A stretch of DNA of 63,570 nt, the filler included, from Bdellovibrionota bacterium (GTDB lineage: Bacteria > Bdellovibrionota > Bdellovibrionia > Bdellovibrionales > JAEYZS01): NCBI GenBank assembly GCA_963169515.1. It is 4 parts of 4 records of this genome, joined end to end, with 100 filler letters (N's around TTAATTAATTAA, not from the genome) between each part and the next. Parts side by side here need not be neighbours in the genome. Positions count along the whole stretch, not along the records: positions 49,475 to 56,473 come from CAUJEF010000029.1; 3 more parts are not named here. The stretch is one strand, 5' to 3'. The translations under genes were made by a program, and so were the position numbers. A model generated the notes under the pieces. The model did not search any database. It had not been told where the DNA came from and saw only the letters and a list, made by a program, of their open reading frames with translations. Positions 1-63,570 of this stretch are shown here, one piece after another (position 1 is the stretch's first letter; each line of letters opens with the position of its first letter).

Positions 1-282
1 GCCCGCCCAAGCCTCTACATACAGGCGCCCATTTTCTTCACGCGCTTCAATACCTAAAAACCGTCGCAAACATATTACCAGACCCTTGATCCCTGCATCA
101 GGAACAATGACGTTTGTGCCGCCGCTGATAATTGTTATACCCAGTCGATGTTCGCGGGCATACGCCACTGCAGATTTAAGCTCTTCCAAGGAGCTTGGTT
201 CACAAAAATGCTCTGCTGGTCCACCGACCCTCATGGACGTATATTTGCTGAGTGATATGTCTTTTTTAATTTCCATATTCAT
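1..282 (-). CDS. murB: UDP-N-acetylenolpyruvoylglucosamine reductase, N-terminal part (runs off window)
   Basis: Manual translation MNMEIKKDISLSKYTSMRVGGPAEHF...ISGGTNVIVPDAGIKGLVI matches the MurB N-terminus; ATGA overlap with the murC stop. Confidence 0.9.
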   Translation of the reverse strand, partial: MNMEIKKDISLSKYTSMRVGGPAEHFCEPSSLEELKSAVAYAREHRLGITIISGGTNVIVPDAGIKGLVICLRRFLGIEAREENGRLYVEAWAG

Positions 283-1628
283 TTTTGAAGCTCAGCCAAT
301 ACTTGCCTACCAAATTTATATATATCTCCTGCACCCAGTGTAAGAAAAATATCACCTGACTTTAGATTTTTCTTAAATTCACTCGCTTGAAATGCGTTCC
401 TGTCCACATAATGCGCAGACGGATGCTTAATGTCTTTTAATAACGCTTTGGCTGTAATACCTTCAATAGGTTTTTCGCTGGCGGCATAGATGTCCCAGAC
501 ATAAAGCTCGTCACAATTTACAAACGCTGTTAAAAAGTCATTCCACGAATCTTTTGTCCTGGAAAATCTGTGCGGCTGAAATGCGACTACAATGCGATGG
601 GCTTTATACTTTTCCCGAAATGCTTTCAACACTGCCCTTATTTCTGTCGGATGATGTCCATAGTCATCATAGCATCTTATATTGTCAGCACTTCCAATCA
701 ATTGCATCCGACGATCAACACCAGAAAATTGCTCAACTCCCTCGATACACTTGATTAAATCAATCCCGCAGCTTTGGCCAACAATGATCGATGCCAGTGC
801 GTTCAGGGCATTGTGGTCTCCATAAACGCGCAACTGAAAACTGCCAATTTTATTGCCATGAAACCAAATTCCAAATTTTTCATCCTCTTTTTTTAAGATA
901 TAATCATTCGACGGATCAAACCCGTAAAAGATCATTTTTTTATCAAAATTTTGAAATATTTTTTTTGTTTCCGGATCATCACCGTTTACGACACATACAC
1001 CATAAAACGGGGTCTTTTTTGCAAACTCTAAAAATGCCATCCGTACATTGTCGATGGAACGATAGTGATCCAAATGATCGTTATCAATGTTTGTAATAAC
1101 CGATATCTCTGGTTGCAGCTTTAAAAAACTGCCATCACTTTCATCTGCCTCACCAATCAACCAAACCCCAGCCCCCAATTTCGACGTACTTTTAATCAAA
1201 TCCAATCGCCCGCCCACAACTACGGTGGGATCTAGATCTGCGTGAATGAACACTGACGCCAACATACTTGTCGTTGTGGTCTTCCCGTGAGTTCCCGCGA
1301 CGGCAATCCCACGCTTTAGGCGCATCACTTCCGCTAAAACTTCGGCGCGCGGGATGATCGGAATCTTTCTTTGCCTTGCTGCTTGAATTTCAGGGTTACT
1401 ATTTGGGATGGCGCTAGAATATACAACAACATCAACATCGCCCACATTGTTAGTAGTATGTCCTTTAAAAATTTTTATCCCAAGTGATTCTAGACGATGT
1501 GTTTGGTCATTTTCAGACTGATCGCTGCCCGTAATCGACGCGCCCATATTCAATAACAACTCGGCAAGCCCGCTCATGCCTATCCCACCGATACCGATAA
1601 AATGAAATTTCGAATGAGTAAGTCTCAT
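279..1628 (-). CDS. murC: UDP-N-acetylmuramate-L-alanine ligase
   Basis: GIGGIGMSG, GTHGKTTT, EADESD, DDYGHHPTE motifs; dcw context. Confidence 0.97.
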   Translation of the reverse strand: MRLTHSKFHFIGIGGIGMSGLAELLLNMGASITGSDQSENDQTHRLESLGIKIFKGHTTNNVGDVDVVVYSSAIPNSNPEIQAARQRKIPIIPRAEVLAEVMRLKRGIAVAGTHGKTTTTSMLASVFIHADLDPTVVVGGRLDLIKSTSKLGAGVWLIGEADESDGSFLKLQPEISVITNIDNDHLDHYRSIDNVRMAFLEFAKKTPFYGVCVVNGDDPETKKIFQNFDKKMIFYGFDPSNDYILKKEDEKFGIWFHGNKIGSFQLRVYGDHNALNALASIIVGQSCGIDLIKCIEGVEQFSGVDRRMQLIGSADNIRCYDDYGHHPTEIRAVLKAFREKYKAHRIVVAFQPHRFSRTKDSWNDFLTAFVNCDELYVWDIYAASEKPIEGITAKALLKDIKHPSAHYVDRNAFQASEFKKNLKSGDIFLTLGAGDIYKFGRQVLAELQK

Positions 1629-2686
1629 ACCAATGCCTTTATAACAAACGCTGCCATTTTTTCTGCCGCATCCGCTTTGTGGAATTTTACTATATTTTGC
1701 TCCATTTGACTGAGTAAATGCCTTTCGTTTTTAAGCTTTAAAACCATATTTTTAAAATATTCTGGAGTAAAACTTTTTTGTTCGCACATCATCGCGGCGC
1801 CAGATGCAACCAATTTTTCTGCATTTCGCAATTGATGCTGGTCAGTTGCGTAAGGAAACGGAATAAAATGCGCAGCCTTTCCACAGGCCGCCATTTCGGC
1901 GATCGTGCTTGCGCCAGCCCTGCAGAAAATGACATCCGCCCAATCGTAGTAATCCTTTATGGGGTCAAGATATTCAAACACTTTCACAGGGGACCCAACT
2001 CGAACCTTTGCACTGATAGTTTGAAAATCCATTTTGCCCGTCTGGTGCACGAACTCGATTCCATTTGTCCAAGATGAATCTTGTAGTGCCTCGGCAACCG
2101 TCGCATTAATTCCGTGTGCCCCTTGGCTTCCACCAAAAATCAAAACATGGAACGCGCTATTTTTCTTTGGTGGAGATTTTTTCATTTCTGAACGCACAGG
2201 AAACCCTATTTGATTAATATTTTCTGATTTAAAAAAATTCTTTGCACCATCAAACGTCACAAATGAATTTCGAACAAACATGGAAAGAATTCTATTCGTA
2301 ATCCCAGGATGAGCGTTGGATTCGAACAGGGCTGTTTTTTTCCCGACTAAAGCAGCCAAAAGTGTCATGGGCCCAGACGCATAGCCACCAAAACCAAATA
2401 CAAACTGTGGTTTGATGGAAAAGAGAATTCTAAAACATTTAAAAATAACGACCGGAACGCGAACTAGCACTTGCAGCCTGTGAAGAATCGAAGTTTGCAA
2501 CAACCCACCGATAGGAATCAGGTGGAGTGGATATTTTTTTACCATTCGTGCCTCTAGTCCGTAAGGTGATCCCACAAAATGGATTTCAATGTTCGGGTCG
2601 ATCTTTTCAATAGCATTTGCAACGCTTAGAGCAGGGTAAAGATGTCCGCCCGTACCTCCACCCGTTATGATAATTTTCTTTTTCAA
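1625..2686 (-). CDS. murG: Lipid II GlcNAc transferase
   Basis: GGGTGGH, GGSQGA, RAGAST, HQLRNA motifs. Confidence 0.97.
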   Translation of the reverse strand: MKKKIIITGGGTGGHLYPALSVANAIEKIDPNIEIHFVGSPYGLEARMVKKYPLHLIPIGGLLQTSILHRLQVLVRVPVVIFKCFRILFSIKPQFVFGFGGYASGPMTLLAALVGKKTALFESNAHPGITNRILSMFVRNSFVTFDGAKNFFKSENINQIGFPVRSEMKKSPPKKNSAFHVLIFGGSQGAHGINATVAEALQDSSWTNGIEFVHQTGKMDFQTISAKVRVGSPVKVFEYLDPIKDYYDWADVIFCRAGASTIAEMAACGKAAHFIPFPYATDQHQLRNAEKLVASGAAMMCEQKSFTPEYFKNMVLKLKNERHLLSQMEQNIVKFHKADAAEKMAAFVIKALV

Positions 2687-2714
2687 TCAAACTCCAATTG
2701 CACGCCAAGCAAAC

Positions 2715-3815
2715 CTATTTGGCCCTATTAAATGTTCGGTCGATATTTAATAACAAGCCAAAAAGGATACTCACTGCGATTAAGGAGCTGCCACCATAAC
2801 TTAAAAAAGGAAGCGTAAGCCCCTTTGTCGGTAAAAGTCCTAAAACAACTCCCATATTGATAAGAACCATCACCGTGAAAACAACGCTCAAACCGATTGC
2901 CACACATTGCGCATATTTGTCCTTCACCTTGGTTCCAATCTGAAAGGATCTAACCATCAGTGCCCCGTACAAAATCATCACGAAGAACACCCCAATAAAT
3001 CCCGTTTCCTCACCCAGTACGCTGAAGGCAAAATCTGTGTGAGCTTCAGGCAAAAAAAACAGTTTTGACTGACCCTGTCCCAATCCCGTTCCAAATAGGC
3101 CGCCTGAATAAAAACTTAAGAGGCTTTGAATTACCTGATAGCCACCTTTTTCAGGGTCAGACCATGGATCCAAATACGACATAAAACGAGCTCGGCGATA
3201 GTCCACAGTCATTACAAGAAAATAAAATGCCGCAACAGTGGATACAGAGCCAAATATTATATAACGCCATTTCATTCCAAAAATAAAAAGCAAGGTAACT
3301 AAAACAAAAATGGATACAGCGAAACTTCCAAAATCAGGCTGCTTTAGCAATAAAAAAATGGGTAGCAAAAACAAAATTAATTTTATCCAAGATGTTTTGG
3401 AGTCTGATTTAAAAATAATATTGGCAAGCATAAACGGCAAAAATATTTTCAATAGCTCGGATGGCTCCAAACGAACCCCCGCTGGTCCCTGTAGCCATCG
3501 ACTCGCCCCACCCATGCGGACGCCAATTCCCGGAATCAACGTCAAAATGATAAGTGCCAAAATACAAACCCAAATCACTGGTGATAATTTTTTAACCCAA
3601 CTAAAAGGGATAAACGCAACTAAAAAAAGAGCCATGATCGCACAGGTCGTGAACAAAAGTTGTTTTTTGAAAAACAAAAGGCCATCGCCAAAGGATTCGG
3701 TCGCAAAAATAAAGCTCGATGAATACACTAAAACTAACCCGATGCCCATCAATGTAAACAAAATTAAAACCATAGGTTTATTTAAGTCGGACAATGCTGG
3801 GCGGTTTGATTTCAT
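2715..3815 (-). CDS. ftsW: SEDS peptidoglycan polymerase FtsW
   Basis: Multi-TM; GASRW, QPDFG, LPEAHTDF, LPFLSYGGSS. Confidence 0.96.
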   Translation of the reverse strand: MKSNRPALSDLNKPMVLILFTLMGIGLVLVYSSSFIFATESFGDGLLFFKKQLLFTTCAIMALFLVAFIPFSWVKKLSPVIWVCILALIILTLIPGIGVRMGGASRWLQGPAGVRLEPSELLKIFLPFMLANIIFKSDSKTSWIKLILFLLPIFLLLKQPDFGSFAVSIFVLVTLLFIFGMKWRYIIFGSVSTVAAFYFLVMTVDYRRARFMSYLDPWSDPEKGGYQVIQSLLSFYSGGLFGTGLGQGQSKLFFLPEAHTDFAFSVLGEETGFIGVFFVMILYGALMVRSFQIGTKVKDKYAQCVAIGLSVVFTVMVLINMGVVLGLLPTKGLTLPFLSYGGSSLIAVSILFGLLLNIDRTFNRAK

Positions 3816-5194
3816 GAAAACTCTCGGACTAATTTTTTAAAGTATTCTCCCCTTTCTTCATAACTATCAAAAATATCGAAGCTTGGGCAGCCTGGAGATA
3901 ACAAAACGGTGTCGTTGATCCTGGACTTTTGGTAGGCGACAAGCACAGCCTCTTCAAAAGTGCCAATCAAAAATGTTTCGCTGAAATCCCCAACGTCGCG
4001 GTTAATGCGCTCCTTGGCTTCCCCGACCAAAATCAAGCTTTTTACTTTTTGGCGAATCGGATCCTGCAAGTGTTTGAAATCCAAATTCGAATCCTTACCC
4101 CCCATAATTAGGATTAGGTTCTCGTCAAAACAGGCTAACGCACGTTTAACAGCGTGAACATTGGTCGCCTTAGAATCATTGTAGAAATAAACACCACCCG
4201 CTTTGCGAACATATTCAATCCTATGTGGAAGTCCTGGAAATGTGTCGATCACGTGTTGGATAGCCTCTGGCTTTGCCCCAAAATCACGAGTTGTCAAAAT
4301 TGCGGCCATTATGTTTTCCGCCGAATGCATACCCTTCATTTTCATATTCGCAATTGAATAGGTTTCGATTTCTGGACCTACACGCACCTTAATTTGCTTT
4401 CCGAGAAGGACCGCGCCACCAATATTCATGATCTGAGGTTCAAGGGTTTGCTTGCGTGAGAAATAAAAAATTCGTCCTCGCTGAACAACCGGATCCCGCG
4501 CAAGATCGACGACGCGATTATCGTCAGCATTGAGCACACTGGTTGTATTTTGATTCGTATTTTTAAATATTTTTCTTTTTGCACTTACATATTCTTCCAT
4601 TGAACGATAACGGTCCAAATGGTTTTCACCTATGTTCATGAACACAATGTTTTTAGGCGTAAATTCAACAACGTGTTCTAACTGAAAGCTTGAGGCCTCA
4701 CAAATGACCACGTCCGCTTTTTGATCTTGGGGCAATAACGCGTATTCTATTAACGGCGTTCCAAAGTTCCCACCTAGCCAGACCTTAATTCCTGACTCAG
4801 TCAACATCAACTCAGCGAGCTTGCACGTCGTGCTTTTTCCGTTGGTGCCCGTCATTGCTATGATGGGCTGTTCGATAAAATGAAATGCAAATTCAATGTC
4901 ACCCGTCACATGTACGCCGTTCTTACGGGCATACTCAAATACTTTTAGCTCTGGAGAAACGCCTGGGCTAAGAACAATCATATTTTGCTCTAACATTAAT
5001 TTGGGAGTGTGCCCCCCCAAATCGTATTCAATGTCCAAACTGTCAATTTGTTCAAGCGCAGATGTTAACTCTGCTGGTGATTTGTGATCACTGACAGTGA
5101 CCTTTGCACCCTTTGCAACTAAAAATTTTGTCAATGAAACTCCCGTTCTAGAGAGCCCCACAACCATGACTTTTTTACCTTCGACTTCTAACAT
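3812..5194 (-). CDS. murD: UDP-MurNAc-L-Ala-D-glutamate ligase
   Basis: TGTNGKSTT, EASSFQL, HLDRY, NDSKATN, LSPGC motifs. Confidence 0.97.
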   Translation of the reverse strand: MLEVEGKKVMVVGLSRTGVSLTKFLVAKGAKVTVSDHKSPAELTSALEQIDSLDIEYDLGGHTPKLMLEQNMIVLSPGVSPELKVFEYARKNGVHVTGDIEFAFHFIEQPIIAMTGTNGKSTTCKLAELMLTESGIKVWLGGNFGTPLIEYALLPQDQKADVVICEASSFQLEHVVEFTPKNIVFMNIGENHLDRYRSMEEYVSAKRKIFKNTNQNTTSVLNADDNRVVDLARDPVVQRGRIFYFSRKQTLEPQIMNIGGAVLLGKQIKVRVGPEIETYSIANMKMKGMHSAENIMAAILTTRDFGAKPEAIQHVIDTFPGLPHRIEYVRKAGGVYFYNDSKATNVHAVKRALACFDENLILIMGGKDSNLDFKHLQDPIRQKVKSLILVGEAKERINRDVGDFSETFLIGTFEEAVLVAYQKSRINDTVLLSPGCPSFDIFDSYEERGEYFKKLVREFS

Positions 5195-5196
5195 AT

Positions 5197-6267
5197 TTAC
5201 CTCAATTTCAGTGTGCTAAGACATAAAACAGCTAAAATAATAGAAACGATCCAAAAACGAATAACCACCTTTGTCTCGTTTAAACCTTTCAATTCAAAAT
5301 GATGATGGATCGGAGCCATCCTAAAAACGCGCTTTCCAGTCAGCTTGAACGACGCAACTTGAGTGATAACAGATAACGCTTCAATCACAAAAATTCCGCC
5401 TAAAAAGACAAGCAATAGCTCATTATTGGTCAGCACCGCTACGATTCCAAGAAATCCACCTAAGCTCAAAGATCCCACATCACCCATAAAAATAGAGGCC
5501 GGATGAGAGTTATACCACAAAAAACCCAAGCCCGCAGCCACAAGTGCGCCTGAAAGCGGCGTCAATTCCCCCACGCCGTTGATAAAAGGAACCTGGAGAT
5601 AATTGGCAATAGTCGCATTCCCAGTCACATACGCGAATATACCCAACGTCACTACAGAAACTGTAACCGGCACAATCGCTAATCCATCTAAGCCGTCAGT
5701 TAAATTTACAGCATTGGCACACCCAACAATGACAAACGCGCCAAAAAACATATAGCCCACGCCCAAATCAAAAAATATATTTTTAAAAAATGGAACATAA
5801 AGCCTTGTTGGATAACCGTGAACATTTACCAACCAAGCAAGGACAACAAATGCAATCCCAAATTCAATAGCCAGTCGCAGCTTCCCAGGAAGGCCCTTTG
5901 TATTCTTTTTGGCAACTTTCAAATAGTCATCAATAAATCCGATGGCCCCATATAATACCGTAACCAGAAGCACAGATTGGACAAACGGGTTTGCCAAATC
6001 AACCCAAAGAAATGCGGTCACGACAAGCGACACGAGAATCAATAGCCCACCCATTGTTGGGGTTCCCGTTTTGGATTTATGAGTTTGAGGACCATCATCA
6101 CGAATTGATTGTTTCATTAAAGAAAGTTTTTTAATCAATGCAGGTCCAACCCAAATACACGTAAAGAAGCCCGTAAGAAAGGCAAGGAAGGTTCTAAACG
6201 TAATGTACCGAAAAACATTAAAAGCAGAGATGTCTTCAGCGAGCGAGTGAAAAACTTTATAAATCAT
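5197..6267 (-). CDS. mraY: Phospho-MurNAc-pentapeptide transferase
   Basis: [34 protein letters not shown]. Confidence 0.98.
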
Positions 6268-6295
6268 TTGTGCGCGTCTTCTAATTTCAGTTCAA

Positions 6296-7708
6296 CTATT
6301 TCTCTGTCCAATCAACGGGATTCAAGTGAGGAATAACTCTTTCAAGCTTCGCGGCCCGAGACCCCTTAATAAATACGATGTCATTGGGTTGTAGCATAGA
6401 TCCCACGGAGGAGGCAAGGGAATCTTCGTAACTATTTGATAATATTAATTTTTTTGAAAAGCCAGCGGCACGAACTCCGCGCTCAAAGTTTTCAAAATTT
6501 TCGCCCATAAACCAGATCAACTCAAAATTCGCTTTTCCCGCAATCCTTCCCAGTTCTTCATGGCGTATTACCGCAAATTCGCCGAGTTGTTGCATATCTC
6601 CCAAAATCAAAATCTTTTTGCCTTCTGTCTTCAACGTACTTCCAGTTTCAATAAGCGCCTTCATACTATCTGGATTTGCATTGTACGCATCAAAGATCAT
6701 TTTTGCTTTAGATTGAAGCGGGATGACCTGGTTTCGTCCCCATGTTGTTTTGCATTTTGGAATCTGCTCCCAAATTTCCTGCGGCGTCATTCCACACCAT
6801 AAGGCACAACCAGCCGCAGCCATAAGATTATAGACATTGTGGTGACCCACAAAAGAAACCGTCGCCTTCCCTGCGGCGTCTTTTATCATACCCTCAACAA
6901 CCATCGAATCCAAAGTCTCAGACGTAACGTGTAACAAAACATCTGCTTTGTTGTTTAAAGAAAATGAAATCGCTTGCGTTGGATTTTTGCAATCCAGATA
7001 CATTTTTTTCGTCCATTCATTATCCAAATTATAAACGCGGAGCGGATTATGTTCTGGATGTCTATAGATCTCACGCTTTTCGTTGGCTATAAGGTCCTTG
7101 GAACCAAACAGTCCAATGTGGGCTTCGCCAACAACAGTTACAACAGCAATATCAGGTTCAGCGATTTTAACCAGCGTTGCAATTTCCCCAGGATGATTGG
7201 TTCCCATTTCAACCAAACAAATTTCGGTTTCTGGTCTTATATTCAATAACGTGAGTGGAACGCCGATATGATTATTAAAACTTTTTTCTGATGCTAAAAT
7301 GTCAAATTTATTTTCTAAAATATTTTTTAAGAAAAATTTTGTCGTCGTTTTCCCATTAGATCCTGTGATGGCGACGATCTTTGATTTATTTTTTTTGCGC
7401 CAATAGTGGCCGAGATTCTGTAGGGCCGTCAACGTATCATTGACCCTGATGGTCGTGACGTTTGCAGCTGGAATATCTTGGCTAATCAAAATGGCTCCGG
7501 TCTTTTTTTCGAGAGCTTTCGAAATAAAATTATGGCCTTTAAAATTCTCCCCATCTAAAGGGATGAAGATCTCACCTGGGTTTAGCGTTCGCGTGTCTGT
7601 GGATATCGAAGGAAATTCCTTGGCAACTTCTTTTAAAAGTTTTCCCTGGGTTCCTTGTAACAGATCTTTGACGGTGAACATTCTTAAAAGGTACGCCGCA
7701 CCCTTCAT
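6296..7708 (-). CDS. murF: UDP-MurNAc-tripeptide D-Ala-D-Ala ligase
   Basis: TGSNGKTTTK, FNNHIGVP, DAYNANPDSM, KGSR; TAATG overlap with murE stop. Confidence 0.96.
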   Translation of the reverse strand: MKGAAYLLRMFTVKDLLQGTQGKLLKEVAKEFPSISTDTRTLNPGEIFIPLDGENFKGHNFISKALEKKTGAILISQDIPAANVTTIRVNDTLTALQNLGHYWRKKNKSKIVAITGSNGKTTTKFFLKNILENKFDILASEKSFNNHIGVPLTLLNIRPETEICLVEMGTNHPGEIATLVKIAEPDIAVVTVVGEAHIGLFGSKDLIANEKREIYRHPEHNPLRVYNLDNEWTKKMYLDCKNPTQAISFSLNNKADVLLHVTSETLDSMVVEGMIKDAAGKATVSFVGHHNVYNLMAAAGCALWCGMTPQEIWEQIPKCKTTWGRNQVIPLQSKAKMIFDAYNANPDSMKALIETGSTLKTEGKKILILGDMQQLGEFAVIRHEELGRIAGKANFELIWFMGENFENFERGVRAAGFSKKLILSNSYEDSLASSVGSMLQPNDIVFIKGSRAAKLERVIPHLNPVDWTEK

Positions 7709-9186
7709 TAAGTCAGCAGTTTTGTTAGAACAGTTACATCATCATAATCAATCGTATTTGAACCAATGATCTGATAAGTCTCGTGACCCTTGCCGGCAAC
7801 AAGAATCACATCACCTTTTTCTGCAACCTCAATGGCTTTTTTCATAGCCGCAGTCCTGTCTGCATCAGTAAAAACTTTTTTTAGGTCTGACTTGCTAAAT
7901 CCTAGCTTTATCGCTGCAATTATTTGATCAGGATCTTCTGAACGAGGATTATCTGAGGTAACTACAATATAGTCCGAATACTTTGCAGCAATCTGCGCCA
8001 TAATCGGGCGCTTGCCCTTGTCCCGATCGCCACCACAACCGAAAACAGTAATAATCTTATTTTTATTGCGAATATCCGCCAAACATTTCAACACGTTTTC
8101 CAACGCGTCTGGTTTGTGAGCATAATCCACAAATGCATAGAGCCCTCTTTTGTTAGCGACTGACTCTAACCGTCCTCGCACCCCCCCGTACCCCTGCAGC
8201 GCCGTAATGCATTGTTTTGCATCTGCACCCGTCGCAAGACCTGCCCCAATCGCCGACAGAGCATTCAAAATATTAAAATGCCCTGGCACGGCAAGTTCCA
8301 AAACGTCTTTCCGCCCCCGAAAGCCTACCTCAAATTTAATTCCTGAAAAATCGTGTTTCAAAATTTTGTATGTTAAATCTGAACGATCCGTTCCAAAAGT
8401 AATTTTTGTTACCCCGTTGGGAATGGAAATCTTTGCCCCATAAGAATCACCGATATTTATTACTGCAGTTTTCTCTTTTTTTTGCGAAAACTTTAAAATC
8501 TCGCCGAACAATTTATCTTTGGCTTTAAAATATTCTTCGAATGTCCCGTGATAATCTAAATGATCGCGGGATAGATTTGAAAAGATAGCAACATTCAAAT
8601 CAAGGGAGCTCATTCGATATTGATCAATAGCGTGGGAAGACGCTTCTAATGACAAGCCTTTTGCGCCCAGCTCAACAAAATCGTGCAGTCGTGAATACAG
8701 CTCTAGGCTTCCTGGAGTCGTATTATTTACATCCCAAATTTTATTTTTGAAATTGTGATTGATGGTTCCAATCACTCCCGTGGGGATGCCTAAACCATTC
8801 AGAACATGGGCGACCATATATGACGTGGTTGTTTTTCCGCTTGTCCCCGTTATCGCCGTACAAAACAGTTTTTCACTTGGATATCCGTAAAAAGCATGAG
8901 CGATTTTATCCAAAGATAATCGTGAGTTTTTAACTTGGATACACAGAGATCGCTTGTTTGTAGGAACGTCAGCCAAAGACTCCACAATAACGGCTGTTGG
9001 TTTTAATTTGAAAACTTCATCTAAAAACTGGTGACCATCGTGTTTTGCCCCTTTGACAGCCACGAATAAATCACCGCTCGATAGTTTTCTATGATCGTCA
9101 CATACGTTTTTAATTTCAAGCGGGCCAGTGATTTTTGAGTTAACTATCTGATTCTTTAAAATGTCAGTTAAATCAAGCTGTTGCAT
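7708..9186 (-). CDS. murE: UDP-MurNAc-dipeptide meso-DAP ligase
   Basis: TGTSGKTT, DYAHKPDAL, DNPR (DAP specificity), GKGHE. Confidence 0.97.
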   Translation of the reverse strand: MQQLDLTDILKNQIVNSKITGPLEIKNVCDDHRKLSSGDLFVAVKGAKHDGHQFLDEVFKLKPTAVIVESLADVPTNKRSLCIQVKNSRLSLDKIAHAFYGYPSEKLFCTAITGTSGKTTTSYMVAHVLNGLGIPTGVIGTINHNFKNKIWDVNNTTPGSLELYSRLHDFVELGAKGLSLEASSHAIDQYRMSSLDLNVAIFSNLSRDHLDYHGTFEEYFKAKDKLFGEILKFSQKKEKTAVINIGDSYGAKISIPNGVTKITFGTDRSDLTYKILKHDFSGIKFEVGFRGRKDVLELAVPGHFNILNALSAIGAGLATGADAKQCITALQGYGGVRGRLESVANKRGLYAFVDYAHKPDALENVLKCLADIRNKNKIITVFGCGGDRDKGKRPIMAQIAAKYSDYIVVTSDNPRSEDPDQIIAAIKLGFSKSDLKKVFTDADRTAAMKKAIEVAEKGDVILVAGKGHETYQIIGSNTIDYDDVTVLTKLLT

Positions 9187-9192
9187 GCCGCC

Positions 9193-9220
9193 AGAGTAGC
9201 TTAAGAGTAGAGTTTGTCAA
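9193..9220 (-). promoter_or_regulatory. Internal sigma70-like promoter for murE, probably leaderless
   Basis: Minus strand TTGACA-16 nt-TACTCT-6 nt-ATG, no Shine-Dalgarno. Confidence 0.55.
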
Positions 9221-9240
9221 GATTTAGCTGACCCACCTAA

Positions 9241-11184
9241 TTATTGTCTGAGATAAACTTTAACAGCGTCTCCCTGAGGAACAAGAGAACCCTTTGAAGG
9301 CGTCTGTTCAAATACGGTGCCTGTTCCGATCAACTTCACATCAACAGGCGCCCCATGGACCCGCTCGATGACTTCCTTCACCGTCAAACCGTTAAAATCA
9401 GGAACTTCAAACATATCTTTTTCACCATAGACCTTTCGAGTTCGCGCCAGTTTTGGTTCTGCTGTTGAATTTTCCATAACATTTTTTTGTGTCAGCAAAA
9501 CAGGGGCCATACCTGATTTACGAACCAAATAGGACGCAATTTTTGCAAATATCGGGGCGGCAACTTCAGTTCCGTAGTATCCCTTTTGAGGTTGATCAAC
9601 GGCCACGTAAATTACATACTGGGGATCTTGCGCTGGGAAAATCCCTGCAAAACTAGAAATGTAGCCGCCTTTAATGTATCCTCCATTTACGTTGTCAGCT
9701 TTTTGAGATGTCCCCGTTTTACCAGCCACAGGGAACCCGTTGATCCGTGCGTTGGGTGCCGTTCCGTCAGTTTGCGTGACTGAAGTCAGCATGAACATCA
9801 TCAGGTTGGCTTGATCCCGGGTTAAAACCCGCCGCGGTTTTTCTTTGGGGAACTCTATCGTCTCACCAGTCTCAGGGTCTTGTATCGTCTTCACAATTGT
9901 TGGAACTTTATATTCCCCACCGTTTGCAATCACTGCGTAAGCTGCGGCCATTTGTATTGGTGTTGTCGCAATACCATGACCAAAAGATACGGTTGCAAGT
10001 GTAATATCCCTCCAAGGGCGCGTAGGCATGATTCCCTTAGACTCACCCCCCAATGATATTCCCGTTTTTTCCGTAAAACCAAAATCTTTCAATCCGTTGT
10101 AAAGCGCTTCTTCACCCAACTGAAAACCTATCTTGACACTACCGACGTTGGATGATTTTGCCAAAATTTCACTCGCTGTAAGCCACCCAAAACGATGTTT
10201 TTTGTCAGCTTCTTTGATCGTTCGTTTACCAACCTTCATAAGTCCATTTTCACAAAAATACTTTGAGTTCGCATTAAGTACCTTTTCTTTTAAGCCTGTC
10301 GCGATTAAAAAAGTCTTTAGAGTACTGCCTGGTTCAAATGGATCAGTCAGCACTTTATTTCTGCGGCTATCTATTGAAAATTCATTCGGACGGTTAGGAT
10401 CAAAATCAGGCACAGACGCCATTCCAATGACTTCACTGGTTTTAGCATCTAGTATTACCCCTACAGCGCCCTGTGCATCATGCTCTTGAATTGCACTTTT
10501 TAATTCCTGTTCCAAAACATACTGAACTTCTGAATCCACCGTAAGAGTAAATGTTGCGCCGTCTGGGCGCTCTGTAAACAGGCGACCATCCACAACAAGA
10601 GGGCGTCCCCGAGCATCTCTCTGCACTTGCATTTTCTTTTGCACGCCGCTGAGTGGATCATTGAATTTTGATTCAAGCCCCTGCAACCCCTGTCCATCAT
10701 TACTGACAAACCCTAAGACCGGCGACAAAAGCGAATTATTTGGGTAAACACGCTTAGATTCATTGATCGAAGCAATTCCACGAATTTTTAATTTTTCAAT
10801 TTTTTCTTTTTCCGTGTCAGAAACATTTCTTTTTATCCATACAAATCGTTTATCTTTTTGTTTCAATGCCGCACGCAATTCAATAGCTCGTATCCCAAGA
10901 ACTTTCGAAAGAGTTTTCGCCACAGAGTTTCGATCTTTGACGATGGACGGATCTGCAAAAACAGAATGGGTCGTTACTGACGCTGCCAGCTCTTTCCCAT
11001 TGCGATCCAAAATTACTCCACGACGTGGTTGCAATGTAATGATCCGACTGAACTGTTTTTCTTTTAAATCGTGAAGCTTTTGGTTTGGCAACGCTTGGAT
11101 AAAGATTGCGCGAATTGCCAAGCCCAACCAAAGGGTCGAAAAAAGCGTTAGTATCAAAAAAATTCGACCGCGTTTGTATTCCAC
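9241..11184 (-). CDS. ftsI: Class B penicillin-binding protein FtsI/PBP3 with C-terminal PASTA domain
   Basis: RGVILDRNG; STLK, SSN, KTGT active-site motifs; VPDFNG PASTA. Confidence 0.94.
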   Translation of the reverse strand: MEYKRGRIFLILTLFSTLWLGLAIRAIFIQALPNQKLHDLKEKQFSRIITLQPRRGVILDRNGKELAASVTTHSVFADPSIVKDRNSVAKTLSKVLGIRAIELRAALKQKDKRFVWIKRNVSDTEKEKIEKLKIRGIASINESKRVYPNNSLLSPVLGFVSNDGQGLQGLESKFNDPLSGVQKKMQVQRDARGRPLVVDGRLFTERPDGATFTLTVDSEVQYVLEQELKSAIQEHDAQGAVGVILDAKTSEVIGMASVPDFDPNRPNEFSIDSRRNKVLTDPFEPGSTLKTFLIATGLKEKVLNANSKYFCENGLMKVGKRTIKEADKKHRFGWLTASEILAKSSNVGSVKIGFQLGEEALYNGLKDFGFTEKTGISLGGESKGIMPTRPWRDITLATVSFGHGIATTPIQMAAAYAVIANGGEYKVPTIVKTIQDPETGETIEFPKEKPRRVLTRDQANLMMFMLTSVTQTDGTAPNARINGFPVAGKTGTSQKADNVNGGYIKGGYISSFAGIFPAQDPQYVIYVAVDQPQKGYYGTEVAAPIFAKIASYLVRKSGMAPVLLTQKNVMENSTAEPKLARTRKVYGEKDMFEVPDFNGLTVKEVIERVHGAPVDVKLIGTGTVFEQTPSKGSLVPQGDAVKVYLRQ

Positions 11185-11480
11185 TAGTGCCTCAAGGCTA
11201 TGGTTTGGCCAGATATCTGAACGATTTGCCCCTTGCTTGCACGTCTCAGGGCCAATCGGCTATGGGCATAATCTTCAATTCGATCCGGTCGCACCAGACG
11301 CGCCAAGTTCATCTCATTCAATCGTCGTTGATCCGTTCTGTTTTTATATTCGCGAGACAATTTTAAAACATTATACCCTAAGCGCCGCACTTCTGTTTTA
11401 GAAAAGGCCATCGTGAGCAAGGAAAAAAAGATCAAGATCAAACTGATGAATGGCTTGATTTCGGTACCACGGATTCTCAT
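11184..11480 (-). CDS. ftsL: Cell division protein FtsL-like
   Basis: Single TM plus coiled coil and PDRIE; located between rsmH and ftsI. Confidence 0.7.
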   Translation of the reverse strand: MRIRGTEIKPFISLILIFFSLLTMAFSKTEVRRLGYNVLKLSREYKNRTDQRRLNEMNLARLVRPDRIEDYAHSRLALRRASKGQIVQISGQTIALRH

Positions 11481-12346
11481 GATTTTGCCCTTTCAAAAAC
11501 ACGCAAGTGAGCGCTTCGACTGCGGGGATTCTGCACCTGTTCTTCGCGGGAAGGCTTTACAACCTTTTTTTGAACCGGCTCTCCAAGGTTTTTTAAAGTT
11601 AAAAATAAATTTTTAACTTTTCTATCTTCTGCAGAATGGAATGTGATAATCAAAAGACGCCCACCTGGTGACAATATGTTAAGAAAATTATGAATAGCTT
11701 TTTCCATATGTTCAAATTCATTATTCACACAAATTCGCAAAGCCAAAAAACATTCCGTCGCCGGATGATGGCCCTTGCGATGCCATCCCAGCGCTCGCTC
11801 AATTATCTTTGATAATTCGCCTGTCGTTTCGATGGGTTTTACTTTTCTGTTTTCAGCAATTGCCCTGGCAACTCGAAATGATTTTTTTACATCTCCATAA
11901 TGGTAGAAAACATTGGCAAGCTCTTCTTCAGTCCAGGTGTTGACAATTTCTTTGGCAGAAACGCTGTCATCCGGATTCATACGCATATCCAACGGGCCAT
12001 CATTGTAGAAACTAAATCCCCTTTTTGGATCATCCAGCTGCGGGCTGCTCACGCCAAGATCCATCAAAATACCGTCAAAGTGGTTCTGCGCATCCCCGTA
12101 TATTGAATAATTTGTATGGATCAATTCCAGCCGTCCATCCTGAATGAAGGATGCAAACTCTACTTTCCCATATCCGATAGCTGCGGGATCTCGATCCAGG
12201 GCTGTCACCTTGACGTGTGGGAACTCTTTTAAAACTTCGTGTGTGTGCCCACCGCGACCAAATGTCGCGTCTAAAAAACTTTTAAAGTTTTCGATCGGCC
12301 TTAAGAATTCGAGCACTTCATTCAGCAGAACAGGCTTATGTTGCAT
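11477..12346 (-). CDS. rsmH: 16S rRNA m4C1402 methyltransferase
   Basis: HKPVLLNEV, DATFGRGGH, DLGVSSPQLD, NPRSRSA. Confidence 0.97.
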   Translation of the reverse strand: MQHKPVLLNEVLEFLRPIENFKSFLDATFGRGGHTHEVLKEFPHVKVTALDRDPAAIGYGKVEFASFIQDGRLELIHTNYSIYGDAQNHFDGILMDLGVSSPQLDDPKRGFSFYNDGPLDMRMNPDDSVSAKEIVNTWTEEELANVFYHYGDVKKSFRVARAIAENRKVKPIETTGELSKIIERALGWHRKGHHPATECFLALRICVNNEFEHMEKAIHNFLNILSPGGRLLIITFHSAEDRKVKNLFLTLKNLGEPVQKKVVKPSREEQVQNPRSRSAHLRVFERAKS

Positions 12347-12801
12347 TACTTTTTGTCCTCTGAAAGCTCTTTTAGCGTTTCGTCGAAGTTTTTAACAAGG
12401 TTCCCGTACAACTGCGACCATTGATCTTTCGACCACACTTCAAATTTTTCACCCATACCGACAAATAATACGGCCTCAGAGATTCCCGCATAGGAACGCA
12501 AATCTGGTGGAATTAAGATTCGCTGGGATTTATCCGGCTCTATAATTTGTCCTGCAGACAAGTAAAATCGCTGAAATGCTTGAACTTCAGCACGCAGATT
12601 TGAAAGTTTTGATATTTTTTTTTCGAGATCTTTCCATGCCGCTAATGAATACACGTCAAGGTAGCTGAAGCCCTTAGAATGTCCATTTGTAATGACAAGA
12701 TCCTTTTTGGCCGTCAACACGTTGTGGATCGTGGTGGGAAGAAAAATACGTCCTTTATCGTCTAATTTTCCTTCAAAACGGCCGCGAAAAAATGAAGGCA
12801 T
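12346..12801 (-). CDS. mraZ: Division/cell wall cluster repressor MraZ
   Basis: FRGRFEGKLDDKGR and DKSQRILIP repeats; start placed at MPSFF after AGGAAG. Confidence 0.93.
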   Translation of the reverse strand: MPSFFRGRFEGKLDDKGRIFLPTTIHNVLTAKKDLVITNGHSKGFSYLDVYSLAAWKDLEKKISKLSNLRAEVQAFQRFYLSAGQIIEPDKSQRILIPPDLRSYAGISEAVLFVGMGEKFEVWSKDQWSQLYGNLVKNFDETLKELSEDKK

Positions 12802-12858
12802 AAACTCGCTTCCTACGATTGAAAAAAAGCCCATCCATGGGCTCTTTCAAGAGTGCTT

Positions 12859-12917
12859 CCCACTCCCACTTAATTCCACTTATTCCCACTTTACGCCATT
12901 TTCTAATAATGCGTCAA
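12859..12917 (-). promoter_or_regulatory. dcw promoter with 10-bp-periodic MraZ-binding direct repeats
   Basis: Minus strand AAGTGGG/AAGTGGA repeats at 10-nt period (ccact at 12866, 12876, 12886) overlapping TTGACG-18-TAAAGT. Confidence 0.75.
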
Positions 12918-12957
12918 GTCTTGCTCTCTCTATTCTCTATTGGTCAGATATACGCAT

Positions 12958-13845
12958 ATGGTGATATGTCCCAAATGCGGATTTGACCAACCCCCCGACA
13001 GGTACTGCGCAAGCTGTGGTGTAGACCTCGATAATTACAAGGGAAAACGAAAATCAACTTTTCGCCCCGCGCCTTTGGTGTTTTTAGGCATTGCAATCGC
13101 TTTGATTCTAGTGACCGTTTTTTTTATCGACAAACTCAAGACTTGGGATCTAGGCAAATTTTACCCTGAATCTGAAATCATCGACACACAAACTTCAACA
13201 AACTTTGGAACTTCGTCTGACTTGCAACTGCAAGCCGATGAAGTCAAAACAACCTCTGACACGCGTTTAGCCGCACCAAAAACATTGGGGGGAATGCAAG
13301 GTGCCCCTCCCGCTACAAAACCAGAATCAGGTCCTCCTGCAAATTTTAAAAATGCGCCCGTCACATTCATCATCGGAGAAATAACTGACGTTGAAATCAA
13401 TCAACTCATCGTAACAAAAGACACGGCCACAGAACCAGACCCCGTTGTTTGGGGTGTTTCAGATGACATTCCATTAATCCGCCGCGACCATATCGAGCGC
13501 GACATGAAATTTAATTTTGGGGAAAATAAAGTCAATTATGAAGACGAGCTGATCCACATAGATGTCGGATTCGAAATTACCTCTGTTACTGATTCAACAA
13601 TCAAAGCAAAAGTTCGCTACAATAGAAATCTCGCCGGTATCCAAACCTATGCCAATGATGAACAGGCAAGCTTCGACATCACTGTCCCAATGCAAAAAAC
13701 AGTTTATATAGTGGATCGCCTTCCGCGCGTGACTCAAGGACGGAATGAAATAGCCGCGACCAATTCCCTTTTGGGACAACTTTACAAGTCAAGAACTTTC
13801 CGAGAAGAAACTTCAGAGGTTGTTCTCTTAATTCAATTTGAGTAG
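12958..13845 (+). CDS. Zinc-ribbon membrane-anchored hypothetical protein
   Basis: CPKC-x9-CASC, then one TM helix and a soluble domain. Confidence 0.75.
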   Translation: MVICPKCGFDQPPDRYCASCGVDLDNYKGKRKSTFRPAPLVFLGIAIALILVTVFFIDKLKTWDLGKFYPESEIIDTQTSTNFGTSSDLQLQADEVKTTSDTRLAAPKTLGGMQGAPPATKPESGPPANFKNAPVTFIIGEITDVEINQLIVTKDTATEPDPVVWGVSDDIPLIRRDHIERDMKFNFGENKVNYEDELIHIDVGFEITSVTDSTIKAKVRYNRNLAGIQTYANDEQASFDITVPMQKTVYIVDRLPRVTQGRNEIAATNSLLGQLYKSRTFREETSEVVLLIQFE

Positions 13846-13928
13846 ATCTATTTTTTATAGTTTACCCGACCCGTCATCCATTTTCATTTTCAAATAACTG
13901 AAATATTATTCTACGCAGGGGGATTTCA

Positions 13929-14516
13929 ATGGCCGGCGCGATTGAAGTTATCGTTGGTAGTATGTTTAGCGGGAAGACCGAGGAACTCATTCGCAGAGTC
14001 AAGCGTGCGCAATTGGCCCGTCAGAAAATTCAAGTTTTTAAACCAAAAATCGACAATCGGTACAGCACCTCTGAAATCACATCTCACAGCTTACAAAAAA
14101 TCAAAGCGACGATCATCGATCATCCCTCTGACATTTTAAACCTAGTGAACGATAGCACACGTGTTGTCGGAATTGACGAAGCTCAATTTTTTGACAAAAG
14201 CATTGTTGATGTCGCGGAAAAGCTGGCAAATCGAGGAATACGAGTCATTGCGGCAGGACTTGATACAGATTGGAGGGGGCGTCCCTTTCACCCTATGCCT
14301 GAGCTAATGGCAGTCGCAGAATCTGTGACAAAAGCATATGCCGTCTGCATGGTTTGTGGGGAACAAGCCTGTCGTACGCAAAGAATCTCGGATTCTAGCC
14401 AGGATATCCTTATCGGTGCGCTGGACGTTTATGAAGCAAGATGTCGAAATTGCTTTGAGGCTCCGAATGAAAAAGGTGAACTCTCTCTAATCGGGGCACA
14501 AAAAGAGTTAACATAA
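13929..14516 (+). CDS. tdk: Thymidine kinase
   Basis: GSMFSGKTEEL, IDEAQFF, CxxC...YEARCRxC. Confidence 0.97.
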   Translation: MAGAIEVIVGSMFSGKTEELIRRVKRAQLARQKIQVFKPKIDNRYSTSEITSHSLQKIKATIIDHPSDILNLVNDSTRVVGIDEAQFFDKSIVDVAEKLANRGIRVIAAGLDTDWRGRPFHPMPELMAVAESVTKAYAVCMVCGEQACRTQRISDSSQDILIGALDVYEARCRNCFEAPNEKGELSLIGAQKELT

Positions 14517-14565
14517 ACGACTGTTTTCTGGCATTCTGCCATAACCGTCGCGACCAGGAGACTTT

Positions 14566-15099
14566 ATGGACAAATTTAATTTATCCACTTTGATCACAGA
14601 AAAACAAATTCAGGAAAAGATTCTCGAAATAGGAAAAAAAATAACACAACAATATCAAGGTAAAGAAGATGTCGTCGCAATCTGCGTGCTAAAAGGTTCG
14701 TTTATGTTCTACTCGGATTTGATTCGTGCGATTGATTGCGATCTTGCTTGTGAATTTTTTGGTGTGGCAAGTTACCATGGAGAAATTAAATCTTCTGGTG
14801 AAGTCAAAATCACTTTGGACTTGAACCATCCTGTCGAAGGCAAACACGTTATCTTGATCGAAGACATCGTCGACACGGGCTTAACAATGAGCTATCTCAT
14901 TAAAAATATTAAAGCCCGCCATCCGAAATCTCTCACGACTGCAACTTTGTTATTGAAACCGGGTGCATTGAAAACCAAAGTAGATTTGGATCATGTGGGT
15001 TTTGAAATCGGAAATGAGTTCGTGGTTGGATACGGCTTGGACTATCAAGGCCTGTACAGAAACCTTCCGTTCATAGCCCAAGTTCAAAACATGAATTAA
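14566..15099 (+). CDS. hpt: Hypoxanthine phosphoribosyltransferase
   Basis: VLKGS, ASY loop, LIEDIVDTGLT, FVVGYGLDY. Confidence 0.96.
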   Translation: MDKFNLSTLITEKQIQEKILEIGKKITQQYQGKEDVVAICVLKGSFMFYSDLIRAIDCDLACEFFGVASYHGEIKSSGEVKITLDLNHPVEGKHVILIEDIVDTGLTMSYLIKNIKARHPKSLTTATLLLKPGALKTKVDLDHVGFEIGNEFVVGYGLDYQGLYRNLPFIAQVQNMN

Positions 15100-15200
15100 A
15101 AACCTGGCCCACATAATTTAAGACTTACAACGAAGCTTCCATACCAACCACCTATTTTTAGGGCTTGTTTTTTGATGATAATGTGTGTATATTATACTTG

Positions 15201-15452
15201 ATGGGTGAGTTGTTCAGGGTCAATAATAGGATTAGAATTTTAATATATACAAATGACCATGGTCCCGCCCATGTACACGTTATAGTGCGTGCCGAAGGCA
15301 TTGAATTTAAAGTGGTTCTTGCTGATCTGTCTTGTGAGCATATTACAGAGAAACAACTCTCGGCACGCGATGAGAAAATGGTTGTTAAGTTCATTGAAAA
15401 AAATAGAAGCTTTATTATGGAGGCTTGGAATGAAATCCAAAAAGGTCAATAG
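15201..15452 (+). CDS. DUF4160-family putative toxin
   Basis: IYTNDHGPAHVHV...EAWNE pattern typical of DUF4160; small, overlaps downstream gene. Confidence 0.75.
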   Translation: MGELFRVNNRIRILIYTNDHGPAHVHVIVRAEGIEFKVVLADLSCEHITEKQLSARDEKMVVKFIEKNRSFIMEAWNEIQKGQ

Positions 15453-15675
15453 AAAGAAAGAAGATATTCTTTCAGAAGAAGATTTTAAGGCAGAGAATGT
15501 AAAGGTCCGAATCAATATGTTTGTCTCTGGCGATTTGCTAGAAACTTATCGTGAGGCAGCTAAAAAGCTGGGCATTGGCTACCAGACCCTCATGCAAATC
15601 AAACTCAAAGAGGCGATGGACCACACTATCGAAAAACGACTTGAGGCCATCGAATTAAAGCTTAAGCGAGCCTAA
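15430..15675 (+). CDS. BrnA/CopG-like ribbon-helix-helix antitoxin
   Basis: KVRINMFVSGDLLETYREAAKKLGIGYQTLM; GYQT motif of BrnA-type RHH antitoxins. Confidence 0.75.
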   Translation: MKSKKVNRKKEDILSEEDFKAENVKVRINMFVSGDLLETYREAAKKLGIGYQTLMQIKLKEAMDHTIEKRLEAIELKLKRA

Positions 15676-15811
15676 TTTTTCCGGGCAGGCATGCCAGTTT
15701 TTAACCCTCACAAAGGTCCAGTTTCCACATAGGCACTGAGTGCCAATTTACATACGAACTGGTAGTAAATCTTGAAAAATGGGATGATTTTCATGGGCCT
15801 AAGGAGGGGAC

Positions 15812-17053
15812 ATGAAAAAGATTCTTTTTTCGACACTATTATTTTCTCAATTCGTTTTTGGACGTGGAATAAGTCCGGACGACAACATTTACTGGATGAA
15901 AATCCCAGCAAAAAATTCTTACGAACGAACTGAAATTTCAAACACTGGGGCCGTAATTGAATCGGTCACCGCGGAATATGTGACCGTTCTTGCAAAAGAA
16001 AGCGAAAAGGCCGAGCTCGATAAACTTGGCAAAACAGAGGTCAGCTTTTTAATGACTGCGGAAATGATGGATTTCCCGAATAACGATCAACAATTTCATA
16101 ACTATAATGAGCTCTTTACGGCTATGAATGATCTTGCAAACAAACATGCATCAATTCTAAAGCTTGATATATTGGGGAAAAGTGCAAATGGACAGGATAT
16201 TCATGTCATGTCAATTACAGGCGCGCAAAACCGTACGATCGAGCAAGATGTCCCAGCTATATTTTTCGTAGGAACTCACCACGCACGCGAACACTTGTCG
16301 ACAGAAGTGCCCTTGAAGTTAGCTCAATATTTGGCTGAAGAATATGAAAAAAAGAACGAACGTATTATGAACCTTGTCGATGGCCGCGTGATTTACATCG
16401 CTCCATTATTGAACCCAGACGGATCTGAATACGATATCTCTACGGGAAGCTACAAAATGTGGAGGAAAAACCGTAAGAAAAACTCAGATGGATCGTATGG
16501 GGTCGATCTCAATAGAAACTACGGTTTCAAGTGGGGGCTCGAGGGGGCAAGTAGCTCACCTTCCAGTGACACATACCGCGGAACTGGTCCATTCAGCGAG
16601 CCTGAAACACAAGCTGTAAAAAACTTCGTGGAAAGCCACGCCAATATCACCTCTATGTTGAGTTTCCATACCTTTTCAAAACTTGTTCTGTACCCTTGGG
16701 GATTTACTCATAATCCAATTGAAAAGGATTTGGATCGTCAGGTTTTTGAGACTATGGGTAGAAAAATGGCAAGCTTGAACGGTTATACCCCGCAAACAGG
16801 TGCGGACTTGTATCTTGTAAGCGGCGAAATGAATGATTGGGCATACGGAGATCGCGGAATCTTTGGGTTCACGTTCGAACTGGATCCCGCAAGCATGTGG
16901 GAAGGTGGGTTTTATCCAGGTCAGAAAATGATTGAACCTGTATTTAAGAAAAATCTTGAACCTTGCTTGTACATGATTGACCTTGCAGACAATCCTTACC
17001 GTTCGGTTCAATCCCAAGCTCAACAGTTGGGTCTAAACTCGGCAATGTTCTAA
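15812..17053 (+). CDS. Secreted M14 zinc carboxypeptidase (carboxypeptidase T-like)
   Basis: Signal peptide; HHAREH, NPDG, WRKNR, GVDLNRNY, FSEPET, FTFEL. Confidence 0.93.
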   Translation: MKKILFSTLLFSQFVFGRGISPDDNIYWMKIPAKNSYERTEISNTGAVIESVTAEYVTVLAKESEKAELDKLGKTEVSFLMTAEMMDFPNNDQQFHNYNELFTAMNDLANKHASILKLDILGKSANGQDIHVMSITGAQNRTIEQDVPAIFFVGTHHAREHLSTEVPLKLAQYLAEEYEKKNERIMNLVDGRVIYIAPLLNPDGSEYDISTGSYKMWRKNRKKNSDGSYGVDLNRNYGFKWGLEGASSSPSSDTYRGTGPFSEPETQAVKNFVESHANITSMLSFHTFSKLVLYPWGFTHNPIEKDLDRQVFETMGRKMASLNGYTPQTGADLYLVSGEMNDWAYGDRGIFGFTFELDPASMWEGGFYPGQKMIEPVFKKNLEPCLYMIDLADNPYRSVQSQAQQLGLNSAMF

Positions 17054-18213
17054 AATAGGTTTTTTAAGAAAAGGCCTGCGCGAATGTATTCGTAACTTAC
17101 CGATGGGTCCACTGTACCGGCTGGACCCAAAGTTTCAGAGGTCAAAAGATCTGCAGTAAAAACAGCCTCTGCCTTAAAGGTCTTAGAGAAACTGTAATCA
17201 AGCTTAAATTCGCCCGCCAACCTCTGATCCTCTCGCCTGTTCGGTCGTGAGTAGGAGCGGTATTGATAGCTTAAACGCGCAAGAGCCAATAGTTGATCCC
17301 CAAAAATTCGTCCAAATCCGATATGCATTTTTTGCTTCAAAACAAAGTTCGAATAATACGTGTCCTCTACAGTGTAATCATAACCCAAAAGAATCATGTC
17401 CCTAGGACTTCTTTCTTCTTCAAATTCCAGAGTAAAAATGGGCTCTCTGAATCCAGCCTCTTTTGCATATTCTCGAAAGAGAAAGCCGGCATAAGATCGA
17501 ATTTTCATCGTTCGCGTGAGCCGCCCAACAACTCCCGATCCAACTTCTATATATTGGCTATCGTATTTCAAACCAAATTCTTCGTTCGGAGTTCCTTTGT
17601 ATTTCGTACCTTCAGGAAAAATCTTTTGCCCCACCTTAAGCGCAGTAACAAGATTTGTTTCTGGTAAAAAGGAATATAAATGTTTTGCAACCATATTTAT
17701 TTCATAATTTTGTTGAAAGTCGTAGCTAATCATTCCCGATGGTGGGTTAAAGCTGACCGCTTCGGTCTGGTAGTTGCCCTCTATTTCGAACCTGCTAAGC
17801 TCGGTTGAGCGCCACTGAGCCCCCGCCTCGGCCCCCATGAATTGTCTTAACGGACGATCACCTGTTTCATTTATGGGTGGTTCCGAAAGGGTCTTGACAG
17901 ATGGCTTTAAAAAAAATCCAGTTTCTGTATCACTTATCGTTTGAATTTTTAGGTGCCCTTCATATTGAAAAAAATCTAAATTGGAATGTACGAAATATTT
18001 ATTATATTGGGCCATCCCATAGGCAGAGGTCAAAAACCCCTTTTTCTTGCCCGGCTCATACATCAATTCTGGTTTTACAGAAATAAAAAAGTCGCCTTTG
18101 TCACTCTTATCTTCATAATAAGAGTTGGACTCGTAAAAAGTACCCACCGTAAGCAACTTATCAAGTGATGCATTCGCAGGATCCAAAATGAAAAAAAGAA
18201 GAGCTATCATCAT
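17050..18213 (-). CDS. Outer-membrane beta-barrel protein
   Basis: Signal peptide, alternating aromatic beta-strands, C-terminal Phe. Confidence 0.7.
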   Translation of the reverse strand: MMIALLFFILDPANASLDKLLTVGTFYESNSYYEDKSDKGDFFISVKPELMYEPGKKKGFLTSAYGMAQYNKYFVHSNLDFFQYEGHLKIQTISDTETGFFLKPSVKTLSEPPINETGDRPLRQFMGAEAGAQWRSTELSRFEIEGNYQTEAVSFNPPSGMISYDFQQNYEINMVAKHLYSFLPETNLVTALKVGQKIFPEGTKYKGTPNEEFGLKYDSQYIEVGSGVVGRLTRTMKIRSYAGFLFREYAKEAGFREPIFTLEFEEERSPRDMILLGYDYTVEDTYYSNFVLKQKMHIGFGRIFGDQLLALARLSYQYRSYSRPNRREDQRLAGEFKLDYSFSKTFKAEAVFTADLLTSETLGPAGTVDPSVSYEYIRAGLFLKNLF

Positions 18214-18791
18214 CGCATATTCACTCGACCTTCTTTAAATGGCGATTCAACTTCCATAGAACGAAGTTTTTTAAACACCTGCGCGGATCCTACCCCATAA
18301 TCTGAAAGCTCAATTTGTGCTTCTTCAGAGATGCCCGTCCGAGTTAAACAACCGTTCAGAAGTTTGTGTGTAACTCGAAAGCTTGTAAGATAGGCACGAA
18401 TATTTACAAAAATACGCGCTAGCTCTGATGCCTCTTCTGTCAATTTAGGCTGGGTGACTTCGTGGCAGGTTTGTTGATATATAACAAGTATACCCCGTAG
18501 CTGTGACAAATAAACATTGAAGCATTCATTCTGTTCCTTTTGAAGCTTTTCAGTTTGTTGAAATTCCTGCAGGCGATCCAATGTATTTTGATCCACCGTA
18601 GAAACATGAGTACATTCTTTTCTAAACTGATCGATGACCGATAATAAAATCGTCTTATCCCGGTTAGGGTTTTTAAACCGTCCTTCCGAGTGAGCCACAT
18701 TTGTGGTTCCAATTAATATGATGGGTAAAACACTACTTATTCGTGCCCATGTCTTCCAATGGAAGACGATCCCTTTTATAAAATGTATCAT
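18210..18791 (-). CDS. Exported helical hypothetical protein
   Basis: Signal-like N-terminus, four Cys, overlaps both neighbours. Confidence 0.6.
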   Translation of the reverse strand: MIHFIKGIVFHWKTWARISSVLPIILIGTTNVAHSEGRFKNPNRDKTILLSVIDQFRKECTHVSTVDQNTLDRLQEFQQTEKLQKEQNECFNVYLSQLRGILVIYQQTCHEVTQPKLTEEASELARIFVNIRAYLTSFRVTHKLLNGCLTRTGISEEAQIELSDYGVGSAQVFKKLRSMEVESPFKEGRVNMR

Positions 18792-18972
18792 AGTAGAGCA
18801 TTCTCATTTGTTGTTCATCTGAATAAACTATGGGTTCACCGACATCGCTATCGACCCGAGCTTTCTTAACAAGGTAAACAGACTTGGGGACTTTTGTGAG
18901 CTTGGGCAAAACTATATCCGGGGCCCTATCTCCTGCCAAGCCGACTGAAAGGAAAAAAAGTAAGCTAATCAT
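18733..18972 (-). CDS. Small exported protein, GltF-like position and size
   Basis: Signal peptide, start overlaps end of large TPR gene. Confidence 0.5.
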   Translation of the reverse strand: MISLLFFLSVGLAGDRAPDIVLPKLTKVPKSVYLVKKARVDSDVGEPIVYSDEQQMRMLYYDTFYKRDRLPLEDMGTNK

Positions 18973-21900
18973 TGCTTCGGTCTCCTGCCACTTCACGAGT
19001 CACGGTTTGGTACATTTGGTTCAGCAAAGGGTTACTGTACCCTAAACTCTTAATATTTTTCAAACTTGAGTAAAATTGTTGCTTATCTTGAGCCGTTTGC
19101 AAACTGACAAGCCACGAAAGATGAGCATTGTTCTGGTAGTTTTCTACTTTATTTTTTGTCCCATTTATCACATTTTCGCTCGCTAAATAGGTTTGTAACC
19201 AGAACGGCTTCCCAGATAGAGCATCCGTAACCCTCTGTTGCATCTTCTTATCTTTATTTTTTAAAGCAGTCAGACTTAAACCCACCGCAGATAAATAGCC
19301 TTCATCCAAAAAATCTAGAGTATAACCGATACGTCCATACCTCCGAAGGGACGCGTCGATGTGTGCTCTTAGTGCAAAAAGCCCATCACTATTGCCCGTA
19401 TTCACAACGCCTTCTTCAAGGAGAGCTGCCGCCCATTGATAATATTTATTTTCAAAAAGTATTCTGGCCATAACCGCATACGGCAACGACTGTGCCGGAT
19501 CATTTTGAATTGCAGCTTGAAGAGAATCGACAGCCTCCTTAAACTGATGAGCCTTGTAGAATTTTTCGGCATTTGCGACATAAGATAAATATCGCGGCTC
19601 AGCGATTGGAATTGCTGCCGCAAGCGGCGCTGGCGACAATGACGTTAGACCAAAAACATAAGCTAGGCTTTGCGCCTCTGAATCCCACTTCCCAGCCTTG
19701 GCAAAATCAGCAAAGTACGAGGACGCCTTCACGTCATTTCCCCATCGTAATTGGGCGATCGCTAAATCCAATAAAACATTTCTTTCATTTGTCATTTTCA
19801 AGACATTAGAAAGCCCGCTCAGACAGTTATCGAAGCGACCGGACTCACAAGCAGATTTTATACTTTCCCATGGAACATCTTTTTGTGTGGGCGCTTGAAG
19901 TTCCATCACATTCATCAAGCCCAGTCTCCAGTTGATCAGGTGTCCGATATGGATAGGCAATTTTCTTTGAGCCAAAAAGTACGCCTTTTCGGCATTCACT
20001 GCCGCTGGGTGATACGGAGTATCTTTTATGTTACTCCAGGCCTCTTCTGCAATGGCTGGCAAATTTTTATCAGAAATATTCTGTTCAAACGCTTTAATAA
20101 CAACATCTGAAAGTGCTCGGCTGGTGACCTCGGCTATGCCAATTTGCCTTAAGACCTTAATATGGGGCACAAGGTCTGCAACAGAAAATGCACCTTCTAT
20201 TTTTCGATCAATCTCAAAATACTGACACCAGCTTTGAGATAATTTCACATAAGCCGTTTGACGTTTTACCTGCTCAGCAACCTGGGTCGTAATTTTGCAT
20301 TCGCGGTCAACACTTGCCCACATCCGCTTGTTCATAAGAGTTTCTATATACAAAGTCTTATAAAGTACCCATGACTGGATATCTTTTTTGTCAAATGCTT
20401 TTAGGTATTCCCCAATATATTTATCGTTTCCAAGATACTTTGCAGCCTCAATAAGGTCTAGAGCGAGCATATGATTTTTATTATTTTTCAATTGAACGCT
20501 AAGCAAATTAAAAACAGACTTCCATTGCAACAAATTCTTTCGAAGATTAACGGCAGAAATCAAAGCTTGTTCCTTCCATGCGTGATTTCCTGCAGTTGCA
20601 ATAAATTTTTCAAAAGTTTGAGCTGCCTTTTCAAATTGCCCCAAACTTTTTTGATTCATCGCATGTATAAAGAGCGAGTCCTTTTCCAGCTTGGTGCCCT
20701 TCAATTGATTTAAATAAGCTTCTGACTCTTCAATGTTTTTTGTCCGCCTATATAAAATCGCAATGCGAAAAAGAATTTGGTGTTTAAACGAACTACGTGG
20801 ATTGTTTGCGATATAGTCCTTGTAAGATTTGATTGCATCCGCATAATTCAATTCAGAAATCAGGTTTTCAACAGCCGCTAAGCTCTCATCACGTTGGAAT
20901 AGCGAATTGTGCTCATCCAATACGCTAGAATCTACTTGAAGCCGAAGGGTTGGAAGCAGTTCGCTGACTTCAGTGACTTTGGACCATTCGCCTTTTAAAT
21001 TATAGATAGAGCTAAGAAACCAGATCGCCTTCACGGTTGTCATTGTTGTAAAATCACGGCTTGAAATTAACTCGTTCAAAGTTTTCTCTGCCTTACCCAG
21101 GTCACCACGCGCGGCTTGAACTTGCGCGGTCTTTAAAAGTATTTTCTGTCTACGCATACCAGTTTTAACATAGTCCGTGTATACGCTTGCAGATTTCAAA
21201 AAAACGCTTTCTTGATTCGAATAGTTTGGCGTTTGCCCGCTATCATTAATTTGGAAACTCTCTGAAACAGAAAGGTTATAATTTACTTTCTTTACCATTG
21301 CCCAAAGGTAACTGTATGCCGCGCTTTCGCGGGTGGCGTTGGATTTAGTATGAGTGACAAGTTTCAAATAAAGTTCTGCCGCTTTCTCGAAGTTTGATGA
21401 ATAGTATTCTAGATCTGCAAGCTCCATCATTGCACTTTCAGAATATGGGCTGAATTCATAGTTACTTAAAAATCGCTCATAACGAACGCGTGCTGTTGCC
21501 AACTGAGAGGCAGACTTGTTTCTGTATCCAGCCATCGCAAAATAGCGTGCATTTTTAAGTAAATGTTCTTCTAAAAAATCTTCTGCCCTAAATACTGCCA
21601 ATCGTGAAGCATCATTTTTGTCCCACCAGTACTCAGACTTGGTCATAAGATTAATAAAATCGTCGCGAACTCTGTTCGCACGATCAATTTGCATTTCATC
21701 TTCATAACTTGCGATGATTTCAGTGTAAAAAAGTGGAATATAGGAAGCATACGGAAATTTTCGTATGGCTTCTTCATAAACGGCCCTCATTGAAGTCTCG
21801 TCTGATTTTCTTTTGTACGTTTCGCCAAGGCTCAAATAAATTTTTTCTTGAAACTCCTCGTCTAGATCAATTTTAATCCCATGAGTTTTCAAAACACCCA

Positions 21901-22777
21901 TATATCCAATCGCTTCATCAAATAATGTTATATCTTCAGCTGTAGAGTCTTCGGTGCTATCCACAAATTGAATCAAAATCTTAAAAGCCTGGTATGCTCT
22001 TTCATAGTCTTGAGACGCAAAATAAGACGCCCCCAACTTATAAATAGACTTTACCTTGAATATTCCAGCGCTTTGCGACAGCTTCGAATAATAAAATTTT
22101 GCACTCTGATAATCCATTAAATTGAAATAGTGTTCTGCCAGACGCCAAGACACCTCATCAGAAAATACAGAGTATGGGTACTTTGCAATTAATCGCTCGA
22201 ATATTTTAATTGCCTTCCCCGTCATACCCATTTCGTCGTAGCTATAACCAATAAGATAGTGGGCTCGATCGCTCAACGGACTATCTGGAAAATCCGTCAA
22301 AATCTTTTTTGCATAGTAAATGGCATTATTATAGTCAGGGACAGGCATTGTAGGCGCAACTTTAATTCGGCCAGCAGCATAGTCCGTAGCTTGTGCATTG
22401 TAATCCTTCATTTTTTTGTTAAAAAGAAGATTGGAGCCCTCAAAATACAAATGGGCAAGTCTCAATAACAGCGAATCGTCAAGGATGTCGGCGCCTTTTT
22501 CTTTCTTAAATTTATTGTATTCAGATATTAAGTTCTCATTGCTCAAAGTAAGATTCTTTTCTAGCCCGCTCAAGCGCTGTTCAAATATTTCAGATAATCG
22601 ACGCTGACGCCATTTTCGAATAAGGCTTGCGGAATCTGAAAGGTCCTGTAAATACTCTTTCGCTTGAGCTTTGTATTGCTCGAACGCTTTGAACCCTTCA
22701 TTTCCTGCAGAAAACTGTGCCTCTGCTGCATTCGCTGCCATAAGAATTATTAAAATGCAGAAAAACTTTTTCATCAT
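18965..22777 (-). CDS. Large periplasmic TPR protein, AgmU/GltD-like
   Basis: Signal peptide; many TPR units (RLAHLYFE, DFPDSPLSDRAHYLIGY, KYPYSVFSDEVSWRLAEHYF). Confidence 0.75.
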   Translation of the reverse strand: MMKKFFCILIILMAANAAEAQFSAGNEGFKAFEQYKAQAKEYLQDLSDSASLIRKWRQRRLSEIFEQRLSGLEKNLTLSNENLISEYNKFKKEKGADILDDSLLLRLAHLYFEGSNLLFNKKMKDYNAQATDYAAGRIKVAPTMPVPDYNNAIYYAKKILTDFPDSPLSDRAHYLIGYSYDEMGMTGKAIKIFERLIAKYPYSVFSDEVSWRLAEHYFNLMDYQSAKFYYSKLSQSAGIFKVKSIYKLGASYFASQDYERAYQAFKILIQFVDSTEDSTAEDITLFDEAIGYMGVLKTHGIKIDLDEEFQEKIYLSLGETYKRKSDETSMRAVYEEAIRKFPYASYIPLFYTEIIASYEDEMQIDRANRVRDDFINLMTKSEYWWDKNDASRLAVFRAEDFLEEHLLKNARYFAMAGYRNKSASQLATARVRYERFLSNYEFSPYSESAMMELADLEYYSSNFEKAAELYLKLVTHTKSNATRESAAYSYLWAMVKKVNYNLSVSESFQINDSGQTPNYSNQESVFLKSASVYTDYVKTGMRRQKILLKTAQVQAARGDLGKAEKTLNELISSRDFTTMTTVKAIWFLSSIYNLKGEWSKVTEVSELLPTLRLQVDSSVLDEHNSLFQRDESLAAVENLISELNYADAIKSYKDYIANNPRSSFKHQILFRIAILYRRTKNIEESEAYLNQLKGTKLEKDSLFIHAMNQKSLGQFEKAAQTFEKFIATAGNHAWKEQALISAVNLRKNLLQWKSVFNLLSVQLKNNKNHMLALDLIEAAKYLGNDKYIGEYLKAFDKKDIQSWVLYKTLYIETLMNKRMWASVDRECKITTQVAEQVKRQTAYVKLSQSWCQYFEIDRKIEGAFSVADLVPHIKVLRQIGIAEVTSRALSDVVIKAFEQNISDKNLPAIAEEAWSNIKDTPYHPAAVNAEKAYFLAQRKLPIHIGHLINWRLGLMNVMELQAPTQKDVPWESIKSACESGRFDNCLSGLSNVLKMTNERNVLLDLAIAQLRWGNDVKASSYFADFAKAGKWDSEAQSLAYVFGLTSLSPAPLAAAIPIAEPRYLSYVANAEKFYKAHQFKEAVDSLQAAIQNDPAQSLPYAVMARILFENKYYQWAAALLEEGVVNTGNSDGLFALRAHIDASLRRYGRIGYTLDFLDEGYLSAVGLSLTALKNKDKKMQQRVTDALSGKPFWLQTYLASENVINGTKNKVENYQNNAHLSWLVSLQTAQDKQQFYSSLKNIKSLGYSNPLLNQMYQTVTREVAGDRSND

Positions 22778-24057
22778 TTACCTAAATAATCTTCTACCTG
22801 CATCACGCCAAACTTGTAATCCTCTATAACCTCGGCCAATGTTCGTTTGCCCTCTGTCCGTTCTGCCCAAAAATTTTCAAGTTGCCCCATGTTGGATTTA
22901 AACAAAAGCGACTCGATTGTCTTTTGTGAATTTAATATTCCGCTATAGGCAACCTGTGCGGTATCCTGTAGGACTCCCTGACGAATCTTCATCAACGCAG
23001 TTTTGTACGAACCCATATCTATCTTTGCTTTCCCGATCTGCTTAATTTCTTTGTTGAGCGCAATAATATAACGAATTCCATCGTCAATTCGTATTACTGT
23101 TCCGATACGGTCCCAAGAAAAAACAAACTCCCTGATTTTCCCTAAACTTTGAAATCGTTTGTTACGCAGGATCGCAATGTTGTCCACTTCTCGAATTTCT
23201 CTGAAAAGAGCTCGGATATCGCCATCCGTAAAAATATGCCTTGTTTTATATTTAACCAGGTCCGTGGATAGCTGCTTTAATATTTTTTTTGATTTTTCTG
23301 AATTCTCAGTAAGTAATTCTATATAGCCGGAAAGATATCGAGATCTGAAATAAGAACCGTCTGGGATCTCAAAATCTTTCTGATTACTTTCGTACACAGA
23401 GGCCAAAACATTTAAAAGCTCACGCGCTGAATCTAAATCCCTGCGCTTGAAATGGGTCCATGCCTGCTCCTCTAGACTAGAAATATAGTACGGGCTGCGA
23501 GCATTGATTCCATGAAACGCTTTTGTCGCATCGCCAAATTTGGAAATCATCAGTAAGCATCTGGCCTGGGACACACTTCGTAGTTCGGAATCTTCCAATG
23601 TAATTTTGGAAATTTTGATGGCCTTTTCCATGTATGAAAGACATTGATCCCGCTTTGAAGAGCTAAGACTGGCTGTTGCCTTGAGCACAAGAACCCTTAC
23701 CGATTCAAAATCCGAGGGAACTGTGTCCAATACGGTCAGTGCAGCCTCATATTTTCCGGACTTAATTAACTGTGCGCCACATTCAATGGCAAACATACTC
23801 CGTTGTTTACTATTGCCAGTCAAATTTTTACAGAATGATTCAAACGCAACATTCGACGTAAGGATCTGTTTCGTTGTCACGTAATTAGAAATATCAGTAT
23901 AGCTCAAAGAAATTTTTTGATCGGTGGCATAAGAATAGTAGCGAAGGGCATTGAATAGCTCTCCCTTAAGAAAACTCGACTGAGCATCATTAACCAAAGA
24001 TTCCTGGCCGACAGCATGGACTGAAAAGAAAAGAGCCACAATGATGAGTTTCCGCAC
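22774..24057 (-). CDS. Exported TPR-like protein
   Basis: Signal peptide, helical repeats (SPYYISSLEEQAWTHFK). Confidence 0.65.
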   Translation of the reverse strand: MRKLIIVALFFSVHAVGQESLVNDAQSSFLKGELFNALRYYSYATDQKISLSYTDISNYVTTKQILTSNVAFESFCKNLTGNSKQRSMFAIECGAQLIKSGKYEAALTVLDTVPSDFESVRVLVLKATASLSSSKRDQCLSYMEKAIKISKITLEDSELRSVSQARCLLMISKFGDATKAFHGINARSPYYISSLEEQAWTHFKRRDLDSARELLNVLASVYESNQKDFEIPDGSYFRSRYLSGYIELLTENSEKSKKILKQLSTDLVKYKTRHIFTDGDIRALFREIREVDNIAILRNKRFQSLGKIREFVFSWDRIGTVIRIDDGIRYIIALNKEIKQIGKAKIDMGSYKTALMKIRQGVLQDTAQVAYSGILNSQKTIESLLFKSNMGQLENFWAERTEGKRTLAEVIEDYKFGVMQVEDYLGK

Positions 24058-24111
24058 CTAACCTCCTGTCAAATGCACACCAAAAACTCTAACTCAATTG
24101 TATAATTTTAT

Positions 24112-24660
24112 TTAATTTTTCGCAATTTGGGAACTAGATTCCACCTTCAGCTGTGGTCTTTCCTTAAAGTCCGTAAAAATCCATCCCTTTTCAAAAGTAG
24201 TCACGCGGATTTTTGTCGAGTCTGCAGCATCAATCACAAGGTTCAGCTTTGCTTCTCTCGTTACGCTATAATCGCGAAGGTAAGAAAAAATTCCTGAATC
24301 ACTACCTTTGTATATAACTTGCACTTCAAACAGATGTGGGCCAGAAACCAATTTCGTCTCGAAATCTTTGGGCTTTCGTTGGTCTAGAGGTAAGTCCTGA
24401 ACGTCTTTCGAAAAATAGGAATACACAGGCTCGCCATTGATTTTGTACACCAGCGAATCGATTGCATAACGCGCACCCATTTGATTTGAAAAGCTCACGA
24501 GTACTTTTCTTTTTTTTCCATCTAGACCTTCGTTTTTAATAAGCTCCTTAAGAATGACCATTTGAGTTTTACCATTGGTCACCTCATCTTTTAGAGCTTC
24601 AACATCATCATCAATTGCAGTCGTTTCCAAATTTTTTGGGGCTGTTTTTGGCGCTGTAAT
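24112..24660 (-). CDS. Hypothetical coiled-coil/beta-sandwich protein, 5' truncated by contig end
   Basis: Frame stays open to the linker (ITAPKTAPKNLETT...); YKGSDSGIFSYL segment. Confidence 0.7.
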   Translation of the reverse strand: MTAPKTAPKNLETTAIDDDVEALKDEVTNGKTQMVILKELIKNEGLDGKKRKVLVSFSNQMGARYAIDSLVYKINGEPVYSYFSKDVQDLPLDQRKPKDFETKLVSGPHLFEVQVIYKGSDSGIFSYLRDYSVTREAKLNLVIDAADSTKIRVTTFEKGWIFTDFKERPQLKVESSSQIAKN

Positions 24661-24760
24661 NNNNNNNNNNNNNNNNNNNNNNNNNNNNNNNNNNNNNNNN
24701 NNNNTTAATTAATTAANNNNNNNNNNNNNNNNNNNNNNNNNNNNNNNNNNNNNNNNNNNN
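24661..24760. other. Artificial contig linker (N run with TTAATTAATTAA)
   Basis: Six-frame stop spacer flanked by Ns. Confidence 0.99.
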
Positions 24761-24761
24761 T

Positions 24762-24824
24762 ATTAAAACAGGCGATTATTATATAAAAGCTCGTTCTAAG
24801 CTGAAAAAGTATGGTTTAGAATGA
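24762..24824 (+). CDS. C-terminal fragment of an upstream gene
   Basis: IKTGDYYIKARSKLKKYGLE* ending in an ATGA overlap with next gene. Confidence 0.5.
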   Translation: MKTGDYYIKARSKLKKYGLE

Positions 24825-25501
24825 AGTTTCAAAGTAGATCTTTCGTAGAAACTAATTATTATAGACCCAAACCACTTACATACTTTAATGAAGAGGCAAA
24901 ACTTTTAGTCGTGCTTACTCCGTGGGGAAGCGGTGAATATAGCGAATCAGCACTTCAACAAATTGTAAACTATTTATCGTCGACTCGAGATGACCGAGAA
25001 GCCACCTCCCCTTTCCAAAAGCTTGCCAGCCTTTCCCCGCAAGCAAATGCTCTTCGCACTTCAATTTTGTTAGTAAATGACCAGCTCTATAAAAATCAAA
25101 ACAGAAAAGAATATGTAGATTCATTTGAAATTTTTGTTGGAATTCAAAAAGAAAAAGAATTTTCTTGGATATCTTTTGGTCACCCTCACCTTCTTTTAAG
25201 CAGAGAAGGCAAAACAGTGATGCCCTTATCTCTAGACCTGGATCATGCTCTCGACTTACAAAACGAAAAAAAATCCTTGGCGGCGTTACCGCGGAGTCTT
25301 GTGGGCATACAGCCTCATCTTGAACTTCCCGTAAAAAGTTTTGTGCCCCAGTCAAATGATAAACTGGCGCTGATCAACCGGTCATGGATTCCAGAAAATA
25401 CCCTCCGGCTTGAGTCCACAAAAAGAACTTTTGACGGCTTTACGCACTCTCTTATCGAAAAAGACGAGTCTGCGTTTTGGTTCGGATTGCTCGAATTTTA
25501 A
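24821..25501 (+). CDS. Degenerate PP2C/PPM-fold protein
   Basis: Motif order resembles PP2C but the catalytic Asp residues are missing. Confidence 0.5.
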   Translation: MKFQSRSFVETNYYRPKPLTYFNEEAKLLVVLTPWGSGEYSESALQQIVNYLSSTRDDREATSPFQKLASLSPQANALRTSILLVNDQLYKNQNRKEYVDSFEIFVGIQKEKEFSWISFGHPHLLLSREGKTVMPLSLDLDHALDLQNEKKSLAALPRSLVGIQPHLELPVKSFVPQSNDKLALINRSWIPENTLRLESTKRTFDGFTHSLIEKDESAFWFGLLEF

Positions 25502-26127
25502 AAATCATCAAAGTCATCGTCGCTGATTTCAGATTCTTTTGATTTCTTAAGTTTTTTCTTTTTTATTTTTTTGGCTTTAGGCTCATCTATGCCAACCTGA
25601 CTAAACGATCTGTTTTTCGAGTGATCCCCCCAATAATATGTCAACCCCAAAGCCCCCTGTAGCCCCAAAAAGCGGCTCCCTTGAAAAAAGAAGGCTGGTC
25701 CAAGCTCAGCGCGGATAGCATACTTTTGCCCGTCAAACAAATACTCTGCACCGCCAAAGGCCCTCACGCCCATTTTAAATGATTCATCTGCCGTATCCTC
25801 CGATGCAAATCCACCAAAAAAACCTGGGCCATAATAAAATAGTAGGGAGTTCCAAAAATTTCGTTGTTTCCGTAGAAAGTCACGCGTGTTGTAAAAGTAA
25901 GATGTATAGTTTATAGATGCATAAAAATATTTGTCGAAATGATAGCCCACATCAAATTGCAAAGCGCTTTTCCAGTTGAGCCAAAAGTCATAACGTACGA
26001 ACGACGGCTGTCCTGCAAAAATAGAAATTGCAGTTTGGCCTTCATCAAAGCCTTCAAAGCTTTTGGAATGGAGTTCTGCGCGAACAGACGTTGACAAAAA
26101 AAATGCTGCAAAAAAAATATATTTCAA
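25498..26127 (-). CDS. Small outer-membrane beta-barrel with Lys-rich/acidic tail
   Basis: Signal peptide from TTG (MKYIFFAAFF...VRA), beta-strand pattern, GLTYYW. Confidence 0.6.
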   Translation of the reverse strand: MKYIFFAAFFLSTSVRAELHSKSFEGFDEGQTAISIFAGQPSFVRYDFWLNWKSALQFDVGYHFDKYFYASINYTSYFYNTRDFLRKQRNFWNSLLFYYGPGFFGGFASEDTADESFKMGVRAFGGAEYLFDGQKYAIRAELGPAFFFQGSRFLGLQGALGLTYYWGDHSKNRSFSQVGIDEPKAKKIKKKKLKKSKESEISDDDFDDF

Positions 26128-26175
26128 GGTATGCCCCCATACATTGTCTAAAATAAATTTAACCAATATTTTTTA

Positions 26176-27663
26176 TTAATGGCTATCTATTTTTAAATAG
26201 TCCCGACGAGTGTCCCACAGCGAACCTTTGATAAAATTGAGGCGCTGGATATCAAGATCAATTTTTAGATACTTCTGTGCTTTTAAAGCTCTTTCTTTTT
26301 CAACCGCCTCGAAAGCCTTGGGGCCCTCTGCACTCTCCCGTTTTTCGGTTTTTCCCCATGCTTCAATGTACTTTTCCGATGGTTCAATGCTTTGATAAGT
26401 GGTCGGCCCTCTCAAAAGATATGATTTATATCCTTCTATATCATAAATCTCCCACGGCGGTAGCTGAAGCGTGTCTATAATTTCAAGAGCGCGTACAATT
26501 GATTCAGTTTGCAGGGCCGTACGATAATCCAACGGATAAATTTGATTCCGATCAACCGCGGTATTATAGACTTTTAAAGTCTTATCATGAATCAATAAAT
26601 AGTTTTCCAATTGAAACGCATATCGAATCGGTCCAATATCCTTCCAATATCCCCATGCTGATTCTAATATCAACATTCTATCTTTCACATTATTTCTTTC
26701 GTAATTGAGCAATTTGTTTTTTAAGGTCAAACTACTGAAATGATTCGCTGTCGCAGAAATTGGATCCTCCCCCACTATGTCAAATAAAGTACGACCTACA
26801 TCCACCAGTGAAACTTGCATATCCACAACCCAAGGGTTTATTCGGTCCTTTTCCTTTTCTGGCTTTTTCACAAAGAGCGTGGCCCGTGTGTTTTCGTGAA
26901 ACAAATTGAGTCCCGGAGCCTCATTCAGCCTTTCCTGTGGAGTGTGCCCATTTAACCCCATAAAAAAGATCCAGTTTTTGTTCCACTCTCCACGTTTTTT
27001 AAGTTCCTTGATCAAATATTCCATGGATTCATCAAGCTCCATCAGTTGACCAGAATATGATTGTTCCCTGGCAACGCCCTTGTTATCGACAGTTGCCGTT
27101 TCTGGAAACTGAAGGTCTGGAATATAAATAAATGAAAGATAACTTCCACTGCTTGCTTCCGATTTTTGCCAGCTTAAAAAAGCCTTAAAAGTTTCCAGAA
27201 CTGGGCGGTAGAATCGATTTATATCTAATGCCAACGTATCGTCAAAAACCTCAAACCCTTGTTGCAATCCAGATCTGCGAAAAATTGGAGCACCACCAGA
27301 AAAAAAAGAGGTTCGATATCCTTTTCGAATGGCGGCCTCTGCAATCGTAGAGTATTTTGCTGAAAGAATGTCATCCCCGTTGTGGTGAACGCCGTGATCG
27401 ATCGGATATAAAGCAGTTAAAATACTTGCAATAGCAGGCTGTGCTAGAATTGATGGAGTAAATGCATGTGTAAATCGCGCCATCTGATCGCAAACAACAC
27501 TAAACCCCTTATTCAGCTCATTATCAGCGCACAATATTGAATTATATGGAAGTGAGTCGACAGCAATTACTATAATAGACGGTGTTTTTTCGCCCAGAGA
27601 ACATGAAACGCTAGATAGCATCAATAAAATGAGAACCACTATCCTAACGCAAGGCAATCGCAA
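26176..27663 (-). CDS. Sulfatase-like (alkaline phosphatase superfamily) lipoprotein
   Basis: Lipobox-like SVSC; PSIIVIAVDSL, ASILTALYP, GFEVFDD, VSLVDV. Confidence 0.75.
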   Translation of the reverse strand: MRLPCVRIVVLILLMLSSVSCSLGEKTPSIIVIAVDSLPYNSILCADNELNKGFSVVCDQMARFTHAFTPSILAQPAIASILTALYPIDHGVHHNGDDILSAKYSTIAEAAIRKGYRTSFFSGGAPIFRRSGLQQGFEVFDDTLALDINRFYRPVLETFKAFLSWQKSEASSGSYLSFIYIPDLQFPETATVDNKGVAREQSYSGQLMELDESMEYLIKELKKRGEWNKNWIFFMGLNGHTPQERLNEAPGLNLFHENTRATLFVKKPEKEKDRINPWVVDMQVSLVDVGRTLFDIVGEDPISATANHFSSLTLKNKLLNYERNNVKDRMLILESAWGYWKDIGPIRYAFQLENYLLIHDKTLKVYNTAVDRNQIYPLDYRTALQTESIVRALEIIDTLQLPPWEIYDIEGYKSYLLRGPTTYQSIEPSEKYIEAWGKTEKRESAEGPKAFEAVEKERALKAQKYLKIDLDIQRLNFIKGSLWDTRRDYLKIDSH

Positions 27664-27769
27664 ACTCCCTTGACCCTATAAAACCACAAAAGTGATAATT
27701 GTGAAAGATATGTGGTTTAACTCCGTTTTTCGAAGACAACTGGAGTTTATAATTTAAAGGATCGTAACT

Positions 27770-28408
27770 ATGTTAACCGAAAAAATTTTTGCCGTCGCCC
27801 AAAATGGTGCAGCAACCATCCTTTGGTTGTTAATTGTCTTAAGTATTTTCAGTGTTGCAATCATTATAGAGCGGTACTGGACTTTAAGGACACTTCGTAG
27901 ACAGAGTGAACAAGTTAAAACTCGCGTTTTGGATGCGCTTGGTTCTGCACAATATAGCGAACTCGAAGATATTGCAAAAGATAAACAAACCTTGGAAGGC
28001 CAAGCCCTGGCACACGCATTTCGATTTGCAAAAGAAAACGGCTCCCAAGGAATTGAAGAAGTCATAAATGGCTTTATATTACTACAAAAAACTCGGCTGG
28101 AAAAAAATCTTAATTTTTTGGCAACCTTAGGCGCAAACGCACCGTTTATTGGGCTTCTGGGGACCGTGCTTGGAATTATGAAAGCCTTCAATGACCTCGG
28201 TATCAGTCAGGGCGTAAGCCAAACAAACGCGGCAAGCATCATGACTGGGATTGGAGAGGCCCTTGTTGCAACTGCCGTCGGTTTATTCGTAGCAATACCT
28301 GCAGTGATTGCATACAACAGCTTTCAAAAACAAGTTAAAAATATTTTACAAAATTTTGATGGATTAAGAGAGCTCTGCGTGGCCTATGCAAAAAGGAAGG
28401 GCGCCTGA
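27770..28408 (+). CDS. exbB: MotA/TolQ/ExbB proton channel protein
   Basis: LATLGANAPFIGLLGTVLGIM, EALVATAVGLFVAIPA. Confidence 0.85.
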   Translation: MLTEKIFAVAQNGAATILWLLIVLSIFSVAIIIERYWTLRTLRRQSEQVKTRVLDALGSAQYSELEDIAKDKQTLEGQALAHAFRFAKENGSQGIEEVINGFILLQKTRLEKNLNFLATLGANAPFIGLLGTVLGIMKAFNDLGISQGVSQTNAASIMTGIGEALVATAVGLFVAIPAVIAYNSFQKQVKNILQNFDGLRELCVAYAKRKGA

Positions 28409-28812
28409 TGGCAACTAAACTTGCTAGCGACAGCCAACCCATTGCTGATATCAATGTTACCCCATTTGTAGATATTATTCTTGTGGTATTGATCATTTTT
28501 ATGGTGACCACTCCTATAATTATGAACCCGAGCATGAAAATCAACCTGCCAAAAGCAGCCTCTGGTGATGACACAGTCCCATCACAGTTAAATGTTTCCA
28601 TTCAGAAAAATGGAGAACTATATTTAAACGGACAACCCTCGACCCTTCTGTCATTAAGTGACTATGTGAAAGCAAATATCGCTCAAAAGCCTGACTTACA
28701 GGCGATCATTGCCGCAGATGCCGACGTTCCCCATGGAAAAGTTATCGAAGTCATAGATGCTGTTAAAACTAATGGCGTCACAAAATTCGCCATCAGCATA
28801 GAAAAAAAGTAA
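28408..28812 (+). CDS. exbD: ExbD/TolR family protein
   Basis: DINVTPFVDIILVVLIIFMVTTP, INLPKA. Confidence 0.85.
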   Translation: MATKLASDSQPIADINVTPFVDIILVVLIIFMVTTPIIMNPSMKINLPKAASGDDTVPSQLNVSIQKNGELYLNGQPSTLLSLSDYVKANIAQKPDLQAIIAADADVPHGKVIEVIDAVKTNGVTKFAISIEKK

Positions 28813-28821
28813 AAACCCTTC

Positions 28822-29445
28822 CTAGGGGTGAACAGAAGCAAACTTTGTCTGAAAAAGTGAACTGATTTTATCTTTAAACAAACAAACCAGTTCAGAACGA
28901 TCAACCTTCTGCCCCAGCAGTTTTTCCATGCTCACCATTGTATTGGTTTGAAAGCCGCAAGGCTTCAATCCCTGAAATGCGGACGGATCGTCTGCAACAT
29001 TTAGCGCAAGGCCATGGTAAGTAATCCATTTCTTTACACCAATTCCAATCGAAGCAACTTTTTTATCTCCAACCCAAACGCCTGTCGCATCTTTTACAGA
29101 GGAAGCCTTCAGGCCGTAAGATTCAAGAACAGAAATGATAATTTTTTCTAGCATACGTAAATACAAATGCAAATCGCGACCATAGGTATTTAAGTTAACA
29201 ATCGGATAAATTACCAACTGGCTTGGGCCATGATAGGTTGCGCGCCCCCCCCTTTGGATTTCGACGATATCGCCGCTCCAAGTTGTAACGTCACCAATTT
29301 CGGTAGACCGTCCCAGAGTCACAACAGGAGGATGCGAGCAAAAAACAATCGTGTCTTCGCCCCCAGTGGAAACTCTCTCTAGCGTTTCCAGTTGTCGTTC
29401 TAATGCCTTTTCGTAAGGGATTAAACCCCAATCTTCAAATTTCAT
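28822..29445 (-). CDS. lipB: Octanoyltransferase
   Basis: HPPVVTLGR, RGGRATYHGPSQ, KVASIG, HGLALN, PCG. Confidence 0.95.
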   Translation of the reverse strand: MKFEDWGLIPYEKALERQLETLERVSTGGEDTIVFCSHPPVVTLGRSTEIGDVTTWSGDIVEIQRGGRATYHGPSQLVIYPIVNLNTYGRDLHLYLRMLEKIIISVLESYGLKASSVKDATGVWVGDKKVASIGIGVKKWITYHGLALNVADDPSAFQGLKPCGFQTNTMVSMEKLLGQKVDRSELVCLFKDKISSLFQTKFASVHP

Positions 29446-30893
29446 ACCGTTTTGTGATTCGAAGATGCCGAAGCTCTGGCGAGAGGTCTTTGTATAATAT
29501 GTATTGCGTGCCCCAAAGCCGCTTCTGCCGCCTCCATTACAGTTTCGCCTAGTGTTGGGTGAGGATGTATCGTCAGTGCCAGGTCTTCGAGCGTTGCGCC
29601 CATTTCAATTGCTAAAGCCGCTTCGCTAATCAACTGACTTGCCTCTGGGCCGCAAACATGAACGCCCAGTACAATATTGTTTTTTGCATTGGCAATAATT
29701 TTGACAAAGCCATCCGTTTCCATCAAAGAGACCGCACGTCCATTTGCCGCAAATGGAAATTTGCCAATCTTAAGATCAGTATATCCTGCTTTCTTACACT
29801 CTTCTTCTGTCATCCCTGCCGATGCAATTTCTGGATCTGTAAAGATCACAGCTGGAACCGTTTTTGCGTCATATGCGCGGTTTTTTCCGCCAATCACCTC
29901 TGCAACAAGGACGCCTTCATGCGAAGCCTTGTGAGCAAGCATGGGTTGCCCCGCAATGTCTCCTATAGCATAAATACCAGGGATGTTTGTTTTTCTCTGG
30001 GCGTTTACCTTAACAAATCCCTTCTCATCAATATTTAATCCAATTCCCTTTAGGTTCGCTTGATCGGAGTTTGGCTTGCGCCCTACAGTTAACAGAATTT
30101 TATCGACCTCTACAACTTGAGCCTTTCCAGCAACCTCGTATGTAACTTCCAAAACAGAGCCTTTTTTCTTATAAGATTTTGCAAAAGATTCTGTGGTAAT
30201 CGTAACGCCTTTCTTTTTTAGTTTACGCACCACAACTTGAACCGCATCTTTATCCACAATTCCAGAAAGCAGTTCTTTGGCCGCCTCTAAAACAACAACT
30301 TCAGTTCCAAAATCAGACAGAAATCCGCTGATCTCTAATCCAATGTACCCCCCGCCGATTACAACCACTTTTTTTGGAATTTCTTCCAGGGCAAGAGCAC
30401 CCGTTGATGACAAAACATTTTTTTCATCAATTACAAAGCCCGGGATTTCAATGGGCCGAGACCCTGTTGCAACAATAAAATTTTTTGCAGCAATTACTTT
30501 TGAACCCTTAGAAGATTTAATCTCGACTGTCTGTGCATCTTTGAAAACGGCATCACCAAGCACCGTTTCAACCGCATTACCCTTTAAAAGTTGTCCCACG
30601 CCTCCGGACATCTTATCACATACAGATTGCTTCCACTTTTGCAAGGTTGCTGCATCGACGGTCACTTTTCCAGAAATATTAATCCCCATTTCGGCGGCAT
30701 CATTATTTACACGATGAAAGAAGTGGCCCGCAGTGATCATCGCCTTGGAAGGAATGCATCCAACATTCAAACAAACACCACCCAGCTTTTCGCGTTCGAT
30801 AATAACAGTCTTCAACCCCATTTGCGCACTACGAATAGCCGCAACATATCCACCGGGGCCCGATCCCACCACGCACACGTCAAATTGATTCAT
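29442..30893 (-). CDS. lpdA: Dihydrolipoyl dehydrogenase E3
   Basis: GGVCLNVGCIPSK, GGGYIGLE, HPHPTLGE. Confidence 0.97.
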   Translation of the reverse strand: MNQFDVCVVGSGPGGYVAAIRSAQMGLKTVIIEREKLGGVCLNVGCIPSKAMITAGHFFHRVNNDAAEMGINISGKVTVDAATLQKWKQSVCDKMSGGVGQLLKGNAVETVLGDAVFKDAQTVEIKSSKGSKVIAAKNFIVATGSRPIEIPGFVIDEKNVLSSTGALALEEIPKKVVVIGGGYIGLEISGFLSDFGTEVVVLEAAKELLSGIVDKDAVQVVVRKLKKKGVTITTESFAKSYKKKGSVLEVTYEVAGKAQVVEVDKILLTVGRKPNSDQANLKGIGLNIDEKGFVKVNAQRKTNIPGIYAIGDIAGQPMLAHKASHEGVLVAEVIGGKNRAYDAKTVPAVIFTDPEIASAGMTEEECKKAGYTDLKIGKFPFAANGRAVSLMETDGFVKIIANAKNNIVLGVHVCGPEASQLISEAALAIEMGATLEDLALTIHPHPTLGETVMEAAEAALGHAIHIIQRPLARASASSNHKTV

Positions 30894-30905
30894 AATTTCT
30901 CCGAA

Positions 30906-32162
30906 CTACATCAAATCTAACATCAACACGCCTGGATTTTCCAGACGCTCAATTAATGACCTTAAAAACCGAGCTGCAACTGCGCCATCTATTAAACGAT
31001 GGTCCGCTGTTAATGTTAGATTCATAGTTTTCATTGACGACAATTCACCGTTTTTTATTACTGGCTTTTCAGCAATTTTATACATCCCTAAAATAGCGAC
31101 TTCGGGGTGGTTAATAATCGGAGTTGCGTACGTTCCCGCTACACTTCCAATATTAGTGATGCTGATCGTTCCACCTTTCATATCGTCTGGGGTGAGCTTA
31201 TTCGCCTTTGCCTTTTCCGCAAGAATCATAATTTCATGGGAAATTTCCATGATTGTTTTGCGGTCTGCATGTTTAATTACCGGAACCAACAAGCCCTGTG
31301 GCGTGTCTGCTGCAAAACCGATATTAAAATATTTTTTATAAACAATTTCACCAGCCTCATCATCAATCGAAGCATTTACTTCTGGAAAATCTCTCAAGGT
31401 TGTAATCAAGGCTTTCATAACAAATGGCAAATAGGTAACCTTGAGCCCAGTCTTTTCTGCCTTTGCTTTCAGTTTCTCACGCATCTCCACAAGATCTGTC
31501 ACATTACATTCATCCATAATAGTAAAATGCGGAATAATATGTTTTGCTTGTTGCATTTTTTCTGCAATTTTTCGGCGAATTCCCACCATCTTTACACGCT
31601 CTTCTGTTTCGCCAGAGACTCCCTCATACCGAGGGGCTTTTAGCGGCGGGGCCGATGGAGCCCCGCCTCGATTAATAACATCTTGTTGTGTGACTCGGCC
31701 CAATTCACCCGTACCTTGAATTTGATTTATATCGACATTCATTTCACGCGCTAACCTACGAGTTGCAGGAGTTGCCAAAACGGCACTTAACGCTGCCGGT
31801 GGATACACGTCCAAGCCTGTCCCGTGCGTACCATGACCATTGCTCGATTTTGTAACTGTATTTTTAGGCACCTCTGCTTTAGGCTTTTCTGTTTTGGGGG
31901 TCGTTGCCGTTGCTGCTGCCCCGCCCGTTTCAATTGTCAGCATTGTGCCGCCGATGGGAATTCTATCGCCTGGATTTGCTTTCAAATCTTTAACCGTACC
32001 AATAAGTGGGGATGGAATTTCCACAGTCGCTTTATCTGTCATAACCTCTGCAATCGGCTGATCAACTTTAAGACTGTCCCCAGGCTTCACCAACCATTTT
32101 ACCAATTCTCCTTCGGTAACGCCCTCGCCGACATCTGGTAATTTGAATTCCGTCAATGCCAT
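30906..32162 (-). CDS. pdhC: 2-oxo acid dehydrogenase E2 (dihydrolipoamide acyltransferase), single lipoyl domain
   Basis: MTDKA lipoyl-Lys, ATPATRRLARE E3-binding domain, DHRLIDG. Confidence 0.85.
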   Translation of the reverse strand: MALTEFKLPDVGEGVTEGELVKWLVKPGDSLKVDQPIAEVMTDKATVEIPSPLIGTVKDLKANPGDRIPIGGTMLTIETGGAAATATTPKTEKPKAEVPKNTVTKSSNGHGTHGTGLDVYPPAALSAVLATPATRRLAREMNVDINQIQGTGELGRVTQQDVINRGGAPSAPPLKAPRYEGVSGETEERVKMVGIRRKIAEKMQQAKHIIPHFTIMDECNVTDLVEMREKLKAKAEKTGLKVTYLPFVMKALITTLRDFPEVNASIDDEAGEIVYKKYFNIGFAADTPQGLLVPVIKHADRKTIMEISHEIMILAEKAKANKLTPDDMKGGTISITNIGSVAGTYATPIINHPEVAILGMYKIAEKPVIKNGELSSMKTMNLTLTADHRLIDGAVAARFLRSLIERLENPGVLMLDLM

Positions 32163-32163
32163 A

Positions 32164-33096
32164 TTAAACTCCTACGGTTGCCGCAGTTCCCGGCTTTATG
32201 ACTTTAATTTTATTTTTCTCAATCATGCCTTTCATAAAAAACTCTCCCGCACGATAAGAACTTCGAACAAGCGGTCCGCTTGCTACATACAAGAATCCCA
32301 AGCTCTCTGAAACTTTATGCCAATATTCGAATTTTTCTGGTGTTACATACTCAGCGACTTTTAATTTTGTTGCTGTCGGTTGCAAATACTGTCCCAGTGT
32401 TACAACGTCACAGCCCACAGATCGCAGGTCCTTCAGCGTTTGCAGCACTTCCTCATCAGTTTCGCCCAGGCCCAACATGATTGAGGATTTTGTATAAATT
32501 TCGGGATCTAATTTTTTAATTGTTGTCAGAACATCCATTGTTTGTTTGTACGTCGCACGCGGATCACGCACTTTAGGGGTTAAGCGCTCAACCGTTTCGA
32601 TATTATGTGCGAATACGTGTGGTTTTGCCTTCACAATTCGGGCAATGCAGTCTGTGTTACCTCTAAAATCCGGGGTTAGAACTTCAATGATCAAGCGGTC
32701 GTTATTATTTTTAATAGTTTCAATTGTGCGACCAAAATGGTCGGAGCCCTGGTCCGGAAGATCGTCACGGTTCACGCTTGTGATCACAACATAGTCCAAG
32801 GCCATTTGGCTAATTGCCCACCCTACTTTTTCTGGCTCATCCTTATCGATTGCTCCCCGTGGATTTCCCGTTTTCACAGCACAAAACCGACACCCACGCG
32901 TGCAAACTTCACCCATCAGCATAAAGGTTGCGGTTCCCCCTCCCCAACATTCGGCAATGTTCGGGCAGCGGGCCTCTTGACACACTGTTGCAAGCTTCAA
33001 ATCCGCTAGCATATCTTTGATTTTTAGATAGGAATCACCTGCTGGCGGACGAACTTTAATCCACGACGGTTTTGGTTTGGAAGGGGGGGCTGACAT
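32164..33096 (-). CDS. lipA: Lipoyl synthase
   Basis: CQEARCPNIAEC, CTRGCRFC, VRSSY. Confidence 0.97.
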   Translation of the reverse strand: MSAPPSKPKPSWIKVRPPAGDSYLKIKDMLADLKLATVCQEARCPNIAECWGGGTATFMLMGEVCTRGCRFCAVKTGNPRGAIDKDEPEKVGWAISQMALDYVVITSVNRDDLPDQGSDHFGRTIETIKNNNDRLIIEVLTPDFRGNTDCIARIVKAKPHVFAHNIETVERLTPKVRDPRATYKQTMDVLTTIKKLDPEIYTKSSIMLGLGETDEEVLQTLKDLRSVGCDVVTLGQYLQPTATKLKVAEYVTPEKFEYWHKVSESLGFLYVASGPLVRSSYRAGEFFMKGMIEKNKIKVIKPGTAATVGV

Positions 33097-33169
33097 TTTT
33101 TGCTCTCCAATTTCGACTTGTTTTATAACTTAGAGTTTAACGGAAAACCAACGAAAAAGGGAACTTGGA

Positions 33170-33934
33170 ATGCAATATCACAGACCTTTATTAGAGGGTA
33201 TCCTCGTAAAACGCTACAAGCGTTTTTTCGCTGATGTTGACTATAACGGAAAGACAATTTTGGCTCACGTTCCGAACTCAGGCAGTATGAAAGGTTGCAG
33301 TGAACCTGGCAGTCCCTGCCGTTTCACTTTCGATGACAGTCCCACGCGTAAAATTAAATACACGCTACAGATGGTGAGGTCTTCCCAGTCTTGGGTCGGG
33401 GTTAATACTCAAGTGCCAAACAAAATCGTATTCGAAGCATTTGAAAAAAAATTATTGCCACATTGGCGGAAGTTTAACTGCGGACAACGCGAGGTTGCGA
33501 TCAATGGAAAAACTCGAATCGATTTTGCATTTTGGAAAAATCGATCTAGAAAAGAGGCCTCCCTTAAAGATAAGATCGAATTTAAATCTATCAACTTAAA
33601 AAAATCGAAGAAAAAGTTTCATTTTGTCGAGGTTAAAAACGTAAGCCTTTCTGAAGACGGCACGGCACTATTTCCAGACTCTGTTACCGAACGTGGCCAA
33701 AAGCACTTGAAAGAGCTGATACAACTTGTTGAGTGGGGCCATTCAGCAGAAATTTTATTTACAATTCAAAGAATGGATGTTGAAAGATTTGCGCCTGCCG
33801 ATCACATTGATGCAGAGTATGGAAAACTTCTTCGGCGCGCAAATAAAAAGGGCGTGATAATCACGCCCCTTTTATGTCATCTGACCGAAAAAGAAGTTCT
33901 TCTTACCAAGAAGACTCTTCCCTTACTTCTTTAA
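33170..33934 (+). CDS. sfsA: SfsA nuclease-fold protein
   Basis: RYKRFFADV, HVPNSGSM, EVKNVSL, FPDSVTERGQKHL. Confidence 0.93.
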   Translation: MQYHRPLLEGILVKRYKRFFADVDYNGKTILAHVPNSGSMKGCSEPGSPCRFTFDDSPTRKIKYTLQMVRSSQSWVGVNTQVPNKIVFEAFEKKLLPHWRKFNCGQREVAINGKTRIDFAFWKNRSRKEASLKDKIEFKSINLKKSKKKFHFVEVKNVSLSEDGTALFPDSVTERGQKHLKELIQLVEWGHSAEILFTIQRMDVERFAPADHIDAEYGKLLRRANKKGVIITPLLCHLTEKEVLLTKKTLPLLL

Positions 33935-34696
33935 TTGTTTCTCGATAATTTTATCGAATTCATCCGCACCGTAAGCACCACGAATAGAAACGCCATTTAC
34001 CAGAAACCCTGGGGTTCCTGTGAAGCCAAATGTACGTGCCTCGTCCATGTCTGCTTGAATTTGATCCTTTACTTTTGCAGAATCCAGATCCGATTTTAAT
34101 TTACCCATATCTGCGCCAACTTTGCGTGCAGCTTCTTTTAAGTAATCTTCCTTTTTTGATTTCAGCTTGTCCTGATTTTCAAAAATCATGTTGTGAAATT
34201 GGTGTGCTTTATCCAGCGATTGCATTGCAATCGCTTCATAGTAGCGGGCTGACGGCATTGCCATCGGATGAAAATCCAGCGGTAAGTGCTTGTAAATGAA
34301 TTTTATTTTATCACCATATTTCTTTTTAACTTCGTTTACGGTATCGAATCCTTTTTTGCAAAATGGACATTCGAAATCAGAATACTCAACGATCGTTATC
34401 GGTGCGTCTTTCTTACCCACAATTCGTGAATCGTCCACCTTTGGCGTCTTCGGATTTGCAAACTCATCTTCGCGCTCTTTTTCAGCTTGCTTTTCGCGAT
34501 CTTCGAATTGCTTTTTCTGTGCATTTCGAACCGCCGTGTTCAATGAGTCCATTATTTGAGTTGGATTTTTTTCAATTGCGTTTGTTAAAATGTCTGGATT
34601 TTCTTCCAGCATTTTTTTCAACTGATCTTTGCCTGGAGTACACGCAGAAAGCACGAATGCAAGCACGCCGATGAGTATGAAATTAAAACTTTTCAA
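33923..34696 (-). CDS. DsbA-family thiol-disulfide oxidoreductase lipoprotein
   Basis: LSAC lipobox, EYSDFECPFC, GTPGF; TTG start after GGAGGT. Confidence 0.9.
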   Translation of the reverse strand: MKSFNFILIGVLAFVLSACTPGKDQLKKMLEENPDILTNAIEKNPTQIMDSLNTAVRNAQKKQFEDREKQAEKEREDEFANPKTPKVDDSRIVGKKDAPITIVEYSDFECPFCKKGFDTVNEVKKKYGDKIKFIYKHLPLDFHPMAMPSARYYEAIAMQSLDKAHQFHNMIFENQDKLKSKKEDYLKEAARKVGADMGKLKSDLDSAKVKDQIQADMDEARTFGFTGTPGFLVNGVSIRGAYGADEFDKIIEKQLKK

Positions 34697-34784
34697 GTAA
34701 ACCTCCAATATCGTAAAATGCGAACATATCTTATCTGAGCTAATATCTTGGCGAATTCAGAACACTTTTAAAAGTGTTAACACC

Positions 34785-35717
34785 TTATGTTAGGGAATGA
34801 ATTTTTCCGACCGGTCCCCGCTCTCCCAACCTCACGCCCAGCCCCTTTTCTGCCACTGCCCGTTGTACGACACCCAATCCAAAAATCTCTCCCTCTTCTA
34901 GGCAATGAATTTGCCCCATGCTTCCGACAAGATCATTATCGACAAATAAACCTATGGCTTTATCAGATGAAATTCTTTTAATTTCGTCTTCACTTGCTTT
35001 TAATGTGAGCCGTACTAATTTTTTTGCTGGCTTCCCATAGGTGTAGATTTTTTCAACAACTTCTTGCCCAGGATAGCAACCTTTACCCCTGTCTATATAC
35101 CGGTCTAGGCCCATTTCCAAAATTTGGAAGCGAGTAACAAAGTCCGATTGGGCAGGGAACCCATAATACTCTTGAACTGCGTGAAATTCTTCGAAATCAA
35201 GAATTCTTAACGCTTGCGCCCTTACTACGGACAAAATGTCTTCTGCCTCACTTGCCCCCATCAGCGCACCTGGAATTCCCCAATTATCGATGGGCACTAT
35301 CAAAATACGTTTATCACCAATGTTTTCTTCGACGACTTTGTTGGTTATTGCAAATGGAATTTTATCACTTCGCAATTCAATCCATGATAGCTGATCATGA
35401 ACTTTTAGCTCTAACTTTTCAGTGAAATGCACTTTGTCCAACTCTTGAAGTAAGGTCTCATAACTTCCGACAAGCGGAAATAGCTCTGCCAAACCAGGGC
35501 CCCTGTTCCAACATTGAAAAAGATTGTGAACTTCTGATTTCCCTGAGAGCAGTGCGCCAGAAAAAGATTCGTTCACGTTGGCATCAGAAAATTTTCGAGT
35601 TGTTATTCGATTTAGAAAATCCCATGCGTCTGGTCCTTCGACCATGATCGAACTGAAGCTGCCACGATAGCAGGCAAGGCCGGTTGATTTAAATTTTTTT
35701 AGATCATTTTCAGTCAT
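34785..35717 (-). CDS. ygfZ: Folate-binding Fe-S/tRNA-modification protein YgfZ
   Basis: KGCYPGQE signature; GPDAWDFL. Confidence 0.85.
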   Translation of the reverse strand: MTENDLKKFKSTGLACYRGSFSSIMVEGPDAWDFLNRITTRKFSDANVNESFSGALLSGKSEVHNLFQCWNRGPGLAELFPLVGSYETLLQELDKVHFTEKLELKVHDQLSWIELRSDKIPFAITNKVVEENIGDKRILIVPIDNWGIPGALMGASEAEDILSVVRAQALRILDFEEFHAVQEYYGFPAQSDFVTRFQILEMGLDRYIDRGKGCYPGQEVVEKIYTYGKPAKKLVRLTLKASEDEIKRISSDKAIGLFVDNDLVGSMGQIHCLEEGEIFGLGVVQRAVAEKGLGVRLGERGPVGKIHSLT

Positions 35718-35816
35718 AAAAAGAAGAGGTTATCTTGCCTGACCAACGTCTGTGGGACAAGTGTTTTTGGTCCCCTTTACCTTAAACGCTTGGGATAATT
35801 GAACCGAGGGGGCGAA

Positions 35817-36353
35817 ATGAAGGTTAAAAGCGTTATTCTCGATGCAACACTTCCCACGACAAATACGTCAAACGCCTCGCTTTGGCTATACAACAACCAA
35901 CATCTGATCGATTGGCAAATCAAAAAAATTCAAGCCTCGGGACGTGCGGCGATTGTAGCGATTGGAAATGACGGCGATGAAATTTTGAGGCTCGGAAAGC
36001 ACTTAGATCTTTGTGATCTTGTTTTCACCTCTGATAACATTACGGGTTCGGGATTGCTCGCAGGACTTCATGGTACGGGGGTCTGCACGTTTTACCTTCC
36101 TGTTTCTGTTCCCTATCCCCCGGAAGCTATTTGGGCCGAGCTTGAAAAGCAACATATGCAACTTCCATATAATCACACAACCCATATTATAAAACCGAAT
36201 TTCGATATCGAAACTTATCCGTGGCTAATCACAAAGTTGGGACGGGATACAATTCTGACATCTGGTAAATTCGACCCTCAAGACCTTGGTCAGAGAAGTG
36301 TCGCAATCGATCCCCATTTAAGTTCAAATTTTCCAACAAAAACAAACGGTTGA
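35817..36353 (+). CDS. Degenerate MobA/MocA-like nucleotidyltransferase-fold protein
   Basis: VILDA..., GSGLLAGL, LPVSVP; ATG after GAGGGGG. Confidence 0.45.
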   Translation: MKVKSVILDATLPTTNTSNASLWLYNNQHLIDWQIKKIQASGRAAIVAIGNDGDEILRLGKHLDLCDLVFTSDNITGSGLLAGLHGTGVCTFYLPVSVPYPPEAIWAELEKQHMQLPYNHTTHIIKPNFDIETYPWLITKLGRDTILTSGKFDPQDLGQRSVAIDPHLSSNFPTKTNG

Positions 36354-36438
36354 TTGGCCCATAAGTCCTTGACAATTCAGCACTAAAATCCGATACCAAC
36401 ATAGATTTCAAATCAACAAAATTTCGAAAGGTTCAACC

Positions 36439-39207
36439 GTGGCTATAAAGCCAAACATCAAAATTTTAAATTCAATTTCAAAGCGGGCCCTTTACTATGC
36501 AACTCAAATGATAGCGATCGCCAATACTCGCGCTGATAAAGAAAAGGGAGACCCAAAAATCGGCGGCCATCCCGCCGCATCGTCGAGTGCATTACATATT
36601 TTGGGCGCTCTTCATTTGTATGTTAAATCAGGTTTTGATCATATGGCTGTAAAACCCCACGCCTCTCCTGCTGATCATTCATATAATTACTTACTCGATT
36701 TGCTTTTAGAAAACGATTTGTCAAAAATGTCGGATGATCGCTCCCATCAAGCGATGTTTGGTTTGCGCGCATACCCAAAAGATGGCGAACCCGTTTTTCA
36801 ATCTTATCACTCAGCCTACGACCCAGATCATCACAACTTTTTTCCGTCTGGTACCGTTGGCATACCCCCTGTTAATGCAGGATATCTCGCCCTGGCCTAC
36901 CGATATGCAAAAGACCACGGATACGCCGTCCCCGAAAACGCACATTTTTGGTGCGTGATTGGAGATTCCGAGTTTCGCGAAGGGTCCTTGTACGAGGCGC
37001 TTCCTGATTTTGCAGAACGCGAGATCGGAAATTTAACTTGGATTGTCGACTATAACCGCCAAAGCTTAGATGGCCATCGAATCACAAATAAAAAAATAAT
37101 GGATGGAACAGATGATTTACGAATTATGCGAACGGCCGAGGCCAACGGCTGGGAAGTCATAAATGTAAAGCATGGCGCTCTACGCAAAAAATTGTTTGCG
37201 ACCGAAAATGGAAAGCTATTTGAGACGTTTTTGGATTCAAAACTTGAAGACTACGAATTTCAAGCATTGCTGCTTTTAAAGGATCCAAAAGAGTTAAAAA
37301 AAGCGCTTCTAAAATATGAGTCACAATTAAAGCCGTTTCTCAACACCGTGAGCGATGAAGACCTCTTCCTGGCTTTTCGCGATTTAGGCGGCCATGATTT
37401 CGAAAGCCTCATCGAAGCCATGGAGTTGTCAAAAAAGAACGCTCGAAGACCGACCTTGATTATTGCCCACACCATTAAGGGTTGGGGCCTTCGCAACGCC
37501 GCGGCCCCTGGCAACCACTCTAGCCTTCCTTCCTCTGAAGAAATCGACGCCCTTCGCGAATCGCAAGGAATTTCTAAAGAAAGGCTGTTTGAAAAATTTG
37601 ATTCTTCAACTCCAGAAGCAAAATACTTAAAAGAACGAGGTGAAAAGCTATACAGCGAAATTAAGGCACAAAATAAATTAAAAGAAAAAAATAAAAAGTA
37701 TTTTGTGGAAACCTTTGAAAAAAGCGGCGAATTCCCAATCTCCCTCGATATTAATTTTAAGATGGCGAATTACCCCCACACTCAGTGGATGTTGGGTCAA
37801 TTAACTGCCAAACTAACTCGTATTGCCAATACGGCACTTGACAAAAAGAATCTGAAAGAGAACCAAAAAGAGCTCTCCGAAACAGAGCGGCTTTTGAAGG
37901 TTCCCGCAGAACTTTTGGTTTCAATGGCTCCTGACGTTGGAACATCAACAAACCTGAATCCCGCGATGGACGGAAAAGTATTCGGTGCCGAGGTGACCCG
38001 GGATTATGAACTTGAGCTTGACGTGAAAGATCACAAGCTCCCCGATCTCGTCCCAGGAGAAGACAATTCAGATCGCTTTTTGCGTTTTGAAATTGCAGAG
38101 GGCAACGTAATGTCTTGTATGGGCTCCTTCGGACGTCTTCGCGATTTATTGGGTATTCCGATAATGCCACTGATGACCGTATACGACTTCTTCGTCAAGC
38201 GAGCGCTCGATCAATTTTTCTATAATCTGTACTGGAAATCGAGTTTCATTCTCGTGGGGACGCCATCGGGCGTGACACTTTCACCAGAGGGCGCACAGCA
38301 TGGTTGGAAAAGCGACATTCAAATCCCCAATCAAGTAACTTGGGAGCCGTTCTATTGCCAAGAGTTAGATTGGATTTTTTGTCATACTCTGAAAAATCAT
38401 TTTTATTTCGACAATAAAGAGCAATCGGGAACATTTATTCGTGGTACCACACGTGGGGTCGACCAAAAAGAGTTTTTGAATCGTTTAAAAAGGCACAAGA
38501 CCTATAAAAAAAATGTTAACGGACATTTGTTAAACTTGGGGCAAGAAACCTATGAGACCATGAGTGAGGCAGACATTTTGAAAAATGTCCGGAAAGACGT
38601 TCTACAAGGTGGCTATTATCTTATCGATTATCGTGGTTATGAGGGATATGAGCCCGGCGATAACGTCGTGAACATTTTTGCAATGGGATCGTTAGGCACT
38701 GAAGCAATTATTGCATCCGACAAACTATTGGAGCGCGGTATTTTTGCAAATGTGATTATCGTTACCAGCCCTGATTTATTAATTGGAAATCTGGCTAAAG
38801 AAAACGACTACTACCACTTAAAACATAGTCTCAATATTCATTCACAACTGTTTTTGCGTCCAGTCGAAAGCACGGCCGATGTTATTACACTGGCTGGTCG
38901 GCGCATCCCCATCGTGAGCGTTCACGATGGCGAGCCTGGTTTACTGGATAATATTGGTTCAATCATCGGTGTTCGCCATGAATGTTTGGCTGTCCGCAAA
39001 CATTCCAAATGTGGTCGCCCCAGCGATGTTTACACACTTCACGGCATTGACGCGGATGCCATTGTTGATGCTTGCGGTTTAGTCTTGTCGGAAACTGCGC
39101 TAGAGCAAATTCAAATTCCGCAGTCTGTCTTTGCAGGTATAGAAACACACACGCCAGTACAGGTTCAGAACTGGCGTGAGCTGTGGCCACAACAGTCTAA
39201 AGATTAG
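36439..39207 (+). CDS. aceE: Pyruvate dehydrogenase E1, single-chain AceE/transketolase-like
   Basis: GGHPA, KPHASP, GDSE...N ThDP motif, YNRQSLDG, EGAQH. Confidence 0.8.
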   Translation: MAIKPNIKILNSISKRALYYATQMIAIANTRADKEKGDPKIGGHPAASSSALHILGALHLYVKSGFDHMAVKPHASPADHSYNYLLDLLLENDLSKMSDDRSHQAMFGLRAYPKDGEPVFQSYHSAYDPDHHNFFPSGTVGIPPVNAGYLALAYRYAKDHGYAVPENAHFWCVIGDSEFREGSLYEALPDFAEREIGNLTWIVDYNRQSLDGHRITNKKIMDGTDDLRIMRTAEANGWEVINVKHGALRKKLFATENGKLFETFLDSKLEDYEFQALLLLKDPKELKKALLKYESQLKPFLNTVSDEDLFLAFRDLGGHDFESLIEAMELSKKNARRPTLIIAHTIKGWGLRNAAAPGNHSSLPSSEEIDALRESQGISKERLFEKFDSSTPEAKYLKERGEKLYSEIKAQNKLKEKNKKYFVETFEKSGEFPISLDINFKMANYPHTQWMLGQLTAKLTRIANTALDKKNLKENQKELSETERLLKVPAELLVSMAPDVGTSTNLNPAMDGKVFGAEVTRDYELELDVKDHKLPDLVPGEDNSDRFLRFEIAEGNVMSCMGSFGRLRDLLGIPIMPLMTVYDFFVKRALDQFFYNLYWKSSFILVGTPSGVTLSPEGAQHGWKSDIQIPNQVTWEPFYCQELDWIFCHTLKNHFYFDNKEQSGTFIRGTTRGVDQKEFLNRLKRHKTYKKNVNGHLLNLGQETYETMSEADILKNVRKDVLQGGYYLIDYRGYEGYEPGDNVVNIFAMGSLGTEAIIASDKLLERGIFANVIIVTSPDLLIGNLAKENDYYHLKHSLNIHSQLFLRPVESTADVITLAGRRIPIVSVHDGEPGLLDNIGSIIGVRHECLAVRKHSKCGRPSDVYTLHGIDADAIVDACGLVLSETALEQIQIPQSVFAGIETHTPVQVQNWRELWPQQSKD

Positions 39208-39285
39208 CTATCTGGACCAACCTACGGTTTCAGTCTGGTTCACTCAGCTTTGACCATAACACACCGAATAGTTTAATGACTCTAT

Positions 39286-39837
39286 ATGAAACGCTTATTT
39301 GTTATATCTTTATTTTTACTTGTTTGTCAGACGGCCTTCGCTCAATCAAATGATAAAGCCGGTATCGTCGTTTTCCCGTCGTTTGTTTTTAGCTCAGATT
39401 CGAGCGTAAATGAATCAAGCCGTAATCATTTTTTATTTGATTTTCGTAGTGGTTATATCAATGATGCGGGGTTGTATTTCGGAGTTCTATTCACGTCGAT
39501 GACTGGAAACGGATCGAATTATTCCGTGAACCAAACAACTTTGGGAAATTCGTTTGGCTATTTTTTAGGAAATTTTGGAGCGATATTAAGCCTTCATTTG
39601 ACAGCTAAGCGTAAAGAAAAATCTTTGGCACAGACGGTTACGCTCTCTGAAGGAATTGGTTTTCAGTTTGATTTTTTATATCTTGTTCCGCTCAGTTCGT
39701 GGTTTTCTCTTGATCTTATTTTAAGCTATCGAAATATTAACTTCGACAAGCAACAGATTTCTGGTGGAAACTTACAGGCCGTTTCTCAAAATACGTCCAA
39801 CTTCTCACCTTTTTTGGGATTCCTCATTCACTTCTGA
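39286..39837 (+). CDS. Small outer-membrane beta-barrel protein
   Basis: Signal peptide AFA, beta-strands, C-terminal Phe. Confidence 0.7.
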   Translation: MKRLFVISLFLLVCQTAFAQSNDKAGIVVFPSFVFSSDSSVNESSRNHFLFDFRSGYINDAGLYFGVLFTSMTGNGSNYSVNQTTLGNSFGYFLGNFGAILSLHLTAKRKEKSLAQTVTLSEGIGFQFDFLYLVPLSSWFSLDLILSYRNINFDKQQISGGNLQAVSQNTSNFSPFLGFLIHF

Positions 39838-40263
39838 TTGATCGCGTAGTCCATCAAAATTGCATTTGAGATTTTCAGCGTACATTTTTCGCATTAGTAT
39901 CGCAGTGGAACGGCGCCCATATTTTATGAAACTTTCATATAGGACCCAGCCATTTTTTTCATTTCTCAGTCGAGATATCTCCCTATCTTCCCTACAAACC
40001 AAATCTCCTTGCTCCCAGTCACAGTTGATTCGCACCCGAGAAAATTGAAACGCTCCATTGCCCATATTTCCCGTAGTTAAAAGCGCTTCGTGAGCAAAGT
40101 ATTTATCTGCATATGGGGACTGTCTTATTTGCAAATTGACTTCTACCAGTGTGCTCATGGGTAACCGACCCGAACACTCCACCAGCGCCTTGCCGGTTGT
40201 GGGCTTTGAAAGGCACATTCCGCCGCAAAAAAAAATGGTCAAAATAAGAGTAATTTGTTTCAT
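39805..40263 (-). CDS. Secreted Cys-containing hypothetical protein
   Basis: Signal peptide MKQITLILTIFF; preceded by sigma54 motif. Confidence 0.65.
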   Translation of the reverse strand: MKQITLILTIFFCGGMCLSKPTTGKALVECSGRLPMSTLVEVNLQIRQSPYADKYFAHEALLTTGNMGNGAFQFSRVRINCDWEQGDLVCREDREISRLRNEKNGWVLYESFIKYGRRSTAILMRKMYAENLKCNFDGLRDQSEVNEESQKR

Positions 40264-40275
40264 TGCCCAGTCATT

Positions 40276-40292
40276 CAGCAAACCAAGTGCCG
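40276..40292 (-). promoter_or_regulatory. Sigma54 -24/-12 promoter
   Basis: CGGCACTTGGTTTGCT = GG-N10-GC, near consensus. Confidence 0.65.
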
Positions 40293-40560
40293 CCGCCTGC
40301 CCCCAGTTCTTTTGCTATAATGATTATGGTCAGGAGATTTTTTCCCTTTCCATCCCTTTTACGGCACATTGAAAAGGCCATAGACATTTTTGATAAACGA
40401 TAGTAATTTCAATATGTTATGTTAGAATAAAATTTGCTCTATAGCCATTTCTGCTGTTTACTTGTTTCCAGCATCGCTTAATTTGTTTTGATTTGTAATA
40501 TATCCACCACATCACTGGCATTGCCCTTGCTTTATATAACAGTAATCCATCCCTCCCCCT

Positions 40561-40598
40561 AAGCGGCGCTGGTCCCCCCACCAAGCCGCTTTTTTTTT
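40561..40598 (+). terminator. Rho-independent terminator
   Basis: AAGCGGC/GCCGCTT stem with inner TGGT/ACCA pairing, followed by a T run. Confidence 0.75.
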
Positions 40599-40654
40599 GC
40601 AACTTGCGCCAAAATCCACAATAAGCTATTCAGAGGGTCTCTATAGGGTGGGGA

Positions 40655-42382
40655 ATGGACCAAAACAGTCTTGTAAGCATTCGAAATCTTTCCGTTGAAT
40701 TTCATACCGATGACGGCGTTGTAAACGCGGTTAAAAAAATTTCTTTCGATATCCCAAAAGGGAAGACCGTTGGCCTTGTGGGCGAATCTGGGTCAGGTAA
40801 ATCAGTAACGTCACTCGCATTGATGCGCTTAGTTGCATCCCCGCCTGGAAAAATATCAAGCGGTGAAATGTTATTTGAAGGAAAGGACCTCTTAAAACTT
40901 TCTGAGTCTGAAATGAGAAAGGTTCGTGGAAAAAAAATTTCAATGATTTTTCAAGAACCTATGACGTCGCTCAACCCCGTATTTACCGTTGGTGATCAAA
41001 TTGCTGAAACTTTGATTCTCCATGAAAAGTTAAGCAAAAAAGACGCCTTTGAAAAGGCTATGTCGCTGATGAATCAAGTTGGAATCCCAAACCCTGCACA
41101 AAGAATAAAATCCTACCCGCACGAACTGTCTGGGGGGCAAAGACAGCGAATCATGATTGCAATGGCAATAGCGTGCAATCCACAGCTTTTAATTTGTGAC
41201 GAGCCGACAACCGCCCTTGACGTTACAATTCAAAAACAAATCTTGGAGCTTTTAGCCCAGCTGCAAGAAAAATATAAAATGAGTATGCTGTTCATCACTC
41301 ACGATTTGGGCGTAATTGCTGATATCGCCGACGAAGTGGCTGTTATGTATCGTGGAAATATTGTTGAGTGGGGCCCTGTAGAAAATATTTTTGTGAAACC
41401 ACAGCATCCATACACAAAAGGGCTCCTTGCCTGCCGTCCCTCTCTAAAATCAAAATCCGCACGGCTTCCAACAGTTAGCGACTTTATGAGCGAAGACGGA
41501 AAGGAAAAGGTCTTCGACATAAGGGCTCTTGGTGAAAAAAAAGTACGCGCTGTCACTGATAAAAATCCAGTTATACTGGAACTGAACAATGTCAAAAAGC
41601 ACTTTCCAATTCGTGGAGGGGTCTTCGGCGGCGTTAAAAACTGGGTCAAAGCTGTGGATGGTGTTTCTTTGAAAGTTCACAAGGGCCGAACCTTGGGGCT
41701 TGTTGGCGAGTCAGGCTGTGGAAAGTCCACCCTGGGTCGTACAATTTTAAGGCTGATCGAACCAACCGCTGGCGAAATAAAATATGACAAAATAAATATC
41801 CCAGATCTTGGGGGCAACGACCTGCGAAAAATGAGACGGCGGATGCAGATTATTTTTCAAGACCCATACGCATCTTTAAATCCCCGTATGACTGTTGGAA
41901 ACGCGCTGATGGAACCGATGGTTATACACGATTTGTACCAAACCAAAGAACAACGCATGGATCGAGCTGCGCAGCTGATGGATAAAGTTGGACTCGATAG
42001 GAAATATTTAAACCGCTATCCACACGAGTTTTCGGGCGGACAACGTCAACGGATTTGCATTGCGCGTGCGCTTGCCGTTGAACCTGAGTTTATCATCTGC
42101 GACGAGTCCGTTTCCGCACTCGACGTTTCGATTCAAGCGCAAATCCTGAACCTGCTACTCGACCTTCAGAAAGAAATGAATTTAACCTACATCTTTATTT
42201 CACATGATCTTGCAGTCATAAAATTTATTGCCGACGAGGTCGCTGTTATGTACAACGGCCATGTTGTCGAAAAAGCGGATGCGGTTTCCATCTATGAAAA
42301 TCCTCAGCATGACTATACGAAAAAACTTTTGAACGCAATTCCGCGTGGGGTTCCAAAGCACTTGGGGAACCTAAATGTTTAA
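40655..42382 (+). CDS. Fused dual-ATPase subunit of a dipeptide/oligopeptide ABC transporter
   Basis: Two GESGxGKS Walker A motifs, two YPHExSGGQRQR, HPYT. Confidence 0.93.
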
Positions 42383-43064
42383 AAGAATTATATCAATTAT
42401 ATTATTGCTGACTGCGATTGGATGCTCCCCTAAAAAAAATGTAAATTCTTGCGAACGCGGCTTAAATGTTGAAAGTCTTTTCAACAGCCTTCGCAATTTG
42501 CCGAATACGTATACTTTACGTGAGGTAACTCAAGATTATGTTTATAGCGAAACAAATGGTGAGCCGTCCTATCTTCCACGAAATATTATTGTGCAAGACT
42601 CAGCTCAAAAATTTTTGAGAAACAGCTGGATTGGTCGTCAAACATTTGTCCAAGACTGCAAATCAAACACATTTTATACCGATGGAATTCCATGGACAAT
42701 CGGGGGGGCAACACCTGAGGAACTTCAGCTTTCCACAGATAAAAATGCAAATGTAAAAATGGTGTTTCAAAAATTAACTGAGAATTCATTCCTTATTACC
42801 CAGACTTCGCGCTCTGATACACTAAATGTTTTTGAACAAAAAACACTTTTCCGCTGGGGCCTTGAGCTTCAAAACAGCGAGGATATCGATTCAGACTTTA
42901 TTTTAGGGCTTTACGAAGAAGGTCTTATCATTCCACATAATATTATTGATCAGCTCAAAAAAAATCCAGAGGTTGTCCCTGTCCATGTGGATGATCTGAT
43001 AGATTTACAAAAACAGATAAAATTAAGGCAAAAACGAAAACATTCATTTTTTGGCCGGATGTAA
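42375..43064 (+). CDS. Hypothetical lipoprotein
   Basis: AIGC lipobox; overlaps ABC gene end. Confidence 0.65.
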   Translation: MFKRIISIILLLTAIGCSPKKNVNSCERGLNVESLFNSLRNLPNTYTLREVTQDYVYSETNGEPSYLPRNIIVQDSAQKFLRNSWIGRQTFVQDCKSNTFYTDGIPWTIGGATPEELQLSTDKNANVKMVFQKLTENSFLITQTSRSDTLNVFEQKTLFRWGLELQNSEDIDSDFILGLYEEGLIIPHNIIDQLKKNPEVVPVHVDDLIDLQKQIKLRQKRKHSFFGRM

Positions 43065-43547
43065 TTCCATAAGGGTATTTACCGCTTTTTTAATCTGGTC
43101 CACTTCAAATGGCTTCTTGATATAATCGTCAGCGCCGACACCAAAACCACGTTTAATATCCAGCTCACTTGTTTTAGCAGAAACAAAAATTAACGGAATT
43201 TTTTTTAAGTCTTCATGTTCTTTCAAAAGCTTGGCAAGTTCGAATCCATTGATCCATGGCAATCCCACGTCTAAAATAATCAAATCAATCGGGTCATCAT
43301 CCAAAACCTCTGATAATTGAGTCCCGTCTGCTGCTGTAATAACTTTGTACCCTTCGGATTCAAAAATACGCCTCATGGCTGCGCGAATGGTCTCGTCGTC
43401 ATCTATAATCAAAATAGATCGCAATTGATCACGCTTTCGAAGTGAACGAAAATCATCCAATGACACAACTTCTTGTTCCGCCATTTTTGCGCGCGTGATT
43501 TTTTCAATCTTATCTATTAAGGACCGCGTATTTATTTTTTTTGGCAT
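43044..43547 (-). CDS. Single-domain response regulator with N-terminal extension
   Basis: IIDDD, LDVGLP, FVSAK, DDYIKKPF. Confidence 0.9.
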   Translation of the reverse strand: MPKKINTRSLIDKIEKITRAKMAEQEVVSLDDFRSLRKRDQLRSILIIDDDETIRAAMRRIFESEGYKVITAADGTQLSEVLDDDPIDLIILDVGLPWINGFELAKLLKEHEDLKKIPLIFVSAKTSELDIKRGFGVGADDYIKKPFEVDQIKKAVNTLMELHPAKK

Positions 43548-43614
43548 CGGTCCTTATTGTACCGAAAGCTTTATGAAAAGCGCAATCGTCTAAATTTCAG
43601 TTTATCCCACTGTT

Positions 43615-44556
43615 TTAGCGCTTTAAGTGCTGTTTTTCTAGCCAGCGCTCTGCATCGATTGCCGCCATACAGCCTGTGCCGGCCGCAGTAACCGCCTGAC
43701 GATATGTTGGGTCTTGCACGTCTCCACATGCAAAAACGCCATCGACAGAAGTATAGGTGGTGCCTGGCTTTGTAATAATATAGCCAACATTGTTTAATTC
43801 AAGTTGGCCTGCAAATATATCTGTGTTTGGCTTGTGGCCAATGGCTACAAAAAGCCCGTCCACCTTAAGATCAGTTGTGGAGTTTTCAACAATGTTACGA
43901 ACTTTAAGCGATTTCACAAGCTTTTCACCTTGGACCTCGACGACTTCCGAATTCCAAATCACGCTGATCTTTGGGTGGCTCAAAACTTTGTCTGCCATAA
44001 TTTTTGACGCTCGAAATTCATCCCGGCGATGGATTACATACACTTTTGTTGCAAAGCGAGTTAGGAACAATGCCTCTTCCATCGCGGTATCACCCCCGCC
44101 CACAACGGCAACCTCTACATTCCTAAAAAACGCGCCATCGCAAGTTGCACACGCAGAGACACCTTTGCCCATATATTTTTTTTCAGACGGGATGCCCAAG
44201 TACTTCGCTGTTGCGCCGGTAGAGATAATAACAGTATTCGCAAGATAGACTTCATCTCCCGCCATGACTTTGAACGGACGCTTGGAAAAGTCTACTTTTG
44301 TTACTGTCTTTGGAATCATTCGCGTTCCAAACCGCTCGGCTTGTTTTTTAAAAACTTCCATCATTTCAGGACCCAGAATCCCTTCTGCAAAGCCCGGATA
44401 GTTCTCCACGTCCGTTGTTGTCATTAACTGTCCTCCCGGCTGGTCACCTTCAAACATCAATGGCTTTAAAAGTGCACGGGAACTATAAATTCCTGCTGTA
44501 TAACCGGCCGGTCCGGATCCAACGATAACTACATTTTCAACATTCATATCTGACAT
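43615..44556 (-). CDS. trxB: Thioredoxin reductase
   Basis: GSGPAG, CATCDG, GGGDTA, YRQAVTAAG; start after GGAG. Confidence 0.97.
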   Translation of the reverse strand: MSDMNVENVVIVGSGPAGYTAGIYSSRALLKPLMFEGDQPGGQLMTTTDVENYPGFAEGILGPEMMEVFKKQAERFGTRMIPKTVTKVDFSKRPFKVMAGDEVYLANTVIISTGATAKYLGIPSEKKYMGKGVSACATCDGAFFRNVEVAVVGGGDTAMEEALFLTRFATKVYVIHRRDEFRASKIMADKVLSHPKISVIWNSEVVEVQGEKLVKSLKVRNIVENSTTDLKVDGLFVAIGHKPNTDIFAGQLELNNVGYIITKPGTTYTSVDGVFACGDVQDPTYRQAVTAAGTGCMAAIDAERWLEKQHLKR

Positions 44557-44557
44557 T

Positions 44558-45238
44558 TTATTCTCCATTGTACGTATTGTGAAACTTACCACTTGGGGGT
44601 TCAAAAATCCACCTCACCATGTGTTGCGCAACAACTGTGGGGTCGCACACCTGCCCTGATTCGCGTGGCCAAGCATTTTTCGGTAACAAATTCGTGTCCA
44701 TATACGGTGGACTGTAGAGCCTCAGATCGACCCCCGGACTTTCAGCATTCACCGAATACACAAGCCCTCGAAGCGCGTGCTTGGCCGCGCTGTAGCTGGA
44801 AGCATTCGGGTCTGCCTTATTTTCCGCAACGCTTGAGCCAGTAAAGACTATCTGTTTTAAACTCTGAAGTTTTTCTGAACCTAGCGCAAAATGAAGCAAT
44901 CGCGCAGAAAATAAAAATGTAACTTCGAAGGCCCATGCGTGGTCCTTCCACTCTTTTTCTGAAAAACGACCAAACGGCCCTCCTCCAATCAAATTAATTA
45001 TTCGATCAGGCTTGAAATCCTCGATCATTTCAAAAAGGCGCTTTTGATCTTCGGATTTAAAGACATCACAGGCGACAATGTCGGTCTGCACATCAGCCTT
45101 AGCAAGCTTTGCAGCACAAGAGTTCAAGCGGATTTCATTACGACCAACGATAAGCAAATAAGGATGGTGTTTTGCAAGCTCCTCAACGACACTCGCGCCA
45201 AGTCCCTTGCTCGCGCCTAAAACCAATATTTTTTCCAT
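44558..45238 (-). CDS. Short-chain dehydrogenase/reductase
   Basis: GASKGLG, YSAAK. Confidence 0.88.
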   Translation of the reverse strand: MEKILVLGASKGLGASVVEELAKHHPYLLIVGRNEIRLNSCAAKLAKADVQTDIVACDVFKSEDQKRLFEMIEDFKPDRIINLIGGGPFGRFSEKEWKDHAWAFEVTFLFSARLLHFALGSEKLQSLKQIVFTGSSVAENKADPNASSYSAAKHALRGLVYSVNAESPGVDLRLYSPPYMDTNLLPKNAWPRESGQVCDPTVVAQHMVRWIFEPPSGKFHNTYNGE

Positions 45239-45317
45239 TTGCGTATATATAGCCCATTGATTATATTTACTCAAAGTTCATTTACCGAGAGTCATAAGTC
45301 AGCGAAAGTATTGATCT

Positions 45318-45605
45318 ATGCCGAAGATTAGCTTTGAAAGAAACCAAAATTCAATCGAGGTCCCGAAGGACTCGAATTTGATGGACATCTTGATGGAGTC
45401 AGGGATTCCAGTCGCTAGCTCTTGTGGGGGGCAAGCCGTCTGTACCAAGTGTTTGGTAAAGGTAATTGAAGGCAAAGAGAATTTATCCCCGGAAACGCCA
45501 GATGAAGCGGATATGAGAGACATCCATGAGTGGAGCAGAGACGAACGATTAAGCTGCCAATGCACGGTTCAAGGCGACATCAAAATCGACGCCAGTTACT
45601 GGTGA
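45318..45605 (+). CDS. 2Fe-2S ferredoxin
   Basis: CGGQAVCTKC...RLSCQ. Confidence 0.92.
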   Translation: MPKISFERNQNSIEVPKDSNLMDILMESGIPVASSCGGQAVCTKCLVKVIEGKENLSPETPDEADMRDIHEWSRDERLSCQCTVQGDIKIDASYW

Positions 45606-45706
45606 TCCGATATTCGGACCATTCACCCCCCCCAAATTCAATATATGTAAAATTAACGGGCCCTCGTTGTTTGCAGCTTAATCATTTCTTTGCGAAAGGA
45701 TCAGAT

Positions 45707-46723
45707 ATGAAAAATCTTGTATTGGCTTTAACACTAATGCTTACGGGGTGTGGAAAAAATCAGCAGTCGACAGCTTCGACTTGGAAAGCCCCTCGCTTTA
45801 GAATTCTTCATAACGGGATTCCGCTTACGGCGAATCAGGCAAATCTCGAGGATGTATTTTCATTTGAAAGTGATCAAGACTTTTCCGGCACAGTAATATC
45901 AACTTGTGGGGACATTAGTTATGAAAAACAATTTGCGTTGAAAGAACTGGCGGTTTGGGATGCCGTTCCCCCAGATATCTTAAAAAAGGCGGGTTCCGGT
46001 CAGTCTGAATGCACATTCAAATTTGTTCTCGAATCAAATGGAAATAAAAAAATCTATTTTGTTAGAAATAAAAGAATTTCTTTGGAATTGAATAATATTT
46101 CTATAAAAATCTCTAGCGACATCGACCTTTTACGCGCACAAAAACAGGACCTTAATATATTTAGTGCGGAAATTAAGAATCCGTATCCCATAACAGTTAC
46201 CGTAGGCATCGTTACAGATCTTGGGACATTTAACTATCGAATGCTTGCATTTGGCCAAAATTACTTCGATTATTATTTTTATCCGGAAACGGCTTCAAAA
46301 CCAATCCGGTTGAAAATCATCAATGACGACTATCGAATTTATAAAATAAATTCGAATACACTGGTCGAAATCCCTCCCCAGGGAACCCTTCATCTTTCAT
46401 ATTTTTCGTCAGTTGATTTGCCCAATGAAATGCTTTATGCAACATCTGTCGTGATAGTTAATTATCGGTTTGCGGCCGGATTGGATTATTCATTCTCTAA
46501 AGAAAATCCACCACTCGTTTATCTTCTTAAGCAAACTCAAAATGGCGTTGCGCCCAGCAAGTTTTTGGGCGGCGAAATCGCAGGTATAAAAAACATCGGC
46601 CTGGGTCGCCTGTCTCGCTTTACCCCATTTAATGACGGTGCATATATTCAAATGAATTTGGAGTTATCTCGAATGACAAAAGCAGTTTTATGGAACGGAA
46701 AAGTACCTATTCCAAAACAATAA
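45707..46723 (+). CDS. Hypothetical lipoprotein
   Basis: MKNLVLALTLMLTGC lipobox after AAGGA. Confidence 0.7.
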   Translation: MKNLVLALTLMLTGCGKNQQSTASTWKAPRFRILHNGIPLTANQANLEDVFSFESDQDFSGTVISTCGDISYEKQFALKELAVWDAVPPDILKKAGSGQSECTFKFVLESNGNKKIYFVRNKRISLELNNISIKISSDIDLLRAQKQDLNIFSAEIKNPYPITVTVGIVTDLGTFNYRMLAFGQNYFDYYFYPETASKPIRLKIINDDYRIYKINSNTLVEIPPQGTLHLSYFSSVDLPNEMLYATSVVIVNYRFAAGLDYSFSKENPPLVYLLKQTQNGVAPSKFLGGEIAGIKNIGLGRLSRFTPFNDGAYIQMNLELSRMTKAVLWNGKVPIPKQ

Positions 46724-46725
46724 AT

Positions 46726-47409
46726 TTATTTTTCTAAACGAATAAGATGGGTCTTTAAACCTTTGCTTGTCCAAAGCTTTTCAAAATGGGTCATAAAATT
46801 GTTCATGCCCCATTCCGAAGCGTGAAGGTCGCGCGTTAGCCTTGAAATTTTATATGGTGATTTTTTAAATCTTTCTAGCGCCCAATCGAAATACTCTGCG
46901 CTGTCAGTTTTAAACTCAAGGAACGAATCCGGTCTTTGAAGGTCATAAAGCGCGTGCAGAAAGCTCATCTGAATTAATCTGTTTTTGGCGTGCTTTTTCT
47001 TTGGCCACGGATCTGGGAAATAAATGTACACGTTGTCCAATTCCGCCGTCGCAAAGATTTCATCGATTTGTGAGGCGTGGAATCGAGCCATTCTAGCGTT
47101 TGTGGCTCCCTGTGAAACGGCCCTTCGAATAGATTGAACAAGGGTCTTATAGGTAATTTCCAAGCCCACCAAACAGCGTTCCGGCGCGACTGTCGCCCGA
47201 TGGGCGTAAAAAAAACCATTTCCTGTCCCAATTTCAAGGTCGAGTGGAGTTTCGCTTGAGACATCGAACGCCTGTCTTCGCCAATTGCCCCTAAGCTCTC
47301 GTGCGGCCTCCTGATCATAAGTCCATTTTGCGTAATCGTTTTGGAGCATTTGAACATATTGCGTGGGACGGGGGAGCGATTTTGTCGATATAAGCTTCGA
47401 GTGCAACAT
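46726..47409 (-). CDS. trmB: tRNA (guanine-N7)-methyltransferase
   Basis: LEIGTGNG, FPDPWPKKKH, KTD, THFE. Confidence 0.95.
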   Translation of the reverse strand: MLHSKLISTKSLPRPTQYVQMLQNDYAKWTYDQEAARELRGNWRRQAFDVSSETPLDLEIGTGNGFFYAHRATVAPERCLVGLEITYKTLVQSIRRAVSQGATNARMARFHASQIDEIFATAELDNVYIYFPDPWPKKKHAKNRLIQMSFLHALYDLQRPDSFLEFKTDSAEYFDWALERFKKSPYKISRLTRDLHASEWGMNNFMTHFEKLWTSKGLKTHLIRLEK

Positions 47410-47531
47410 AGTGTCCGTCGTGTATCAAAGAACGCTTGAAATTGTTACAGTTTTATTATGTTTTTTGACTAAAAGTTGCGAAAAAACTGTATTTCGGACA
47501 ATATCGCAAACGAATATTCGGGGAGAAATAT

Positions 47532-47933
47532 ATGAACTCAGATATAAAACCTATAGTTGATCAAATCAAAAATAAACTTTCTGAAGCCAACGTCGAACAA
47601 TTAAAACAACAAGTTTCCCAAAGCGTCGAAATCGGGCGGCAAATCGTAACCGCAAAGGCCTTAGATCTTTTAAAACAATCTAAAAATAGCAAGGTTGTAA
47701 ATGAGGTCGTAATTCCTTGGCTTGAATCTGACCAGGCTCAAAAAGCTATTGATACGATGAATGACAAACTCAAATTAAAAGACAGCCCAATTATGACCAA
47801 ACTTTTAAAACTGCGCGAGGACCTTATCAGCGCCAAGGTGAGCCAGGCACGTCCTGTCGAGGAACCTGCCGAGGCCACACCATCTGAAACAGTTCCCACG
47901 GAAGCAGCTACCACCGAAGAGCAAAAAAATTAA
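47532..47933 (+). CDS. Hypothetical helical protein
   Basis: GGGGAG SD; amphipathic helices, acidic Pro/Thr tail. Confidence 0.7.
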   Translation: MNSDIKPIVDQIKNKLSEANVEQLKQQVSQSVEIGRQIVTAKALDLLKQSKNSKVVNEVVIPWLESDQAQKAIDTMNDKLKLKDSPIMTKLLKLREDLISAKVSQARPVEEPAEATPSETVPTEAATTEEQKN

Positions 47934-47949
47934 TTCGCAATACTTTGGC

Positions 47950-48129
47950 TGTGTCTCACTTTAAGACACATTAATTATACACAACGATAGTTGTTAGGCG
48001 CTGGTTTATCTATTTGATTTTAAACATTTTTTTTAAAAACACCGCCAATGCGATTTTAACTGTCTGAACTTATAACAATTGTATATTTGCCTTTAAGTTT
48101 TAGCCGACCTGGAGGGTACCGCCTTTGCT
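47950..48129 (+). promoter_or_regulatory. Putative sigma54 promoter with upstream palindromic enhancer and IHF-like site
   Basis: TGTGTCT-N7-AGACACA (47950-47970), IHF-like site at 48007-48019, GG-TACCGCCTTT-GC (48115-48128). Confidence 0.5.
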
Positions 48130-48155
48130 CTAATTAAAGCTATCGGGGGTAGGTT

Positions 48156-49374
48156 TTGAGACGTTTAATTGCAGCCGGCACTGCGGGCTTATTGTGTGTC
48201 TCTTGTGGTCAAGGCTACAAGGCAAAAAGCTTCTCCCTTGCTTCCACTGTGGCCACTTGCAAATCCAACCCTGAAAAAACTACGCTTGCTGCCGATCCTT
48301 TGTTTTTTACAACTACAAAAATTCACAGCGAGGACTTTTTCCCAGAATCTATTTTTACTCAAAAAAATTTGACTCAAAAAAACATATCTAAAACCTTGTT
48401 CGCCAATAGGGATATTACCCTTGTTCTAGATCGAGAGTGTTATTTGCAGGATGGTCTTAGGAATGACTTTTTTGAAGTTAGCCCAGGGAAAATAAGATCA
48501 AAGGCTGAAATTTTCTCAAAAAGAACTTCTGTAAAGGCAAAATTAAAAAAGAACATTGATCTCTCGGAACTTGAATTTTTACTAGAGAACGAGCCTTGTG
48601 TTGTGGGTCTTGCACCAAATATAAAGCTTCATACAACTGCACCAAACGACGCTCTTTATAGCCAGCAAAGACATCTTTCTGCCATCAACTACAACGCAAA
48701 CTATGACTTTTACTACAACAATTCCTCGGGGATTCGAAATGATATCGTGATCGCAATTATCGACAACGGCACCGACATTGATCATCCCGATTTGGCCCCT
48801 ACCATATGGAAAAACCAAATCGAACTGGCAGGCCGTCCCGGTGTTGATGATGATCGGAACGGATACGTGGACGATTTCAACGGTTGGGATTTTGCTTCCC
48901 AGAATAATAATGTAAAAAATAAATTTGAAGACGACCATGGAACCCACACTGCAGGTCTTGCCGCTGCTGTAGGTAATAATCAGATCGGCGTTTCAGGCGT
49001 AATCGGAAGAAATGTAAAGCTAATGATTCTAAATGTCTTTGGTGAAGTCGATGGCGCCGACATCGAAAATATAGACGAAGCGATTCGTTACGCCGCTGAC
49101 AACGGCGCAAAAGTTATCAACATGAGTATTGGTGGGCTGGGAAGAATTTCTTCTACGGGAGATGCAATTCAATATGCTGTATCTCGTGGCGTAACTGTAT
49201 TTGCTGCCGCTGGAAATGAAAACAAAGAACTCACCTCAACGACATTTTTTACACCGGCTTCTTTTGCGGCGGATATTGACGGAATGATTTCTATTGGCGC
49301 AAGCAATGCTTCCAATAAAAATTCAAAATGTTCATTTTCAAACTACAGTTCTACGTATGTTGAACTCGCCGTGC
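48156..49374 (+). CDS. S8 subtilisin-like serine protease lipoprotein, 3' truncated
   Basis: IAIIDNG, HGTHTAG, AAGNE, Ca-loop DDDRNGYVDD; VSC lipobox. Confidence 0.92.
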
Positions 49375-49474
49375 NNNNNNNNNNNNNNNNNNNNNNNNNN
49401 NNNNNNNNNNNNNNNNNNTTAATTAATTAANNNNNNNNNNNNNNNNNNNNNNNNNNNNNNNNNNNNNNNNNNNN
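49375..49474. other. Artificial contig linker
   Basis: N run with TTAATTAATTAA. Confidence 0.99.
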
Positions 49475-49475
49475 T

Positions 49476-50378
49476 GGCTTTATAATTTCTATCTATGCAA
49501 TTTTTCAACACCTTACGGGAAAAGATTTTATTCGTAGCACAAACCGAGCAGTGACATATTTAGGTGAATATTCTGGGGGACTCAAGTTTTATAGGTCAGC
49601 TGGTTTTTTGAGTTCACCAATGACATTTGGAAATTCTTTTGGCCTGTTTGTTTCCGCTGTTGTGGGGTATTTGCTTTCACGAAGTATATTTCGAAATAAG
49701 CTTCTTGTCAGCGTAGCAATATTGGGTGGAATGGCTTTGTATGCAACATATACGCGGGGAGTTTGGTTTTCTTTTGTATGTTGCATATTAATAGCTGTGA
49801 TTATGCTTTTCCCTAAAAGAAAGGCGGCTTTATTGTCGGGGGCCGCTAGCGCTTTCGGCGTTCTAATATTTATTTTCTCTGCGGCTTTTCGGATGCGTAT
49901 ACTCGAGGTATTTGATTTCAACTACGCTAGCTTGATAAATAGACTTAATTTGTGGTCCGCCAATATAGCAATGTTTAAGGACTTCCCCTTGTTGGGAGTT
50001 GGATATGGTAAAAACGAAGACCTCGCGTTGACATATCTTGATCGATTAGCAATTAATACCCGTTTTACTGGCCATGCTCACAATACATTTATTCAGTTTT
50101 TATCGGGAACAGGTTTGGTCGGAACAGTTATTTATACTGCCATTTCGGTATTATTGCTTGTTGAGAACTATAAGCTTATGCGAGGGGGTGAACCCCATTC
50201 TCCGCGCACGGCGCTTTTTTTTGGGTTATTTATCGCTCAAATATTTCTTCATCTTAGCGGACTTACAGAGTGTAGCTTTAAAGACGCTGAAGTGACACAT
50301 TTTGCAGTTGTCATTTTTGCTTTGATTTTAGCGTCTAGATTAAAAAACAATCTAAGGCCAGCGTGTTGCGCCGCATAA
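49476..50378 (+). CDS. O-antigen ligase (WaaL/Wzy_C) family protein, 5' truncated
   Basis: Frame open from contig start; TYTRGVW, RLNLW, PLLGVG, HAHNTFIQ. Confidence 0.85.
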   Translation, partial: GFIISIYAIFQHLTGKDFIRSTNRAVTYLGEYSGGLKFYRSAGFLSSPMTFGNSFGLFVSAVVGYLLSRSIFRNKLLVSVAILGGMALYATYTRGVWFSFVCCILIAVIMLFPKRKAALLSGAASAFGVLIFIFSAAFRMRILEVFDFNYASLINRLNLWSANIAMFKDFPLLGVGYGKNEDLALTYLDRLAINTRFTGHAHNTFIQFLSGTGLVGTVIYTAISVLLLVENYKLMRGGEPHSPRTALFFGLFIAQIFLHLSGLTECSFKDAEVTHFAVVIFALILASRLKNNLRPACCAA

Positions 50379-50439
50379 CTATTGCAAACTGCTGTCCTGA
50401 CACTCTAAATGGAGTGAGGAATTCTTTTTTCTGGGGATA

Positions 50440-51744
50440 ATGATGAAGCAAGTTTATGTGGCTTTGAGTGCAGATTTTATTCACGTTGGGCATTTAAATA
50501 TTTTGGACAAAGCGCGAGGGCTAGGAGAAGTCACGGTTGGTGCGCTTACAGATTCTGCTATTGCAACCTATAAACGTCTACCCCTCTTAACCCTTGAACA
50601 ACGAATGCTCATTTACTCCAATTTGAAAGGGGTTAAAAGCGCGATCCCACAAACCACGTTAGACTATACAGAGAATTTAGAAAAACTAAGGCCAGACTAC
50701 GTAGTGCATGGTGACGATTGGAAGTCTGGCCCGCAAAGTGAGATTCGCCAAAAAGTAATTGCAACACTGTCCAAATGGGATGGCCAGTTGATAGAAGTTC
50801 CGTACTCAACGGGAATCTCAGCATCCCAATTGTCAGCGCAAATCCGCAGCCATGGCGTAACGCCACAAAACAGACAATCAATGCTTCGTCGATTATTGAG
50901 CGCAAAACCAATAGTAAGAATTTTAGAGGTTCATAACGGCCTGACAGGCTTAATTGTTGAAAACACCATTTTAGAAAAAAATGGTGATCGCCTAGAGTTT
51001 GACGGTATGTGGGAGAGCAGCTTGACAGACTCAACGTCAAAGGGAAAGCCGGACACGTCTGCAGTTGATGTGTCTTCGCGAGTTTCAACAATTGACCAGA
51101 TTTTAGAAGTAACTACAAAGCCCATGATTGTGGATGGGGATAATGGCGGTCTTCCGGAACACTTTTGTTTTACCGTCCGTACTTTAGAACGCCTTGGCGT
51201 TTCTGCGGTAATTATTGAAGATAAGGTTGGGGCTAAAAAAAATTCTTTGTTTGGTACAGACGTCGATCAGACTCAAGACTCGATAGAAGAGTTTTCTGAT
51301 AAAATTTCAATGGGCAAAAAGGCCCAGGTAACAAAAGATTTTATGATTATTGCCCGTATTGAAAGTCTAATTTTGGGTAAAGGACAACGAGATGCAATTA
51401 AACGAGCTGAAAGTTACATTAACGCTGGTGCAGATGGAATAATGATCCACAGCTCTTCAAAAGACCCCAAAGAAGTTTTAGATTTTTGTGCTGAATATAA
51501 AGAAAAATTTTCAGGTGTACCGCTTGTTGTCGTGCCGTCGACCTATGCCCAGGTTACAGAGAAAGAATTGATAGAAGCCGGAGTCAAGATTGTTATTTAT
51601 GCAAATCATCTTATTAGGAGCGCTTTCCCGGCAATGACAAAAACCGCCGAATCTATATTGGAGCATGGTCGATGTTTAGAGGCTGGCGCAGCCTGCATGC
51701 CAATTAAACAAATTATAACTTTAATTCCAGAAACATTTCAATGA
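50440..51744 (+). CDS. pepM: Phosphoenolpyruvate mutase with N-terminal cytidylyltransferase domain
   Basis: HVGH CyTase motif, VHGDDW; PepM signature [19 protein letters not shown]. Confidence 0.95.
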
Positions 51745-51751
51745 GGCTGAA

Positions 51752-52873
51752 ATGATACCATGTTCTGATTTTGTGGATACGATTTTGGAACATGGGGTAC
51801 GATTTTTTGTAGGCGTCCCAGATTCATTGTTAAAAGATGTCTGTGCATACATCACAGATGAGATGCCTTCGGCAAATCATATTATAGCGGCCAATGAAGG
51901 AAATGCCATTGCGTTAGGCGCGGGATACCACCTTTCCACAGGTCAAATTCCATTGGTTTATATGCAAAATTCAGGGCTTGGAAATGCTGTTAATCCATTG
52001 ACATCTTTAGCTTCGAAAGATGTTTACAGCATCCCAATGATTTTGATGATTGGTTGGAGGGGTGAGCCTGGCGTTAAGGATGAACCCCAACATACCCAAA
52101 AGGGCCGTATTACGCCGGAGTTGTTAAAAGCCCTTGAAATTCCATATCATATTATTGGATCAGATAGTGATTTTCAAAAAATTATACCCGAGGCGATTCT
52201 TCAAGCGAAAGAAGAAAGCGCGCCCATTGTTTTTTTAATCAAAGCGGGCACATTCCAAAAATATAAATTAAAAAGGAACATTAGCTCGACAGCGACGTTA
52301 ACTCGCGAAGCTGCGATACAGCTTGTGAGTAATGAGTTGAAAGAAGACGACGTTGTTTTGGCAACAACGGGTAAAATATCGCGGGAGTTTTATGAACATA
52401 GGATCAAGAGGAGCGGGAAGTGTGATGATTTTTTGAATGTTGGATCGATGGGGCATGTTTCGCAAATAGCCTTGTCCGTTGCCTTGAACCAACCGGCAAA
52501 AAAAGTTTACTGCTTGGATGGGGATGGATCAGTGTTGATGCACATGGGGGGGCTTGCGATAATTGGACAAATGCAGCCCACAAACTTTAAACACATCATT
52601 TTAAATAATGCGGCTCATGATTCTGTTGGTGGCCAACCAACTGTGGGACACGAAATAGACATTCCCCAAATCGCGTTGGCGTGTCGTTATAAAAAAGTAT
52701 TCAAGGTGATAGACGAACAACAATTAAAAAATGCTTTACATGAGTTCTTAAAAACTGAAGGCCCCTGCTTGTTGGAAGTAATTGTTAAAACAGGCTCTAG
52801 GGATGATCTTGGTCGGCCGAAATCAACACCCATGGAAAATAAAATAGCCTTCATGGATAAGTTGGATGTCTAA
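51752..52873 (+). CDS. ppd: Phosphonopyruvate decarboxylase
   Basis: GVPDSLL, ANEGNA, MQNSGLGN, DEPQH, DGDGS ThDP motif. Confidence 0.95.
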   Translation: MIPCSDFVDTILEHGVRFFVGVPDSLLKDVCAYITDEMPSANHIIAANEGNAIALGAGYHLSTGQIPLVYMQNSGLGNAVNPLTSLASKDVYSIPMILMIGWRGEPGVKDEPQHTQKGRITPELLKALEIPYHIIGSDSDFQKIIPEAILQAKEESAPIVFLIKAGTFQKYKLKRNISSTATLTREAAIQLVSNELKEDDVVLATTGKISREFYEHRIKRSGKCDDFLNVGSMGHVSQIALSVALNQPAKKVYCLDGDGSVLMHMGGLAIIGQMQPTNFKHIILNNAAHDSVGGQPTVGHEIDIPQIALACRYKKVFKVIDEQQLKNALHEFLKTEGPCLLEVIVKTGSRDDLGRPKSTPMENKIAFMDKLDV

Positions 52874-54008
52874 GCAGGAAATATATTTGGGTAAGGACGG
52901 CTTAGGGGAGCTTTCTCGTCTACTTAAAAATTTAGAAGCAAAAAATATAGCTTGTTTTACGGGTAATAAATCGTTCAATACGCAATCTTTTAATAAGGAT
53001 TTTTTAACAATACTTCAAGACTACAAGACCTATTTTGTTCAAAACATTTCTCCAAATCCCTCGGCTGCAAACCTAGAGTTGTATCGAAAGGAAATGGCAA
53101 AAGGTGATTATGATGTTATGATTGCAATAGGAGGGGGGAGCGTTTTAGACTCTGCAAAAATCATTCATTTTTTTACTGAAACAAACCTAACCATAAAAGA
53201 TTTTTTTCAAAAAAATCTGACTTTAAATAAGCAAAATAAAAGGCCCCTCATTGCAATTCCAACGACCGCAGGCACGGGAAGTGAGTCAACACAGTTTGCC
53301 ACCTTCTATATTGCGAACAAAAAGTATTCATTGGACAATGAATGGACATTGCCCAGTCATGTTATTTTGGATCCGATTTTCGGAGAAAATATGCCTCGCT
53401 ATATTGCGGCGTGTACGGGAGCGGATGCATTGACACAAGCGGTGGAGTCTCACTGGAGTTGTAATTCAACAAAAGAATCCACAGAATATTCATTAAAAGC
53501 AATCTCATTGTTGTCGACACATTTGAGGAAAGCTGTTCTTGAAAATGACGGCCTAGCTAGGCTAAAAGTAATTGAAGCGGCGAATTTAGCGGGAAAGGCA
53601 ATTCAGATTACGCGCACAACGGCATGTCATGCGATCTCATATCCTATGACATCTTACTTTCACGTGTCTCATGGGCAGGCGGTATGCATAACATTGCCAT
53701 CTTTTTTACTGTTTAACTCTAATGTGGAAGAAAAGTCTGCAATGGATAGGCGTGGCGCTGGTTATACTCAACAAAGAATTGCAGAAATTTTGAGTGCTCT
53801 TCGGGCAAGTAGTGTTGAAGAGGGGAAAGATGTATTACAAAAATTAATTTCAAACTTAGGCTTGAAAACGAAGCTTAAAGATATAGGAATTCAAAAGAAA
53901 GATCTAGAATTGATTGTAGAAAATAGTTTTACACCAAGTAGGATGCAAAATAATCCTCGCGTTGTTACCTCTGAGGATGTGATGCATATTTTAACGGAGC
54001 TGATATAG
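52866..54008 (+). CDS. Iron-containing alcohol dehydrogenase, phosphonoacetaldehyde reductase type
   Basis: GGGSVLD, PTTAGTGSE, TTACHAISYP, HGQA, RMQNNP; directly after ppd. Confidence 0.88.
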   Translation: MSKQEIYLGKDGLGELSRLLKNLEAKNIACFTGNKSFNTQSFNKDFLTILQDYKTYFVQNISPNPSAANLELYRKEMAKGDYDVMIAIGGGSVLDSAKIIHFFTETNLTIKDFFQKNLTLNKQNKRPLIAIPTTAGTGSESTQFATFYIANKKYSLDNEWTLPSHVILDPIFGENMPRYIAACTGADALTQAVESHWSCNSTKESTEYSLKAISLLSTHLRKAVLENDGLARLKVIEAANLAGKAIQITRTTACHAISYPMTSYFHVSHGQAVCITLPSFLLFNSNVEEKSAMDRRGAGYTQQRIAEILSALRASSVEEGKDVLQKLISNLGLKTKLKDIGIQKKDLELIVENSFTPSRMQNNPRVVTSEDVMHILTELI

Positions 54009-54727
54009 TGAAAATGAAGCAAGCTATTATTGTGGCGGCCGGTAAATCCAGTCGTCTTTATCCTCGTACATTGGATTGTCCTAAGGGATTACTAGAGATT
54101 AATGGTAAGCCCATTTTACAAACATCCATTGATCAAATTAAGAAGTGTGGGATTGAGAAGGTTTCAATTGTCACTGGCTATATGCACGATGTATTTCCCA
54201 AAAGGTTAAAAAGCGTCGATCGTTTCATAGTAAATCCATTTTATGGACAGTGTAATAACTTAGGCTCACTGTGGATAGCAAAACCATACGTTTTAGAAGA
54301 GCCACTGCTTTATCTTCACGGCGACATTGTGTACGATATTAACATCCTAAAGCAATCTATAGAGAAAATGGAGAACTCGGATGCTGAACTGGGATTGGTA
54401 GTAGATTTTAAAAAATCAGATGATGAAGCTATGAAGGTTGAAATTGACCCAAATGGAAAGTTTATCTCATCTAGCAAGCAAATTCCTTTGGATAGAGCGG
54501 CAGGGGAATGGATAGGAATTGCACTGTTTCGCCGTCCGAGTCACATTTTTAAACAATTTGAAGAAGACCTTTTAGCCGGCGACTTACAAAATTACGATAC
54601 ATATTCTTTTACTAATTTTTCAAATAAAAACAATGAAGTTATTTGTATTTCAACAGAACAAAAAAATTGGATTGAAATTGATTTTGAATCGGATTTTATA
54701 CAAGCAAAAAAATTGTTTTCAAAATAG
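54008..54727 (+). CDS. LicC/PntC-like NTP-transferase (cytidylyltransferase)
   Basis: AAGKSSRL, PKGLL, HGDIV, WIEID. Confidence 0.85.
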   Translation: MKMKQAIIVAAGKSSRLYPRTLDCPKGLLEINGKPILQTSIDQIKKCGIEKVSIVTGYMHDVFPKRLKSVDRFIVNPFYGQCNNLGSLWIAKPYVLEEPLLYLHGDIVYDINILKQSIEKMENSDAELGLVVDFKKSDDEAMKVEIDPNGKFISSSKQIPLDRAAGEWIGIALFRRPSHIFKQFEEDLLAGDLQNYDTYSFTNFSNKNNEVICISTEQKNWIEIDFESDFIQAKKLFSK

Positions 54728-54736
54728 GGAAATTGT

Positions 54737-55474
54737 ATGGATAAGAAGTCGAAATTTGTAAGACGGAAATTTCATCAGGAGACATTTTTTCATAGCTATC
54801 TTGTGCGCCCTCTCGCCCAAGAGGTAGTCGCATTGGTTTGGAATACACCTATTACCCCCAATCAAATGACCATATTTCGAATCTTATTAAACATCTCATC
54901 GCTTTATTGCGTGGTTCGAGGCCAGTTCTTGTGGGCATTTTTATTATTTCAAACTCACGAGATCATTGATCATGCAGATGGAATGTTGGCCCGAATGAAA
55001 AACATTAAGTCTGATTTCGGCGCCACCATGGAGGTAACTTCAGATATGTTGTTTTCAGCGGCGTTCGGTTTTCTTGGGTTTTCCTACGCATGGTCTGGCT
55101 ATCGCTTGGAGTCTAATCATATTTACTTTGTATTTTATGGACTGATAGCAATGAGCTATTGTTACGGCTCATATTTCCGAAGATTTATTACAAAAAATGA
55201 AGGTGTGATTCATGCAAATCATGACGTCGAGGATTACATTCCTCTGTGGGACAAGACCCTGGGGCAAACCTTTCGAAATTGGGGCAAGACGGCGTTTACA
55301 TGGCAAAATCAATTCTTTTTATGGGGGGGGCTGCTTTACTATTATGTGAAGCCTTACGGGTACAATACTCTGATGATCGCTTTCGTTATAGTTCTTTTGC
55401 TCTTGCTGCTTTACTGGATTTTGCCGTTAATTCAAATCTACAAAAAAATATTTTCTAGAAAAGCGGCAACATGA
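54737..55474 (+). CDS. CDP-alcohol phosphotransferase family membrane protein
   Basis: ITPNQMT, DHADGMLAR...G. Confidence 0.85.
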   Translation: MDKKSKFVRRKFHQETFFHSYLVRPLAQEVVALVWNTPITPNQMTIFRILLNISSLYCVVRGQFLWAFLLFQTHEIIDHADGMLARMKNIKSDFGATMEVTSDMLFSAAFGFLGFSYAWSGYRLESNHIYFVFYGLIAMSYCYGSYFRRFITKNEGVIHANHDVEDYIPLWDKTLGQTFRNWGKTAFTWQNQFFLWGGLLYYYVKPYGYNTLMIAFVIVLLLLLLYWILPLIQIYKKIFSRKAAT

Positions 55475-56473
55475 AGGCAAAAAATCTAGTTTTTTTTTCA
55501 GCATATCCACATGAGGATTTGTTTAAACAACGAATTCATCATATGCTGCCTTTTTTGCTTAGGAAATTTCAACACATTACGCTGATTACTGCGGTTTCCT
55601 ATCAAAAAGAAAGAGTATCCAAGCTGTTTCGTAATCCAAAATACTTTTTTTCTCCACAGGTGGTGCGCGAAGAGAATTTAACTAAAATCACGGTATACCC
55701 AGTCTTTCCCAATCGTATCTCACTTCGGCTTCCCATTTTGTTTAAAATCAGCTCTTGGATAATACTTGTCTTCATACGCCGATACTTGCCAGAGAAATTT
55801 ATATTAGGAGTATGTCATCCTTATTTATATTTACGCGCTGTGAAAAATTTAAAATGCGAATACAAATTTTATGACTGTCCAGATTTATATGAGAGCTTTT
55901 CTTGGTCTCGGTCACAACTAAGCATTTCCCTTGAAAAAAAAATTGTCGATAATGTTGATATTTGCTTTGGGTCATCCAAATATATTTGTTCTGTAAAGTC
56001 TGAACAAATGAAAAAAGATTTTATACCGATACCGAATGCTGTCGATTTTAACTTGCATCAAAAAAATCTATCCTTGGGTTCTGTTAATGACCGGGTCAGA
56101 AAACAAGTAATATATGTAGGTGCAATTGCGGAATGGATGGATTTTGAATTGCTGGAAAAGTCTGTGTCGAAATTTAATGACACAGATTTTGTTGTTGTGG
56201 GGTTGGTTGCGCCAGCATGCAAAGCTCGTTTTCAAGGTATTTTAACTAAGCACAAGAACATTCGATTTCTTGGGACAAAAAAGTATGATGAAATACCGTT
56301 TTTGCTATCTCAGGCAGACGTTGGAATAATACCATTCTTGCCGTCAGAATTAATAAAAGGCGTTAGCCCCTTAAAACTTTTTGAATATGCGGCCCATGGT
56401 TTGCCGATCGTATCTGTTTATTGGGAAGAGATATCAGAGTATAAAAATCTTTTTCATATCTGTAAAGGACACG
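55471..56473 (+). CDS. GT-B glycosyltransferase, 3' truncated
   Basis: QRIHH, IPNAVD, YVGAIAEW, SPLKLFEYAAHGLPIVS. Confidence 0.85.
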
Positions 56474-56573
56474 NNNNNNNNNNNNNNNNNNNNNNNNNNN
56501 NNNNNNNNNNNNNNNNNTTAATTAATTAANNNNNNNNNNNNNNNNNNNNNNNNNNNNNNNNNNNNNNNNNNNN
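56474..56573. other. Artificial contig linker
   Basis: N run with TTAATTAATTAA. Confidence 0.99.
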
Positions 56574-56574
56574 A

Positions 56575-56739
56575 GCAAAAACAGGCCCCAACGCAGAACA
56601 AGTGACTTTATTCACTGTGACCGAAGGCACCTCCGTCATAATTAAAGAAAAGGCAAACGATTGGTACAAAATTGAAAGTCCCAAATTAAAACTAGGCTGG
56701 GTTCCTGTTGAAAACATCTACATCACAACAGATAATTAG
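56575..56739 (+). CDS. C-terminal bacterial SH3 domain (BatE-like), 5' truncated
   Basis: Manual translation AKTGPNAEQVTLFTVTEGTSV...DWYKI...GWVP. Confidence 0.75.
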   Translation, partial: AKTGPNAEQVTLFTVTEGTSVIIKEKANDWYKIESPKLKLGWVPVENIYITTDN

Positions 56740-56796
56740 GGTGCCAGGCACCAGCCGTCCGATATGCGGACAACCGTGGCGGTGGGCACCTTAATT
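56734..56796. repeat. GC-rich nested inverted repeat (REP-like)
   Basis: AATTAGGGTGCC...GGCACCTTAATT arms; internal GGTGCCAGGCACC and GTCCG/CGGAC. Confidence 0.55.
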
Positions 56797-57393
56797 ATGA
56801 AAAACTTGATTTGGGAAAATATTTTTAAAAAAGAAGCCAAGGAGCAAAGTGTCTCCAATGTTCTAGGCAAAAACAAAATCTTCAATACTCTGACAAAAAA
56901 AGAACTTCATTTCGTTGAGGGTTTGGTCCATGAACGTCATTTCCGCGCAAGCGAATACATTTTTAGACAAGGCGAGGTTGGCTTTGGTATGTATATCATT
57001 GCGAAAGGCAGCGTCGACATTACCGTTTTAAACAGCGATCTCAGTGCTGACGGGCTTGTTACTGAAAAACGAGAGATTTTAGTTACACGCTTGTTAAAAG
57101 GGGATTTTTTTGGCGAGCTTGCCTTAATTGAAGAAAACAGTCGCCGTAGCGCAAGCTGCATTGCCGCCGAAGACACTACGCTCATAGGATTTTTTAAGCC
57201 CGACTTGATTGCAATCACACAGAGAAATCCCTCTACAGGAACAAAAATTGTTTTACGTTTGGCCGAGGTCATCGGCAAAAGGCTTAAAGCGACAACAGAC
57301 AAGATTTCGCAGCTTAGAATGGAAATGAAAGTGTTAACCGACCTTCAAAAAAGCGCACAACAAAACTACGACGATGATAAATCAAATTATTAA
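56797..57393 (+). CDS. Cyclic nucleotide-binding domain protein
   Basis: IFRQGE, MYIIAKG, GDFFGELAL, RSAS. Confidence 0.9.
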   Translation: MKNLIWENIFKKEAKEQSVSNVLGKNKIFNTLTKKELHFVEGLVHERHFRASEYIFRQGEVGFGMYIIAKGSVDITVLNSDLSADGLVTEKREILVTRLLKGDFFGELALIEENSRRSASCIAAEDTTLIGFFKPDLIAITQRNPSTGTKIVLRLAEVIGKRLKATTDKISQLRMEMKVLTDLQKSAQQNYDDDKSNY

Positions 57394-58420
57394 ACGCGAA
57401 CATCGCGTTCGAACAATCTCTGTTCTGCTTATGGTGATTTCATTTCTTGTTGTCTTAAGCTTGAACAAAGAAATATTGATTTCATTCTTGCTAGCCTCTG
57501 TATATGCTTATTTGCTAGGCCCCGTTGTGACATACATGGAGCGCTTCGGTCTTTCCAGATCCTTCGCCATTTTAATTCCTTATTTTGTAATACTTGGAGT
57601 CTTCATACTTATCATTACTATTTTTTCTCCGATTATCGTACAGCAACTCGCCAGCCTACAAACCAACTTCCCAGACTACATGGACGGTATCCGAGGACTT
57701 CTTGCGCGATGGGAAGGCGGCCTTAATAAATTATTCTTTAACCTTTACACTGTTGATATCAGTACAAAACTTGAGAAACACATTGAGTCTGGCGTAGCGG
57801 CTTCTGTGGCCGCAATTCCCTCTATTGTGTCAACAACCCTTACAACCTCACTGCTGGCTCCGATTCTTGCGTTTTTTTTGTTGCTCGATGGGCGAACAAT
57901 GATGAAAAAGTTGCTTTCGTTTGTGCCGAATACTCTTTTTGAGCTCTCGTTGAACCTGACCCATCAAATCAATGAACAGTTTGGCGAGTTCATTCGGGCC
58001 AAAATTTTAGAATCTATAATCGTCGGCCTGGCAACCTGGATCGGCCTCTACCTTATTAATTTCCCCTATTCAATTTTTCTTGCACTTTTTGCTGCTGTTA
58101 CAAATCTAATACCGTATGTCGGTCCCATTGTCGGCGCCGTCCCCGCCTTTATTTTGGCAGCCATTAATCCAGAGCTAAACTCTCTTATCGTATTTGTTGC
58201 CGTCGTTTATCTCACTGCCCAGTTGATCGATATTGTCTTTTTAATTCCTGTTGTCGTTGCCAGGACGGTAAATTTGCACCCAGTTACAGTTCTTTTAGCT
58301 ATTATTTTAGGCGCCAAGGTGATGGGTGTATTAGGAATGCTTATAGCAATACCCGTTGCAAGTATCATTAAGCTTACTTTCTCTACCCTCTATAATCACC
58401 TGGTTCATTTTAGAACTTAA
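57374..58420 (+). CDS. AI-2E family transporter
   Basis: AYLLGP, NLIPYVGP, LHPVTVL, GMLIAIP; multi-TM. Confidence 0.9.
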   Translation: MINQIIKREHRVRTISVLLMVISFLVVLSLNKEILISFLLASVYAYLLGPVVTYMERFGLSRSFAILIPYFVILGVFILIITIFSPIIVQQLASLQTNFPDYMDGIRGLLARWEGGLNKLFFNLYTVDISTKLEKHIESGVAASVAAIPSIVSTTLTTSLLAPILAFFLLLDGRTMMKKLLSFVPNTLFELSLNLTHQINEQFGEFIRAKILESIIVGLATWIGLYLINFPYSIFLALFAAVTNLIPYVGPIVGAVPAFILAAINPELNSLIVFVAVVYLTAQLIDIVFLIPVVVARTVNLHPVTVLLAIILGAKVMGVLGMLIAIPVASIIKLTFSTLYNHLVHFRT

Positions 58421-58496
58421 ATACACCACCCGACTTGCCCGATTTATTGACAAAAAACATTTGACCCAATTACTATGCGGAAAGGTCATTATAGAT

Positions 58497-59237
58497 ATGA
58501 AAAAACTCTTCTTTTTACCTTTTTTGCTTTTTATTGTCGCGTGCTCGACCACCGACGAAGTCGCCAATACTCCGGAAGCCCTTTACAAGCGGGCCGCAGA
58601 GCTCGAAAAAGACGAACGCTATGAAGAATCTCTGGCAAAATACGAAGAGCTTCGCAATCGCTTTCCATACAGCAAGCTTTCAATCGAGGCCGAACTGAAC
58701 GTGGCTGGTATTTATTATAAGCGCGAAGAGTTTTCGTTGGCCGCGTCAACGTATAATAACTTCAGAGAATTACACCCGACACATTTACAAATACCGTTTG
58801 TGACATATCAAATTGGCAATTCCTATTTTTATAATCTGCCTGGCACAATTGATCGCGACATTTCTGACTCCAAAAGCGCAATTAAAGAATTTGAAAGTCT
58901 TGTGCGCAAATATCCCACATACGAAAACGCAAAAGACGCACAAGAAAAAACCGCCAAGTGTTATGAAATGCTGGCAGAAAAAGAAGTTTATATCGCACAC
59001 TTTTATTTTACTCGAGAGAAGTTCCAAAGCTCTATGAGACGATTTGAACACGTTTTAAAAATTCGCTCGAGTGATAAATTGAAGCGAACTGCGTATTACA
59101 ACGCCGGCGTCAGCGCGCTCGAAATTGGCGAACGCAGCAAGGCTAAGGAATACTTGCAAACCCTTGTTCAAAGGTTTCCGACTTCGGAGGAAGCAGATCA
59201 GGCGAGATCTGTTTTGAGTAAAAATGGCCTACTTTGA
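58497..59237 (+). CDS. bamD: Outer membrane assembly lipoprotein BamD
   Basis: VAC lipobox, RFPYS, LHPTH, DRD, LAEKEVYIAHFY. Confidence 0.88.
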   Translation: MKKLFFLPFLLFIVACSTTDEVANTPEALYKRAAELEKDERYEESLAKYEELRNRFPYSKLSIEAELNVAGIYYKREEFSLAASTYNNFRELHPTHLQIPFVTYQIGNSYFYNLPGTIDRDISDSKSAIKEFESLVRKYPTYENAKDAQEKTAKCYEMLAEKEVYIAHFYFTREKFQSSMRRFEHVLKIRSSDKLKRTAYYNAGVSALEIGERSKAKEYLQTLVQRFPTSEEADQARSVLSKNGLL

Positions 59238-59952
59238 TTATAAAGAAATGGTGGATCAGGCGCGCGAGCATTTTATCGAAGGACATTACGCCCTTGCCGA
59301 GCCAATGCTTCAACAGGCCTTGCTCAAAAACGATCGTGATCCAGAAATCTACCATATGATGGCAACAATTTCGTATGATCGCGGGCAGTTTAACAGAGCC
59401 ATTCGGACATTTAAAAAAGCGCTTGCGGTAGACCCGACATACACAGATTCCAGCGTGGGCCTCTCTATTGTGTTGAATGATTTAGGGCGATACGAAGAGG
59501 CCAAAGATATCTTTTCACAAGCAGAAACGGCCCTAGAGAAAGCGAAAACAGATACTGATCCATACATTGAACAAAAACTTTTTCAAAAACACCGAGAGCT
59601 TGGTGACCTTTATATGCAAATCAATAAATTCGACGAGGCTCTGGACCAATATTATAAAGCAAAAAAGCTCTCAACAGAAAAAATCTCAATAACACTGAAG
59701 ATCGTAGACTGTCTTATTAAGACACAACGAATCCAAAAGGGAATTCAGGAGCTTCAATTGACCTTACGAGAATACCCGAACGCAAACGAAGCTAGACTAA
59801 AATTGGGAACTATCTATTACCAACGAAACAGGACTTACGAAGCCGTAGAAGAATGGGAAAAGATATTAATTCGTGATCCAAAAAACTCAGACGCTAAAAA
59901 ATTAATACAACTAGCAAAAGAAGCCGGTATCACTGACATCATTGCCGATTAA
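59224..59952 (+). CDS. Cytoplasmic TPR protein
   Basis: TPR units (FKKALAVDP, LNDLGRYEEA, ARLKLG). Confidence 0.85.
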   Translation: MAYFDYKEMVDQAREHFIEGHYALAEPMLQQALLKNDRDPEIYHMMATISYDRGQFNRAIRTFKKALAVDPTYTDSSVGLSIVLNDLGRYEEAKDIFSQAETALEKAKTDTDPYIEQKLFQKHRELGDLYMQINKFDEALDQYYKAKKLSTEKISITLKIVDCLIKTQRIQKGIQELQLTLREYPNANEARLKLGTIYYQRNRTYEAVEEWEKILIRDPKNSDAKKLIQLAKEAGITDIIAD

Positions 59953-59964
59953 AACGAGGTTGCA

Positions 59965-60492
59965 ATGGCACAAAACAAAGAACATCTGATCCCCTACCTA
60001 ACAAAAGAGGAAATTGAAGACCTTGTGGCAGGCCTTGCAGAAGAAATTGAGTCCGATTATCAAGGCAAGGAGCTTATTCTGATTTGTGTCTTGAAGGGAT
60101 CTATACTTTTCATTTCAGACCTGATGAGAAAGATAAACCTTTCGCAAAAAGTAGATTTTGTAAGCCTAAAGACCTTTGTAAACGACGAAGGCAACACCAT
60201 AACTTCAATTGTGAAGGATATCACAACCCAAATCACTGGAAAGCACGTCTTGATCATCGAAGAAATTATAGACGCTGGAAGAAAATTAAGTTTCTTAAAA
60301 AATCGCCTGCTCGCCTCGGCCCCAGCGTCGTTGAAGGTGGTTACACTTTTAGACAAACCCGCTCGTCGCGTGATCAACATCAAACCGGACTATGTCGGGA
60401 AAACTATCGAAGATAGATACGTCGTTGGATACGGCCTTGATGACGGCGAAATCGGCCGCAACTATGGCGATATTTTTTTCTTGAAAAACTAA
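59965..60492 (+). CDS. hpt: Second, divergent HPRT-family phosphoribosyltransferase
   Basis: VLKGS, IIEEIIDAG, LLDKP, YVVGYGLD. Confidence 0.8.
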   Translation: MAQNKEHLIPYLTKEEIEDLVAGLAEEIESDYQGKELILICVLKGSILFISDLMRKINLSQKVDFVSLKTFVNDEGNTITSIVKDITTQITGKHVLIIEEIIDAGRKLSFLKNRLLASAPASLKVVTLLDKPARRVINIKPDYVGKTIEDRYVVGYGLDDGEIGRNYGDIFFLKN

Positions 60493-60569
60493 GCGAAGAT
60501 CGCCTGCATTAAGAAAAATATTAATACTGAAAAAACAAAAAACGTCATGGCTTCACGGGTGACTAACAT
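60489..60569 (-). CDS. Putative 26-aa single-pass membrane peptide
   Basis: MLVTREAMTFFVFSVLIFFLMQAIFA*, with GGAG upstream. Confidence 0.5.
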   Translation of the reverse strand: MLVTREAMTFFVFSVLIFFLMQAIFA

Positions 60570-60616
60570 ATCGATGGTGCTCCAAAATCCTGGCTGTTAT
60601 AGATATGAATATGGGG

Positions 60617-61993
60617 TTATTTAAAACCCAAGTCAACAATGGTCCCAACAAGGTCGTAATCCATTGCTTCGGTAATTTGAACTTTTACGATGTCACCTTG
60701 TTTGGCCGTCCCCTCATTTATATAAACAATTCCATCAATGTCGGGAGCTTGCTGAGACGTTCTCCCTTGAAGCAGCAGCTCTGATTCTTCCGAGATTCCA
60801 TCGATGATGACATCCACCGTTTTCCCCACGAGTTTTTGCTGGCCATCCTTACTAATCGACAACTGTAAGCTCATCAGGCGGTGGAATCGATCTTCTTTCA
60901 CGGATTCATCAACTTGGTTTGCCATTTTACCGCCCGGAGTTCCCTCTTCTGGTGAATACTTAAAACATCCTACGCGATCGAACCGTTGTTCTGCCACAAA
61001 ATCCATCAGTTCTTGAAAGTGTTCTTCGGTTTCGCCCGGAAAGCCTACAATAAATTGCGTTCGAATGACCGCCTCTGGAATTTCAATTCGAATCATATCG
61101 AGCACCCGCACGACTTCTTCCCGCGTCATCTTACGATTCATAACTTTTAGCATTTCGTTGTTGATGTGCTGTAAGGGCATATCAAAGTACTTCACAAGAT
61201 TTGCACGTTCTTTTATCAGCTTTATCATCTCTGGCGTAATTCCATCTGGGTATAAATACAATAAACGAATCCAATCCAGTCCTTTAACGTCAGACAGCTG
61301 GCGCAAAAGTTCTTCCGGAGACTCCTTTGCTTCCGCATTTTTACGTCTAAGATCCCAACCATAATCAGTAAAATCGTGAGAAATTACATCTATTTCCCGA
61401 ACCCCACTTGCAACCAATAGCTTAGCTTCACTTACCACCCCCTCTATGTTGCGAGATTGAAGATTTCCACGGATCTTGGGAATTGCGCAAAACGCACAGC
61501 GCTTAAGACAGCCCTCAGAAATTTTTAAGTACGCCCGATGTGACAGTTGAGAGTTTACCCGTGGAGAACTGTCTTGTTGCAGGTACGTTGGTAAATTAAA
61601 AAATGTTTTTTCTAATGGATTGGATCGATTTTTATCTAAAATTTCCACAATGTTTTGAAATTCCCCAGAGCCAATAAACACGTCAGCCTCTGGCAAATCT
61701 TCAACCAAAGAATCCCTGTACCTTTGCGTAAGGCACCCCGCCACAACAAGTTGCTTTAATTTTCCGCTTCCTTTCAGTTCCGCCATTTCAAAAATGGTAG
61801 AGAGTGACTCTTTCTTGGCGTCTTCGATAAATCCACACGTGTTCACAACAACTGTTTCGGCGTCTTCTGCGCTGCCTGTAATTTGGTAGTCTGCATTTAA
61901 AAGTGAGCCGATCATGATTTCAGAATCAACTAAGTTCTTCGGACACCCAAGGCTTACGAAATGAACTTTTCTTTTCTCTGTAGAGCTGTCCAT
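60617..61993 (-). CDS. rimO: Ribosomal protein S12 methylthiotransferase
   Basis: SLGCPKNLVDSE, NTCGFI, CLKRCAFC, TRAM domain APDIDG. Confidence 0.96.
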   Translation of the reverse strand: MDSSTEKRKVHFVSLGCPKNLVDSEIMIGSLLNADYQITGSAEDAETVVVNTCGFIEDAKKESLSTIFEMAELKGSGKLKQLVVAGCLTQRYRDSLVEDLPEADVFIGSGEFQNIVEILDKNRSNPLEKTFFNLPTYLQQDSSPRVNSQLSHRAYLKISEGCLKRCAFCAIPKIRGNLQSRNIEGVVSEAKLLVASGVREIDVISHDFTDYGWDLRRKNAEAKESPEELLRQLSDVKGLDWIRLLYLYPDGITPEMIKLIKERANLVKYFDMPLQHINNEMLKVMNRKMTREEVVRVLDMIRIEIPEAVIRTQFIVGFPGETEEHFQELMDFVAEQRFDRVGCFKYSPEEGTPGGKMANQVDESVKEDRFHRLMSLQLSISKDGQQKLVGKTVDVIIDGISEESELLLQGRTSQQAPDIDGIVYINEGTAKQGDIVKVQITEAMDYDLVGTIVDLGFK

Positions 61994-61994
61994 C

Positions 61995-62654
61995 TTAATT
62001 CATTTCCGATACTTCTGCGTTTTTTGGCGGCTTAAATGTGAATAGTTTTTTATCTACGCTCTGCAAAACCTTTTCATTTTCAAATGCGTAGATCGTTTCG
62101 TTTTCTAAACTATCCGTGTATGCAATTGAACTGATGATCTTGTCTGCTGGATCCACAACTACCTTCACTGTTTTTAGATCAACAACAGACCCTTTTGGGG
62201 TCAACGTATACGTTATCATATTTTTCTTATGTTCTTTTTTTGAAATTTTAAAGTGTTTCATAAAATCCCCGTCACCCATCAAAAACTTCAAAAGAACTTG
62301 CGATCGAATTTGGTCTTTGTATTTAGAATGGAGAACCTGCACTTTTGTATCTTCAAAATCAGGATAGTCGACCACCCAAACGTCTTTCCCGTCCATTACA
62401 ATGAGCGACCGGCTGGGCTCTGTTATTTCAAGTCTAAACTTTCCGCTTCCTGAAAGATACAGCTTCCCTTTTGACGTTTTTTTCTTTTTTAAAACGGAAA
62501 GCTTGAGATCTTTTTTAACATCGATTTGAATGTTTCCACCGTTGGCGTAGCGCTCATGAACCTCGGATAAAACGTCCGGCCCCTTTGCCGCGTCTGCAAC
62601 CGAAAACTGTGTGCCAATAATCTGAACGGTCATGGCTAGCGCTAAAAGCATCAT
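61995..62654 (-). CDS. lolA: Outer membrane lipoprotein carrier LolA
   Basis: Signal peptide, GKFRLEITEP, IVMDGKDVW, FTFKPPKNAEV. Confidence 0.8.
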   Translation of the reverse strand: MMLLALAMTVQIIGTQFSVADAAKGPDVLSEVHERYANGGNIQIDVKKDLKLSVLKKKKTSKGKLYLSGSGKFRLEITEPSRSLIVMDGKDVWVVDYPDFEDTKVQVLHSKYKDQIRSQVLLKFLMGDGDFMKHFKISKKEHKKNMITYTLTPKGSVVDLKTVKVVVDPADKIISSIAYTDSLENETIYAFENEKVLQSVDKKLFTFKPPKNAEVSEMN

Positions 62655-62682
62655 ATCCCCAACATACAAAGTAATTGCCGCG

Positions 62683-63318
62683 TTATATCAAGGCCGCCGG
62701 ATTACGGCAAGCAAGACACCATAATTCGAAGTCTTTGGGTGATCCCAGCGCCTCATAAGCCTTTAATGCCGTTGACCCCGTGGTAATGATGTCGTCGACT
62801 AGTATAACCACCTGATTTTTCATTTCTTTTTTGTACAGCCCCCGCCCCACCATTCTTGCGCTCGCTCTGTCTTTTTTACCCTTTTCTCTCTGTTTTCCCT
62901 GTTTATCTTGCCATATTAAAGTATTTTTGGGGGTTGTTTTATAGAGGTGTGCAATTTCATAGGCCAAGTAATAAGCGTGATCTTGATCCCCCTGCCGAGT
63001 TGCCGGAGTCGGAATCACAACCGGGCGACCAATGAGGCCCCGCTCAAAAGTTAGAAGCTCTGCAAACCTTTTATGAAAAGCAGAGGTCCTCGGATTTTTT
63101 AAACAAATCAACAGTGAATTCAGTAGCGGGCTTTGATCCGCAACCCATTCAAACAGATAAAAAATAGGAAACGGAAGCGAGTTGTAATTGGCAATTCGTC
63201 TTGGGCGTTTAATTCGGTGAAGGATGGCCCAACACTTACGACAAAGAAGGCCGTCCACCTGAAATTCGCCACCACAGTAACAACAGGATCGAAGAGACAA
63301 TGTAATTTTGAAATGCAT
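62683..63318 (-). CDS. comF: ComF-family zinc-ribbon/PRTase protein
   Basis: CYCG...LCRKC, VILVDDIITTGST. Confidence 0.75.
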   Translation of the reverse strand: MHFKITLSLRSCCYCGGEFQVDGLLCRKCWAILHRIKRPRRIANYNSLPFPIFYLFEWVADQSPLLNSLLICLKNPRTSAFHKRFAELLTFERGLIGRPVVIPTPATRQGDQDHAYYLAYEIAHLYKTTPKNTLIWQDKQGKQREKGKKDRASARMVGRGLYKKEMKNQVVILVDDIITTGSTALKAYEALGSPKDFELWCLACRNPAALI

Positions 63319-63400
63319 ATTGCTTTCTATGCATTTTCGCCGTGCCCTTGGGTTCCCGTTAAGGTTGATCCGCCATTTATTGGGTCCGAAATACGGATTT

Positions 63401-63570
63401 TTACGGCCGGATCAGTGAATGTCCCGTCATTTCTTTTGGAATGGGTATATCCATAATTTCCAGTATTGTGGGGGCAACGTCTGCCAAAATGCCATCTTTT
63501 AGGCTTTTTTTTCTACTGTCTTTTGAAATCCAAAGAAACGGAACGGGGTTTAGTGAGTGCTGCGTATGTG
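63401..63570 (-). CDS. gpmI: 2,3-BPG-independent phosphoglycerate mutase, C-terminal part
   Basis: Manual translation [11 protein letters not shown]...[14 protein letters not shown]...EMTGHSL. Confidence 0.9.

Follow-up and report, generated by a model that had tools for sequence, protein, structure and literature searches.

The early steps of fosfomycin biosynthesis in Streptomyces wedmorensis employ Fom1, Fom2 and FomC, namely a fusion of a PF01467 cytidylyltransferase with a PEP mutase (PepM), a phosphonopyruvate decarboxylase (Ppd) and a PF00465 reductase. According to Li & Horsman (2022; PMC8942020), 8.5% of 434 neighborhoods form a 2-hydroxyethylphosphonate (HEP) class, in which Ppm, Ppd and a PhpC-like enzyme occur without AEPT, and Fig. 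S1c of that paper, which presents the PhpC-type neighborhoods, may already include a HEP-plus-transferase family. The same work describes Burkholderiales_CDP-OH (Group 1 phosphonolipids) and GCF 761 of Bacteriovorax stolpii, which combine a phosphonate core with two cytidylyltransferases and a CDP-alcohol transferase. In the Prochlorococcus SB and SAR11 clusters (Acker et al. 2022, PMC8931226) and for the HEP phosphonoglycan of Stackebrandtia nassauensis (via PMC8942020), pepM lies beside Wzx and an O-oligosaccharyltransferase-like gene. The attachment of phosphonates to cell surfaces has been called enigmatic in a study of PntC (PMC6697681).

The window analyzed here, i.e., a stretch of 63,570 nucleotides from the Bdellovibrionota bacterium assembly GCA_963169515.1, consists of four contigs with N spacers between them, so genes across a spacer are not neighbors of the cluster; linkage of contig C29 to the contigs that flank it in the window was rejected, as the joins are artificial. 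C29 (6,999 bp, the whole of positions 49475–56473) holds the entire six-gene cluster (Table 1). The six reading frames, all on the + strand, are separated by +7, -8, -1, +9 and -4 nt and match, in order, PF01467 plus PF13714, the N- and C-terminal TPP domains, Fe-ADH, PF12804/PF00483, PF01066 and PF13692/PF00534. The six tightly coupled genes of the original prediction are confirmed. A public contig of 46,172 bp covers C29 with zero differences. In a contig-end comparison, the end of C29 overlaps contig C35 by 17 nt; on C35 the glycosyltransferase frame closes 39 codons on, with WecB and a CapD/PglF-like gene after it. Neither the start of C29 nor the end of contig C7 overlaps any contig by as much as 8 nt. 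Contamination of the bin by C29 is unlikely, given ligase orthologues in 3/6 family members; by tetranucleotide distance C29 takes rank 31 among 246 fragments, and its GC content is 39.2% versus a mean of 42.5%. A promoter scan was at chance level (16 vs 17.7 +/- 3.9), a terminator scan returned 10 vs 6.3 +/- 2.5, and an Rfam search of the window gave no match.

Table 1. Features of contig C29 and of the joins on either side, in window positions
Feature	Position	Strand	Basis
Artificial N spacer, C24/C29	49375..49474	.	Not biological
O-antigen ligase / O-oligosaccharyltransferase-like membrane protein; 5' end, about 120 aa, cut off where the contig starts	49475..50378	+	PF04932, 77.6 bits
Fom1-like fusion: N-terminal PF01467 cytidylyltransferase and C-terminal PEP mutase	50440..51744	+	TIGR02320, motifs, PDB 5X3D
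Phosphonopyruvate decarboxylase (Ppd)	51752..52873	+	TIGR03297, DGDG...NN TPP motif
Metal-dependent (family III) ADH, predicted phosphonoacetaldehyde reductase	52866..54008	+	PF00465, PDB 6JKO
PntC/LicC-like cytidylyltransferase (PF12804), accessory	54008..54727	+	PDB 6PD1, then LicC 1JYK
CDP-alcohol phosphotransferase AP1, candidate HEP transferase	54737..55474	+	PF01066, AF2 model, Foldseek, recurrent cassette
GT4/TuaH-like glycosyltransferase, 3'-truncated in window, completed on C35	55471..56473	+	PF13692, PF00534
Artificial N spacer, C29/C33	56474..56573	.	Not biological

Like the fosfomycin system, the cassette encodes a PF01467-PepM fusion, Ppd and a PF00465 reductase. The PepM fusion scores 391.9 with TIGR02320 (cut-off 319.55) and includes the motif EDKx5NS from residue 260 and HVGH at position 15. 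The top PDB match of its N-terminal domain is 5X3D, the HEP-CMP-bound CyTase of Fom1 (E value 6.8e-49, 53% identity); the single-sequence model of this domain was poor (pLDDT 42) and served only for the 5X3D title and identity. Ppd scores 473.4 with TIGR03297 (cut-off 312.5) and, judged by sequence, both PepM and Ppd are intact equivalogs. The C-terminal domain of the fusion would convert PEP to phosphonopyruvate, which Ppd would transform into phosphonoacetaldehyde. For the ADH, the top PDB match is 6JKO, the sulfoacetaldehyde reductase BkTauF, whose metal ligands D192/Q196/H261/H275 are matched by D187/Q191/H255/H269, while T251 and Y259 correspond to T257 and F265 of BkTauF. Its top NCBIfam model, TIGR03405 (PsrA), is scored at 187, below the equivalog cut-off of 423.7; as strong divergence is reported for PhpC enzymes, the low score counts solely against membership in PsrA. 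From these close likenesses we infer that the ADH acts as the reductase that turns phosphonoacetaldehyde into HEP, and that the N-terminal domain of the fusion joins HEP with CTP to yield CMP-HEP.

The cassette falls under the HEP-class rule, PhpC-type branch, as worded in PMC8942020. The original prediction also held that no AEP aminotransferase was visible, and a search of the whole genome (about 96.5% complete, in 173 pieces) with TIGR03301 extends this, since none of 4 matches exceeded the cut-off; these were three NifS/SufS-like proteins and one truncated BhcA-like protein. Because PepM and Ppd exceed their cut-offs, the N-terminal domain is Fom1-like, the ADH ligands are kept and no AEP transaminase passes its cut-off, synthesis of CMP-HEP appears highly probable, and the route to HEP via PepM, Ppd and ADH is upheld by the model scores and by the likeness to 5X3D and 6JKO. 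It is very improbable that phosphonoacetaldehyde instead yields AEP via an unlinked transaminase or goes on to methylphosphonate, or that the cassette is not expressed or AP1 has no activity. Consistent with such an outcome are the score of the ADH, a class-V aminotransferase cut by a contig end (C146) in this fragmented genome, the deviation of AP1 from a motif whose conservation has been called universal, and the position of the PepM tree sister (L034) in an AEPT-type cluster. The C146 fragment, however, scores 104 as BhcA versus 54 as AepZ, every frame is intact and coupled, decay is made less likely by the conservation of the deviating Glu throughout the AP1 subfamily, the amine-binding Glu is missing from the PF12804 enzyme, and C29, C35 and the C7 block hold no otherwise-unassigned gene fit for a dioxygenase.

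This PF12804 enzyme resembles LicC (1JYK) and PntC of Treponema denticola (6PD1/6PD2; Rice et al. 2019, PMC6697681) in the motif GxxxR...PK and in counterparts of Arg15, Lys25, Lys153 and the Asp residues that bind metal. Unlike PntC, it has no fused transaminase, and the acidic residues for the AEP amine, Glu104 and Glu196, are replaced with His and Asp, respectively; the His in place of the amine-binding Glu104 is invariant in 24/24 aligned homologues. It would act as PntC does but falls outside the AEP type. Burkholderiales_CDP-OH and GCF 761 have an acidic residue at the position of the His. The cassette differs from these two systems further in that the ADH replaces the AEP transaminase, PF01467 rather than PF12804 is fused to PepM, PepM and the transferase fall in separate clades from their AEP-cluster counterparts, and the context is a glycan locus; AEPT, a PF12804-fused Ppm and an orthologous transferase, which characterize GCF 761, are not present. 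This agrees with the earlier view that the chemistry is distinct from that of B. stolpii. The order NTP-transferase then CDP-alcohol transferase is common to the cassette and 7/20 fetched Bdellovibrionota loci (L135–L137, L139, L141, L145, L148).

At least 596 relatives of PepM were found in GTDB, and among the best 80 PepM loci an ADH is present beside Ppm/Ppd in 72. In a tree of 108 rows the window protein lies within a 90-row CyTase-PepM clade (SH-aLRT 99), with 6 PrpB-like rows separate (SH-aLRT 100), and so stands apart from the isocitrate-lyase-family non-mutases; this tree and that of the CDP-alcohol transferases were computed in the quick mode of IQ-TREE, with no bootstraps and with long branches flagged. 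PepM is rare in the order (3/301 genomes), present in 0/6 same-family relatives, and closest to proteins from unrelated phyla, a distribution in keeping with a rare serotype trait that moves by horizontal transfer. The HEP cassette is therefore not a general predator trait, and a predator-specific adaptation, as contemplated originally, was rejected. The PepM-Ppd-ADH trio is a common, mobile and already catalogued module, and by itself adds no new knowledge.

Later fosfomycin genes are not seen; the flanks comprise a ligase, a GT4 enzyme, WecB and a CDP-alcohol transferase, and because of this setting CMP-HEP probably serves as donor when the envelope is decorated. Within the window, the surface-glycan locus originally proposed has as its basis only the ligase and the glycosyltransferase (NF047676 score 84.4, below cut-off), to which C35 adds WecB and the CapD/PglF-like gene, all four contiguous. 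The ligase is the sole PF04932 match of the genome, and its N-terminus was not found in the assembly; its orthologues, at the edges of different glycan clusters, mark a variable glycan cluster in 3/6 same-family relatives. LpxC is present in the genome. Two flippases lie on C7, where the type associated with AP1 and a second CDP-alcohol transferase (AP2) occur in a low-GC block after tRNA-Val that has no end overlap with C29. The pepM gene beside Wzx and an O-oligosaccharyltransferase has a precedent in PMC8931226; a patchy, horizontally moved, island-like low-GC block is shared with these clusters and Stackebrandtia as well, and the host phylum and the candidate attaching enzyme, here of the AP1 subfamily, are different. 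No MpnS is recognized among the genes assigned here.

The AF2 model of AP1 (pLDDT 90.5) has AF2299 (4O6M) as its best Foldseek match, followed by IPCT-DIPPS (4MND) and PIP synthases (PgsA1/PIPS), with which it shares the six-helix fold (TM-score about 0.6) and motif positions D1, D2, G, A, R, G and D4. Its motif, D78-x2-D81-G-x2-A-R-x8-G95-x3-E99-x3-D103, agrees with D-x2-DG-x2-AR-x7-12-G-x3-D-x3-D at 7/8 positions, and the PF01066 match and fold agree; a Glu takes the place of the third Asp, which in PgsA1 is a ligand that bridges metals, and Glu is found there in 18/19 aligned members of the subfamily. Also distinguishing AP1 from these structures are an invariant Glu75, an N-terminal RRKFRQET-type motif and linkage to a flippase. 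In the transferase tree, AP1 lies outside the clade of Bdellovibrionota AEP-cluster transferases, to which it has only about 30% identity. A first metagenome scan with AP1 as the sole query found no relative. Nine metagenome loci with AP1 were compared. The same flippase type is 1–3 genes from AP1 in 6/9 of these, the other three ending within about 0.4 kb of AP1, and also accompanies AP1 and the HEP trio in genome G331. As judged by motif and neighbors, AP1 belongs to a small subfamily of CDP-alcohol phosphotransferases (Asp3->Glu), whose members are repeatedly found together with one type of flippase in glycan cassettes of the Wzx/Wzy type.

Our preferred reading, which we hold to be moderately probable, is that HEP decorates an O-antigen-like surface glycan of the Wzx/Wzy type, either O-antigen itself or a glycan O-linked to protein, by means of a horizontally acquired cassette. 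On the strength of gene context, AP1, possibly with AP2, would act at the inner membrane face, transferring the phosphonyl group of CMP-HEP onto a hydroxyl of the repeat unit carried by undecaprenyl-PP; the co-occurring flippase would export the HEP-bearing unit, and the upstream ligase would attach the glycan chain to lipid A-core or protein. Of the original proposal that CMP-HEP is made and HEP is put on an envelope glycan or lipid, CMP activation is supported by the Fom1-like domain, and the choice of acceptor is narrowed, with gene context favoring glycan over lipid. Counting against a glycan acceptor, each solved AP1 relative is a lipid synthase, a soluble-polyol synthase or AF2299, which has no assigned function, and a likely ceramide pathway is also encoded in the genome. 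We know of no CDP-alcohol phosphotransferase that acts on a lipid-linked glycan.

Most characterized CDP-alcohol phosphotransferases produce lipids, and AP1 might be a Kennedy-type synthase that joins CMP-HEP with ceramide or diacylglycerol into a HEP phosphonolipid, either as end product or as a flipped lipid-linked donor, and thus the hydroxy counterpart of the amino-phosphonate sphingolipid of B. stolpii. The genome has an Spt-like gene (top model NF047600, 443.7 bits, below the cut-off of 640) right behind a GNAT gene, which we take to be CerS-like. This pair, however, is unlinked to the cassette and is kept in 3/3 tested relatives without PepM; AP1 is accompanied by a flippase, glycosyltransferases and WecB, with no lipid genes, and belongs to a different clade from the AEP-cluster enzymes. 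In favor of a lipid, two cytidylyltransferases with phospholipid genes form the layout of the Burkholderiales_CDP-OH clusters, for which PMC8942020 predicts phosphonolipid products. On balance a lipid acceptor is unlikely, and its more striking variant, HEP-ceramide in a Bdellovibrio-group bacterium, is less likely still.

A division of labor between transferases is also rather improbable: AP1 would, in a DIPPS-like manner, join HEP to a small polyol or a sugar phosphate, or would transfer another phospho-alcohol supplied by the second cytidylyltransferase, AP2 or LicD would make the glycan bond, and HEP might be modified further, e.g., methylated by a toroid-methyltransferase fusion. Such a relay would suit the closest structures, AF2299 and IPCT-DIPPS, the presence of two cytidylyltransferases and two CDP-alcohol transferases in the genome, and the gene after AP1, which is a second CDP-alcohol transferase in L167 and L171–L174 and LicD in L175 and L176, as if interchangeable. 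Yet 0/9 other AP1 loci have a PF12804 match, so that a second activation step is not general, and the toroid-methyltransferase is found in 2 PepM-less cassettes (L177, L178) as well. A plasmid search with the PF12804 protein gave just 11 distant matches.

Phosphonate genes are present in five of the nine AP1 loci (L171, L172, L173, L176, L179), three have, immediately upstream of AP1, a TagD-like cytidylyltransferase that is not part of a fusion, and one is too short to be judged. Because PepM is absent from 3/9 loci (L174, L177 and L178, as read at the locus), AP1 is not phosphonate-specific. The best 80 PepM loci include a TagF-like gene in 24, a LicD-like gene in 16 and a CDP-alcohol transferase in 7, and 0/7 of the latter also carry a TagF-like or LicD-like gene (P about 0.008 if loci are independent, a figure inflated by kinship and truncated loci; about 0.07, not significant, for TagF alone). 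In L175 and L176, AP1 adjoins LicD, which breaks this exclusivity. We speculate, with rather less than even confidence, that AP1 represents an undescribed subfamily which works with a flippase of its own to attach small phospho- or phosphono-alcohols to glycans on a lipid carrier, the donor being switched when a TagD-like cytidylyltransferase and CyTase-PepM/Ppd/ADH are exchanged for one another.

At least two unrelated phosphonate systems occur in Bdellovibrionota: an AEP type found throughout a clade, and HEP types that are imported and scattered. For this organism HEP would likely serve as a rare variation of the surface that counters phage or grazers rather than as a predation device. The cassette offers a concrete small, well-modeled membrane enzyme together with its candidate donor, AP1 and CMP-HEP, with PepM-less sister cassettes as natural controls. 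If the proposal is true, AP1 would be a third way, beside TagF-like and LicD-like enzymes, of attaching phosphonates to bacterial glycans.

Both PepM and Ppd of contig C29 score above their profile cut-offs (TIGR02320 and TIGR03297, respectively), and the ten-residue PepM motif is present. Residues 1–136 of PepM have 53% sequence identity (E value 6.8e-49) with their best PDB match, the HEP-CMP-bound cytidylyltransferase (CyTase) of Fom1 (PDB: 5X3D), whose CMP-HEP-forming activity is described in the accessible text of PMC6697681. The ADH scores under the PsrA cut-off; its best PDB match is the sulfoacetaldehyde reductase BkTauF, with which it shares an unusual Gln metal ligand and, going by the available part of PMC6616044, two of three substrate-site residues. 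A TIGR03301 search of the host genome (G000) for an AEP transaminase gave four matches, none over the cut-off: three resemble cysteine desulfurases, and the fourth, which is truncated, scores best as BhcA. Because PepM and Ppd exceed their cut-offs, the CyTase is Fom1-like, the ADH is BkTauF-like and no AEP transaminase passes, the C29 enzymes are likely, on sequence grounds, to make HEP and CMP-HEP. The route, the CMP activation and the missing transaminase of the original prediction are all supported.

The six-gene cassette was also correctly recognized, the intergenic gaps being +7, -8, -1, +9 and -4 nt. The O-antigen-ligase-like gene of C29 is the sole PF04932 gene in G000, and orthologues in three of six relatives lie at the borders of different glycan clusters without PepM. 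Gene order across the window spacers carries no meaning. The 3' end of C29 overlaps the reverse strand of contig C35 by 17 nt, the only end overlap of at least 8 nt found for C29, and the GT gene reaches a stop after 39 further codons; across all contig ends, overlaps of 8–9 nt are common, while each length of at least 16 nt occurs in one or two pairs only. A public contig of 46,172 bp contains C29 plus 11.5 kb upstream and may be where this DNA comes from. The toroid-methyltransferase fusion of C35 recurs in glycan cassettes both with and without PepM and has no close match among solved structures. Elsewhere in the window, the last 108 nt of C24, which end a subtilase gene, match contig C155 at 94%, so that the assembly was probably interrupted there by a paralogue or repeat. 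A TPR protein encoded on another contig of the window matches clusters that occur most often in Bdellovibrionota (the top five of ten rows). G000 (2.38 Mb, 96.5% complete, 0.02% contaminated) encodes LpxC; we infer a predatory life for the host solely from its phylum membership.

Coordinates of the features discussed (window positions unless a contig or locus is named)
Feature	Position	Strand	Remarks
Contig C29, whole	49475-56473		O-antigen-ligase-like gene (5'-truncated), then the six-gene cassette
Artificial spacers	24661-24760, 49375-49474, 56474-56573		Join contigs C23, C24, C29 and C33
Subtilase gene end, C24	49267-49374
C35 beyond GT			Alpha/alpha-toroid + methyltransferase fusion, WecB, CapD/PglF-like dehydratase
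Toroid-methyltransferase fusion	G000:C35:4212-6014 (L180)	-	600 aa, SAM methyltransferase
C7-end block of G000	C7:91293-100273 (L150:5294-14274)		Low GC (38%), starts right after tRNA-Val
Spt-like gene directly behind GNAT	G000:C145:11631-14340 (L149:3632-6341)	-
Stand-alone PepM cluster of G511	L192:261-4928
PepM-free AP1 cassette	L177:10672-12445
YidC-domain fusions beside HEP modules	L045:14833-18213; L142:11950-14499		PF02096

A quick tree with 108 rows places the C29 PepM within the clade of CyTase fusions, next to a sequence from Spirochaetaceae and away from six PrpB-like rows. It also lies outside the AEP clade, which agrees with the suggestion that its chemistry is distinct from that of the Bacteriovorax stolpii lipids. 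A scan of GTDB genomes gave at least 596 PepM relatives among at least 601 stretches; the best 80 of these, 60–67% identical, come from many bacterial phyla and archaea, and their loci encode Ppd in 75 cases, ADH in 72 and an AEP transaminase in two. The HEP class accounts for 8.5% of 434 neighbourhoods in the accessible portion of Li and Horsman (PMC8942020). Of 301 genomes in the host's order, three have a PepM above the cut-off; none of six members of its family does. Phylum-wide, Ppd matches occur in 36 of 401 genomes (21 from one family), and 7 of 20 Ppd loci examined have an AEP-type layout (NTP-transferase, CDP-alcohol transferase, PepM and Ppd with an AEP transaminase), the same as that of B. 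stolpii GCF 761 as far as its available description goes. The C29 HEP cassette is imported, and bears no relation to the cluster type known for sphingophosphonolipids.

Within the host's order, G511 has a phosphonate cluster of another type: downstream of a divergent stand-alone PepM come a gene of 740 aa and a BioF/Spt-like aminotransferase (33% to the Spt-like C145 protein of G000). Two further genomes (loci L144 and L146) have long-branch PepM-like genes with Ppd in neither AEP nor HEP layout; one of these genes is part of a fused ORF of 734 aa, and in the other EDQ replaces EDK in the motif.

The second cytidylyltransferase of C29 (PF12804) is PntC-like, except that the amine-binding Glu104 of PntC is His in 24 of 24 homologues. 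The equivalent residue is acidic in all eight readable stand-alone enzymes of AEP-type loci (six of them close kin) and His or Tyr in all seven higher-scoring enzymes of ADH-type loci; two low-scoring matches have Asn, four enzymes were unreadable, and Tyr also occurs in six PepM-fused domains of AEP loci. At most, this pattern hints at a non-amine substrate.

Close relatives of AP1, the CDP-alcohol phosphotransferase of C29, are few: 1.84 billion proteins include seven representatives with E <= 1e-30. Glu75 is invariant in 19 aligned members, and the third motif Asp is replaced by Glu in 18; at that position 131 more distant matches have Asp (97), Glu (13) or no match (21). This Asp is metal-bridging in PgsA1 (PMC6506517, accessible text), and the part available of 10.1101/2024.05.09.593427 describes the motif as universally conserved. 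The structures closest to the AP1 model (pLDDT 90.5) are AF2299 and IPCT-DIPPS. Among nine metagenome AP1 loci, five contain phosphonate genes, three have AP1 immediately preceded by a stand-alone PF01467 enzyme (94–99 bits with the best model, TIGR01518, below the cut-off of 165) and one is too short; one flippase type lies downstream in six, and six have the toroid-methyltransferase. A full-length AP1 match was found in one of 400 other genomes of the phylum (G331), adjoining the same flippase type and a second transferase, with the HEP trio and toroid fusion on another contig. That flippase type and the second CDP-alcohol transferase (AP2) also occur at the end of C7 in G000, in a glycan block that includes two adjacent flippase-like genes, WecB and a membrane protein cut short. 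AP1 and AP2 fall into two separate clades, one for each. In one PepM-free cassette (L177), the genes after AP1 encode an APH-family kinase and a thymidylate-kinase-like protein, which may point to a further donor.

Judging by gene context, the HEP acceptor is probably a Wzx/Wzy-type glycan. The accessible text of Acker et al. (PMC8931226) offers a precedent, pepM adjoining Wzx and an O-oligosaccharyltransferase; the phosphonate is there located in the protein fraction, and rare-variant selection is argued. Loci of the best 80 of at least 596 PepM relatives include a TagF-like gene in 24, a LicD-like gene in 16 and a CDP-alcohol transferase in seven, the last never with either of the others, in a set of loci that are related and truncated. 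AP1 is paired with LicD in L175 and L176. Long YidC-domain fusion proteins lie beside HEP modules in L045 and eight more of these 80 loci, all nine with a TagF-like gene, and also in L142.

Attachment of HEP to a lipid instead is less probable; we retain it because in G000 the gene for an Spt-like enzyme lies behind that of a GNAT, which we take to be CerS-like. The pair suggests that the host lineage synthesizes ceramide, but it is conserved in relatives without PepM. It is shared with three genomes of the host's family and with one distant member of the phylum. The original interpretation, which left the acceptor as glycan or lipid, is thus supported in part: HEP and CMP-HEP formation stays likely, and the context favours the glycan.

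In the open-access literature searched, we found no paper linking HEP, CDP-alcohol transferase and pepM, and none linking CDP-alcohol phosphatidyltransferase, glycerol-3-phosphate cytidylyltransferase, flippase and polysaccharide; among the titles and abstract openings listed, none describes this cassette. What is new here is the AP1 subfamily, not the HEP trio.
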